Virus record (IMG/VR): IMGVR_UViG_3300022876_000192
Span: 1 to 47,613 of that record
Origin: a virus
Taxonomy: Duplodnaviria > Caudoviricetes
Reading direction: 5' to 3' (one strand)
DNA length: 47,613 nt
Shown: piece by piece, positions 1 through 47,613 of the stretch
How positions within the stretch are numbered: position 1 is the first letter of the stretch
How the letters are laid out: each line of letters begins with the position of its first letter
The notes under the pieces: generated by a model
Databases searched by the model: none
What the model was told of the DNA's origin: nothing
Seen by the model: the letters and a program-made list of their open reading frames with translations, nothing else
Program-made: the position numbers and the translations under genes

Positions 1-363
1 TTACGCCTTCACCTCAACATTATCCAACGCCTGATTCACCGCCAACTCCCCCAACATCACCACCTGCGCAATGCCCAGCGCGGTTTTGCGGTGTGAGGGC
101 TCGAGTGCTGCGGCGAAGTTGTTGAGCATCTCCGAGGCGGAACTCAGCGTTTCACTGGCATTGGCCAGCAGGGATTCCGAGTCGTACTTGGGGTTGGCGA
201 GGTACATGCGCTCGGGCTCGTTGACGCTGGCCATGATGTGGCCGGTGGGAAGGAGGTAGTGATCGAGGGCTCGCTCGGCGGCTTCGTGGAGCTTTTTGGG
301 GTTGAGGGAATCGTAGGGGGATGCGGGGTCGGTTTCTGGTGGGTTGGGCGTTACTTTGAACAT
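1..363 (-). CDS. DUF6124-family small Pseudomonas protein
   Basis: 120 aa ORF with N-terminus MFKVTPNPP...SPYDSL..KKLHEAAERALDHYL and C-terminus LGIAQVVMLGELAVNQALD, recognised as typical of this family. Confidence 0.75.
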   Translation of the reverse strand: MFKVTPNPPETDPASPYDSLNPKKLHEAAERALDHYLLPTGHIMASVNEPERMYLANPKYDSESLLANASETLSSASEMLNNFAAALEPSHRKTALGIAQVVMLGELAVNQALDNVEVKA

Positions 364-375
364 AGATGGAACCTC

Positions 376-580
376 TAGCGCGATTACTAAAAGAAGCCAT
401 CACCCACGCTACCAAACGATGGGTGGCGGCCATACGCGGGTTGGTAGACCGGTCGCACTAGAACCCGGCGCCCACGAATGGGCCCCACGCATGACCACCA
501 TGAAATCCGAGTCCTGGGAAAGCGACTGAATTAGGTAGTGCGATGCATCTAGACACGAAGCGGGCTACCAAACCCGATCA
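376..580 (-). ncRNA. C4 antisense RNA-like locus (a1/b1 - antisense - a2/b2 arrangement) upstream of the DUF6124 gene
   Basis: GCTACCAAAC occurs in hairpin loops at 408-417 and 564-573, with the complement GTTGGTAG at 440-447. TAG(T/C)GCGA occurs at 376-383 and 536-543, with the complement TCGCACTA at 453-460. Confidence 0.6.
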
Positions 581-893
581 CTGGTTTTCAGTGACGTGAG
601 GACGATAGAACCTGCGGGCTAGACGCACAAGCCGGGGGATTCTGTCTTAGGTGTAGGGGGAGGCGCAAGGTGGTGTAGGCCATTAGCGGCGGCACCTAGG
701 TGTTTTTAAACAAGCATAGTGTTGTTGAAAGACTCGCCCGGGTGAACTGAAAAAAGTGCCCCCTTCCCATAAATAAATCCGTCCCCTTTTTTCAAAAAAG
801 GCTAGCCCCCTTCTATACCGGGGTCTCAGGCGTATCACCCTCACTATGTGGACAGTGAGTCTAAACAGAATCGACCTAGCCCCCCTCCCCCTA

Positions 894-1670
894 CTAACCG
901 ACATGCTCAGTGATAGGAACCATCACCGATCCGTCCTGCTCGTCGTAAGCTATTCCCGCTCCGTACTTGTACCTCTCTGCCTGCTGCCGAAGCTCCTCGG
1001 TGTCAGCCTCATACAACGTAAACCGGTATTTTTTCGTGTAAGACGCCGAACCTGGGGCAGTGATGACGGAGAGCGTGAACACGTATTCTCCCGTTTCCCA
1101 AATAAAGAGCTTTCGAAACAGCTCCGAGAAGGGAGCGATCATTTGTGGTTCAGCTTCCACCAGCTCTTTCTTGTCCGGCGGCTGGGCGTCTATTTTCTGC
1201 CGAATATCGGCTCGCAACCGCGCTAGGTCGGCCCGATACGCCTTATCAACCTGGCGCTCAAAATTATTAAAAAAGGTAACGGCATGCGCCCAACTGTCCC
1301 CAGGCTTCAAGAAAAAGGGAACGAGCAAAACAGTCGACGTTGATGAAGGCGTTTCAAAATATGCCTGCGCATGAAGCGTTACGAGAGGCTGACCATCCCG
1401 GACCAAGTCGAGATGCATCGACCGAATTCTCAAGCTTCGTCCACCTGAATTAGTTATCCCTACGACCAGTCCTAGGTTCGGATTTCCTACACGATGGGTC
1501 AGCTGAACGCGGCTGTGAACTTCAACTTCTAAGCGGCGAGGACGGAGTAGCAAATGAATCGGGGGGAGCTGCGACAAAATCACGGCAAGGATCGATACAA
1601 CCAACGACCAAAATTTCCAATCAATATAGAACGGCAATGCAATTTCATTGGCCAAAACGATTCCCTCCAC
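894..1670 (-). CDS. hypothetical protein with N-terminal transmembrane helix and predicted beta-rich domain
   Basis: 258 aa ORF; hydrophobic stretch FWSLVVSILAVILSQL near the N-terminus; no family recognised. Confidence 0.7.
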   Translation of the reverse strand: MEGIVLANEIALPFYIDWKFWSLVVSILAVILSQLPPIHLLLRPRRLEVEVHSRVQLTHRVGNPNLGLVVGITNSGGRSLRIRSMHLDLVRDGQPLVTLHAQAYFETPSSTSTVLLVPFFLKPGDSWAHAVTFFNNFERQVDKAYRADLARLRADIRQKIDAQPPDKKELVEAEPQMIAPFSELFRKLFIWETGEYVFTLSVITAPGSASYTKKYRFTLYEADTEELRQQAERYKYGAGIAYDEQDGSVMVPITEHVG

Positions 1671-2118
1671 GCATTGAGCGCTGCCTGTACCCTAACGCCA
1701 CGCCTTGGCTTTCGCGCACGGATGCATGACGAACTGACAGTGATTCTAGAAGTAGAAAATTGAAATGCGCTGTTTTCCTTCAGAACCTTGCCATGAAGGG
1801 CTACAAAGTGATCGAGGCTCCGTCAAGGAACAGGAAATGTACGTATCCGTCTAATCAGAAACCCGCCAAGCCCAGGTCCAGGTCCAGCCCAAAGTCAGCA
1901 TGGTTGCAAGGCTCAATTGCGCACTCCTTAACGTTGCACAAAAATTAAGAGGTCCGTCGGCGGAAGGGGGATAGGTGCTTTTGCGCCATTTTTCTAGAAA
2001 ACGAATTTTGCGGACGACGTGGCTTCGGACCACGCCTCCATAACTACTTATAGGCAGAATATTCCGATAGGATAAAGCTAAGCCACGCGTCATCACGCAT
2101 CGCAATAGGAAGTTTAGA

Positions 2119-3519
2119 ATGGATACTAGTAAGTTTTTTGAAGGTATGCGAAAAGGCGACTTAGAACTCCATTGTACCGAAGTTGTAATCACTCAACGCT
2201 CAGCCGAACTCGAGCTAAAAGGGCACGGAAAGCTTCTGATCAATCCGACCGGATTGATTTACTTAGAGCTAGTCTGCAAGCCCATTGAAATACCAGAAAA
2301 AAGCACAATATTAAGCAAAGTCCCACAAAGCCCGTTCGATGAAAACCAAAAACTAGAACTAAAAGCAACAACCATTCAAGGCTGGACATTTGAAGCAACT
2401 GATTTCTCATTTCAAATGAATAATATTTTTACTACAAAACCTTTTGTAGTCAACATACCACTAGAGCTTATTGAACTTCACTATGAGTCCTCTTTTATTT
2501 CAGAGCATAGAACCAACCTTAACTTTGAGATATGCGAACCGTGCCGAATACCCACAAACAAACTAAACACCGTAAAAGCCAGCTTAAAAGGATATGAGTC
2601 CTACAACTGGAATCAGACGCTGATCGAGATCGACAAACCTAAATGCGAGATATCGATTATTGATCACGAAGCCTATATGGAGATTAATGCGAGCGGCGAC
2701 TTTAATATTGATGAGATTTACGAATCGCTTAACTACTATCTTGCTTTATCTTCAGGTCGCTTGCCGCAGCCTTATGCTGTGGTACGGCGCTCAGGTCATG
2801 CTCATACGCTCCAGCTCAGATCTGTCAACAAGGCGTACAGATCCCACACCATAGCAGAACCGTTCCCTGCCTTGGCTTCGGCACCTGGCTGGCCAGATTT
2901 CCATTACGGAATCCTTTCTGGCATGCTGAAGGTCCGTAGAACTAACCCGAACTTGTTCCAAAGCGGATATGCTCAGTGGGCGCGGGTGTGGCATGCTTAT
3001 CGCTCCCAGACTAGTGTTACGTTACTTACACTGGGTGTGGCTATCGAAGGTCTGCTCAACGACGTATACATCCCTAGCCTCGAACTTTCTCAGCAGGATA
3101 CCGAATTAGAAAAAGCAAAAATAGATATCATTCTGAAACTGAATAATCTAGCGATTAGCAAAGACCACAAGGCCACCTTAGTTTCCAGCGTCGAGAAATG
3201 GGGCAATATGCACCCCAAAAAAGCACTTTCCATCCTTGTTGAGCGTGGAATAGTAGATAAGGACGAGCGACAATCTTGGATAGATCTGAGAAACTCCTCC
3301 GCTCACCCAAAAGCTGCTGGGGTATCTAACGCGATATCAAAAAAAGACTTCAAGCGCATGTGTGACTGCCTCAGCCTTTTCTACATCTTTTCATTGAGTA
3401 TATTTGGCTATCAAGGCCCAGTGTATAAATTTGGAAAAATTAACCATCCTGATTTACTGCAAAGAGAAATGATTAATATTGTTTTACCTGAAAACTCCAA
3501 AGGTGCGCTTGACGTGTAA
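2119..3519 (+). CDS. ApeA-like HEPN-domain protein (putative anti-phage RNase)
   Basis: 466 aa low-GC ORF; beta-rich N-terminal half; C-terminal helical region with LLTLGVAIEGLL and Rx4H motif (LRNSSAHP). Confidence 0.6.
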   Translation: MDTSKFFEGMRKGDLELHCTEVVITQRSAELELKGHGKLLINPTGLIYLELVCKPIEIPEKSTILSKVPQSPFDENQKLELKATTIQGWTFEATDFSFQMNNIFTTKPFVVNIPLELIELHYESSFISEHRTNLNFEICEPCRIPTNKLNTVKASLKGYESYNWNQTLIEIDKPKCEISIIDHEAYMEINASGDFNIDEIYESLNYYLALSSGRLPQPYAVVRRSGHAHTLQLRSVNKAYRSHTIAEPFPALASAPGWPDFHYGILSGMLKVRRTNPNLFQSGYAQWARVWHAYRSQTSVTLLTLGVAIEGLLNDVYIPSLELSQQDTELEKAKIDIILKLNNLAISKDHKATLVSSVEKWGNMHPKKALSILVERGIVDKDERQSWIDLRNSSAHPKAAGVSNAISKKDFKRMCDCLSLFYIFSLSIFGYQGPVYKFGKINHPDLLQREMINIVLPENSKGALDV

Positions 3520-3736
3520 TACTCATGCCGACAGATTAACATTCGGGCAGGGTAGCAATACCCTTAACTTCATAGACAAAAGTTATTTACACACTTCAAG
3601 ACCCGAGTGCTACATCTCCTTGCAGAGTAGAACTCCTATCTCGACAGAAAACAGGTGAATCCCACTGTGTAAAGCGCTGCCCTCCCCATTCCTGATAAAC
3701 TCCCCAACCTTCACCCCTCTGATCCAGATTCCCCCA

Positions 3737-3802
3737 ATGTCTCTACAACCCGCCCCACTCTCCCGCCGCTTCTCCGTCGCCCCGATGATGGATTGGACGT
3801 AG
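3737..3802 (+). pseudogene. dusA: stranded 5' fragment of dusA (tRNA-dihydrouridine synthase A), marking the left prophage attachment site
   Basis: ATG at 3737 reads MSLQPAPLSRRFSVAPMMDWT then TAG. RRFSVAPMMDWT is the conserved DusA N-terminus, which normally continues DRHCR. Confidence 0.85.
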
Positions 3803-4236
3803 TCACCCATCAGCCTCCCATCGCGCAAGGTAATGCGCCGAAAGTTTGTTGTTTTGTAGCAACTTTCAAGCAAGTCGCGATCGAGCAATCAAGAATACTT
3901 GCCGACACTGATTCTTATGTCAGAAGGTGGCGAGGCTACGTCAGACGAATCTTCGTCTCGAAACGTGTTTGAAGGATGTAGCAATCCCACACGGGAGGAT
4001 GAATCAGACACCGTTTGCTTAAGCAAGACTCGTGCGTTGCAGCGTCCCAACGACGGGTTAAGTAAGTGTCGTCGATGAATTTACCTAGAGTAACTGAAAT
4101 CTGAGGAATTTTTCGAAATAATCATGGCGCAGCAACCGAGAAACAGGTGTGCAATAAACAATATTATCTAACACAGCAGACACTTTATCGCATCCGCCGC
4201 GTGAGCCGCTCAACATAAGCAACTCCGCCAAGCCAG

Positions 4237-5277
4237 TCACCCGTATACAGATATTACGCAATTCATCGTTTCCGAAAAGAACGGAATCCCATTAAAAACT
4301 GGAGCCCTAGATTTAAGACACGTACCAAACGGAACAAAAGAATTAACATATTCTGAAATCTTTTCACCCGCCTTATCCTTACACGCTGCTTTTATCTCTG
4401 AAATTTTTAGCTTCTTGTAGGACTCTATAACTTTGCAAGAAAGCTCATCAAAAACTTCATACAGATCATGCCCGCGAACGAATAAGTAAATATTCTCAGC
4501 ACTCACTCCAGCAACGCCAACTTTAACACGATAATCGTCAAAGTCCGACTCCAAACCTTCTGTTTCGATGTGTCCATGCAAGACATTCAACAAAGATGAT
4601 AATTCAGAGCAAAACCTATCCCAGAGCGCACATCCTTGAAATCTGATGGCCTGCTCAACGGGTTTTTCCTTTAGAATATCAATAACCTCTTTGAAATTCT
4701 TTTTATAACCTACCACTAACCCTTGTTTATCACCACCCAATACCGCTTGCAGAAAAAGCAATCTAATAAACGGCTCAAAAATAGCAGCCGAGAAGTTCCC
4801 GAAAACAATGGAGAAAGGCTGCGCTAGATTATCTTCTGGCACTCCAACCAAATGACTTATAATCTGATCAATAATTATCGGATTCAGATAAATATTTTCC
4901 TTCGAGTGAACATTTGTCCAATATATATGATCCACCCCCTTATATTCATTCCGAAAACCATCCGCAAAACTGCTAATGAATTTAAAATCACTATCCAAAC
5001 AAAATATTTGATACTTACTTAAACTTATTTCGCCCGCCTCCATGAGACTCAAAAGCCTATCACATCCATTTGCGACTTTTTCGTCTTGAGCAACAAATAT
5101 TGATGACTGCTTGAACTGGAAATTAAACCCTTTAATATTTCTAAAAATGGGGACCCACAATCGTGAATCGTCGTGCGACTCAAGCCAAATAACAACTTCC
5201 GGAGGCTCAGCCTCATCCATAAAAAACTTTTGATTTTCAACATACTCTGCATCAAACGGAAAGCCCAAAGAGTCCAT
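4237..5277 (-). CDS. ariB: DUF4435/TOPRIM-like nuclease, AriB-like effector of a PARIS-like system
   Basis: Motifs VVIWLESHDD, FCLDSDF, YWTNVHSKENIY and RGHDL; ATG at 5277 directly follows the ATPase stop. Confidence 0.7.
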   Translation of the reverse strand: MDSLGFPFDAEYVENQKFFMDEAEPPEVVIWLESHDDSRLWVPIFRNIKGFNFQFKQSSIFVAQDEKVANGCDRLLSLMEAGEISLSKYQIFCLDSDFKFISSFADGFRNEYKGVDHIYWTNVHSKENIYLNPIIIDQIISHLVGVPEDNLAQPFSIVFGNFSAAIFEPFIRLLFLQAVLGGDKQGLVVGYKKNFKEVIDILKEKPVEQAIRFQGCALWDRFCSELSSLLNVLHGHIETEGLESDFDDYRVKVGVAGVSAENIYLFVRGHDLYEVFDELSCKVIESYKKLKISEIKAACKDKAGEKISEYVNSFVPFGTCLKSRAPVFNGIPFFSETMNCVISVYG

Positions 5278-5278
5278 A

Positions 5279-6430
5279 TCAAGCCTTACTAAAAAAACCA
5301 ATATTAATAACTTTTTCTCCAGGAACGTTGCCAACCATCGCAGGAGAGTGTGTAGATACGAGGAACTGTGAATTCGGCGCTAACGAGAACAGACTCTTCA
5401 ACAATTGTTTTTGCCACTTTATATGCAAAGAGAGATCCGGCTCATCCAACAAAAACAACGTATTCTTATCTTTATTCAAAAAGACCGCCAGCAACAAACA
5501 AAGTAATGTTTTCTCCCCCTTAGACAAATTAAACCACTTAACCTCACTCAAATCAGACTTCAACCTCAAGGACAAGAAGCCATTATCCCCTACAAACACC
5601 TCTCTATTAGTCATTTCAAAAAATAAATTCGCTTCATTTAAAAATTCCCCATGAGCGCCTGCACGTTGCATCTTTTCATACTCGAAAATTTGCCGCCTCA
5701 AGGCTTCAGGCATTTCTCTATCAGCAAATAAATCTATAACATTTCTTAAAATCGAAGCAACATGAGGAGCTGTTGCAGTTTTTACGTCCAGACTAGAAAA
5801 CTCTAGCAGCAGAAAATAAAGAGTTTTATCAAGCGTATTCTTTTTAGAAAAGATATCAAGCTCATCTAAGTTCTCAGACTCATCAACAGCAGCATTGAAA
5901 TTAAACAACTCATCACAATACAATACAGACTGAATACCCGGCCCCTGTACATCCCCACCGTCATTCTTTTTATTTCTATTCTTATTTTTTGAACCGAGCT
6001 CAACACTAAGTATATTAGTTGATCGAGTATCGCGCTTCTCGCCTTCCTTACTCACTAACAACTTTTTTTGCTTGCTATCAGGAACAGCTCTAGCGAGCAA
6101 CTCATCATAAAATATTTTTAGCGCATCTACTTTATCACTTGTTCTCTTTAGCGTAGGAAGTGAAAATTCTTTGTCTACTGGACGCGCCATTTTCACATGA
6201 TTTAATACCACACCATTTTCTAAGAAAATTTGGCTCCCCCAATTTGATCGAGGAAAAGAATATTCACAATCACCATAGAGTGAAACAGTGCTATGGATTA
6301 CTCCAAGAGTTGTAGACTTACCAACTCCATTATAACCAGTGAGTATTGTTACAGGTGAATCTATATTAATAATCGCAGTCTCATTAGGCTTGAACACATT
6401 ATGTATTGCCACCTTGGAAATTTTATTCAT
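5279..6430 (-). CDS. ariA: ABC-type (AAA_15/AAA_21) ATPase, AriA-like sensor of a PARIS-like system
   Basis: Walker A GYNGVGKST, signature-like LSKGEK, Walker B LLDEPDLSLH, H-loop STHSP; ATG at 6430 with GAAGG SD. Confidence 0.75.
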   Translation of the reverse strand: MNKISKVAIHNVFKPNETAIINIDSPVTILTGYNGVGKSTTLGVIHSTVSLYGDCEYSFPRSNWGSQIFLENGVVLNHVKMARPVDKEFSLPTLKRTSDKVDALKIFYDELLARAVPDSKQKKLLVSKEGEKRDTRSTNILSVELGSKNKNRNKKNDGGDVQGPGIQSVLYCDELFNFNAAVDESENLDELDIFSKKNTLDKTLYFLLLEFSSLDVKTATAPHVASILRNVIDLFADREMPEALRRQIFEYEKMQRAGAHGEFLNEANLFFEMTNREVFVGDNGFLSLRLKSDLSEVKWFNLSKGEKTLLCLLLAVFLNKDKNTLFLLDEPDLSLHIKWQKQLLKSLFSLAPNSQFLVSTHSPAMVGNVPGEKVINIGFFSKA

Positions 6431-6914
6431 ATCACCTTCAGCGTCCTGCAAATTGACTTGAGAGATCACTTAGACCCTTCCCCACTATACAGCATTTGCC
6501 ACATTTCTTCATCAACTACAAGGCATTTTTATATGGCATGATCAAGCTAGAGAACGCTGCTGCAGACGCCAATAGATCCAAAATTCTGCTGTCAGCCCGG
6601 ATCGTTAACCCCTTACAGCATCAACGAATACTGGTTTCGATGTCTGCGACCAGAGGGATGTCAATTCATGATCAAGCTCACCGCGGACTTTAGGTATCCT
6701 TGATACTGATAGGTAATTGTGTAGCGGACTCTCAAGCGCCTGCCTGAAACTGTCGAACATCGAGTGAGCACATGGTGGACTGCCTTAGCCCTCGCGTGCC
6801 CCCCCTGCTACCCTGGCTATCTGTCCGAAACATAACGTTTTTTAGAAATGTATAAACGCGCAGCACAAACGGCACTTTCGATACTATGCTTTTCTTCTAA
6901 AAGGACTCAATGTT

Positions 6915-7129
6915 ATGTCAGACGAATATTCGTTATCGAATGTGCTGGATAGGATGTACCAGAATCAGCTCAGTCTGGAAGCAGCATTGATGGAGTTAAC
7001 GCTTCATGCTGAACAGCAAGGTTGGTCGAAGTCGGAGACAACGTTCGGGGTGCCTTGTGGAAGATTGGCGAGAACGCCGGACACATTAAACAGGGTCTAG
7101 CTAAACTGAAGGGCAAAAGTGCAGGTTAG
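6915..7129 (+). pseudogene. frameshifted small helical prophage-associated protein (paralog of 10861-11079)
   Basis: MSDEYSLSNVLDRMYQNQLSLEAALMELTLHAEQQG, then a frame change near 7022 continues EVGDNVRGALWKIGENAGHIKQGLAKLKGKSAG*. Confidence 0.6.
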
Positions 7130-7297
7130 ATTCGTATCGTTTCGCTGACCCATAGTCATTAGGATACGTCCGCATGCGCAATGAGAGATGCAATTGAAAG
7201 CATGGCTCAAGGCGGCGCCCCGCCGTCAGCTTCCAACTTTTTCCACTAGTTGGTCGTCCGCTATGGGCCAACTCCGATCACTGGAAACCAGTTACAA

Positions 7298-7426
7298 GGG
7301 TAGGGATTCGAACCCCTTCTCGCAGCTTTACAGACCGTTTTAGACCACTAAAAACGGCGTTTTCAACCTGCGCCGTCGGCTTCCAGCGGGCCCAAGCGGC
7401 CCTATATATGCCCTAACTTTGCCCTA
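7298..7426 (-). other. relic tRNA T-arm (att-like core) with TGCCCTA direct repeats (arm-type-like sites)
   Basis: Minus strand GGGGTTCGAATCCCTACCC at 7298-7316; TGCCCTA at 7409-7415 and 7420-7426. Confidence 0.4.
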
Positions 7427-7429
7427 GAG

Positions 7430-7488
7430 AAGAACTGTCGGCCAAAAACCACCATTCACGAATGACCGCTTTCGGCCAAAAGCGGTCA
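7430..7488 (+). repeat. two palindromic units with 34-bp period (cargo-boundary repeat)
   Basis: Perfect hairpin TGACCGCTTT-CGGCCA-AAAGCGGTCA at 7463-7488; second CGGCCA core exactly 34 bp upstream (7439). Confidence 0.7.
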
Positions 7489-7581
7489 GTCATCAAAGCC
7501 CCAAAAATGTCCCGAGGCGAGTATCTAGTCACGCCAATCGGGCCCGTCATTGTGAGCAAGGCTAGTGGTTTCAACCATTTG

Positions 7582-8004
7582 CTAGCCGGAGATAATCGCA
7601 AATAGATTTTTGCACAAATAGGCATCCTCTCTTTGGATGAAATCTTCGGGGCTTTCATTGCAGGAAAAAGCTTCGAAAACGTGGTTAATAATTTTTTTTG
7701 CTTGGTCCGTATTAAGGACACGAATGTCTATCAGGTCAAGAAGAGCATCGGCTATCTCGTTTAAACTAATGCAGTATTCTTCAGCGGCAACCCTAAGCAG
7801 CGCTCGCATCTCCCTATGTTTACTATCTGAATCTACATTGTTTTTCAGAAATTCAAGTGGCTCTTCCAGAATTTCAAAAGGATAAATCTTTTGATACCTG
7901 TCGCAGTATTCTATAAGGATCCGCCTAATCTTCACGCCATCAAATTTTTGAGAGCTTGCCCCTAACAGTGCATTAATTTTCGTATTAGCTATCCAGCTTT
8001 TCAT
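7582..8004 (-). CDS. hypothetical protein (140 aa, predicted helical)
   Basis: Low-GC ORF with AAGG SD; no family recognised. Confidence 0.7.
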   Translation of the reverse strand: MKSWIANTKINALLGASSQKFDGVKIRRILIEYCDRYQKIYPFEILEEPLEFLKNNVDSDSKHREMRALLRVAAEEYCISLNEIADALLDLIDIRVLNTDQAKKIINHVFEAFSCNESPEDFIQREDAYLCKNLFAIISG

Positions 8005-8048
8005 CGCGAAATTTACCTTGCTTAGCGCTTATTTAAGGGACGTCGACT

Positions 8049-8106
8049 GGCGGATCTTGGCCGGTAGCGGTCGCTTGTTAGGGGTCGTTAACGGCCAATA
8101 GCGGTC
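8049..8106 (+). repeat. two palindromic units with 34-bp period (cargo-boundary repeat)
   Basis: Cores TGGCCG at 8058 and CGGCCA at 8092, each followed by TAGCGGTCGC. Confidence 0.65.
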
Positions 8107-8169
8107 GCCCAACTGCTTCACCCTCGCTTAAGGACCAGCCAAGTGATATACCGCGCTTGGGTCTAATGC

Positions 8170-8535
8170 ATGACACAAACAGGCAGTCTCATGATGCGAT
8201 TCTCAATTTATAGCGGATTGGTTTTGGTGGGCTACTCGGCGCTCGATTACGGAGATCCCCCGATGGGCGTTGCTTTCGGCCAATTCGAACCTGCCGATGG
8301 GTACGCAGCTATCCAGAACCAGTGCTTCACGAACCATCACGACCAGACCGTTCTGGATCTTTCTGTTCAGACCGAAGCGGGTCTGGTCATTCCATGTGCG
8401 GGTCTGGCCATCCTGGATTACTCCGAAGAGCTCGCGCCACCGTGCATCGAAGTGAACATTTTCGGCATTCCACATCCGCTCTATGGCGAGCTGTTTCCTC
8501 AGCACGTCACCCTGTATGAGCGTCAATTCAGCTAA
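8170..8535 (+). CDS. hypothetical protein (start may be 8191 or 8194)
   Basis: ORF with GYSALDYGDPPMGVAFGQFEP and YGELFPQHV segments, flanked by repeat arrays. Confidence 0.7.
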   Translation: MTQTGSLMMRFSIYSGLVLVGYSALDYGDPPMGVAFGQFEPADGYAAIQNQCFTNHHDQTVLDLSVQTEAGLVIPCAGLAILDYSEELAPPCIEVNIFGIPHPLYGELFPQHVTLYERQFS

Positions 8536-8551
8536 TCGGAATGTCCCGCCG

Positions 8552-8661
8552 ATGTCCGCTTCGGGTTGTGGACTCAACCGGCCATTAGCTGTCCTTCACG
8601 AAGGGCAGCTTTGGGTCGATAGCTGCCTCCCGTGGATGACCGCTTTTGGCCGATTATTGCC
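8552..8661 (+). repeat. array of palindromic units with 34-bp period (cargo-boundary repeat)
   Basis: Cores at 8579 (CGGCCA), 8613 (GGGTCG) and 8647 (TGGCCG); hairpin GGCAGCT...AGCTGCC at 8604-8627; half unit ATGTCCGCTTCGGGT at 8552. Confidence 0.7.
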
Positions 8662-8707
8662 TGTCACAACGGGCCTTGCCCCAGAAAAGGGGGCTGATTG
8701 GCTAGCG

Positions 8708-9190
8708 TCACCGATGAGTGAAATGCTGCTGTACGAAGGCGTGATCTTCTTCGACCAGTCGAGGGTACCTGCTTTCATCAAGCGTTTCACGAAGTCGCTT
8801 GGAGTAGCCTGCCTGCTCAAATGCTACTTGGCACCTCGCGCTGTCATAGAACGACCGGAGATGGGCGAGTGCCTGATCAAATTTGGGGCTTTCAATACGT
8901 AGAAATAGACCTGTCAAATCTAGCTGGTCTGTGAGCTCTCGATACAAGTCGATTGCGAAAATACTGCCTCCGTTATTTCGAGCATGATAAACATGCACGT
9001 CGCCGTAGCCGTTGTAAAGGTGGGCGAAATACAACTCGTGGAGTTCGAGAATATTGACGGAAATTTCAAGGGTCGAAAATACCGCCTGCAGGTAGACGCT
9101 GGGAGACGTCTGATCACCTTCCCAGGTTACTAAATCTGACATGGATACACAGATCGCGAATTCTTTGGCATAAATAGTTTTATCGGACAT
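8708..9190 (-). CDS. hypothetical protein
   Basis: ORF MSDKTIYAKEF...; start uncertain (frame open to 9244). Confidence 0.65.
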   Translation of the reverse strand: MSDKTIYAKEFAICVSMSDLVTWEGDQTSPSVYLQAVFSTLEISVNILELHELYFAHLYNGYGDVHVYHARNNGGSIFAIDLYRELTDQLDLTGLFLRIESPKFDQALAHLRSFYDSARCQVAFEQAGYSKRLRETLDESRYPRLVEEDHAFVQQHFTHR

Positions 9191-9413
9191 TCTCATTCCA
9201 ACGCTGAGTGTTTGAATTTTTAAGGGTGGACCTTCATAAGTCACCGACTACGAGTTATGCCTCATATCGTTCGGACAGAGCATCAGCTCATCACAGAAAT
9301 AACCGGCAACCGCTATTCTATCTCCGCGAGCGGCCGGAAATGGCCGAAAGCAGCCGTTGGCATCAGGCGCCGACACCATCAGGGTGGCAGGAGATTGGCT
9401 CACAGTCTCGCGG

Positions 9414-9437
9414 GTTCGAATCTCTCCTTCATCGCCA
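9414..9437 (+). other. relic 3' end of a tRNA-Ser-like gene (att-like core of another element)
   Basis: GTTCGAATCTCTCCTTCATCGCCA = T-loop, acceptor 3' strand and CCA; no 5' tRNA half upstream. Confidence 0.6.
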
Positions 9438-9688
9438 CATTCCTAAACGCAACCCACTGATTTTCATAGAGAGAATCGGTAGGTTTTGGTGTCTGAAAAA
9501 TAACCAGACGGGACAGATGCCCGTCCCGGTGCGAAGGTGGGTGCGTGAGCAGTGAAGGCAATCTCGACAGAACGCCAAGAAAAAAGGTGCCTGCTTTTTT
9601 GGTAGCTAAGGACGCGAACGCCCAATGCTACTAAGCTGTCGTTCTAGATCTATGACGCAGCAGTACTCTTTTACTCCAGGAGCAACTC

Positions 9689-10666
9689 GTGAATACAAAC
9701 CAGAACTGGGTGGCTACATACGGACATGCTGAGATTAATGGAAGCGAAATCACTCATGTTCCTACGAAACCGTTGTTCAGTCAGCCAGTTACGGCTATAA
9801 GTGTCGACCAAAAAGTTTTTTCTCCTCACACAGTTCTTCGCTCAAATATCGAATTTGAGCAAGGCAGCATCTCATGGGAAGTTCTTCTTGACGGTGGCGC
9901 CGGTACATGTGTAATTCTTCTTCCAGCAGAACCTTCTTCACCCCAATCCTCTGGCACGGTAGCCAATCCAACTGAGCTAACTACTGATTTCGAGCTAGCG
10001 CTTGGAGTTAACTGCCTTGGCGCTCCGTATGGTATCGCGGGACTCAGGAACTTTAACTGGGAGCCGGTTATCGGTGCTGGACATGGTTCAGCCGTACCAG
10101 TCCATAAATGGGTCAGTATGAGTGTGCGTGCTGTTGGATCATCTATAGACCTGTACGTAGATAATGTTCGAGTGCTTACCGTTACGCGTACACTCAAGCG
10201 CGGTCAAATTGGGCTTTTCATGCAGGGCGACGAGCGAGTCAAGTTTCGGAATCTAAAAATCGACTCACAACAGCCTCTCTGCTTCGTCGTTATGCAGTTC
10301 TCAGCTGACTTCAATATATTGTATAGCGACGTTATAAAGCCTCTTTGTGAGGATTATGGCTACAATGTTGTCCGTGGAGACGACTTTCATACGTCTGGCC
10401 AGATTTTGGAAGATATAACTCAATCAATCCGTACCGCGGCACTTATAATTGCCGATGTCACTCCTGATAATCCAAATGTATTCTATGAGGTAGGTTACGC
10501 CCACGGTTTAGGCAAGGCCACAATTCTCCTAAGCGATCGATCTCGCGAAAGGCTGCCATTCGACATTTCCGGCTTTCGCACTCTTTTTTACGACAACACC
10601 ATCGGCGGCAAAGCAATAGTGGAACAAAGACTTAGGCAGCATTTAGACGCTCTTCGCGCACGATGA
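9689..10666 (+). CDS. fusion of concanavalin-A/DUF1080-like beta-sandwich and C-terminal nucleoside 2-deoxyribosyltransferase (NDT)-like domain
   Basis: N-terminal ...WVSMSVRAVGSSIDLYVDN...GQIGLF..VKFRNLKI; C-terminal CFVVMQF, IIADVTPDNPNVFYEVGYAHGLGK and LPFDI. Confidence 0.7.
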   Translation: MNTNQNWVATYGHAEINGSEITHVPTKPLFSQPVTAISVDQKVFSPHTVLRSNIEFEQGSISWEVLLDGGAGTCVILLPAEPSSPQSSGTVANPTELTTDFELALGVNCLGAPYGIAGLRNFNWEPVIGAGHGSAVPVHKWVSMSVRAVGSSIDLYVDNVRVLTVTRTLKRGQIGLFMQGDERVKFRNLKIDSQQPLCFVVMQFSADFNILYSDVIKPLCEDYGYNVVRGDDFHTSGQILEDITQSIRTAALIIADVTPDNPNVFYEVGYAHGLGKATILLSDRSRERLPFDISGFRTLFYDNTIGGKAIVEQRLRQHLDALRAR

Positions 10667-10860
10667 ACCGAACCTTTCACTGTCCATGCCTCAAGTTAAG
10701 GGCGGTTTATGATGTCCGCGTTCAGCCAAAAGCCTCCTATTTCAACGCACGCTCAGTAGCGCTTACAGGTTTATAAAAACATCATCTGAAATTAGGCAAC
10801 CGGCCATAACCGAAAGCCAGATGAGCTTGGCTTTCTGAATCACTCTTCAAGGACGACACC

Positions 10861-11079
10861 ATGCCCGATAACTCGCCTTCCACCATTGCCACGGCCGATG
10901 CTTTGACACTGCTTCTGCACAACCAGCATGCCCTCGGTGCAGCGATCGAAGAGATCGCCCATTGGATTTCAGGATCTGGAGCAGACAATGTTGCCGATAA
11001 CGCCGTTGCGGCCTTGGAAACACTGGACAGGAATGCGCAAGCGATCACCGAAGCGATCCTGCGTCTGAGAAATTCATAG
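10861..11079 (+). CDS. small helical prophage-associated hypothetical protein
   Basis: 72 aa ORF with AAGGA SD; LHNQHALGAAIEEIAHW motif shared with the 6915 pseudogene. Confidence 0.7.
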   Translation: MPDNSPSTIATADALTLLLHNQHALGAAIEEIAHWISGSGADNVADNAVAALETLDRNAQAITEAILRLRNS

Positions 11080-11231
11080 GTAGCCCACTGATAGACAGAA
11101 CTCCGTTTATGCTCAATAGGCCCCCACACCTGGCCCTGGTGTAGGGGCCATTTTTCTCTGGCGCGGCGACCAAACCTGCCTACACTGGTTGACCAGACAC
11201 CGGCAGGCTGGATCTGCCGCTTTGCTCGTCA

Positions 11232-12026
11232 TCAGAACAAGCCTCCCAGCGATTCTGGCGTCCAGTTCATGATCACCAACTCGCCGCTCACCTCGGCTTT
11301 ACCTTGTCGCTGGTTGGCAGTGCTGTAGCGAATGTCCAGGGTCTCGAAATGGAAGCCTTCGAACACGCGGCGGATGTCGGGGTGGTCGTTGATGCTAACC
11401 ATCACTTTGCCTTTGCAACGGCGCATGAAGTCGGCCATCCGTTCGAAGTTCTCGAACGGAAATTCCACGCCATACCCGGCGGTCTGCCAGTAAGGCGGAT
11501 CCATGTAATGGAAGGTGTGGGCACGATCGTAACGCTCAGCGCATTCAAGCCAGGGAAGATTTTCGACGTAGGTGCCGGACAGTCGCTGCCACGCGGCCGA
11601 GAGGTTTTCCTCGATCCGCAGCAGGTTGATGGCTGGGGCAGTCGTCGCCGTCCCGAAAGTCTGACCCGAGACCTTGCCGGCGAAGGCATGGTGCTGCAGG
11701 TAGAAGAATCGAGCGGCGCGCTGGATGTCGGTGAGAGTTTCGGGGCGGGTCATCTTCTGCCATTCGAACACCTGCCGTGAGCTGAGCGCCCATTTGAATT
11801 GGCGCACGAACTCTTCGAGGTGGTTCTGCACGACGCGATAAAGCGTGACCAGATCGCCGTTGATGTCGTTCAGAACCTCGACCGGCGATGGCTGGGGCTT
11901 CATGAAGTACAGCGCGGCACCGCCGGCAAAGACTTCAACGTAGCATTCGTGTGGCGGAAAAAGCGGAATGAGGCGATCGGCCAGGCGGCGTTTGCCGCCC
12001 ATCCAAGGGATGATGGGTGTAGACAT
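11232..12026 (-). CDS. DNA adenine methyltransferase (D12 class, Dam-like)
   Basis: WMGGKRRL, YVEVFAGGAA (SAM-binding), LNDIN and catalytic DPPY motifs. Confidence 0.92.
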   Translation of the reverse strand: MSTPIIPWMGGKRRLADRLIPLFPPHECYVEVFAGGAALYFMKPQPSPVEVLNDINGDLVTLYRVVQNHLEEFVRQFKWALSSRQVFEWQKMTRPETLTDIQRAARFFYLQHHAFAGKVSGQTFGTATTAPAINLLRIEENLSAAWQRLSGTYVENLPWLECAERYDRAHTFHYMDPPYWQTAGYGVEFPFENFERMADFMRRCKGKVMVSINDHPDIRRVFEGFHFETLDIRYSTANQRQGKAEVSGELVIMNWTPESLGGLF

Positions 12027-12043
12027 TGAAGGCAAGACCTTTA

Positions 12044-12059
12044 CTGTATGGATAAACAG
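12044..12059. promoter_or_regulatory. LexA (SOS) box
   Basis: CTGT-ATGGATAA-ACAG matches CTGT-N8-ACAG; lies between a candidate -35 (TTTACT, 12040) and -10 (TAGGCT, 12064) on the + strand. Confidence 0.7.
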
Positions 12060-12132
12060 GTGCTAGGCTCGTCGCGCTTTGTGCACGGAGCAAGAGCCTT
12101 GGCTGGACTTGCAGGGACGATCTGCAGGGACG

Positions 12133-12177
12133 GCGGCTGATCTGGATGTTGAAGCATCAGGATCGGCCGCTCTTTTT
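12133..12177 (+). terminator. long hairpin followed by T-tract (intrinsic terminator of a putative small RNA)
   Basis: GCGGCTGATCTGGATG-TTGAAG-CATCAGGATCGGCCGC-TCTTTTT. Confidence 0.55.
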
Positions 12178-12367
12178 CACTTCGGTGTTGAAACAACACG
12201 GGCTATGCGTGTGTTGCCGCTCATGCAAGTCAGCAAGAGCGGTTGAGTGGTAAGACTTCGATAGCAATGTGAGTAAATAAAGCATGAAACTTGTCATTTC
12301 ATTGCTTGAAAATCAGTGACGAGTGCTGCCACTGTGCGATTGAGCTATTTAATCGTATGAGGTTTGT

Positions 12368-12622
12368 ATGGAAGATCTGTCTGACGAGACCGAACTGATC
12401 AGCATGGTTGAAGAGATTCTTGAGGAGTACCCCTTCTCTACAGAGAAAGAACGCATCGCTCAAGGCATCGCCCAGCAAGTCATCAACCGTGGATACTCAT
12501 CTTTAACTGTTGCGCAAAAACGGGCATTCGACTCGGTGTTTCACGGTTTACTTTGGGATAAACAGGATCAGAAAGACACAGCACACCGCGCTTACCTGCT
12601 CAGTAGGGACTGTCCACCATGA
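12368..12622 (+). CDS. hypothetical moron protein (84 aa), antisense to the late operon
   Basis: ORF with GAGG SD, convergent with Rz. Confidence 0.65.
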   Translation: MEDLSDETELISMVEEILEEYPFSTEKERIAQGIAQQVINRGYSSLTVAQKRAFDSVFHGLLWDKQDQKDTAHRAYLLSRDCPP

Positions 12623-12626
12623 GTCC

Positions 12627-13169
12627 TCATTTATCGTCTGCGACTGATCGAGCATAAGCTTGGCAAGCAGCCAGCGCGATCAGTCCTTGGTCACCGGAAT
12701 CGGTGATGCTAATAATTCGTTGAGCATGCGCTGGGTCAAGTTCGGCTCTTGTGGGGCCATGAACCACGCCGCCGGTGGCGGTGGTGGCTGACAACGATCC
12801 GTTGCCGGCGCCGGTGGTGGCGTCGAGTAGGACTGACAGGCGCAGATCAGCAGTGGCAAGGCGGTCGCGCAGGCGACCTTGATCACGTTGGGCATCGCTC
12901 AAAGCTCGGTAATGGGTTTGTTCGCTAGTGGCCAGGCGCTGCTCGAGCGCAAGGCGTTTGTCCCGTTCGGCACGCTGCTGCGCAACCGTGGCGAGGGCCA
13001 ACTGGTTAAGGGTTTCGGTGTGGAGTCGGGCCTGCTCTGCGAGCTGTTTGCCGTAGCGCCAATCCTGTACTTGCCAGGTAATGGACGCAGAACCACCGAC
13101 CAAGACGATCAGCAGCACTCCTTTTGCCAGTAGCCGATACGGCGCCGGGATCAGTTCGCCGAGACGCAT
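12627..13169 (-). CDS. Rz: i-spanin (Rz-like)
   Basis: N-terminal TM helix, WQVQDWRYG, coiled coil; follows the endolysin. Confidence 0.85.
   Translation of the reverse strand: MRLGELIPAPYRLLAKGVLLIVLVGGSASITWQVQDWRYGKQLAEQARLHTETLNQLALATVAQQRAERDKRLALEQRLATSEQTHYRALSDAQRDQGRLRDRLATADLRLSVLLDATTGAGNGSLSATTATGGVVHGPTRAELDPAHAQRIISITDSGDQGLIALAACQAYARSVADDK
12680..12895 (-). CDS. Rz1: o-spanin (Rz1-like lipoprotein) embedded out of frame in Rz
   Basis: Signal peptide with lipobox LLICAC, then Pro-rich segment PPPAPATDRCQPPPPPAAWFM. Confidence 0.8.
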   Translation of the reverse strand: MPNVIKVACATALPLLICACQSYSTPPPAPATDRCQPPPPPAAWFMAPQEPNLTQRMLNELLASPIPVTKD

Positions 13170-13714
13170 AGCACCGCCCTCGCCCGCCCCCACAACTCCA
13201 GCCGATCCTGCAGGCCGTTGAGACCGCCGTTGATCCTGCGGGTGATTGTGTTGAATTCATTTTGATCGGCCAGCGCGTTCAGTCCATTCACTGACCAGAA
13301 CCATGCAGCCGATTCGGCAGCCCACTGCGGCAGCTCCAGCAATTCAGGCGTGCGCAGCAATCGCTCGTCACCGAACAGCGCCAAGCTGCAGCGCAGGTAG
13401 TTGTCGTGGCCAGTGACCTGGATCAGGCCGCGACCGCGATAGCGCTGGCCATCACCATCCGCTGCCGGCGTGTTGCCCAGTTTTGCAGCCAGGTTGCCGG
13501 TGTCGTATTTGCTCAGGTACTGATCGCCGCCCAGTTCCCGGACGTACTGCAGCTGACCCGACTCGTGACCGACTTGCGCCAGAAACGCGGCTTGGCGTTT
13601 CGGCGTGTTGATCTGTCGATGGGCCATGGCTGCGTTGAGGGCGGATACAAAAACGCCCGCTTGGCGGCGGGCGTTGGGCATGATGCTTTGCAGCTGTTGT
13701 TCAGTGATGGACAT
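13151..13714 (-). CDS. endolysin, glycoside hydrolase family 19
   Basis: AAFLAQVGHESG, YRGRGLIQVTG..NY and ITRRINGGLNG motifs. Confidence 0.92.
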   Translation of the reverse strand: MSITEQQLQSIMPNARRQAGVFVSALNAAMAHRQINTPKRQAAFLAQVGHESGQLQYVRELGGDQYLSKYDTGNLAAKLGNTPAADGDGQRYRGRGLIQVTGHDNYLRCSLALFGDERLLRTPELLELPQWAAESAAWFWSVNGLNALADQNEFNTITRRINGGLNGLQDRLELWGRARAVLCVSAN

Positions 13715-13763
13715 ACAAACTCCAGACGTAAAAAAACCGCACTCAGGCGGCGATGGGATGCGG

Positions 13764-14813
13764 TTACTGTTTCTCTATGTTCACAACCTTGAGGGGTGGT
13801 TTCGGCCCTTTCTTTTTCTTGCCCTTGGATTTACCTGCTTTGCCGGCATTGCATTCGACCGTGGTCGACCAGCCGGACTGGGTGAACACCTGCTCGACCG
13901 AATCCGCCAGGTATTCACCATCAAGCCCGACCTTGAAACCCTGAGCGATGATGGGACGCTCGGCGAAGATGTCCGTCCGGCCGGGCATTTCAAGCCGCAC
14001 ATCGGCGGTCGAGCGGTTGAACGCCGACAGACGTGCCTTGGCCGCCGCTTCAGCAGCGCCCTTGTCTGGGTAGATATGGCGGTCGGTATGCACTGCCGGC
14101 AATCCGTCCGGAGCGTCATCGTTGTCGATGGTAACCACCGCCAGCTTGCCGTTCTTTTTGTCCTGATGCTTGGTGGCCACCGCCTTGTGCGAATTGCGAT
14201 CGCCGAGACTGAATTGCCAGCGACTGAGGTCGCGTCGGGTCAGCGTGATAGCGCCGAACGTCTTCCCGCTGGCTGTCTGGCCACCTTGGCGCGGCATCAC
14301 CAACAGCTTGCCGTCGGCGACCTTGGCTGTGCAGTCGTACTGCTTGGCCAGACGGGTGATGAAATTAAAGTCGGATTCGTTGAGCTGGTCGACACGGGCG
14401 ACCTTGGTCGACACCGGACACACCGGCGTCCAACCATTGCGCGCGGCGACGTCAGCCACGATCTTCGACAACGGCACGCCTTCCCAGCTTCCGCTACGGA
14501 TGGTTTTGCCACTGCCACGCATGTCGCTGGCCTTGCCCTTGATCACGATGGTATCCGGCGGCCCTGACACCTCGACCGTGTCGACGGTGTAACTGCCCAT
14601 ACGCGTCAAGGTCGTTTCGGCATAGCCCAGGTAGATCTCGATTGAGCTGCCACGCCGTGGCAATTGCACTTGCCCATCACGGTCGTCGATACGCAACTCA
14701 AACTCGTCGGACTCCATGCCTGGCTTGTCAGAGGTGCGCAGCAACAACAGCCGATCATTGATCTTGGCCGTGACGTCGGCCCCATCGGCGACAATTCGAA
14801 ACATCGGGGTCAT
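13764..14813 (-). CDS. late control/baseplate hub protein (P2 gpD-like)
   Basis: DKPGMESDEFELRIDD and DQLNESDFNFITRLA motifs; position after gpX. Confidence 0.85.
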   Translation of the reverse strand: MTPMFRIVADGADVTAKINDRLLLLRTSDKPGMESDEFELRIDDRDGQVQLPRRGSSIEIYLGYAETTLTRMGSYTVDTVEVSGPPDTIVIKGKASDMRGSGKTIRSGSWEGVPLSKIVADVAARNGWTPVCPVSTKVARVDQLNESDFNFITRLAKQYDCTAKVADGKLLVMPRQGGQTASGKTFGAITLTRRDLSRWQFSLGDRNSHKAVATKHQDKKNGKLAVVTIDNDDAPDGLPAVHTDRHIYPDKGAAEAAAKARLSAFNRSTADVRLEMPGRTDIFAERPIIAQGFKVGLDGEYLADSVEQVFTQSGWSTTVECNAGKAGKSKGKKKKGPKPPLKVVNIEKQ

Positions 14814-14910
14814 GGTTTTTTCCAATAAAAAACCCGCACAAGGCGGGCCAAAAAAACAAGGTGTTGTTACGCGTAACGCGGCGCGGCGCCAGCGAAGAGA
14901 TCGCCCCGGG

Positions 14911-15117
14911 TCAATCCCACAAGCTCACGCCCTCACTGGTCGGGCTGGGCAGATCCGGCAAGACGATGATCACGCCCAACCGGAACGGCTGAGGCTCATC
15001 GGCCAGCCCCTGATTGGCATCGAGCACGGCCTCGACACTGCCATTCAGATGGCCGTAAACGTTGTTGCAAATGACATCGAGCATGTCGCCATCAGACGTT
15101 CTGCATGTCGTCGCCAT
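14911..15117 (-). CDS. tail protein X (LysM-like, P2 gpX)
   Basis: GDMLDVIC..VYG...VEAVLDANQGLA...IVLPD...LWD. Confidence 0.85.
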   Translation of the reverse strand: MATTCRTSDGDMLDVICNNVYGHLNGSVEAVLDANQGLADEPQPFRLGVIIVLPDLPSPTSEGVSLWD

Positions 15118-15937
15118 AACGCTCAAACTCCAAAGTAAACCCCTGTTTGCGGGGAATCCCGCCGTGCAAAAACGCGCCCTGTTCATCGTTGATCGTCTTC
15201 AGGCACCACGTCCCGATCACCTCGCCATAGCCCGTGGTCAGGGTCAGCGGTTGCTGCCTGGCCCCGATGGAACGCAGCGTGTCGAGCTGCTTTAAACCGC
15301 CTTTGAAGCCTGGATAGATCGTGCCTTTGAGCGTCAACTTTTCATCGCCCATACCGATGGCCTGCTTCGCCGGGCGGCGCGTCAGCCGCTCCTGCGAAGC
15401 CCAGCGGAATTCGGTCGAACGGCTCAGCTCGTCGAACGCTGCCGTGTCCAGGTTGAAGTAATACGGCTCAATCTTCGGATCGCGCGGCTGAATGATCATC
15501 AGATGCGGGAACGGCTTCACCGCCTCCGGCGCCGGCGTGGCATCCACGGCAAAGGAGCTGGTGGGCACGATGTTGGCCAGCGCCGGGCTGACCTTGCCGG
15601 CGACGTTGTTGATCGCCGTAGCCGCCTTGCCCGCCTGTTCTTTCAATGTGCCCAGCCTCTCCTGCACTTCGGCCGCCGCCCGGGTGGCGCGGCCGTACAC
15701 CGCCGCCACCTGACCGACCTTGGCCTGAGCCGCGTCGACGCCGCGCATCACTCGCTGAAGTTTGGCGCCGATGACCGGACCAACAAACGGGATGTTTTCC
15801 AGCTCGGACGCGGCGCCGGTCAGTTCACGGATCGCGCCATTGACCGGGGCCAGCATGCCATCCGCGCTACGCCGCCCGGTTTCCGCTGCATCCACCAGAT
15901 ACTTCAGACTTGATTGCATCTGCTCCATGTAAGCCAT
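15092..15937 (-). CDS. tail protein, P2 gpU-like with N-terminal helical extension
   Basis: C-terminal RWASQERL, LTLKGTIYP and GEVIGTWCL motifs; follows the tape measure gene. Confidence 0.8.
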   Translation of the reverse strand: MAYMEQMQSSLKYLVDAAETGRRSADGMLAPVNGAIRELTGAASELENIPFVGPVIGAKLQRVMRGVDAAQAKVGQVAAVYGRATRAAAEVQERLGTLKEQAGKAATAINNVAGKVSPALANIVPTSSFAVDATPAPEAVKPFPHLMIIQPRDPKIEPYYFNLDTAAFDELSRSTEFRWASQERLTRRPAKQAIGMGDEKLTLKGTIYPGFKGGLKQLDTLRSIGARQQPLTLTTGYGEVIGTWCLKTINDEQGAFLHGGIPRKQGFTLEFERYGDDMQNV

Positions 15938-15946
15938 GAAACCTCC

Positions 15947-18565
15947 TTAGACATGGGGTTCGTCGTACAGCTTGGCGGCGTTACTCCTCGCCGCGTCCGC
16001 CATCATTCGCTGCATGTGCGGCATCAGATCCTGCGCCAAGGTTTGCGGATCTTTGACATCGCCCTGCACGGTCACCGGCATGCTCAGTGAATACTGAAAC
16101 TGCTGATCCACCTTGGCCGGCTCCGGCTTCGCCGGCTCCTTGGGCCGGATAGCCAGCGCCGCCGACTTGAGCGGCGCCGTCACCGCCATCGAGCGCGCAA
16201 CATCCCCCAACACCGGGCCTTGCTGCGCCGCTGACGCCATCATGAGCGGCGTGGATGGCACCGGCGCCTTTGCCGTTTGCTCGGGCTTTTCATCCTCGCC
16301 GCCGAACAGCGACTTACCCAACGACCCGCCCAGCGCCGCACCGCCCTGACTACCCAGGTAAGCACCGATCATGCCGCCGATCGCGGTGCCGATGATCGGC
16401 ACAACCGAACCAATGGCGGCGCCTGCTGCTGCACCGGCCATAGTGCCGGCCAAGTTGCCAGCGGCCGAACCGTAACCTTCGGCTTTTTCGTCCTTGGTCT
16501 TGGCGTTTTGAAAGGTTTCAAGCGCCATCGCGCCGGACTCCAGCAGCGTGCCGCCAGGAATAACCTTGGCCACCTTGCCGACCTTACCGACGGTTCCTGC
16601 GACGGCGCCGAGCTTGGACAATACCCCACCTGGAACGGAGGGGACTGATGGCAATGGGAGCGAAACAGGTGAACGAGGCACAGACGGGCGAGGACCTCTC
16701 GAACTCGGCAACGACCTGCGCCGAGCGCTGCGCCTTGACCCACGCCCACGTCGGCGCGATTCGCCCGACGCATCCACACCGCCACCCATAGCGCCGGCAT
16801 TGACGACGAAAACCTTCTTGACGCCGTCGTTACCTGCACCACCGTCAGTACCAAGGCCACCGCCTGTTGCCGCGTCCTTCACCCGCGAAACAACATCAAG
16901 GCCAGTCGCTACCAGATCAAGTTCTCCGGGGTTTTTATTTGGGGCTTCGCCCCCATTCCTGCCACCGCGCGACCCACGCGCAAGGTTTAGCAGCCCCTTG
17001 CTGATCTTGATCGTGCTGAAGATACCCTTTAAGGCGATCAGTCCCGCCCCGACAGTAGCGATACCGGCAACTACCCCGGGCGCGCTATCCGTCAGCGACG
17101 TAATGCCTTTAGTCACCTTGGTCAACGACTCGGCCACGGTGTCCGTGACCGGGCGCAGCGCATCACCGACGCTGCGCATGGCGTCATCCATCGACTGAGC
17201 CATTTCCGCCCATTTCTGCGATGACGACTCGCGCCGCTCGGCGAGGTTTTTGTCGAGGATCCCGGTCGCGTCACGCGAATCGTTTTTGAGCTGGCTGTAC
17301 AGCGCCTTGTTCTGCATGTAGGCCGACAGTGCGGCCTTGACCTGCATGTCGGCGAACAGGTCGCCGGTGCGCAGGGATTCTTCCAGCGAGGCCATCATGG
17401 CCTTGGCCTTATCGGGATTGGCTTCCTTGCTGATTTTTGACGTCGCTTCGGCCATGGCCGCCGCACGCTTCGGATCGGTCGCCTGAATGTATTTCTGAGC
17501 CAGCGACATGCTGGTCTCAAGCGTCGACATACCGTTTTGCAAACCGGTCTGCATCGATCCCTTGTAATCAATCCCGGCTTTTTCGTAAGCCTTGACCGTA
17601 TCGGTCGAACCGATTTTGCCCATCCAGTTTTTCAGGTTGTTGGCCGCTTCGTCCGAACTGCCGGCCTGCTTCATCTGCACCTGCAACATGGCGCCCAGTT
17701 GCGTCACCGCATCCAAGCCAGTGATGCCGTTGCTGGCCATGTTGGCCAACAGCTCCGGAAACCACTTGGCCATGTCGGCCGCTTCAAAGCTGCCCGCCTG
17801 CCCTTGGTAGGCAATCGCCTCCAGCGCCTGCTGCATCTGCTTGGGGTCGGTGATCTTGGCGTTCTGCCCCAGAGCGTTGATCATCTTCGCCGTGTCGACG
17901 CCGCTGGATCCCTGCCCCACGACAAACTTGGCCGCGACAGGCGCGTATTCCAGCGCCTTGCTCAGGTCCATACCGGCGCCGACCAACTGATTGACCACGT
18001 CGGCCACATCGTTGCGCGCCATGCCGGTATCGCGTGAAGTGTCGATGATCTTGCGCGACATCTCCTGTTCTTGCGGCTTGTTGGCAATGCCGGCCTTGAT
18101 CGCGATGTCTCGCACAATGGCGCCAAAATCCGCGCTGACCTTGGTCGGCACCGCCATGGCACCGATACCGACCACCGCGGCACCGACGGCGCCCTTCATG
18201 CCCTTTACGCCAGAATCAATCTGCTGATGACCCTTGGCTTTCAGCTCGGCCTTGTTGGCCGCTTGCCCCATCGAACGATAGGCTTTTTCCAGCCGGCCGA
18301 CCTCGACCCCCTGCTTTTTCAAGCTGTCGAGGTTCGAGTTCAAACGGTTGAGCAATTTGGACGCGACGGCAGCGCCGGTGTCGTGAGCCTTTTTCCATTC
18401 TTCGCGCAGGCGGATGGTGTCGCCAATCGTGCGCTGCAGCACGCGCGCTTTGTTGCCTTCAGCCTCAAGGCGCTTGATGCGCCCGGTCACATCCTTGAAC
18501 GCGGCGCCGACCGTTGAACTGACGGCACCACCGATCACCAGCCCGAGGGCGAGTTTGTTTGCCAT
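15947..18565 (-). CDS. tail tape measure protein
   Basis: 872 aa Ala/Gly-rich helical protein with a TP901-type core; position after the tail chaperones. Confidence 0.9.
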   Translation of the reverse strand: MANKLALGLVIGGAVSSTVGAAFKDVTGRIKRLEAEGNKARVLQRTIGDTIRLREEWKKAHDTGAAVASKLLNRLNSNLDSLKKQGVEVGRLEKAYRSMGQAANKAELKAKGHQQIDSGVKGMKGAVGAAVVGIGAMAVPTKVSADFGAIVRDIAIKAGIANKPQEQEMSRKIIDTSRDTGMARNDVADVVNQLVGAGMDLSKALEYAPVAAKFVVGQGSSGVDTAKMINALGQNAKITDPKQMQQALEAIAYQGQAGSFEAADMAKWFPELLANMASNGITGLDAVTQLGAMLQVQMKQAGSSDEAANNLKNWMGKIGSTDTVKAYEKAGIDYKGSMQTGLQNGMSTLETSMSLAQKYIQATDPKRAAAMAEATSKISKEANPDKAKAMMASLEESLRTGDLFADMQVKAALSAYMQNKALYSQLKNDSRDATGILDKNLAERRESSSQKWAEMAQSMDDAMRSVGDALRPVTDTVAESLTKVTKGITSLTDSAPGVVAGIATVGAGLIALKGIFSTIKISKGLLNLARGSRGGRNGGEAPNKNPGELDLVATGLDVVSRVKDAATGGGLGTDGGAGNDGVKKVFVVNAGAMGGGVDASGESRRRGRGSRRSARRRSLPSSRGPRPSVPRSPVSLPLPSVPSVPGGVLSKLGAVAGTVGKVGKVAKVIPGGTLLESGAMALETFQNAKTKDEKAEGYGSAAGNLAGTMAGAAAGAAIGSVVPIIGTAIGGMIGAYLGSQGGAALGGSLGKSLFGGEDEKPEQTAKAPVPSTPLMMASAAQQGPVLGDVARSMAVTAPLKSAALAIRPKEPAKPEPAKVDQQFQYSLSMPVTVQGDVKDPQTLAQDLMPHMQRMMADAARSNAAKLYDEPHV

Positions 18566-18603
18566 GTCATGACCCTCATGTGCCCAGCACTACCGATGGC
18601 GGC

Positions 18604-18720
18604 TCAATCCGTGAGCCACCACACCATATCCGCGAACGGCATCGACTGGATCTCGGCGGCGGAAAATCCGGTTTCCGCCGCCAGACGTTTCGCCGCCGAC
18701 TTGATCACGCTGGGGTTAAA
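18604..18720 (-). CDS. frameshift extension of the tail assembly chaperone (P2 E'/lambda T equivalent)
   Basis: 38-codon +1 frame FNPSVIKSAAKRLAAETGFSAAEIQSMPFADMVWWLTD* starting at the CTT TAA end of the chaperone gene. Confidence 0.65.
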   Translation of the reverse strand, partial: FNPSVIKSAAKRLAAETGFSAAEIQSMPFADMVWWLTD

Positions 18721-19315
18721 GCCCGTCGTCGTTGTCCATGCGAAAATAGCCGGCCTGCAAGCGGTTAAAATCCACCAGCTTCAGCCCCTCCAGATCCGCC
18801 ACCGAAGCGCCGGACAACGCCGCAAACAACACCAGCTCGCGCTGCTCATCGTCGCCACCCACCTCACGGTTGGCCGCTCGCACGTCGCCCACGGTCGGCG
18901 AACGCAAGGCCAGCTTGTCGACGGTCACCCCGTTGATTTCACTCGGACACGACAGCGTCACCAGCACCTGGTCGGTGGTCAGCGACAACCACGCCGGCAT
19001 CGAGTCCGAATAATCGGTTTTCGGTACCAGGTGCGAATACGCCGCCTGCACGCGGCGATAGTCGGCCATCTTGAGGCCTTCAAGATCCTTCAGCCCGACT
19101 TCAGCCAGACCGGCGAACAACATCAGCTCGCGCTGTTCGTCGTCACCATTGGCGGCGCGATCGGCCGCGCGTACCGCACGCACGGTCGGGGCACGCAGGG
19201 TCAACGCCTCGACGTCGACGCTATTGGCTTGGCTTGGGCGGGTCAGGGTTACGACGGCACCGATTGCACTGAGCGACAGCCAGGCAGGCAGGGTTTTAGC
19301 GATTACTTGAGTCAT
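18716..19315 (-). CDS. tail assembly chaperone with two tandem domains
   Basis: Between tube and tape measure genes; internal repeat PAWLSL...LR(A/S)PTV...DDEQREL.LF..L...LEGLK..D..R.QA.Y occurs twice. Confidence 0.85.
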   Translation of the reverse strand: MTQVIAKTLPAWLSLSAIGAVVTLTRPSQANSVDVEALTLRAPTVRAVRAADRAANGDDEQRELMLFAGLAEVGLKDLEGLKMADYRRVQAAYSHLVPKTDYSDSMPAWLSLTTDQVLVTLSCPSEINGVTVDKLALRSPTVGDVRAANREVGGDDEQRELVLFAALSGASVADLEGLKLVDFNRLQAGYFRMDNDDGL

Positions 19316-19328
19316 CTGGATCTATTCC

Positions 19329-19832
19329 TTACAGGCCGAGTGCTTGGCGCACTTCGAGCAGTTGGTCTTTGCCGTCGATCACCTGAATGCCGGCGACCAT
19401 GTCGATTTCGTACATCAGGCGCCCGTCAATTTCGAGCTTGTAGTACGTGACCGAAACGGCGTGTTTGATCTCGGCCGCATCACCGGCTTTCCAGTCACCG
19501 AGATCGACCTCTTTGAGGCGACCGCGCAGAGTGGCAACGACCGCTGTCACCGCGCCTTTTTGGCCCTTGAAAGCACCACGGAACGTGGCGTTAAACGCCG
19601 TGCCGTCAGCCAGGCCGAAGTATTTGAGCGACTCGCGGCGCACGCCCTTGGTGACAAACGAGGCTTCCATTTTCTCCAGCCCCTGATCCATCTCGATGGG
19701 GCCGGCCATGCCGCCCCCGCGATACTCATCGGTCTTGGTGGTCAGCTTGGGCAGCGTCAAGCTGGGCACGTCGCCGGAGAAGTTCACGCCGTCGACGAAC
19801 AGGTTGGTGTTATACAAAGTCTGAGGAATCAT
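19329..19832 (-). CDS. major tail tube protein (P2 FII-like)
   Basis: LPKL..KTDEYRGGGMAG and YYKLEIDG...EID motifs. Confidence 0.9.
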   Translation of the reverse strand: MIPQTLYNTNLFVDGVNFSGDVPSLTLPKLTTKTDEYRGGGMAGPIEMDQGLEKMEASFVTKGVRRESLKYFGLADGTAFNATFRGAFKGQKGAVTAVVATLRGRLKEVDLGDWKAGDAAEIKHAVSVTYYKLEIDGRLMYEIDMVAGIQVIDGKDQLLEVRQALGL

Positions 19833-19845
19833 TGGTTACGCCCCC

Positions 19846-21012
19846 TTAGGCTGCTTCAAGCACTTCGGTCATCCACTGATCGGTGACTTCGAAAAGGAAA
19901 TTCGGGTTCTCTGCCGGCGGCACGTCGGTGAAACGGATGCGCCAATACACCTTGCCCTGGGCGATCTGGCTGGCCGTGTTCAGTTCGGTGTCGGGGAACA
20001 CTTCAAAGTTGATGATTGCGCCCTGGGCTTTCAGGTCGCGCATGAATGCATCCAGACCGTTGGTGACATCGGTCACGTAGGTCTTGGTGATCGAGCGGTC
20101 AACCGCCCACTTGTGCCCGGCCTGCACCGCGTCCATGAGGATGAACAGCGTGCGAACGCGGGTAACGAACGCCCACTTCGGATCGCTCGACAGCGTGCGG
20201 TTACCCCACAGGCGATAACCGTCGTCGCGAATGATCGTGGTGATATTGGCGTTGTTGAGCAGGTTGGCTCGGCACGTCTCGTCGCCGTCCAGGTACTCGA
20301 CCGCGCGACCGGTACCGGTGATGCCGGTCAACTCCTTGTTCGACGGCGACGCCCAGAAACCGTATTCAGCATCCGTCCAGGCAAACAGCCCTGCCGCCCA
20401 AGCCGAACCGGGCGCGTCGACCGTCGAACTGGTGATGGTGTCCCAATACTTGACGCCCGGGTCGACCATGAACAGGTTGCGACTGCCGAAGTTCTCGGCG
20501 TAGGCAATAGCGGCCTCGTCGGTCGTACCCGGGCCGTCGATGATGCCAATAGCGCGCAGCTTCTGCGCCACGCTGTCGAGCGCCGTGGCCACCGCCTGAG
20601 TCGCGGTGTGGCCCGGGGCGATCAGCAATCGCGGCTGGGCGTTGAACAGGCTCTTGCCGTCGAGCAGCGCCTGTAAGCCAGTACGTTGCCCAGACTCCAG
20701 CACGCCGCCGATGATCGCAGAGGTTTGCAGCGCAGGGTCTTCCAGCTTGGCCACGCCGATGGCGACGATCACCGCCTTGGCTTTGACGTAGATCGCCTTA
20801 CACGCCTTGGTGATCGCCGAGTCAGCGCCGAAGGCGGCAATGGCTTCGCGCTCGGTGGTGATCAACTTCAGCTCGCCCGCTTTCGCCGTGCCTCCCCCGA
20901 GAACGCCAGGTGTGAATGTGTCGCACAGACCGATAATCGACGAAGACGGCAGCGAGATGGTGCGCGCGCCAGTGTCGACCGACGTGGTCGTGACGCCGTG
21001 AAAAAAACTCAT
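19846..21012 (-). CDS. tail sheath protein (P2 FI-like)
   Basis: FHGV, GFWASPSNK, GYRLWGNRT and PPAE motifs. Confidence 0.92.
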   Translation of the reverse strand: MSFFHGVTTTSVDTGARTISLPSSSIIGLCDTFTPGVLGGGTAKAGELKLITTEREAIAAFGADSAITKACKAIYVKAKAVIVAIGVAKLEDPALQTSAIIGGVLESGQRTGLQALLDGKSLFNAQPRLLIAPGHTATQAVATALDSVAQKLRAIGIIDGPGTTDEAAIAYAENFGSRNLFMVDPGVKYWDTITSSTVDAPGSAWAAGLFAWTDAEYGFWASPSNKELTGITGTGRAVEYLDGDETCRANLLNNANITTIIRDDGYRLWGNRTLSSDPKWAFVTRVRTLFILMDAVQAGHKWAVDRSITKTYVTDVTNGLDAFMRDLKAQGAIINFEVFPDTELNTASQIAQGKVYWRIRFTDVPPAENPNFLFEVTDQWMTEVLEAA

Positions 21013-21115
21013 AAGGGTCAGTCTCCAGAAACGAAAAAGCCCCGCATAAGCGAGGCTGTGAGGGTGTTCGTGTTACGCGTAACGGAAAAGAAAACGCCCC
21101 GTCAGTGCGGGGCGT

Positions 21116-21541
21116 TTATTGGAGTGCGGCCAGCCAGAGAGGCGATGGCGGACGATGCTCGACAAGCGGAAATTCGTCACCTTCCGGCCAGTTTCGAAGC
21201 GCCCGACGGAACGCTTGTAGTTCGGCGTATTGCTCGGCGCTAAGGGTTGTTTCACTGCCGTCCTCGTGTTCGTCCCTATGACGGATCACCAGGCTGTCGG
21301 TTTGCACCAACTGATCGTCGCGCCAGCCCCTTTCGATCCCCTCAAGAACTTCAGCGCTGGGCGCCGGCGGATCAATCAAGATCGGCAGCCCCTCAGCGTC
21401 ATGACTGCGAACCTTCCCATCCACTCGGCAAGCAATCACCGATAAATAGCACTCCTCAGAAATAGGGATCGCATCGTCGGGGATCATCGCGTGAACCCCC
21501 TTTAGGTAGGTACTTCCCGTGGTCGGACTGTAATAGCGCAT
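21116..21541 (-). CDS. tail fibre assembly chaperone
   Basis: ERGWRD..L..TD.LV.RHRDE and FRRALRNWP....FP....RP..P.WL motifs; follows the fibre gene. Confidence 0.8.
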   Translation of the reverse strand: MRYYSPTTGSTYLKGVHAMIPDDAIPISEECYLSVIACRVDGKVRSHDAEGLPILIDPPAPSAEVLEGIERGWRDDQLVQTDSLVIRHRDEHEDGSETTLSAEQYAELQAFRRALRNWPEGDEFPLVEHRPPSPLWLAALQ

Positions 21542-21551
21542 GCCAACTCCT

Positions 21552-23219
21552 TTATTTGCCGATGGCCAGCCAAGAAACACCCCGATTCCCCTGGACGTTT
21601 CCCGACGAACTCGACGTAACAACCTTTAAAAATATCTGCGAATTACTCACCACAGCCGACTCAACCCACGCAGAACCGCCAGAGGCGCCATCAACACCCG
21701 TTTGCCCCGTACCCCAAACGCCAAAGCATTTTCCGGTGGGCCAACCCATAGGAAGCGGTACAGTCGCAGTACCGATAACGCTTAGGCTGCCCCACTGAAT
21801 AACAAGCCCCCCCAACCACGAAGGGAGGGCCAAGTAGCCGTTAGCCGTAAAGCTCGACAAGAAGCCAGCACGTAGTTTTTTCGGCGTAACCATTGTGGCG
21901 TCATCGACGCCGGCATCCGTCAGCGTCTGCGTGGCGATCTTGGCCGTGCCGAGTTTGATTTCCGTGGCTTGCGTCGCTAAAGCAGCCAGCGCTGAAATAT
22001 CAATGTGTCCCTGATTGATGGGCGCATTCCAAGCCTTGATGCACCACATCACCGATAAGTTGCGCGGGCGCGTCCCTACAAGGGCGCCTCTGGTGTATTG
22101 GTATTCATCTGTCAGGTGCGCCGACGCTGCTGGCGATGCAGGGTCTACAACAGAAACTCCGACCCCAACATACTGCGTCGAACTGACAACATCACCGCCG
22201 ACTAACAGGTGGGACGTGCCCGATCCGTCAGCGTTATGTTTCCACCCAGGAGCAGCAGATTGAATTCCCGCTCCCGCCGGAGTAACAACATCCGTTGCCG
22301 TCAGTGTTGCTTTTTGCCAGCTACCGATTGCCCGGCCGGCATCTACACCCCGACCATGATCCCAACCACGCAGGAATTCACCGCGCGATTCGGGCAAGCG
22401 GAAGTTGCCAGCACCCTCGTCGCCCTTGTTGAAGGCCGTGCCGAGGAGTGTCGCCAGATCGGGATAGGCAGCAATGCTCTTTACGCTGCCGTCCAGCTCC
22501 AGAAACCCGGGCGCTAATTTGTCCAGCGGAAACGCTACTGTCGCACCGACCGGCAACGCCGAAGCCTGCGCAATCATTGCCTCGATTTCGGCCTTTGTGT
22601 AACTGTCCTTGATACCCATGGCGGCGAGCGTTTCTGGGTTGTCACCCGACACTACAATCCCGCGATCATTGACCTTGACGCGCGTGTATTCGCCCGGGGT
22701 TTTGTTCTTCGGCAGCACTTCCAAAATCGCCGCGTCGACGTAGGCCCGCGAGGCCAGCACAATCGCCGGGTCAATCTTGAGCTGAATGTTGCCCGTGCTG
22801 GTGACAATAAAGTTCATCCGCACAATCTGCGTGCGCCCCGAGCCTTGCGACAGCAACGGTTTGAAGCTTGGCGCGCAGTTGGCCACCGCCACCAGATCGC
22901 CGTCCGCATCGTAGAGGCCGATTTCGCGGATCCACTTACCGCCCTCGTCGGCCGGGATGATCTGCTCGGCGATGATCACCGCCGGGTTGACCGGGTCAAT
23001 CTTAAGTTGGTTGAGCGGCTTACGGCGCCACTCGCTGAGCAGCTTGGTTTGACTGGCCGACGGAACCGGATTAGGCGGATCCGCCTGCCCGTTCGGGTTG
23101 GCATCACCCACGCCCATTTGCGTGATCAGCCAGGGAATGCCGAGTGCGTCGGCGTTCGCCTGCTTGGCCATCCCCACATTCGTGAGGATCGCGAAAAACT
23201 GCGAATTCGCATCAATCAT
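21552..23219 (-). CDS. tail fibre protein (baseplate anchor, tail-collar domain, variable C-terminus)
   Basis: N-terminal GGKWIREIGLYD..G.L.AVAN..P; collar FRLPESRGEFLRGWDHGRGVD; TRPRN; C-terminal GLVIQWG. Confidence 0.88.
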   Translation of the reverse strand: MIDANSQFFAILTNVGMAKQANADALGIPWLITQMGVGDANPNGQADPPNPVPSASQTKLLSEWRRKPLNQLKIDPVNPAVIIAEQIIPADEGGKWIREIGLYDADGDLVAVANCAPSFKPLLSQGSGRTQIVRMNFIVTSTGNIQLKIDPAIVLASRAYVDAAILEVLPKNKTPGEYTRVKVNDRGIVVSGDNPETLAAMGIKDSYTKAEIEAMIAQASALPVGATVAFPLDKLAPGFLELDGSVKSIAAYPDLATLLGTAFNKGDEGAGNFRLPESRGEFLRGWDHGRGVDAGRAIGSWQKATLTATDVVTPAGAGIQSAAPGWKHNADGSGTSHLLVGGDVVSSTQYVGVGVSVVDPASPAASAHLTDEYQYTRGALVGTRPRNLSVMWCIKAWNAPINQGHIDISALAALATQATEIKLGTAKIATQTLTDAGVDDATMVTPKKLRAGFLSSFTANGYLALPSWLGGLVIQWGSLSVIGTATVPLPMGWPTGKCFGVWGTGQTGVDGASGGSAWVESAVVSNSQIFLKVVTSSSSGNVQGNRGVSWLAIGK

Positions 23220-23820
23220 AATAAACGTCCAGGGTGTCTATGGTGTGTTCGCGGCCGACCACGCCAAAGCTGCCAGTGACCTCGATGTCACGCATGACGG
23301 GCGGGTAAACGTCGATTTCGTCGCCTTCGTAGACGGACACGGCGATATTCAGATTGCCTTGAGTTTCCAGGCTGATCGCCAGCCCGGTCAGGTGCCGGGT
23401 GACGGGCTTGGCGTCATCAATCAGGCGTTCCAGCTCCTGATACATTTCCTCGGTGATGCCGGTATCGAGAACACCGACCTTCAGTGCAAAGGTGCCCGGC
23501 ACACCCTCGGGCACGGTCTTGAACCACTCGACAATCTCGATCAGATAGCCCAGCGGCTCGACCACGCGGCGCAATGCGCCGATCGTTCCCTTGTGCTTGT
23601 GGATGTAGTAAGACGCCTTGATGGCCGCGCGCTTGGTCGCCTCAGACCATCGGTAGTCCCAGCGATCGACCGACCACGCCCACGCCAGATGCGGCAGCAG
23701 ATGCACCGGACAGGTGTCGGGGTTGTAGAGGTCGCGCAGTGGGACAATCGTCTTTTCGAAAAACGCGGCCTCCATGGCCCGTTCCAGTTGCGTGCTGTTG
23801 AGCGGCAGTAGACTTTTCAT
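23212..23820 (-). CDS. baseplate wedge/tail protein I (P2 gpI-like)
   Basis: LLPHLAWAWSVDRW, HKHKGTIGA and AKPVTRHL motifs. Confidence 0.9.
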   Translation of the reverse strand: MKSLLPLNSTQLERAMEAAFFEKTIVPLRDLYNPDTCPVHLLPHLAWAWSVDRWDYRWSEATKRAAIKASYYIHKHKGTIGALRRVVEPLGYLIEIVEWFKTVPEGVPGTFALKVGVLDTGITEEMYQELERLIDDAKPVTRHLTGLAISLETQGNLNIAVSVYEGDEIDVYPPVMRDIEVTGSFGVVGREHTIDTLDVYYD

Positions 23821-23821
23821 A

Positions 23822-24703
23822 TCAGCCCGCCAGCCTCACGCTGTAGCCCATACAGAACGCCGCTTGCGCCTTGGTCGGGGCCAAGTCCTGCCAACCGACC
23901 AACTCAACCCGGGCAACGCCGGCAACGTGCAACTGGGCGTCAACAGCGGAGCGGGCGACCTCGACGCCCAGCCGCTTGCGTGGATTGATCCAGGCTGCCA
24001 ATCGACTTTTCGCCTCGGCCAAACTGGCATCTGCTTCGGGGCCGGCGCCAGCCATGTGCAAGATGGCGTCAATCTCGTAGCGGATCACCTGCGCGCTCTG
24101 CACGGTCACACGATCACCGACCGGGCGCACGTCATCGTCATTCAGCGCAGCGGCCACCGTCGCCAGCAGCTCCGGCGGCGCTTCACCCTCCCCATCAAAC
24201 CCCAGCACCGTTACCGTAACGTAGCAAGGCGCCGGGCTTTCGGCCGTGGCGTCTGCCACCAGCCCAGAAGCGTTACGCGCATGCAGGATGTAGCTGTTAC
24301 GTGGGCCGGCTGTGGTCAAACCCTCATAGGCCAACTGGATGCGTTCGCGAAACGGGTCGTCGTCTTCCATGACCTTGGGCACCGGCGGCACCGCCAGCAG
24401 ATCCTCGGCCTGAATGACCAGGCGCTGCAGATTGACGTTGGCCCCCAAGTGATCGAGGTCGCCGCGAATGGCGTGCGCCAGCAACAACGCCTTGCCGGCG
24501 TCATTGACCCGGGCGCGGTTGCCGACCTTGTTGTAAGCCCCAACCTCAAGCACTTTGACCACTGGATCGCTTTCCAGCGCGGCCGTCCAGTTGCCCCCCA
24601 TGTACCCGCGAAAGACGCCTAAACCGTCCTGATAAACCTCTTCGAAGTCCAGAGGCTCCAGCACGGTTGGCGCCGGCAGCGACGACAGATCAACGGTACT
24701 CAT
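23822..24703 (-). CDS. baseplate assembly protein J
   Basis: DLSSLPAP..LE.LDFE, TTAGP..SY and VRPVGDRVTV motifs. Confidence 0.9.
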   Translation of the reverse strand: MSTVDLSSLPAPTVLEPLDFEEVYQDGLGVFRGYMGGNWTAALESDPVVKVLEVGAYNKVGNRARVNDAGKALLLAHAIRGDLDHLGANVNLQRLVIQAEDLLAVPPVPKVMEDDDPFRERIQLAYEGLTTAGPRNSYILHARNASGLVADATAESPAPCYVTVTVLGFDGEGEAPPELLATVAAALNDDDVRPVGDRVTVQSAQVIRYEIDAILHMAGAGPEADASLAEAKSRLAAWINPRKRLGVEVARSAVDAQLHVAGVARVELVGWQDLAPTKAQAAFCMGYSVRLAG

Positions 24704-25026
24704 ACAGCCACCTCCAACGTGACGCCGTCGCCCAGGTACTTACCGACGATTTGCAGATTGATTTGCCCACCAATGACGGAAAGGACACGCACCTGGTCGA
24801 GCTTCAAACGTGGCTCCCAGCGCCCCAAAGCGCGGGCGACCTCAGCCTGTACGGCGCTTTTCCAGCCCTCGTTAACGGGCAAATCGACAAACCGCCGCAG
24901 CTTGCTGCCGTACTCCATGCGGTGCCGGCGACTGCCCAGCGGCGTGCTCAAGATGTCGGCAATGGATTGCCGCAGGTGCTCGATGCCGGATATGGGTAGG
25001 CCGGTCTGGCGATCCATTCCGATCAT
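24700..25026 (-). CDS. baseplate wedge protein W/gp25-like
   Basis: HLRQSIADILSTPLGSR...EYGS and RWEPR motifs. Confidence 0.9.
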   Translation of the reverse strand: MIGMDRQTGLPISGIEHLRQSIADILSTPLGSRRHRMEYGSKLRRFVDLPVNEGWKSAVQAEVARALGRWEPRLKLDQVRVLSVIGGQINLQIVGKYLGDGVTLEVAV

Positions 25027-25031
25027 CGATG

Positions 25032-25280
25032 TCACTCCTTGAACGGCTCGTATTCTTCGCTGGCTTTCAGGAACTTGACCGCCTCGATGTCGGAGGCCGG
25101 CACCACGACCGTCGCCTTCTCCACCGGATAGGAACGGTCAGTACCGGGCACGATCACCAGTCGCGACGTGAAGAGCTTGTCGCGGAATTTCAAAGACTCA
25201 GGCGATGAGTAAGTTGAGGATGACAATGCCGGTTCCGAGGACGCTTGCGCATCGGTTGAGGTCGTATCGATCTTGGCCAT
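25032..25280 (-). CDS. hypothetical phage protein
   Basis: ORF MAKIDTT... with GGAG SD, within the baseplate operon. Confidence 0.65.
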   Translation of the reverse strand: MAKIDTTSTDAQASSEPALSSSTYSSPESLKFRDKLFTSRLVIVPGTDRSYPVEKATVVVPASDIEAVKFLKASEEYEPFKE

Positions 25281-25334
25281 GTGGTTCTCCAGGCATGAAA
25301 AAGCCCGCACTGGGCGGGCTGTGGTGAGTCGAAA

Positions 25335-25901
25335 TTAATGCGTGTGGTGATTGCTGTTGCCGGTGGCATCAATGATTGCGCCGGCGCTGGTGATGCCCTT
25401 AGTAACGTGTAGCGCGCCGTCGATCATCACCGCCGCTTTCAAATTGATGTTGCCGGTGGTCACGTTCACCGCGCTATCGGTCACGACCGCTTCCGTGCTG
25501 GCCACTTTGATGGTGACCGTGCCGCTCGGGAGCGTGATGCTGTAGCTCTTGGCCTGCCAGTCGTAAATCAGCGACCCGCCATCATCAAAACGCCAGACCT
25601 CGACATGATCGCGATTATCTGGCGGCGGCCCGGCATTGCCATACAAGCCCGGGACAAACGTGCCTTGTGACACGTCACCGCTGGGACTGATCAAACTGCC
25701 CTGCTCGCCCAAAGACGGCGCCCGCCAGTGCCTGGCCTTGCCGGCGGCGATGCTGTGCCACCGCACCCAAGCGCTGACCCATTCACTGCCATCCGACACG
25801 CGACATACCGGCGGCGAAGCGGACAGATCCACCGCGACCACGTAGCAAGCCTTTACCGCACCCGCGATCATGCGGTCATGCTGGGCGCTTGCGTAACTCA
25901 C
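25335..25901 (-). CDS. baseplate spike protein V
   Basis: WRAPSLGEQ, FDDGG.L.YD and C-terminal HHTH metal-binding tip. Confidence 0.88.
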   Translation of the reverse strand: MSYASAQHDRMIAGAVKACYVVAVDLSASPPVCRVSDGSEWVSAWVRWHSIAAGKARHWRAPSLGEQGSLISPSGDVSQGTFVPGLYGNAGPPPDNRDHVEVWRFDDGGSLIYDWQAKSYSITLPSGTVTIKVASTEAVVTDSAVNVTTGNINLKAAVMIDGALHVTKGITSAGAIIDATGNSNHHTH

Positions 25902-26410
25902 GGCAGATCCTCCGGCCTGAATTGCCCGTCACCCGGATCGACTTCAAACACCAACGACCCCGGCGGTTCGTCCGGCCACGGCCACTCCTCAACGCCGAGA
26001 TAAACCTGCTGAGTCCACTCCACCAGCCACACCGTGTATCCATCCAGGTGCGGCTGGGTCCAGTCCTGCAGCGATTGCACAAACTCGGCGGGTTCAACTG
26101 CCAACCCCCACGTCTGCGAACGAAGCAACACCGCCAACTGCGTCGCCAATTGCACGGCCTGTTGATGATGGTGCGCCTTGATCGGGTCAACAATGATCCG
26201 AGCCTCGAACTTGCAGACCAGCGAGGTTTCGCCGGTGCCGATATCGGTACCCGGCTCGATCTCGGCCACCTCCAGAAACACCGCTGGCAGCGACACGCGA
26301 TCCTTAATGTCTGGCCAGGCTGTGACGGCCTGTACGCCAGGCAAGTGGGTACGCAGATGCTGTTCTACCGCCCGATAAAGCTGGTCCAGGCTGAACGGTT
26401 CTTCAGACAT
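25898..26410 (-). CDS. probable tail terminator/completion protein
   Basis: ORF MSEEPFSLDQ...PAVFLE...VEWTQQVYLG; position between the gpZ-like gene and gpV. Confidence 0.6.
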   Translation of the reverse strand: MSEEPFSLDQLYRAVEQHLRTHLPGVQAVTAWPDIKDRVSLPAVFLEVAEIEPGTDIGTGETSLVCKFEARIIVDPIKAHHHQQAVQLATQLAVLLRSQTWGLAVEPAEFVQSLQDWTQPHLDGYTVWLVEWTQQVYLGVEEWPWPDEPPGSLVFEVDPGDGQFRPEDLP

Positions 26411-27068
26411 TGCCGATCCTCTTAAGGTACTTCTGCAGCTCAAAGTTGAGTTCCTGCTTGAGAATCGCCAACAGGATCTCATCTGCCTTTTTGACCCAGC
26501 TGTCGAAATGCGGCCGGGCTTGCTCGAGCGACACCTTGGCCTTGGCCAGCGGGAAACGACTACCGTTTTCGGCGACCCAACCCGAACTCGGCCCGCGACC
26601 CGGGGACACCGTGCTGTCCGGGTAGTCGTCCGCGTTGAAATGCTTGGAGGCTGTGCGAATCCAGATGTCGGGCTTGTTGCCGTAGACCTTCTTGAGAAAG
26701 GCACCTTCGTAACGCCGCCCCGCCACCGACACACCGCTCCCGGTCTGCCGCGCCCGGCCGATCCGGCTGGATTCGATGCTGTTCAACCCGAACCACAGTT
26801 TGCCGCTCGCGGCCGCGCCGGAAACCGGATAGCTGCGCAACCGCTGACGCACCGCTGCTACGGCAATGCGCTCTGACCGGCTGACAGCTCGGGCGATGTG
26901 CGTGCGCAACCTTCCCAACGTCTTGTTGATCGCGCGCCGATGCGCCGAAGCAGCCGCTTTCGGCACCACCTTGGCAAAGTCCTGGAACGCCTGAAAATCT
27001 GCGGCCGAGGACTGGATAGAGATCATCCCGCCTCCGGCCGAGGGTTTGAAATAGCTGCCGACACTCAT
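26403..27068 (-). CDS. minor tail/neck protein, lambda gpZ-like
   Basis: Basic protein with A..RAINKT motif; position after the head-tail joining gene. Confidence 0.7.
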   Translation of the reverse strand: MSVGSYFKPSAGGGMISIQSSAADFQAFQDFAKVVPKAAASAHRRAINKTLGRLRTHIARAVSRSERIAVAAVRQRLRSYPVSGAAASGKLWFGLNSIESSRIGRARQTGSGVSVAGRRYEGAFLKKVYGNKPDIWIRTASKHFNADDYPDSTVSPGRGPSSGWVAENGSRFPLAKAKVSLEQARPHFDSWVKKADEILLAILKQELNFELQKYLKRIGNV

Positions 27069-27385
27069 GGCCGCAACCTCAGAATCAGGGCGACCAGTCC
27101 GTCGCCGCTTGGTTCGAGCTGGATCAAGTCGTAGTCACCGCCGCCATCCAAGGCAGGCAGGTCAACGCTGACCAGCATGCCCTGTTCCAGACCTTGCGAA
27201 TCGCTGACGCGGATCTCGAAGCGAGGCTCACGCAACCCGGTGTTGAGCTTGCCGAACTTGGGTTGCAGCCAGGGAGCGGCAAACATGCCGAGCACTGGCT
27301 CTTCGCGACCCTCGATCCGTGCGGTGTCGCCCAGCGTTTCGAACACCACCGCATCGACTTCGGCGATCAGATCGCGAAAGCCCAT
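27065..27385 (-). CDS. head-tail joining (head closure) protein
   Basis: 106 aa beta-rich ORF ending EPSGDGLVALIL, directly after the capsid gene. Confidence 0.7.
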   Translation of the reverse strand: MGFRDLIAEVDAVVFETLGDTARIEGREEPVLGMFAAPWLQPKFGKLNTGLREPRFEIRVSDSQGLEQGMLVSVDLPALDGGGDYDLIQLEPSGDGLVALILRLRP

Positions 27386-27387
27386 AT

Positions 27388-28383
27388 TCAGAGTTCCAGC
27401 AGGATCTGGGCGCGCGGTCGAGTGCACAGGTGCAGCGGGTTGGACTGAGCTTCGCCGGCCATACCTTTGTTGAAGGGCAGCGGCTCGATCATGCTGTAGT
27501 ACGGGATGCCCTGGGTGTTGACCGTTTCCATGTAGTCGGCCGGTGCAAACACAGAGATGTACAGATCGGGCACGCCTTCCGGCACCAGCAGCGCCTTGTC
27601 GTCATGGACAAAAGACACGCCGGCGACCTTGCCACGGTAGCGCTCCCAGATGATGCCGCCGAACTCGAAACTTTCCCGGGCGTCACCACGCAGCGCTGCC
27701 GCTTGCTGACTGTTGAGGTAGGTCTCTTTGACCGACTTGTGAACAATCAGCTTGTTCCAGAAGTTCTTGCCGCAGAAAGCGCGCGAACCGGTACTGGTCA
27801 CGCTGCCCAGCGCATCCTCCTGCATGTCCAGCGCCTCACCGCACATGACCCGCAGCTCGGTATCGGCCTTGGTTAGCCCCATGGACATCTTCTGACGCTG
27901 CACACCGAAGCGCTCATACAAGTCCAGCAGCACCGTCGAACCATCAGCGTCGAGGATCTGGCCGTTGAGTGCGCCCATGCGCTGGAACTCATGCGTGGCG
28001 TCCAACTGACGACGCGCCTTAGCCAGACGCGCATTGACCACGTCCTGCACCGCCTGCAGCTCAGTGCGAGTGCCGAAGGCGCGGATGCCTTGGATCTCAT
28101 CCGCCTTGATGGTGAAACGCTCCGGCAGGTGCACGGTGTTGAACGGGATCAGGTTGCGCTTGCTGGCCGCAACTACCAAGCCTGAACCACCGCGCTCACC
28201 GGCTGGCACCAGTGCCAGGGTGTCACCGTCCTTTTCAATCTGCACGGTCAGGGTGGTAATGCCTTCCTCGCGGAACAGACCAAGGGCGCTGATGCGGCCC
28301 GGCAGGTAGGGCTGATCATTGAGTGCAGCGGTCAGCGAGGTAACGGTAAACGCTTCGTCTTCAAAAATGGCGATATCGGCCAT
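27388..28383 (-). CDS. major capsid protein (lambda gpE family)
   Basis: LTAALND.PY.PGRI..LGLF and AQSNPLHLCTRP motifs. Confidence 0.9.
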   Translation of the reverse strand: MADIAIFEDEAFTVTSLTAALNDQPYLPGRISALGLFREEGITTLTVQIEKDGDTLALVPAGERGGSGLVVAASKRNLIPFNTVHLPERFTIKADEIQGIRAFGTRTELQAVQDVVNARLAKARRQLDATHEFQRMGALNGQILDADGSTVLLDLYERFGVQRQKMSMGLTKADTELRVMCGEALDMQEDALGSVTSTGSRAFCGKNFWNKLIVHKSVKETYLNSQQAAALRGDARESFEFGGIIWERYRGKVAGVSFVHDDKALLVPEGVPDLYISVFAPADYMETVNTQGIPYYSMIEPLPFNKGMAGEAQSNPLHLCTRPRAQILLEL

Positions 28384-28446
28384 GGGGTACTCTCCAGAAA
28401 CGAAAAATCCCGCACGCGGCGGGATGCATATAAAGAAGGAAACGTC

Positions 28447-28791
28447 TTAGCGGACGATCAGGAAATGAGCGGCCAGATCTTTTTCGGCTTCAGGATCCAG
28501 CCCTGTCAGGTGCGCTTCGCTGACCTCAGCCATTCGCGCCACAGCGCGACCACGGCGCACGATGTCCGACTCGCCCAACGGCCCGTAAAGGATCGCGGCA
28601 GCGGATTGGGTACCGTCTTCGGCGGCCGGATCATACGGCGCAAACTCGCCCGTGGCCGTCACCAGACCGAGGACTTGGCCCGGATTCAGTGCCGGGCCGG
28701 CGGCGACATTGATCGTTTCCCGCGAAATGTTCCCGGCGCCTTCGGACAGCAGGAATTCACCTGCGTGCATCGGTTCCTTTTTGATGGTCAT
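28447..28791 (-). CDS. head decoration protein (lambda gpD-like)
   Basis: GEFLLSE..G.ISRE, GQVLG and DGTQ.A.AIL motifs. Confidence 0.85.
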   Translation of the reverse strand: MTIKKEPMHAGEFLLSEGAGNISRETINVAAGPALNPGQVLGLVTATGEFAPYDPAAEDGTQSAAAILYGPLGESDIVRRGRAVARMAEVSEAHLTGLDPEAEKDLAAHFLIVR

Positions 28792-29942
28792 GCTCGTGCT
28801 CCTTTCGCGCTTTGCGCGGTTCCAGTTTGGGCCGCTTGGCGAGCAGCCCAAATCGAGTTGGGGTCAGGTTGTTTGGCCAGCACCTTGGGCGCCAGGTCGT
28901 CCGCCAGCGGCAGACTGTTGTCGATTTCAAAGCCCTTACCGCTGGTGACAATCTTGTCGAACAGACGCGCCCGCACCGCCGCCTCGTCCAGACCTGCAGC
29001 GACATACTCGGCGCTGAATTCAGGCAGCCGCGCGGCCACGCAGAGGTCGTTAATCGCCTTGGCGCGTGCCAGACCCACCAAAACGACCTCTTCACTTTCA
29101 AGCTGGGTTGACTTGAGCAGCGGCTCGATCAGGTTGCTGATGCCCGCCGCCGTGCAGCGCTGAGTGACCAGCAATGCCAACTTGGTCGAGTCGACTACAG
29201 GCGGCACCAGCGGCGGATCGACAGGATCAAGATCCGGATCCGGTTCGGGCGCCTCGTCGAGCTGGGCCAGCAAATCAGCCGGTGCGTTCTGGAATCGTTG
29301 CAGCACCGCGCCTTGACCGAGACAGGCTTTGACCTTGACGCCGTCGCCCACTTCATCGGCCAGCCCCAAAGCCACCGCTTCGTTGGCGGTCAGCCAAGTT
29401 TCAGCATCAACCATTCGCCGCAGTTCGGCGTCATCAATGTCGGGAGCCTTGGCCTTATAGGCCGCGATGATCGCCTCCAAGGTCTGATCCAATACATCAG
29501 CAACCCGGCGGAAGTCCTCAGCGCTACCGCCTGTATAGGTGTATGGGTTGTGAATCATCAACATGGCGTTGGCCGCGATTACTACGCGGTGTGCGCCGCA
29601 CACGGCCACACTGGCCGCACTCGCGGCCAGTGCATCAATGCGACCAGTGCAGCGCTCGCCCAGCCGCGACAGCGCGTTGTGCATGGCCAGACCATCGAAC
29701 AGGTCACCGCCGATACTGTTGAACGCGGCGACCACCGGCGACACACCATCATCCATGGCGCGCAGATCCTGCACGAATTGATTGGCAGTGATACCCCAAG
29801 CACCGATCTCGCCATAGACGAAGACTTCGATCACTCGCTCGGTGGACTCGCCGCTGGCATGAACGGCGTACCAAGTCTTGTCCTTGACCTCGACGCGTTT
29901 GCCGGCGCGGTTGTAAATACGCGGTTTCGCGCGCTTGCTCAT
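28788..29942 (-). CDS. ClpP-like prohead protease with scaffold extension
   Basis: NSIGGDLFDG, LAASAASV, LMIHNP and ETWLTA.EAVALGLAD motifs. Confidence 0.9.
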   Translation of the reverse strand: MSKRAKPRIYNRAGKRVEVKDKTWYAVHASGESTERVIEVFVYGEIGAWGITANQFVQDLRAMDDGVSPVVAAFNSIGGDLFDGLAMHNALSRLGERCTGRIDALAASAASVAVCGAHRVVIAANAMLMIHNPYTYTGGSAEDFRRVADVLDQTLEAIIAAYKAKAPDIDDAELRRMVDAETWLTANEAVALGLADEVGDGVKVKACLGQGAVLQRFQNAPADLLAQLDEAPEPDPDLDPVDPPLVPPVVDSTKLALLVTQRCTAAGISNLIEPLLKSTQLESEEVVLVGLARAKAINDLCVAARLPEFSAEYVAAGLDEAAVRARLFDKIVTSGKGFEIDNSLPLADDLAPKVLAKQPDPNSIWAARQAAQTGTAQSAKGARA

Positions 29943-31420
29943 GGTTGCTCCTTGTCGTCGGTGTCTTCGACGGCATCAAGGGTGTTGTAGTTGAGGCCCA
30001 ATAAGGTGGCGCGTGCCAGATCAGCAGCGTTTTCCAGATCGACCGTTTCGGCGTCGTAGCCAGTGCGCAAAACCATCTCGCTGCGCGACGAAAAACCGGC
30101 TCTCACCTCCATCGCTCGCGCCTGCACGTCCTGCACCGGCTGGATGTAAGCCCAGCCTTGTGGCACCCAGCGGGTGCGCAGGTATTGCCGGCGCTTCTGT
30201 GCGTAATCGTCCAGCACCAAGACACCCGACAGCACCGCCATGTCCATCCACGCAGCTCGTACCGGGCGGCAGAGTTGATGCACGTACACGCTGAACTGCA
30301 GTTGTTCCAGGCGACGCCGAAACTCGTTGAGTACCACCCGCAGCGCTCGATCGTTGATGCCGCGCATGTCGCCGGTGAGGATCTCGTAAGGCGTGCCCGA
30401 TCCCGCTGCTGCAGCCATCAATTGCTGCCGCATGAAGTCCGGGTAGTTGTTGCCCGCGTCCGGCGGTTTGGAAAATTCCACCTCTTCGCCCGGACCGAGT
30501 TCCTGCATGGTGCCGGGTTCGAGCGCGACCATCGGCGTAAAACCATCGCGATCCGTAACCAGCGGCGCACCGGTAACCGGGTCGCGCGGCATGGGTCCCG
30601 ATTCCGGCGGGGGGCGAGTGATGAAGCCGGCAAACAGGTTGGCCACCTCCTGACGGAACAGCACCGCGTCGTCGTAGTTGTCCAAACTGCGCAGCCGTTT
30701 CAGAACCGGCGACAAGCGCGGCACACCGCGCAACTGGCCAGGTTCGACCGGTTCGAAGATGTGCAGCACCTGCGTGGCCGGGACGCGCACTAGCTGGTTG
30801 TAGCCGGCGTTCAACGAGGCCGCATCACGCGGGTGCGACAGGTACATCCAATACGCTACCCGCTTGCCGCCGGGCGTGTACTCGATGCCGGCTCGGATGA
30901 CGTTGCCGTTCTTGGTGCTCTCGAATTTGTCGTGCGGCACGAACTCCGGCGCCAGGATCTGCAACTGCAGCGGAACCGCCAAACCTTCGTCCCGACTGCG
31001 AGGACGCAACCGGACGAAGCACTCGCCCGATGTTTCCACCGTGCGCGCCACCAGCGCCTGCTGGCCGTAAAAGTCGGTGCGGTCATCCGCATCAGACTCA
31101 TCAACCCAATCGCTCCACAGCTCCTGCAGCAGCTTGCGCAGGGCATCATCATCGGTCGCTGGCCGAGGGGTGATGCCGGTGCCGATCAGGTTGCTGACGC
31201 GCTTGTCGATGACGTTGAAGGCATACGGGTCATTGCGAACCGCTGCCCGGGAGCGCGACCGCAAATTGCGCAGTGCCGGGGTGTTGATGCTGTTGATCCC
31301 GTTGTCGGGAGCGTCCCAGTTAGCGGATCGGCGGCCTTCACCAGCGCCTTCGTAACTGGCCTTGATGTTGGACGGCAGCACAAAGCCGTTACGGGTCAAC
31401 GTCGGAAAATGTCGGGCCAT
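29939..31420 (-). CDS. portal protein (lambda family)
   Basis: LRSRSR..VRND.YA, GQLRGVP and LTGD motifs; 493 aa. Confidence 0.92.
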   Translation of the reverse strand: MARHFPTLTRNGFVLPSNIKASYEGAGEGRRSANWDAPDNGINSINTPALRNLRSRSRAAVRNDPYAFNVIDKRVSNLIGTGITPRPATDDDALRKLLQELWSDWVDESDADDRTDFYGQQALVARTVETSGECFVRLRPRSRDEGLAVPLQLQILAPEFVPHDKFESTKNGNVIRAGIEYTPGGKRVAYWMYLSHPRDAASLNAGYNQLVRVPATQVLHIFEPVEPGQLRGVPRLSPVLKRLRSLDNYDDAVLFRQEVANLFAGFITRPPPESGPMPRDPVTGAPLVTDRDGFTPMVALEPGTMQELGPGEEVEFSKPPDAGNNYPDFMRQQLMAAAAGSGTPYEILTGDMRGINDRALRVVLNEFRRRLEQLQFSVYVHQLCRPVRAAWMDMAVLSGVLVLDDYAQKRRQYLRTRWVPQGWAYIQPVQDVQARAMEVRAGFSSRSEMVLRTGYDAETVDLENAADLARATLLGLNYNTLDAVEDTDDKEQP

Positions 31421-31626
31421 TAAAGTCCCCTGCCCCCGTGATAAAGGCGAACCACGCGCGAACGTGGCCCGGCGGCGCTGGCCAGCGACGAGCGTATTTC
31501 TTCGCGCGCCTTGAGCAGTTCATCGACCGTGCGGTATTCCACGGTACGGTCGGTGTAGCGCACAGTTTTTTCACCGCGAGCAATGGCCGCCTCAACCGCG
31601 TCGAGGTGCTTTTTTGTAAAGGACAT
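31420..31626 (-). CDS. head-tail joining protein (lambda gpW-like)
   Basis: 68 aa, AIARGEKTVRY.DRTVEYR; between terminase and portal. Confidence 0.85.
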   Translation of the reverse strand: MSFTKKHLDAVEAAIARGEKTVRYTDRTVEYRTVDELLKAREEIRSSLASAAGPRSRVVRLYHGGRGL

Positions 31627-31627
31627 A

Positions 31628-33652
31628 TCAGCGTCTCTTCAGATAGCCGCTGGCAGAGCTGCGGCGTTGAGGGGGTGCTGCCGGTCGCGCTTGCGTAACC
31701 GATGCAGCGGGTGGTGGTGCGGGCTGGGCTTGGCGTACAGCAGCAGGCGCCGGTGTTTGCTCAACATAAAGTCGCTCGCCCTGAGCAGGCTTGGTGCTCA
31801 AGGCGTCATCGAACAAGCCGGACTGGGCTAGGGCTTGTCGCACCCTGTCCCAATCGTGTTCCTGGTAGCGGTTGATGCCGAGGTAATGTGCCATGGCCAG
31901 GCAGTACACCATCAGGTCGAGCGCTTCGTTGCGCTCGGCCTTGCCCTTCACCCATTCGATGCGCTTGTGCCCGCGCACGTAACGCACGACTTTGCGCTCG
32001 GCGACGCACTGGGCGAAGAACTCGTCCGGCAGGTCGTTGGCAAAGTGCAGCGAACCCGGGCCGTCCGGGAACGGGTACCGGTTGTAGATCCAGTCTTTGG
32101 CGGTGTCGGTACCGACAAACCACAGCTCGGCGCCGTTGCGTTCGGTCTGGCCCTTCCAAGTCACGTCGACCATGGACGGGCGCTGTGCAATCACCGGGCG
32201 GCCAGGCTTGCTCGCGCCCTTGATGGCGAAGATGTTGCGCCAGCGGCGAACGCGGCAGAACTGGTAGACCTCATCGGTGTGATGACCGCCGGAGTCGACA
32301 CCCACGGCGAGAATCGCCAGACCGACACCACAGGGATGCCTGTAACGGGCCTTGAGTTTCTCGTCCAGTACAGCCCAGGTGCGCTCGTCTGCCGGATCGC
32401 CCCAGATGATCTGGTGATCGACCACCCAGCGCTCCATGCCCACGCCGAAGCCCATCACCATCAGTTCCAGGCGGTTAGCCTGGACGTCGACGGCGCCGGT
32501 CAGCATCAGCACACCGACCGGCATCGCGCCGAGGGTGTAGGTCTCCAGCCGCGCCCGAGCGATCAGCACTTCCGCCTTGGTCTGTTCAAGCGCGCTGTCC
32601 CAAACCTTCGCCAGACGGGTGTTGTAGAACACCTGCATCAGGCTGGTATCACCTTGTGACTGGGCTTTTTTCGCATCCTCGAACTCGACGGCGAGCGAGG
32701 ACCAATCCATCCAGCCGGTCGGCGAATACAGGGCGCTGAGATGAAACCCCACGGTCTTGCCATCGCCACGACCATGCGCGCGCCACTCACCTCGGGCGAG
32801 CATATCGCTTTTGTGGTGCTCCTCGATCAGCACGTCGCATTCAGGAGCGGCGCACTCGTAATGCACGGTGGCGAAGTCCGCGCTGTAGTGCAGCCGCTCC
32901 CACTCCAACACCTGCATATGGCCGCAGGTGGGGCACGGCACATAATAGTGACGCTGGTCGCTGGACTCGAACAGATCGGCGATCCGCGAGGCACCCTTGA
33001 TCGTCGGCGAGCTGGAAAAATAGATCTTGGCATTGCGCCCGAAGTTGGTCGCCCGCGTTTCGGCCAGCCTGATGGGATCCCCCTCCTGACCGACATCGTT
33101 TTCCCAGCGGTCGACTTCGTCGCCATAGATGTAACGTGCCGACAGCTCCGAGAGGTTGGCCGCAGAACCGGCGGTGGTCACGTACAGCGAACCACCTTCA
33201 AATTCCTTGGTGTCCATCGTATTGCGGGCATCCCGTGAGCGACTGGTGGCCACGCGCTCACGCAGCACCGGTGTGGCCTTGATGGTTTTGCTGATCCGCC
33301 CCGAAACCCGCTTGGACAATCCAAGGCTGGGCAGCAAAGCCAGGATGTTTGAAGGCGCCATGTGGATCAGGCCACCCATCCAGTTGAGGGCGATCTGGGT
33401 TTTCATCAACTGCGAGGCCACCATGGTGACCACGCGCCTGCAAGGGTGAGCCGGCGACAAGCAGCGCATCGGTTCGCGAGCATAAGGTGTCCGCGAGGTG
33501 CGGTACTGGCCTGGCTCTGGGGCGCCGGTGTCTCGCGGGATTCGCATGTACTCGTCGGCCCATTCATCGATCCAGAGATCGGGATCAGGACGCAGTCCAC
33601 GGAAGTAATTCTCACGGTACACCTTTGCACCGTCAGAAAATTCCGTGTGCAT
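31628..33652 (-). CDS. terminase large subunit (lambda gpA family)
   Basis: RTPY, SQLMKT (Walker A variant), YGDEVD, SSPT, CPTC, GVDSGG and RNEALD motifs. Confidence 0.93.
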   Translation of the reverse strand: MHTEFSDGAKVYRENYFRGLRPDPDLWIDEWADEYMRIPRDTGAPEPGQYRTSRTPYAREPMRCLSPAHPCRRVVTMVASQLMKTQIALNWMGGLIHMAPSNILALLPSLGLSKRVSGRISKTIKATPVLRERVATSRSRDARNTMDTKEFEGGSLYVTTAGSAANLSELSARYIYGDEVDRWENDVGQEGDPIRLAETRATNFGRNAKIYFSSSPTIKGASRIADLFESSDQRHYYVPCPTCGHMQVLEWERLHYSADFATVHYECAAPECDVLIEEHHKSDMLARGEWRAHGRGDGKTVGFHLSALYSPTGWMDWSSLAVEFEDAKKAQSQGDTSLMQVFYNTRLAKVWDSALEQTKAEVLIARARLETYTLGAMPVGVLMLTGAVDVQANRLELMVMGFGVGMERWVVDHQIIWGDPADERTWAVLDEKLKARYRHPCGVGLAILAVGVDSGGHHTDEVYQFCRVRRWRNIFAIKGASKPGRPVIAQRPSMVDVTWKGQTERNGAELWFVGTDTAKDWIYNRYPFPDGPGSLHFANDLPDEFFAQCVAERKVVRYVRGHKRIEWVKGKAERNEALDLMVYCLAMAHYLGINRYQEHDWDRVRQALAQSGLFDDALSTKPAQGERLYVEQTPAPAAVRQAQPAPPPAASVTQARPAAPPQRRSSASGYLKRR

Positions 33653-33656
33653 GGGT

Positions 33657-34247
33657 TTAATCCGCTATCAGGGCGTGTTCAAGATCCGCTGAAGAGAGGC
33701 GCTCAGCTTCTTCCAGCGTCCGACGAATTGTTGCCGTCAGGTGTTTTTCGATTTGCCAGGGATCCGTCATCGCCGCCAAGTCATAGGACAGTTGCGGCAG
33801 CGGTCCAAACAGCTGGTCACGCAACAAACGACCCGCGTCATAGGCACCGGTCTCTACTGCCTCCCGGGACACCAATGAGCCTTGCGCTTTGCCCAGTTCG
33901 ATCTCGGCCAGTTTGGCCATGTTGTGTTCGCGCAGCGCGCGGGACTTCTGGTAGTCGGGGTGTTTGCCATCGACTGGTATGAGTTGCGGCGGCGCAGCCG
34001 TGGAAGTCGGCTCAGTCAGTGGGGACAGTTGACTGTAAACGTCACGCTGAATCCGCTCTTGCTGGTGACGTTCGGCGACTGCAGCCTTGCTTGGGTCGCT
34101 GGTCTTATCAAGCAGTGCCTCAGTAGCCTCAAGATCAATCTTGCCGTTTTCGGTAAGCACCAGCCGATCCTGGCTGGCCAATTTGGAAACATAGGATTTG
34201 GCCCACCCGCGCCGGGCCGCAAACTCCGTTTTGCTGATGATTGTCAT
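33657..34247 (-). CDS. terminase small subunit
   Basis: N-terminal wHTH (SKTEFAARRGWAKSYVSKL) and coiled coil; directly upstream of TerL. Confidence 0.85.
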   Translation of the reverse strand: MTIISKTEFAARRGWAKSYVSKLASQDRLVLTENGKIDLEATEALLDKTSDPSKAAVAERHQQERIQRDVYSQLSPLTEPTSTAAPPQLIPVDGKHPDYQKSRALREHNMAKLAEIELGKAQGSLVSREAVETGAYDAGRLLRDQLFGPLPQLSYDLAAMTDPWQIEKHLTATIRRTLEEAERLSSADLEHALIAD

Positions 34248-34260
34248 GGTTAATTTCTCC

Positions 34261-34384
34261 AGTTCACCCCGCGAGTTCACCTGTTCACCCCCAGTTCACC
34301 TCAGTTCACTAAGCTGGTGAACCGCCCGCTAACACAGTCCCGCGGGTTTCCGACCCCGTGTCCTTCAGATACCCCTAGGGTCCC
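34261..34384 (-). other. lambda-like cos site (cosQ, cosN and cosB-like repeats)
   Basis: Minus strand GGGACCC (34378-34384) ... ACG-GGGTCGGAAACC-CGCGGG (34345-34356) parallels lambda GGGTCCT...ACG-GGGCGGCGACCT-CGCGGG; five GTTCAC repeats at 34262-34309 plus one inverted copy at 34317. Confidence 0.7.
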
Positions 34385-34414
34385 CGGCGGTTTTCGGGGT
34401 GCCGGGGCGGTGCA

Positions 34415-34759
34415 TCACCCCTGCCCGCCGCTGGTTGGCGGGGCTTCACTGAGGCCCAGTCGTTTGGCAGCCCATCGTTCATACAACCCGATGGCCACAT
34501 CCGCACCGGCCATCGCCGTCAGGCAACCCAACGCGCCCGCCGTCCACAACGACATCCCGGCGGCAATCATCAACATCATCGCTGTCACCCCGCAGACAAT
34601 ACAGGCACCAGACCGAAGCGCGAGCCTGCGCAACAACGCCCAGCCCCGCGCCCCATCTTTATCTGCTCGCCACATCTCCCCCGACACGCCACCGACCAAG
34701 GCCAACACGACCACTAACCAGATCGGCATCTCTGCCAGCGCTTGTTGCTCATTCGTCAT
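34415..34759 (-). CDS. holin
   Basis: 114 aa with 3 hydrophobic segments; LALVGGVSGEMWRADK motif typical of Pseudomonas phage/pyocin holins; first late gene. Confidence 0.85.
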   Translation of the reverse strand: MTNEQQALAEMPIWLVVVLALVGGVSGEMWRADKDGARGWALLRRLALRSGACIVCGVTAMMLMIAAGMSLWTAGALGCLTAMAGADVAIGLYERWAAKRLGLSEAPPTSGGQG

Positions 34760-34867
34760 GTCTGCTCCCCATGTTTTATAGATTCGGAACACGTCCAAGT
34801 TACTTGGCTGTCACACCAGAATGTAAGAAGCTCTATCCGACGTAATCCAACGGATCGGAGCAGAGCA

Positions 34868-35215
34868 ATGAGTGTATTGATCGATGTCGTAACCACAGTG
34901 GGTGTGGTTGGCTCGCTAATGATTGGATGGGTTCAACTAACAGATCAGAAGCGATTGGAGCTGCGCACATGGGCAATCAAGCTCGCAACGATTGCCAGTG
35001 TTCTGTTGGTGGTGGGCAGCGGGATATGGGAAACGATCAAGTTCGGTAGGAGTGATGCGCCTTTGACGCGCATGGATATCTTGTGGCTCCTAGCTAACCT
35101 GTGGAACACAATATTTTATCTAGCGATTGGCGTTGCTCTTGCTGCGTACTGGTCTAGCCCCAAGGGTACGAAGGAAAAGCTGGCAGCCTTTCGAATTCCC
35201 ACCAGCGACAAATAA
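34868..35215 (+). CDS. membrane moron protein (about 3 TM helices)
   Basis: 115 aa hydrophobic ORF with GGAG SD, antisense to the late operon, followed by a terminator. Confidence 0.7.
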   Translation: MSVLIDVVTTVGVVGSLMIGWVQLTDQKRLELRTWAIKLATIASVLLVVGSGIWETIKFGRSDAPLTRMDILWLLANLWNTIFYLAIGVALAAYWSSPKGTKEKLAAFRIPTSDK

Positions 35216-35242
35216 AAAAACCGGCCGTTTGGCCGGTTTTTT
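35214..35242. terminator. bidirectional intrinsic terminator
   Basis: AAAAAAA-CCGGCC-GTTT-GGCCGG-TTTTTT. Confidence 0.8.
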
Positions 35243-35410
35243 GTGCCGCTCTCTGCGGTCGCACCTATCGAAGATGACTACTTTTTACAGGTCGATTCCG
35301 GTGGCAGCAACCCTGTTTTAATGCCACCCGGTGAATAAGTGGGTAACGCAGGGTGAACGCCTAGCGAATGTCGGCGAATACACCTCCCCGGCAATCTGTT
35401 GTTGCTGTGG

Positions 35411-35687
35411 TGTCCCATACGTCCCACTTTTCAAAATCGAAGTGGGACGCCTGAGAGCGCCTAAATTCGGGGCTTCGCCCCACTGTCCTACTTATCTTTC
35501 TCTTTTCTCGTGTAAAGGAAGAAATTTAAAGAACACGCGTTCGCGCGTAAGCGCGTAGTGCTCGCCCGCTACGCTCACACGGGCGGGAGGCACTACTAGG
35601 CGGGACGGTGGGACAGCCCAACAACGACAAGGCCCGCACCTGTCCCACTGCATCAAAACGCAGCGAGACAAGACGGGCCAGCGGGAC
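35411..35687. repeat. GTCCC(AC)/(GT)GGGAC iteron-like repeats, probable replication origin
   Basis: Copies at 35411, 35421, 35442, 35602, 35608, 35641 and 35683 around an AT-rich tract (about 35490-35530), downstream of primase-VirE. Confidence 0.5.
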
Positions 35688-35713
35688 AACTACAACCGGA
35701 GCGCTGCCTAGGG

Positions 35714-36073
35714 TCACGCAGCCGCCCCCATCAGCACCCAGTAGATCTGCAGATGTGCATCATGCAAACGCTGGTAGTACGTGTCGCGGCCACAACCGCA
35801 GTGGGCATACCGCAGGCGCATATCCACATCGAGCGTGCAGTAATGCTCACGCACCACCGTCACCAGCTCTGGCGCGAGGTGCTTGGTCACGATCAGCTCA
35901 ATGTCCAACGAACTCTCCAGCGGCGCCCGGAAAGCACGCCGCCCCCTGATCAGTTGCCCGTTGCTCTCCATCATCATGGCAACCATATTTCCCCCAGCCA
36001 GCCCCCCTTTTGAATGTTCCGAATGAAGCTCCTGTGCCCACAACCGAAGCAGCGAATCGATCTCCTTAATCAA
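35714..36073 (-). CDS. probable late-gene regulator (Q-like antiterminator/activator with C-terminal HTH)
   Basis: IKEIDSLLRLWA...VVREHYC...CGCGRDTYYQRLHDAH; TTG start overlapping the primase stop; position before the late operon. Confidence 0.65.
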   Translation of the reverse strand: MIKEIDSLLRLWAQELHSEHSKGGLAGGNMVAMMMESNGQLIRGRRAFRAPLESSLDIELIVTKHLAPELVTVVREHYCTLDVDMRLRYAHCGCGRDTYYQRLHDAHLQIYWVLMGAAA

Positions 36074-38282
36074 AGCAAGGCTCCTCGATCGGTTCACGCT
36101 GCAACGCCGAGGCGCCGCCCCACCCTGTCGGCTTCTTATAAGCCCAGGGCCGCTGGCCGCTCTTAGCCAATGCCGGCAACCGAACACGCCGCCAGCCCAA
36201 CCGATGCATGATCGCTCCGACGCGCATCTGCTCCGGTTTGCCCCAATGCCCGAAGTCCAACTTCAACGCACTGGTGAGCACGTCACTGCCGGTGGTGGTC
36301 TCGCCGATCTGCGACTCTTCGAGCCAGGTCAGAATCGGCCCTTCCCATTCATCCACAACGAAGCGCTCGTCCTGCTCTTCACCGAACATTGCCGCCTCAT
36401 CCAGCGTCACCCACCAGAGGTCGCCCGCGTCGTAGCAGAACACCGCCTCGGCCCACAGCTGATCGCGCATCGAGCGCAATAGATCCAGATCCACCTTGGT
36501 ACACGCGACCGGCCAGTAACGCCGGTTGCCGGTGGCGTCCTTCAGGTACTCGTCTTGGTTGGTGGTACCTACGAAAACACACTGGCGTGGCACGTCCATC
36601 GTTCTGCGGCCGTAACTCTCGCGGTAAGTGTCGGTGGACGCCGAGAAGAACTGCTTGGCCTTCGTACTCTCGGCTTTGTTGAAGCTATCCAGCTCGCCCA
36701 GCTCGACGATCCACTTGCCCCGGATCGCCTGAAAGCCGTCCTTGTCGCCCAGCGCAAACGGCGTGTCCATGAACCACTCGCCGCCGAGAATGCTCATTGC
36801 GGTCGACTTACCAGCGCCCTGCGCACCTTCGAGAATCATCACCGAGTCAGCCTTGCAGCCGGGCTTCATTACCCGCGCTACAGCCGATAGCATCCAGCGC
36901 TTGCCAACCTTTGCCGAATAATCTGTCGCCTTCACGCCCATGACGTCGGTAAGCCAACTTTCAAGCCGAGGCACCTGATCCCACTGCAGCTTGCGCAGGT
37001 ACTGGCGCACAGGATGAAACGCATGGTCATGCGCAACCACACTCACCGCCTCGATCACATGCGAGGCCTTGACCCGCAGGTTGTACTGCTGCGCGAGCCA
37101 CTTCATCACCCGCACATCATCAATGTCCGCCCAATCGCCCGTGCCGCCGCCATAAGGCGCCGCGCGCAGCTTGACGATCTTCGAACTGAAGGCGCTGTAG
37201 CTGATCACGCCGGCCCAACGCTCATCGTTGGCCAGAATCAACTCGACGTTCTGCATGTGCGCAATCAGCGCGCCGCTCTCGCTACGGGCTAGTAGATCCT
37301 TCCAACCACCAGCAGCCGGCGGCTTGACCACCGCCAACACCTGCCGGCGCACCGCCTCCAAACCTTCCGCGACATGCAGATCGTTGAAGTCGGTCCACTT
37401 GGCTTCCCGCTCACTGGAAAAGATCGGCGCAACCACCTGGCCACCGACAATCAGCGCCGCGTTGTTGGCTTTCTCTTCACCGGGATTCCACGCGTCACCA
37501 TTCGGCTTCGTGGTCTTCCAGTCATCGTCTCGGCAGATGATCAGCGGGCAACCGGCGAAACGCTCGCGCATGGCCTTGCAAACCACCAGCAAATTGCCCG
37601 CATCAAACGCAACGGCCACGGTCAATGACGTGGCCATATGCAGACTTGCGCCGGTCGCGTAGCCCTCACACACCAGCACCGGCTCGCCGGGATCCGGGTG
37701 CGGCCCGATCAGATGGAAAGCACCCTCTTTGGACATGCCGTAAGGCCAATAGGATTTGTCCCGACCGGTGTCCTCTTGCTTTGTCGGGAACACCACCTGC
37801 AGGCCGACAATCTCGTCGCGCACATTGCTCATCGGCACTAGGAATGCACCGGAGCGCGGCGCATACCGAACGCCAAAACCGACAATCTGCTTACGATCCA
37901 GATAGTCGCTACGGCCCTTCTCTGGCATGCGTTTGAACATACCCGCTGCACGCTTCGCGGCACGACGTGCCGCGTTAGCCGATATCTCAGCCGCGCGGCG
38001 TTTGGCCTCTTCCTGCCGAGCGCGCATAACCTCACGCTCTTCTGGCGACATCCGCCCAGCCTTGACCTTGATCTTCTGAGACTCGCCCGAACGCCAGTCA
38101 CCGAAAGCACCGAAGATCAGCGTCTCGCCTTTCTCCGTGTGCTGCTCATGAACGACATACCAGCCGTTCTTTTCCTTGCCCTTGTCCTGCGAAGTCTTAC
38201 ACCGGGTCAGCTTGCCAAACACCAGCGGCTGCGCAGGCTCAAGACCGTAATCTGCGAATTGCCCCAACACTTCATCGAGCAT
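36066..38282 (-). CDS. primase-helicase (TOPRIM + VirE/VapE P-loop domain)
   Basis: CEGYATGAS, AFDAGNL, DDD and TDFND (TOPRIM); GAQGAGKST, YRESYGR, GTTN and TGNRRYWP (VirE). Confidence 0.9.
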   Translation of the reverse strand: MLDEVLGQFADYGLEPAQPLVFGKLTRCKTSQDKGKEKNGWYVVHEQHTEKGETLIFGAFGDWRSGESQKIKVKAGRMSPEEREVMRARQEEAKRRAAEISANAARRAAKRAAGMFKRMPEKGRSDYLDRKQIVGFGVRYAPRSGAFLVPMSNVRDEIVGLQVVFPTKQEDTGRDKSYWPYGMSKEGAFHLIGPHPDPGEPVLVCEGYATGASLHMATSLTVAVAFDAGNLLVVCKAMRERFAGCPLIICRDDDWKTTKPNGDAWNPGEEKANNAALIVGGQVVAPIFSSEREAKWTDFNDLHVAEGLEAVRRQVLAVVKPPAAGGWKDLLARSESGALIAHMQNVELILANDERWAGVISYSAFSSKIVKLRAAPYGGGTGDWADIDDVRVMKWLAQQYNLRVKASHVIEAVSVVAHDHAFHPVRQYLRKLQWDQVPRLESWLTDVMGVKATDYSAKVGKRWMLSAVARVMKPGCKADSVMILEGAQGAGKSTAMSILGGEWFMDTPFALGDKDGFQAIRGKWIVELGELDSFNKAESTKAKQFFSASTDTYRESYGRRTMDVPRQCVFVGTTNQDEYLKDATGNRRYWPVACTKVDLDLLRSMRDQLWAEAVFCYDAGDLWWVTLDEAAMFGEEQDERFVVDEWEGPILTWLEESQIGETTTGSDVLTSALKLDFGHWGKPEQMRVGAIMHRLGWRRVRLPALAKSGQRPWAYKKPTGWGGASALQREPIEEPCFD

Positions 38283-38499
38283 GGATGGCCTCCATGATCT
38301 CCTCGACCTCCTGGCAGGTCACGCATTGCGTACAGCCAGGAACAGCTAAACGCCGTCCCTCGGGGATTGGGCTGTCGCAGTTTTCACAGAATAGAAACGA
38401 ATGCGCCGCCAATGCAGGTTTAGCGGCGTTGCGTGCAGCGAGCGCCTGATCGATACGCTCTTGCACCAGGTCATTTGCAAAGTCAGCAATGTCAGCCAC
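38272..38499 (-). CDS. TraR/DksA C4-type zinc-finger protein
   Basis: GTG start VADIADFAND; CENCDSPIPEGRR.AVPGCTQCVTCQ. Confidence 0.85.
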   Translation of the reverse strand: MADIADFANDLVQERIDQALAARNAAKPALAAHSFLFCENCDSPIPEGRRLAVPGCTQCVTCQEVEEIMEAIHAR

Positions 38500-39010
38500 G
38501 ATCAACACCCCGCGTCGTCTGGTTGACATACGTGGCGCGGTTGAACAAACCCAACAGCCCTTGAATCCCTCGAAACACCTGCAGGCGAATCGCGGCCAGT
38601 TCTTCATCAGAAACCACACCGTCGCCAATGCTCTTGGCCCAGGTATCCGCCAGATCCGCAACCTGCCGGAAGTACTCGGCAATACCGGTGGTCAACGTCT
38701 CGGGCATGTCGTTGGTGTACGCCTCAGCCAGCTCCTGCCAAGTCGTGTCACCCACCAACGCATGTACCGCATCCAGAATGCGGCGATCCTTGGTCAGCTC
38801 CAGAATCTCGCCGAACTCTTGAATGTTCACCGTGTGGCTGGGGTGGGTTGGGGACAGCTTGTGCTGCAGCGTGGTCGCATTTCGGCCGGTGGTGGCTGCA
38901 ATGGCTGCGGCGCCGCCGGGGTAGTCCCGAGCGGCATGGTAAAGCGCGAGATCGAGCGGCAAAACTTCCCGCTGCGCCCGCTCAACAGAACTCAGAGCGA
39001 TACGGCTCAT
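38492..39010 (-). CDS. phage regulatory protein, CII (CP76)-like
   Basis: YPGGAAAIA...NATTLQHKLSP and DGVVSDEE motifs; downstream of cro. Confidence 0.8.
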   Translation of the reverse strand: MSRIALSSVERAQREVLPLDLALYHAARDYPGGAAAIAATTGRNATTLQHKLSPTHPSHTVNIQEFGEILELTKDRRILDAVHALVGDTTWQELAEAYTNDMPETLTTGIAEYFRQVADLADTWAKSIGDGVVSDEELAAIRLQVFRGIQGLLGLFNRATYVNQTTRGVDRG

Positions 39011-39069
39011 GGCATTAATCCTTGTAAGTTGCCAGTGCCGCGCGACATGCAGTGGTGATACATTTGCCG

Positions 39070-39337
39070 CGTGGCTTGAAAGGGCCCAAACGCCGGCTAG
39101 ATCTTCGGGATCGATACCGGCACCGTGCCGGGGCGAGCAATCCGTTGCTCACCCCTGGCGCAACAGCTGCCAAATCTGTGGTGGAAGAGGCAGCAACACC
39201 AAGGCTTCCGAGCCTTGGAAAAGCGCGATCAAGAGAGGTGGTTGCATGTGGTGTGCCCGCCTCTCTTTATCGCGACCCGACAGCGCTGTGGTGGTGCGTG
39301 CCGGGAGGAACCAGGCGGCCTTTAGGTCGCCTTTTTT
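39070..39337 (+). ncRNA. putative multi-hairpin antisense/regulatory RNA with three UGUGGUG loops
   Basis: Extended -10 TGATACATT (39056-39064); six stem-loops at 39092-39305; terminator hairpin plus T6 at 39313-39337; loops complementary to early-operon sites. Confidence 0.6.
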
Positions 39338-39341
39338 CTTA

Positions 39342-39602
39342 TCACGCAGCTGCTTTTTGCGGAGCCGAAGCGTTCAACAGCCAAGCAGCTTGGAATCCGT
39401 TGCCTTTCTGCTTCGCAGCCGTCGCCAACAGCTCGGCGTATTTGGTTTCACCTGTGTAATCCGTTCGCGGCAGGCATGCAGCCTGACGCCATTTGTTCAG
39501 TGCTTGGTAGCTTCTATTGCATACCTTCGCAGCGGCCCCGATGCCGCCTACGGCTTCAAACGCAAACGCAATCGCGCTCGGAAAATCTGCGGGGTCCAAC
39601 AT
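39342..39602 (-). CDS. cro: Cro-like HTH repressor
   Basis: AVGGIGAAAKVCNRSYQALNKW HTH; GGAGG SD; divergent from cI. Confidence 0.8.
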   Translation of the reverse strand: MLDPADFPSAIAFAFEAVGGIGAAAKVCNRSYQALNKWRQAACLPRTDYTGETKYAELLATAAKQKGNGFQAAWLLNASAPQKAAA

Positions 39603-39617
39603 GACAACCTCCATTTA

Positions 39618-39689
39618 TCAACTTGCGGTTGATGTTATAGCTCAACTGACTATTGCGCAACCTTTATGAGACTCTCAACTCATGGTTGA
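39618..39689. promoter_or_regulatory. cI/cro operator region (TCAAC-N5-GTTGA sites)
   Basis: TCAACTTGCGGTTGA (39618-39632), degenerate TCAACTGACTATTGC (39642-39656), TCAACTCATGGTTGA (39675-39689, overlapping the cI ATG). Confidence 0.75.
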
Positions 39690-40413
39690 TAAAAATTCTC
39701 TCCGCGCAGCTTTCAGCGAGCGCCTACACGAAGCACTCAACGATGCTGGCGTCCGCGCCCGTGGTCGTGGAGTGGATGTTCATCGTCAGTTGAAAAGCGT
39801 GGGCGTTGATAAAACAACCCAGGCCATCAGCAAATGGCTGAATGGTGAAGCGATGGCTGAGGCAGATAGCATGTCTGCCCTCTGCTCATGGCTTGGTGTC
39901 AGGCGGGAATGGCTTGAATACGGTGTACTGCCGAAAGAGCAGACTGGCCATAGCAACGTTCGCGCTCTAGCCCCTAGTGACTCGAGCAACGTTAGTGAGA
40001 TCAATCAGCGCTTTGGAAAGGTTCCATTGATCTCATGGGTTCAGGCTGGTGCCTGGTGCGAAGCGATCTCAAACATTGAGAACTATGACAGTGATTCTTG
40101 GTTGTCATGTCCGGTTCCGATTAGTGCCCATGGCTACGCCTTGAAGGTTCTGGGTGACTCAATGACTAATCCAGGACCCGGGCGCAGTTACCCAACAGGA
40201 TGTATTATTTTTGTGGATCCTGAAGCTGAAACAAAGACAGGGGATCGAGTAATTGCCAGAGTGCCCCGCACAAATGAAGCAACCTTCAAAATATTGGTAG
40301 AGGACGCTGGCCGGCAATTTCTTAGACCTATCAACCCGCAATACCCAATCATTGATATTACGGAAGAAACGCACATTTGTGGAAAAGTGGTTGGATCATT
40401 TATCCCGGAGTGA
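39682..40413 (+). CDS. cI: CI-type repressor (HTH + S24 autopeptidase)
   Basis: HTH TTQAISKWLNGE; VPLISWVQAG (Ala-Gly cleavage site); catalytic GDSM and TFK. Confidence 0.92.
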   Translation: MVDKNSLRAAFSERLHEALNDAGVRARGRGVDVHRQLKSVGVDKTTQAISKWLNGEAMAEADSMSALCSWLGVRREWLEYGVLPKEQTGHSNVRALAPSDSSNVSEINQRFGKVPLISWVQAGAWCEAISNIENYDSDSWLSCPVPISAHGYALKVLGDSMTNPGPGRSYPTGCIIFVDPEAETKTGDRVIARVPRTNEATFKILVEDAGRQFLRPINPQYPIIDITEETHICGKVVGSFIPE

Positions 40414-40432
40414 AACCTTATTCGAAGACAAA

Positions 40433-41554
40433 TCAACTGTGAGGAAACATATGTGAAAAATTCGACGTATTTCGAAGCTGTTGAAATTCTCTTATTTGGA
40501 AATCAGATATTTGTTCATAGTCAGCAAACGCTGTCTCTTCGTAAGCAGCTGTCCAGTGCCAAGACACTTCTAGAAAATCATTTTTATCCATATGCTTTAA
40601 TAAAGAATATTTTTCAACGTAATATTTCAAACCATACCCTTTAGGTGTCAAGCAGTTTAGGTATAAAACCTTTAATTCATCGTCAGAAATCTGCGCCCTT
40701 AATATATTGCAATATTGACGTCGCTGGAAATATTCCATACGCAATTGACGCTTGGATTTCTTACCTTTTTCACCCCCTTCGTCATTCAATTCCAACTTAA
40801 AATTATCAATCAATTTAAGTATCTGGTACATATTTCGAAAATACTGAGATAGTGATATTTTATTATCACTTTCAATTACATCCTTCACAGCCTCTTTAAG
40901 TTCTCTTAGGCCATTTGAATTTATACGCTCTTGTTCTTTTTTTCGTTCGACCCAAGAATACACGTCCGAAAATTCGATAACCGCGCTTTCTGAACCACGC
41001 AGATTAACCTTTTCAAGCACGCCATTAACAACCGATCTAAAAGTATCACTATCATCAAATCTACTTCTAGTTCGCAGCCTTTCTGCCAGTCTACTATGAA
41101 CATCTAAAAGCCTAAACAGAACTGATTCAAAGTTTTGCCGCTCAAAAACCGCAGTTTGTTTATCCTGAATACGATTTGCTATCCGTGTCTCTTCTTTAGC
41201 TTCTTTGAGCTCTTTGCTTTGCATTTTAATAGTAAAAAGTACGGCAATCAAAGCCATGAAACTTAGCAAGGGATTCAATACCCCACCAAAAAAATCTCCA
41301 ATTTGGCCCATATATTCAAGCTGAGTCACATTCGTGAATCTCAACAAAGGAAAATCAACATTAACAGAGATTTTTAACCACAAAATTAATGCGATAAAAA
41401 AAATTAGAAAGAGGCTCGTTGCCAAAAATGTTGGACCAAATCGCATCCATGCACACTTGTCAGAAAGCCCAATAAAAATTTTACGAAAGAAAATAGATAC
41501 TTTCTCGTTCCTAAGCTGTCTCCTGTACTCAGCAGCCAGTCTTTTCTCAAGCAT
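40433..41554 (-). CDS. putative phage abortive infection protein (putAbiC-like, 2 TM + helical domain)
   Basis: GQIGDFFGG..NP, FESVLFRLL..H, YFRNMYQILK, Y.NILRAQIS..EL..L..N and VEKYSLLKH motifs; low GC. Confidence 0.8.
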   Translation of the reverse strand: MLEKRLAAEYRRQLRNEKVSIFFRKIFIGLSDKCAWMRFGPTFLATSLFLIFFIALILWLKISVNVDFPLLRFTNVTQLEYMGQIGDFFGGVLNPLLSFMALIAVLFTIKMQSKELKEAKEETRIANRIQDKQTAVFERQNFESVLFRLLDVHSRLAERLRTRSRFDDSDTFRSVVNGVLEKVNLRGSESAVIEFSDVYSWVERKKEQERINSNGLRELKEAVKDVIESDNKISLSQYFRNMYQILKLIDNFKLELNDEGGEKGKKSKRQLRMEYFQRRQYCNILRAQISDDELKVLYLNCLTPKGYGLKYYVEKYSLLKHMDKNDFLEVSWHWTAAYEETAFADYEQISDFQIREFQQLRNTSNFSHMFPHS

Positions 41555-41679
41555 TATGAAACTCCTTTTTAATCACCTTAGCTCGGTGATAATGCAGAAA
41601 GCAAAAAGCACCGTATGCTATCCAAAAGCCACTACACGGTCCATGTTTTGTACTCACGACCGAAATCAACTGCAAAATA

Positions 41680-41719
41680 TCAACCAATGGTTGACTTATC
41701 GCAACCAACGGTTGATATT
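41680..41719 (+). promoter_or_regulatory. early (PL-like) promoter with two repressor operators
   Basis: TTGACT (41691)-17 bp-GATATT (41714); operators TCAACCAATGGTTGA (41680-41694) and GCAACCAACGGTTGA (41701-41715). Confidence 0.75.
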
Positions 41720-41754
41720 TGCCTCACTCTTCCACCACAGAGCGAGGCAACACC

Positions 41755-41931
41755 ATGCACACCACAACAACCCTGCACGTCCATCCGGCCGCAGCCACTC
41801 CCTTCCAAATCTTTGAGATCCGGCGCCTAGCCCGCGAGTACGGCTGCGCGTTCGCCATCAGCAAACCGAAGCTGGCAGCATGCACCAGTCCTGCCCCGGT
41901 CAATCCGAACGGCGGAGGGCACGCAGCATGA
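41755..41931 (+). CDS. small early hypothetical protein
   Basis: GAGG SD, MHTTTTLHVHP...GGGHAA; ATGA overlap with the next gene. Confidence 0.65.
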   Translation: MHTTTTLHVHPAAATPFQIFEIRRLAREYGCAFAISKPKLAACTSPAPVNPNGGGHAA

Positions 41932-42518
41932 TCAAGTACAAAATCGACAACCGCACCCTGCAGTTGCTCAATGCTCAGGTCAACCTGACCGAGACTTTCA
42001 ACCACGTTCTACGAACCGCGCCCAAGCGCGAGTGCCTGGCGTTTCGCCTCAAGGTTGAACGTGGCATCGCGGAAAGCACCTTCGTCGTGGAGCTGGGCAG
42101 CGAACGCCACACGCTGACCCTGCCGAACGAAAAGAAGATGCATCTCAAGCTGGCCGACTTCATCGAAGAGATCGCCAACGGCCCGTTCGATGCGAGCAAT
42201 ACAAGCGACCTGCTGCACCGCCCTCACGCCAGCCGCGAATACGGCCGCTTTGAGGTATCGGATAAGCAGCGGGTGTTCGAGCTGGTACGCACCGGCGGCG
42301 TGCTGAGCCTCGACATGGGTTTCGACTACCCGCTAATCGTCGCGCTTCATCGCACTCACTCTCGATCAGGTGTCACCACCATCCTGAGCATCGGTAACAA
42401 AAGCCCACACACCCGTTACTTCACCGTGTACGGCAGCGATGTCGAGATCTACGGCAAGGTCAGCGAATCCATTAACCACCTTGCTGCAGCGGCAACTCCA
42501 GCTGCGCACGCGGCATGA
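41928..42518 (+). CDS. early hypothetical protein
   Basis: 196 aa ORF MIKYKIDNRTLQLL..., translationally coupled to the previous gene. Confidence 0.7.
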   Translation: MIKYKIDNRTLQLLNAQVNLTETFNHVLRTAPKRECLAFRLKVERGIAESTFVVELGSERHTLTLPNEKKMHLKLADFIEEIANGPFDASNTSDLLHRPHASREYGRFEVSDKQRVFELVRTGGVLSLDMGFDYPLIVALHRTHSRSGVTTILSIGNKSPHTRYFTVYGSDVEIYGKVSESINHLAAAATPAAHAA

Positions 42519-42528
42519 GGGGCACACC

Positions 42529-42813
42529 ATGGAACGCACCCTCGCCCAAGCCGCAACCCACCTCGGTCTGACTCGGCCGAAGCTCATCGCACGCATGCGT
42601 GAAAAAGGTCTGCTTAACGAGAGGAACCTACCGGCCTATCCCAACCGTGATCGCGACTTCCTGCGAATCAAGGACGGCCAGTGGTACCACGATCAGCTCG
42701 GCATGCAGTACAGCCAGTCGACCAAGGTGAAACAACCTGGCATCCGCTGGCTGGCGGAACAGTTGGGGATCGACCTACCTGCCATACCGGCAGACAACCG
42801 TGACGTGGCCTAG
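42529..42813 (+). CDS. phage antirepressor KilAC-domain protein
   Basis: TLAQAA..LG...PKL...MREKGLL...NLP.....STKV...GIRWLA. Confidence 0.75.
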   Translation: MERTLAQAATHLGLTRPKLIARMREKGLLNERNLPAYPNRDRDFLRIKDGQWYHDQLGMQYSQSTKVKQPGIRWLAEQLGIDLPAIPADNRDVA

Positions 42814-42979
42814 GGAATACGCCCGCCAGATCATCGCCATGCGAACACGAGAGGAGCGCAACGCCGCGCTCCTCGAAGTGCCCGAACATCTGCGCGAGCT
42901 GACCAGAACGCATTGCCTGAACGCCTGGAACCACCCGGCCAGAAAACAACGCAAGGAGGCCCAACAAAGCCATGAGTAA
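42800..42979 (+). CDS. small early hypothetical protein (59 aa)
   Basis: GTG start, TWPREYARQIIAMRTREERNAALLEVPEHLR...; overlaps both neighbours. Confidence 0.55.
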   Translation: MTWPREYARQIIAMRTREERNAALLEVPEHLRELTRTHCLNAWNHPARKQRKEAQQSHE

Positions 42980-43289
42980 CACAGCACAAAACCCTCTACG
43001 CCTGCACCCGGCGCCGGAATCAGCCACCGTCGAATTGCTTTACCGCATCTTCGGCGACGTCCTGATTCCACTCGACAAAGTGCGCGAGCAGTACTTCCGC
43101 AACCTCAACGAGCAATCCTTCGTCGCCGAGATCAGCAGCGGCCGCATCCAGCTCCCCATCACCACGTTGGACACCAGCCGCAAGGCACCGAAGTACGCAC
43201 ACATCCGGCACGTCGCCTCACTGATCGACATCCGCGCCTACAAGGCCGACGAAGACATGCAGCGACAGCAGGATGACACCAACGAGTAA
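42972..43289 (+). CDS. PrtN-family (pyocin activator-like) DNA-binding protein
   Basis: LLYRIFGDVLIPLDKVREQYF and I.SGRI.LPI.....SRKA.KY.HIRHVASLID motifs. Confidence 0.8.
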   Translation: MSNTAQNPLRLHPAPESATVELLYRIFGDVLIPLDKVREQYFRNLNEQSFVAEISSGRIQLPITTLDTSRKAPKYAHIRHVASLIDIRAYKADEDMQRQQDDTNE

Positions 43290-43346
43290 CACCCAAAACC
43301 GAATGGCTGCCACCACCAGCCGAAGACTTCCCCAGGAGCACACCAC

Positions 43347-43814
43347 ATGACCACAGTTCAAATTTACGCCCTGATAGCAATCGCCATCATGATCGCCGGC
43401 GTCTATTGGCTCGCCTACCGGCACGGCTTCAGCAGCGGCCAAGCCGAGGGACATTCAGAGGGCTACAGCGATGGCTATGACGTTGGCGGCTGTGTTGGGT
43501 ATCGAGACGGCCAAGCGAGCCAGAGCGCTGATAGCGCGGAAGAAATCCGCAACTTGCAGCACACCCTTGATCAGGCGCACGACCAACGCAAGAAACTCTA
43601 CACCCACTACGAGCGCGCCTTGGCTGCCTCAAAACTTGGCGAACAGGAACGACTGACCCTACTGGAAATCGCCGAGAAACTCCGGATCGCATCCGAAACG
43701 TTTAGCGCCTTCCGCACCGGCAAAAAGCTGGAGCGCGACACCCGCACACTCCGCGACCAGGCGCTCGCCATAGCTGCCCTGCTGGAACCGGCCGAACAGG
43801 AGAACGCCGCATGA
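43347..43814 (+). CDS. membrane-anchored coiled-coil hypothetical protein
   Basis: AGGAG SD; N-terminal TM helix, GxxxG repeats, coiled coil. Confidence 0.7.
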   Translation: MTTVQIYALIAIAIMIAGVYWLAYRHGFSSGQAEGHSEGYSDGYDVGGCVGYRDGQASQSADSAEEIRNLQHTLDQAHDQRKKLYTHYERALAASKLGEQERLTLLEIAEKLRIASETFSAFRTGKKLERDTRTLRDQALAIAALLEPAEQENAA

Positions 43815-44854
43815 GCGAGATCCGTCCCCAATCCAGCACCCACTTCAACCCGGCTAACTCTCAATCAGCCATTGATGCACAAACGCGCACTCAAATCTCG
43901 GAGGAAAGCGGCATGCAAATGGACCAGCACGACACCCAAACCACGACCGCTTTGCTCCGCAAGGAAACCAGCGTCGACACACTAGAAACAAACAGTCTCT
44001 GCTGCGCAGCAGCAGGCATTATTGCTCCTTCCAGCAGCACCACCGAGGCGCTTATACCCCACGAAAAGCTGCGCGAGGCAGCGACCCCCAATGCCACGCT
44101 AAACGCTCAGAATCGCCCGCCCGCGCAGCCTGTTGAGGGGGATAAAGCTCATCATTGGGAGATGTCATCCTGCGCAAGCAGCATTGATTCTACAGCGAGC
44201 CTTTTCAGCCGCCATAGCAGCTGCCTCCATGTCATAAATGATGAGCATGGAAATGCCACCAGGCTTCCCTGCCTGAATCGACTGAACTCCATGAAGAACA
44301 TCTCTGACCGCGGCACGAAGTTCGAGCCAGCCTATAGCGGCTTCAGCTCGGGGCACTTCATTGAACTGTACTTCACGCATCAAGTAGTCACAATCGCGCA
44401 AAGAGACCTCGAACCTAGTCACCATGCGTTTGTCGCTAGAATTGTCAGTAAGGTAGCTACTGGCATTAAACGATACATCAGCGACGAAATTCGCGACGAC
44501 AAACAACTTATCCAAAAGCTCTCTCTCTGCCTGCTTCGCAGCTTTAGAAGCCCGCTGGTTCTGCGAACTGGCGACAGCAATTGCCACGATGATCGCAAGC
44601 ACAGACCCCACCGCTTGCACCCATGCGGCTGCGTCTTTCTTTGCATCAAAAGCATCAAGCAATACAAAAAGAGCCCACCCCAGTGCACCGGTAGCCAAAA
44701 ACAGCCACACCACCCAAATCGTGGCTGTGCTCATAAACGGTGGCAATTTCAAACGTTTCATTCAAGCCGGCCCCTCGCCATCAAAAGATCCGCGAGATTG
44801 CCCACTTTCATCACTCTCGTCTACGAAAGTCACATGATGGAGGTTGCGGCGTGA
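43811..44854 (+). CDS. hypothetical early ORF, open across an antisense moron
   Basis: ATGA-coupled to the upstream gene and GTGA-coupled to the downstream gene; middle part is the shadow of 44165-44761. Confidence 0.4.
   Translation: MSEIRPQSSTHFNPANSQSAIDAQTRTQISEESGMQMDQHDTQTTTALLRKETSVDTLETNSLCCAAAGIIAPSSSTTEALIPHEKLREAATPNATLNAQNRPPAQPVEGDKAHHWEMSSCASSIDSTASLFSRHSSCLHVINDEHGNATRLPCLNRLNSMKNISDRGTKFEPAYSGFSSGHFIELYFTHQVVTIAQRDLEPSHHAFVARIVSKVATGIKRYISDEIRDDKQLIQKLSLCLLRSFRSPLVLRTGDSNCHDDRKHRPHRLHPCGCVFLCIKSIKQYKKSPPQCTGSQKQPHHPNRGCAHKRWQFQTFHSSRPLAIKRSARLPTFITLVYESHMMEVAA
44165..44761 (-). CDS. membrane moron protein (2 TM + helical domain)
   Basis: IWVVWLFLATGALGWALFVLL and AAWVQAVGSVLAIIVAIAV; GAGG SD. 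Confidence 0.7.
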   Translation of the reverse strand: MKRLKLPPFMSTATIWVVWLFLATGALGWALFVLLDAFDAKKDAAAWVQAVGSVLAIIVAIAVASSQNQRASKAAKQAERELLDKLFVVANFVADVSFNASSYLTDNSSDKRMVTRFEVSLRDCDYLMREVQFNEVPRAEAAIGWLELRAAVRDVLHGVQSIQAGKPGGISMLIIYDMEAAAMAAEKARCRINAACAG

Positions 44855-45120
44855 ACACTCTTTTCCTATTGATGGCGCAGTATGATGGCCAAGCAGTCAT
44901 TCCACTGGACCGTGTGTGTGCCGATTACATGAACCTGACAGTCGAAAAATTCAAACGAAAATGTTTGGATGGAGAAATTGATATACCAATCGTTCGCCTA
45001 GGCGCAGAGAGTCAGAAGGCTGCACTAGGTATACACTTGAGAGACCTCGCAGATTACATCGATCGACAGCGCGAAAGAGCTACAGTCGAGCAAAAAAAAT
45101 TCATGGGAAGAGCCGCTTAG
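44851..45120 (+). CDS. PrtN-family protein, possible excisionase
   Basis: NTLFLLMAQYDG...IPL..VC.DY and SQKAALGIHLRDLADYID motifs; GGAGG SD; last early gene, convergent toward int. Confidence 0.85.
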   Translation: MNTLFLLMAQYDGQAVIPLDRVCADYMNLTVEKFKRKCLDGEIDIPIVRLGAESQKAALGIHLRDLADYIDRQRERATVEQKKFMGRAA

Positions 45121-45153
45121 GACGATTTGAGTCCTTTCTATCGTAGATCGGAC

Positions 45154-46488
45154 TCAACCCACCTCATCACAAAACCTCTCATCATTGTAAATACTCATAG
45201 ATCTTGTATAACACCCCAGGGCGCTGCCAACATACATATCCTTACTAAACAGCACACCACGTTTCCCAACAACACACCTGACATCTTCAGCTTGTGTTAA
45301 CGGCAAAACTAAAGGGCTCGGCACTTCGTCAAAAACAATTCTGAGCAGGCTCTCAGCAACCTCTCTAAAGGCATCCTCAGCAGCAACTAAGTCCACTTCG
45401 GAATTTACGTTAAGAACAACCTTCAAAAGCTTTACAACATGCTCTCCACCGCTTACGTAATAAGCAATATTTGACGAATTGAAACCCTCTCCGACCTTCG
45501 CATATTTTGAACTCCCAAACCAATTTTCGTACCCATAGGCAGGTTTATACGAATTCACCTCCAACTGAAAACCATAAAGAAACCTGCGAGCTTCTCGTGG
45601 CCCCCATCCATCAACGCTCGACAGAGGTAATGGGTTTTTTTCTCTATGCCTACGATATTTCATAGAAACAATAGAGGCTTTTATTTCCGCTGGGTTTGAT
45701 GCCGACCAGTTATACAACTCATGAATCCACTGCTGCATTAACTCCACGTCGGCCCTAAAATAAATCAGGGCTATACGTTTTGCGTAAGCGGCGACTTTTT
45801 CATCGTTCAACCGCAAATCTATTTGAGCGAAAGCACTATCGTATGCTCCGTACAACCCAAACAAATAAAGAAAAGGGAAAAACATAAAAGTGAGAATTAT
45901 TGGACCAAAAAAATCTTTAAAATTTGAAGCACTTGCAAAGAAACTGAAGTTACTAATCATTTCATAGGCCGCATTAGCCAAATACGCAACCCCCACCACC
46001 ACAACTAAGCGCTCTAAAAGCTTTGAAAGCATTGCATTCTTTTCTTCTCGAGAAGAGACCGCAGCAAGCAAGCTCAGAAACACTACAAACGGAACAAGAA
46101 AAATTTCTATCCATAAAGAGAAAGAATAAAGATCAGTAATAAAAACCACTATAGCAGTCGGCTTTACTACCCCACGAACCAAATTACTAAAATAATATTT
46201 TTCCGTCCTTATCTTAGACAAACTAAACATAGAACTGAAGGCGAACATCACCCCCCATACAATAGTAGTCTTAAGATTTTCATAACCCCATAAATCAACT
46301 CGGTGCAAACCGTAAACACAGACTGCCATCCATAAAAAAGCCAGCGAAAAAAAACTCAGAAAATGCCGATTAAGAAGAGCCTTAGGCACTTTAAGCATAG
46401 CGTCCCTAACATCTCGATTGAGACACATGGCGACCAAAGCCAAAAGAGCACAAATTACAATTGCAACCTCACGATTGTTCAGCTCCAT
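45154..46488 (-). CDS. polytopic membrane protein (about 6-7 TM + soluble C-terminal domain), moron downstream of int
   Basis: 444 aa low-GC ORF with GGAG SD; multiple hydrophobic segments in the first ~215 aa. Confidence 0.75.
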   Translation of the reverse strand: MELNNREVAIVICALLALVAMCLNRDVRDAMLKVPKALLNRHFLSFFSLAFLWMAVCVYGLHRVDLWGYENLKTTIVWGVMFAFSSMFSLSKIRTEKYYFSNLVRGVVKPTAIVVFITDLYSFSLWIEIFLVPFVVFLSLLAAVSSREEKNAMLSKLLERLVVVVGVAYLANAAYEMISNFSFFASASNFKDFFGPIILTFMFFPFLYLFGLYGAYDSAFAQIDLRLNDEKVAAYAKRIALIYFRADVELMQQWIHELYNWSASNPAEIKASIVSMKYRRHREKNPLPLSSVDGWGPREARRFLYGFQLEVNSYKPAYGYENWFGSSKYAKVGEGFNSSNIAYYVSGGEHVVKLLKVVLNVNSEVDLVAAEDAFREVAESLLRIVFDEVPSPLVLPLTQAEDVRCVVGKRGVLFSKDMYVGSALGCYTRSMSIYNDERFCDEVG

Positions 46489-46524
46489 GAACTCTCCCTA
46501 AGATCCAAGTAATGACCCAAGACT

Positions 46525-47613
46525 TCAATATAGCCGTTTTAACCATGACCAGTTCTCATAACTATTCCCTCGCCCTCTTAAATGCGTATACCGTCTCAAT
46601 GAATTCCAATCTCTATGCCCGGAGACGCTCGACACCCTCGGAATGTCCCAGTCCATCTCAAACAGCCGGCTAACCCCCTCATGCCGCAGATCATGGAAAT
46701 GGAGATCCTCGATTCCAAGCATCGGGCACGCCCTCGTGAAAGAGGCCGACACCGACTTTGCGTTGTAGGGGAAGATCTCTCGTTCGACTTTGGGCATGCT
46801 CTGCAGAATTGCCCAAGCCTCATCTGGCAGATGACACCACACGTCATTGCCGATCTTCTGACCGGGATTCTTCATATCGCGCACCAGGATAGCCTGTCGC
46901 GAATCGTCGAGATCATCCCAGCGAATCCGTGTAATTTCTTCCTGCCGGCGCGTCGAAAAAAGCGCAAAGGCGATCACCTTCGGCATGTCGATCTGGGCTT
47001 TGCGACGCTCCTGCATTTCGAAGAAATGCGCCATGATCTTGTCCAGCTCCTCCAACGTCGGCCGTCGATTTCGTTCCTTGCTCTTGCTGACCATGCCCAG
47101 CTTACGCAACACCTTGCGCGCATCGGACATCGCTAGCGGGTCCACCTCGTATCCCCATGCCGGTCGCGCCACAGACAAAACCGCACCTAGGTGCGACAGA
47201 TCATTACCGACCGTCTGCGCCTGAACACCGCCGCCCTCGTCGTTCATTCGCCACTGTGCGAACTCCACCAGCTTCTGACTGGTCAGCGCCGAATCGTCGA
47301 GATCGCCCAACCAAGTATCCTTGATCGCGTTGAGTGTTGCGTTCTTGGTCTTGCCCAACGGCCGGATCTTCTCGTACTCGTCCAGGTACTGCTCGATCAT
47401 TTTCCTTATCGTCACGCCCTTGCGGTTCGCACGCTCGATCGCACCAGGCTCGGCCAGCTCCGTCTCGCGGCGCTTGATCCAGGCTTGAGCGACCTGCTTG
47501 CGGTCGAAGGTTTGGCTTTCCTGATAAACTGTGCGCCCGTCCCGATTGATCCGTATCTGCGCCGTGTAAGCCGTCGAGTTGTCCTTGCGCTTGCGTGATG
47601 TGATCGTGCCCAT
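46525..47613 (-). CDS. int: tyrosine recombinase/integrase, DusA-associated type
   Basis: Catalytic R (STRRQEEI), K (DMKNP), HDLRH, SGHRDWNSLRRY; N-terminus MGTITSRKRK...YTAQIRI typical of dusA-targeting integrases. Confidence 0.92.
   Translation of the reverse strand: MGTITSRKRKDNSTAYTAQIRINRDGRTVYQESQTFDRKQVAQAWIKRRETELAEPGAIERANRKGVTIRKMIEQYLDEYEKIRPLGKTKNATLNAIKDTWLGDLDDSALTSQKLVEFAQWRMNDEGGGVQAQTVGNDLSHLGAVLSVARPAWGYEVDPLAMSDARKVLRKLGMVSKSKERNRRPTLEELDKIMAHFFEMQERRKAQIDMPKVIAFALFSTRRQEEITRIRWDDLDDSRQAILVRDMKNPGQKIGNDVWCHLPDEAWAILQSMPKVEREIFPYNAKSVSASFTRACPMLGIEDLHFHDLRHEGVSRLFEMDWDIPRVSSVSGHRDWNSLRRYTHLRGRGNSYENWSWLKRLY

What the first reader, a model, noticed from the sequence alone, without database searches (positions are those of the whole stretch)
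39056..39337. Multi-loop small RNA that appears to target several translation-initiation sites of the phage's own early operon, including the antirepressor
Seen: the cro-cII gap carries a + strand extended -10 (TGATACATT, 39056), six consecutive hairpins (39092-39121, 39127-39159, 39166-39194, 39199-39218, 39224-39274, 39276-39305) and a terminator with a + strand T-tract (39313-39337). Three hairpins show TGTGGTG in their loops (39177, 39247, 39287). Perfect complements lie at regulatory positions of the + strand early operon. (a) 39175-39189 pairs with 41727-41741 (15 nt, leader hairpin just after the PL-like promoter). (b) 39247-39256 pairs with 41757-41766 (10 nt, first codons of the first early gene). 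(c) 39249-39258 pairs with 42520-42529 (10 nt, SD-to-AUG of the KilAC antirepressor). (d) 39245-39256 pairs with 43338-43349 (12 nt, SD-to-AUG of gene 43347). (e) 39289-39296 pairs with 43311-43318 (8 nt). Known: P22 sar, P1 C4 and P4 CI RNAs control antirepressor or immunity by antisense pairing. Inference: a multivalent trans-acting RNA forms a second immunity layer beside CI. I do not recognise it as a described family.
Basis: partly seen in the sequence, partly recalled or inferred. Interest (0 to 1): 0.88.

Follow-up and report, generated by a model that had tools for sequence, protein, structure and literature searches.

The report
Two-sided phage RNA switch element
Many Pseudomonas prophages appear to carry an undescribed small RNA gene whose loops match, and change in step with, the start regions of two of the phage's early genes (but not the antirepressor, as first proposed), which points to an RNA-level control of the choice between killing the cell and lying dormant.

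Summary
All five pairings are exact, but only four survive testing. The cro–cII gap is a conserved, covarying, non-coding hairpin train (about 39071–39339, +) with no Rfam match, also present in P. aeruginosa and Halomonas phages. Its three GUGGUG loops each change in step with their own partner: the PL leader hairpin (a), the first codons of gene 41755 (b), and the hairpin and SD–AUG spacer of gene 43347 (e, d). The antirepressor site (c) fails: 14 of 228 relatives keep it and its net pairing energy is about zero. Added here: the promoter carries a TGGCA-N15-TGCCA repeat with the geometry of phage 186's CII site, duplicated with the gene in 16 loci and repeated at the late leader, so the RNA is probably CII-switched rather than a constant immunity layer; two non-guide hairpins fold better on the opposite (cro–cII) strand and display Rsm-like GGA loops; soil metatranscriptome contigs give a weak hint of expression. 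Best reading: a CII-driven antisense repressor of early-left genes, C4-like in logic, not in family. Strand, ends, sign of control and protein binding are unshown. The scan noted this RNA four times before on other genomes.

The parts
39010..39034 (.). Inverted repeat TGGCA-N15-TGCCA, half-site centres 20 bp apart at about -59 and -39: candidate CII-binding box
   Evidence: 253 of 255 distinct loci; retained in the second unit of 16 duplicated loci away from any cII start; 186 CII geometry -38/-58; binding inferred
39056..39064 (+). Extended -10 TGATACATT of a pE-like promoter
   Evidence: TG-n-TACATT in 251 of 255 loci
39071..39339 (+). Proposed ~269-nt non-coding RNA: seven hairpins plus terminator (5' end inferred from the -10)
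   Evidence: gap lengths spread over all three frames
39166..39194 (+). Hairpin P4 with guide loop 1 (39175-39189)
   Evidence: G-U origins 33 vs A-C 1 favour + strand; pairs with site a
39224..39274 (+). Hairpin P6 with guide loop 2 (39245-39256)
   Evidence: pairs with d and b, double co-change; stem polarity even, 65 vs 71
39276..39305 (+). Hairpin P7 with guide loop 3 (39288-39294)
   Evidence: G-U 25 vs A-C 12; co-change with e
39313..39339 (+). Intrinsic terminator (stem 39313-39332, T tract)
   Evidence: 7 T in the 8 bases after the stem in 242 of 245 gaps; absent in three P. aeruginosa phages
39125..39161 (-). Hairpin P3; on the cro-cII strand its loop (39139-39146) reads ACGGAU, Rsm-like
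   Evidence: A-C origins 68 vs G-U 17 favour - strand; GGA in 244, ANGGA in 242 of 245; Rsm binding inferred
39199..39218 (-). Hairpin P5; on the cro-cII strand its loop (39205-39212) carries GGA
   Evidence: A-C 32 vs G-U 13; GGA in 243, ANGGA in 125 of 245, the window itself lacks the A
41691..41719 (+). PL-like promoter
   Evidence: position conserved before the leader
41722..41747 (+). Target a: leader hairpin, loop UCCACCAC, SD GAGG of gene 41755 in its 3' arm (paired stretch 41727-41741)
   Evidence: motif in 221 of 227 loci
41757..41766 (+). Target b: codons 1-4 of the 58-aa first early gene (41755-41931, function unknown)
   Evidence: PHROG unknown
42520..42529 (+). Site c before KilAC antirepressor (42529-42813): rejected as a conserved target
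   Evidence: 14 of 228; 117 different spacers in 227 loci; net -0.1 kcal/mol; PF03374
43305..43321 (+). Target e: hairpin with loop CCACCAC (43310-43316) upstream of gene 43347
43338..43349 (+). Target d: SD-to-AUG spacer of the 155-aa gene 43347-43814 (function unknown)
   Evidence: 12 nt or more in 166 of 227 loci; 16 spacers in 186 loci, 158 identical
35302..35326 (-). Second TGGCA-N15-TGCCA box at the late-operon leader
   Evidence: only other match in the window, 0.18 expected; 241 of 261 loci; also P. aeruginosa and Halomonas phages
38492..39010 (-). cII, phage 186 CII family
   Evidence: PF06892 E 5.8e-21; phrog_101
39342..39602 (-). cro-like repressor
   Evidence: phrog_35 E 1.2e-5
39682..40413 (+). 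cI repressor (S24 peptidase)

Best explanation
CII, made from the cro-cII early transcript, binds the inverted repeat at 39010-39034 and switches on a pE-like promoter (inferred). The product is a ~270-nt structured RNA that mostly stops at 39339 (inferred; some read-through could reach cI). Its three GUGGUG loops start pairing with CCACCAC stretches on the PL mRNA: loop 1 with the leader hairpin of gene 41755, loop 2 with the start regions of genes 41755 and 43347, loop 3 with the hairpin upstream of 43347 (complementarity and co-change shown; pairing in the cell inferred). Covering the start codon and SD spacer blocks translation, and possibly causes polarity on the genes behind, so KilAC would be hit only indirectly (inferred). 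The net effect favours or stabilises lysogeny; CII at the twin box would also act on the late promoter.
For: Structure: 51 of 93 pairs with double changes vs 22.2 in shuffles, 92% of cells paired vs 43-46% when slid (58 representatives). Co-change: loop-2 double variant goes with the matching double change at d in 8 of 8 loci and at b in 6 of 8, against 0 of 177 and 0 of 215 loci with the common loop; loop-3 variant with the matching e in 12 of 14 that have the site vs 4 of 166; loop-1 variant with the matching a in 9 of 20 vs 0 of 207. Distant phages re-match with changed flanks: 15 and 12 nt in two P. aeruginosa phages, 13 nt in Halomonas H4907, 12 nt in L158, 16 and 11 nt in L155. Each loop follows its own partner, not a common consensus. 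Kept across different cI/cro modules (92, 53, 81 loci). Best duplex among 46 start regions: loop 1 to 41755 (-29.5 vs -16.6), loop 2 to 43347 (-25.1 vs -19.6). + strand polarity of the guide hairpins P4, P7 and of the T tract. Promoter box. Weak hint: deepest contigs lie on the element in 3 of 4 RNA runs.
Against: No strand, start, end or level of RNA shown: one search is contigs only, and run X5 has no peak. Co-changes rest on few events (1-3 changes on the cII tree, 2-5 on early-gene trees; loop-1 and loop-3 variants share mostly one clade). 11 of 20 loop-1 variants have other bases at a; 9 of 23 loop-3 variants and 34 common-loop loci have no site found. Loop 3's ranking does not discriminate (-21.1 vs -20.8). 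At a, pairing could open the hairpin that hides the SD, so the sign may be activation. The binder of the box is not identified; PA0613-like or PrtN-like proteins are alternatives. P3 and P5 favour the other strand and P6 is even. P. aeruginosa homologues lack the T tract.
Confidence: 0.62

Rival explanations
1. Same RNA and pairings, other role: it activates (opening the leader hairpin that hides the SD of 41755) or is a lytic-phase timer, switched on together with the late promoter by the box-binding protein to shut early genes.
For: SD GAGG sits in the 3' arm of hairpin a; the same box stands at the late leader in 241 of 261 loci, oriented towards the lysis genes.
Against: Loop 2 covers the AUG and SD spacer at d and the first codons at b, which fits blocking; the CII family promotes lysogeny in 186.
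Confidence: 0.15
2. One reading: a constitutive RNA in the lysogen forming a second immunity layer that silences the antirepressor directly.
For: Extended -10 can work without an activator (established knowledge); RNA contigs in soil communities; kept across cI types.
Against: Site c not conserved and not favourable; conserved CII-type box.
Confidence: 0.07
3. The + transcript is mainly the leader of the cI establishment message and a cis-antisense against the cro-cII mRNA (OOP/pE-like); trans matches are secondary.
For: Promoter sits where pE would; P. aeruginosa homologues have no T tract; the RNA is fully complementary to the cII leader.
Against: Does not explain loop-specific co-change with sites 2.4-4.3 kb away; terminator in 242 of 245 gaps.
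Confidence: 0.08
4. CCACCAC hairpins are cis sites for one protein (nut/put-like) on both early transcripts, read on the - strand in the gap; no RNA-RNA pairing.
For: The - strand folds as well (z = -5.48) and then shows the same CCACCAC loops as the PL leader; P3 and P5 favour the - strand.
Against: The hairpins with these loops favour + (P4 33 vs 1; P7 25 vs 12); a single protein would change all sites together, whereas each loop tracks a different partner; the unit duplicated is box + promoter + hairpins + terminator.
Confidence: 0.06
5. Chance matches in a C/A-rich operon.
For: True for c and for e taken alone.
Against: 0 of 1000 shuffles for the 15-nt or the double 12-nt match; conservation and co-change.
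Confidence: 0.02

Closest known systems
P1/P7 C4 antisense RNA (Rfam RF01695)
   Same: Structured phage RNA using loop sequences to pair in trans near ribosome-binding sites of its own phage mRNA (PMC12197685, passages); two-point contact of loops 2+3 on e+d resembles its paired targets (recalled).
   Different: No RF01695 match although a true C4 is found elsewhere in this window; ~270-nt linear train against 77 nt; three (2 to 6 in relatives) near-identical loops; antirepressor start is not a conserved target; lies between cro and cII behind a CII-type box.
P4 CI RNA
   Same: Antisense loops pairing with two sites to stop early expression (PMC4825925, passage).
   Different: CI is processed from the transcript it controls, with targets on either side; here targets lie on another transcription unit 2.4-4.3 kb away; termination not tested.
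P22 sar and lambda OOP/aQ RNAs
   Same: Phage antisense RNAs acting on the lysis-lysogeny switch; this RNA is also antisense to the cro-cII message.
   Different: Those overlap their target in the DNA (recalled for sar); this one overlaps the cII leader, not its 3' end, and has distant partners.
Phage 186 pE / CII
   Same: CII family (PF06892); inverted repeat two turns apart at about -38/-58; promoter convergent with the early promoter.
   Different: Here a structured RNA and a terminator lie between the promoter and cI; a second box is at the late leader; binding not shown.
CsrA/Rsm binding hairpins
   Same: GGA in a hairpin loop, ANGGA context, consensus from PMC6849547 (passages).
   Different: 132 and 198 nt upstream of the cII start; P5 lacks the first A in about half of loci; binding not shown.

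Membership tests
C4 antisense RNA (RF01695) | Covariance-model score at or above gathering | tested here: not met
   No hit in the gap at gathering or at E up to 10, none in L401, L402, L157, L155; positive control C4 at 419-505 found
C4 antisense RNA (RF01695) | Short cloverleaf closed by one long stem | tested here: not met
   Linear train of local hairpins; C4 consensus seen
C4 antisense RNA (RF01695) | Targets at the antirepressor message's ribosome-binding region | tested here: not met
   Site c in 14 of 228 loci, net -0.1 kcal/mol
C4 antisense RNA (RF01695) | Loop-exposed sequences pairing in trans with initiation regions | tested here: met
   By complementarity and co-change only
P4 CI RNA | Encoded within the controlled transcript with targets on both sides | tested here: not met
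   Targets at 41727-43349, beyond cro, cI and a cargo gene
P4 CI RNA | Causes premature transcription termination after processing | not testable with these tools
   Needs transcript mapping
sar / OOP cis-antisense RNAs | Overlaps the target's RBS (sar) or cII 3' end (OOP) in the DNA | tested here: not met
   RNA 39071-39339 overlaps neither the cII RBS (about 39015-39025) nor its 3' end (38492), nor kilAC
186-type CII-activated pE | Adjacent CII of the CP76 family | tested here: met
   PF06892 E 5.8e-21; weak match to 186-type CII chains 6vmh/6vli, E 0.15
186-type CII-activated pE | Inverted repeat two turns apart centred near -38 and -58 | tested here: met
   Centres 39032 and 39012, -39/-59 for an assumed start at 39071
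186-type CII-activated pE | CII binds and activates | not testable with these tools
   Attempt to separate CII from the PA0613-like protein as binder failed
186-type CII-activated pE | Transcribes cI | tested here: inconclusive
   Terminator before cro in 242 of 245 gaps, absent in P. aeruginosa phages
Rsm/CsrA target leader | ANGGA in a hairpin loop on the mRNA strand | tested here: inconclusive
   P3 242 of 245, P5 125 of 245; - strand polarity; absent in Halomonas H4907
Rsm/CsrA target leader | Protein binding and translational effect | not testable with these tools
   No paper found
nut/put-like cis antitermination sites | One shared site on the sense strand of both early transcripts | tested here: not met
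   Guide hairpins favour the antisense strand; sites change loop by loop

The most novel reading that the evidence does not exclude
The 270-bp gap is a two-sided switch: read one way it is a CII-induced, multi-guide antisense RNA that silences the opposite early operon; read the other way it is a cII leader with two Rsm-binding hairpins that lets the host Gac/Rsm cell-density system set CII output; the two strands annihilate each other, and the same CII box controls the late promoter. The RNA is modular (2 to 6 guide loops, whole-unit duplication), so targets can be re-aimed loop by loop.
Probability: 0.2. Interest if true: 0.85.

Novelty: new variant of a known kind. Interest (0 to 1): 0.63.

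Why it matters
It would add an RNA arm to the lysis-lysogeny decision of a very common family of Pseudomonas prophages (and at least one Halomonas phage): CII acting through a trans antisense RNA on the early-left operon, something not described for lambda or 186 as far as I know (recalled). Natural compensatory variants and cultured phages (Haddon, vB_Pae_U5, LPPA36, H4907) make it directly testable, and the GGA hairpins offer a concrete route by which a host global regulator could steer lysogeny. It also flags two unknown genes (41755, 43347) as the ones the phage takes most care to control.

Tried and rejected
KilAC site c: rejected. Rfam at gathering and at E up to 10: nothing credible. 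A small ORF in the gap: lengths fall in all frames, 90/63/102; the CDS annotated there in phage Haddon is likely spurious. Pattern scan of viral contigs: 120 stretches, only 36 next to a cII homologue; the other 84 were not examined further. An apparent re-aiming of loop 2 in L158's first copy to the SD of the first gene was not a perfect match and is not used. A CII box upstream of int: none seen by eye in 18 loci. Tailocin copies of the PA0613-like gene, to test who binds the box: none in 5 genomes, only 6 matches that look like prophage copies. Ralstonia phage Dina has a CII homologue but no such element by eye. Late-leader CACCAC as a further target: in 167 of 239 relatives, absent at that spot in the window, no clean co-change; left open. 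Function of genes 41755 and 43347: no family (the FliH matches are far below cut-off). Fisher tests are not quoted: loci are related and two tables had slightly wrong totals. Relatives by genus could not be drawn for a virus record.

Full report
Setting. The window is a virus record of a Pseudomonas-type temperate phage. cII (38492-39010, -, 186 CII family PF06892), cro (39342-39602, -) and cI (39682-40413, +) frame the gap; the early-left operon starts behind a PL-like promoter at 41691-41719 and holds a 58-aa unknown gene (41755), a 196-aa unknown gene, a KilAC antirepressor (42529), a PrtN-family gene (42972) and a 155-aa unknown gene (43347).

Observation. All five pairings are exact. The gap folds far better than shuffles on either strand (z -5.68 on +; -5.48 on -). 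In 1000 shuffles against 7 early start regions no 15-nt match and no pair of 12-nt matches arose, but a 10-nt match to some start region arose 129 times, to KilAC 37 times, and an 8-nt match in 159 of 200. So a and d are beyond chance, c and e are not by themselves. No Rfam family matches the gap or four distant loci, while a true C4 RNA is found at 419-505.

Relatives. cII-based and pattern searches gave 405 loci, 321 with a cII homologue. Of 304 with a readable gap (window included), 280 have one unit, 16 a tandem duplication and 8 were set apart (three P. aeruginosa phages, one Halomonas, one Ralstonia, L222, L277, L291); 255 single-unit loci are distinct. On 58 representatives, the window's structure has 51 of 93 pairs with changes on both sides (22.2 in shuffles) and 92% of cells paired against 43-46% when slid (the structure came from the window and kin inflate such counts). 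Loop seeds are 98-99% conserved while stems P2 and P6 are 74-75%. Gap lengths fall in all three frames, so it is non-coding. It persists beside at least three classes of cI (92, 53, 81 loci).

Which targets are real. Loop 1 and the leader region match over 9 nt or more in 212 of 227 loci, loop 2 and d over 12 or more in 166 of 227, loop 2 and c over 10 in only 14 of 228. The 8 bases before the KilAC start take 117 forms in 227 loci; those before 43347 take 16 forms in 186, 158 identical. With opening costs, net energies are -14.8 (a), -10.8 (b), -11.7 (d), -9.0 (e in the register 39288-39294/43310-43316), -3.7 (e as first read) and -0.1 kcal/mol (c). Among 46 start regions, loop 1 ranks 41755 first (-29.5, next -16.6), loop 2 ranks 43347 first (-25.1, next -19.6), loop 3 barely discriminates; the 42529 start was by construction not in that set.

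Co-change. A loop-2 variant with two transversions is matched by the same two complementary changes at d in 8 of 8 loci (0 of 177 common-loop loci with a site; 34 had no site found) and by a matching codon-2 change at b in 6 of 8 (0 of 215); by my arithmetic two changes falling on the matching two of eight positions with the right bases has odds near 0.004. The loop-3 variant has the matching e in 12 of 23 (2 unmatched, 9 no site) against 4 of 198, and those 4 still pair by G-U. The loop-1 variant has the matching a in 9 of 20, other bases in 11, the common form in none, against 0 of 207. These rest on few events: 1-3 changes on the cII tree, 2-5 on two early-gene trees of 214 loci, and the loop-1 and loop-3 variants largely share a clade. 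Distant phages add separate cases in which flanks changed on both sides: 15 nt (leader) and 12 nt (e hairpin) in P. aeruginosa phages Haddon and U5, 13 nt in Halomonas H4907, 12 nt at b in L158, 16 and 11 nt in L155. Each loop tracks its own partner, which base pairing predicts and a shared protein site does not.

Strand. Counting origins of G-U against A-C on a tree of 245 distinct gaps (L155 and L359 dropped as misaligned): P1 8/0, P2 14/8, P4 33/1, P7 25/12, terminator 5/2 favour +; P6 65/71 is even; P3 17/68 and P5 13/32 favour the - strand, which is the cro-cII message. On that strand the P3 and P5 loops carry GGA in 244 and 243 of 245, in ANGGA context in 242 and 125, like the Rsm consensus given in PMC6849547 (passages). 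GGA is kept with a free preceding base in distant Pseudomonas groups but not in Halomonas H4907. Rsm binding is a hypothesis; the window's own P5 lacks the A.

Promoter. TGGCA-N14/15-TGCCA stands before the extended -10 in 253 of 255 loci; half-site centres are 20 bp apart, at -59 and -39 for a start at 39071. 186 CII binds an inverted repeat two turns apart at -38 and -58 of pE (PMC6593788, passages). One half overlaps the cII start, but in 16 loci the whole unit (box, -10, three-loop RNA, end hairpin) is duplicated and the second box, with no cII start beside it, keeps both halves while its spacer drifts (6 duplicated loci read in full). The pattern occurs twice in the window (0.18 expected): the second is at the late leader, 35302-35326, present in 241 of 261 loci and in the P. 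aeruginosa and Halomonas phages, the last with a third box at the far end of the early-left operon. Which protein binds is not shown (one search did not settle it).

Expression. Sixteen of 24 listed runs are on record as RNA; 4 were laid. In X1, whose contigs are identical to the window, depth at 39188 is 932 against 22-39 on the flanking contigs; X8 22323 against 219 and X13 7288 against 165 on the cro-cI side (these hold relatives, and their cII-side contigs are also deep); X5 has no peak. These are contigs, chosen because they hold this stretch, and cannot show strand, ends or level: a weak hint only.

Mechanism. Shown: conserved structure, loop-specific complementarity and co-change with a, b, d, e; + strand polarity of guide hairpins and terminator; a conserved palindrome with CII geometry at two promoters. 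Inferred: CII activation, transcription, pairing in the cell, repression, a push towards lysogeny (0.62). Loops 2 and 3 meet d and e in the correct antiparallel order, 31 nt apart; a and b lie 28 nt apart in the same layout. The sign at a is open because that hairpin hides the SD. Rivals: activation or lytic timing (0.15), pE leader/cis-antisense (0.08), constitutive antirepressor immunity (0.07), protein sites (0.06), chance (0.02).

Known systems. It works like C4, CI and sar (PMC12197685 and PMC4825925, passages) but fails their defining tests. Searches (listings and abstract starts only) showed no description of this RNA; 23, 65, 73 and 74 served background. The library lacks most subscription papers and I opened no supplements, where Pseudomonas sRNA catalogues may list it without a function. 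Four earlier notes of this scan reached the same core reading on other genomes; I had that reading before and tested it here; a word search found no note on the CII box or Rsm.

Verdict. A real, widespread, undescribed phage RNA element; a new variant of the antisense-control kind; the antirepressor claim dropped; interest 0.63.

Noticed in passing
window 419-505 and 557-608 (-): A true C4 RNA (79.8 bits) with a c4-a1b1 target element upstream, in front of a short ORF (1-363, -), far from the immunity region.
   Followed up: no
window 40433-41554 (-): AT-rich putative abortive-infection gene (PF16872) in a slot between cI and PL whose length varies widely in relatives.
   Followed up: no
window 42972-43289 and 44791-45120 (+): Two PrtN-family (PF11112, PHROG excisionase) genes in the early-left operon; with the DksA-type zinc finger and a PA0613-family gene (35714-36076) the gene set recalls the pyocin control locus.
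   Followed up: partly
window 34742-35260: An inserted + strand gene with a two-way terminator replaces the CACCAC-rich late-leader stretch seen in 167 of 239 relatives.
   Followed up: partly
L157, L158, L284, L306, L313, L328 and 10 more: Tandem duplication of the whole promoter-RNA unit; L284 and L296 also repeat the loop-2/loop-3 part inside the first copy; first-copy loop 1 has no 9-nt partner in the five duplicated loci tested.
   Followed up: partly
L402 (Halomonas phage H4907), about 6.9 kb from cII: Two-loop version of the RNA with a T-tract terminator, and a third CII-type box at the far end of the early-left operon, perhaps an integrase promoter.
   Followed up: partly
L277 1-711: A divergent gap with five or six GUGG loops next to a cII homologue.
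   Followed up: no
   Followed up: no
window 39015-39026 (-): The cII ribosome-binding region reads UACAAGGAUUAA, close to the CsrA SELEX consensus, in 74 of 245 gaps; elsewhere only the GGA is kept, which an SD explains as well.
   Followed up: partly
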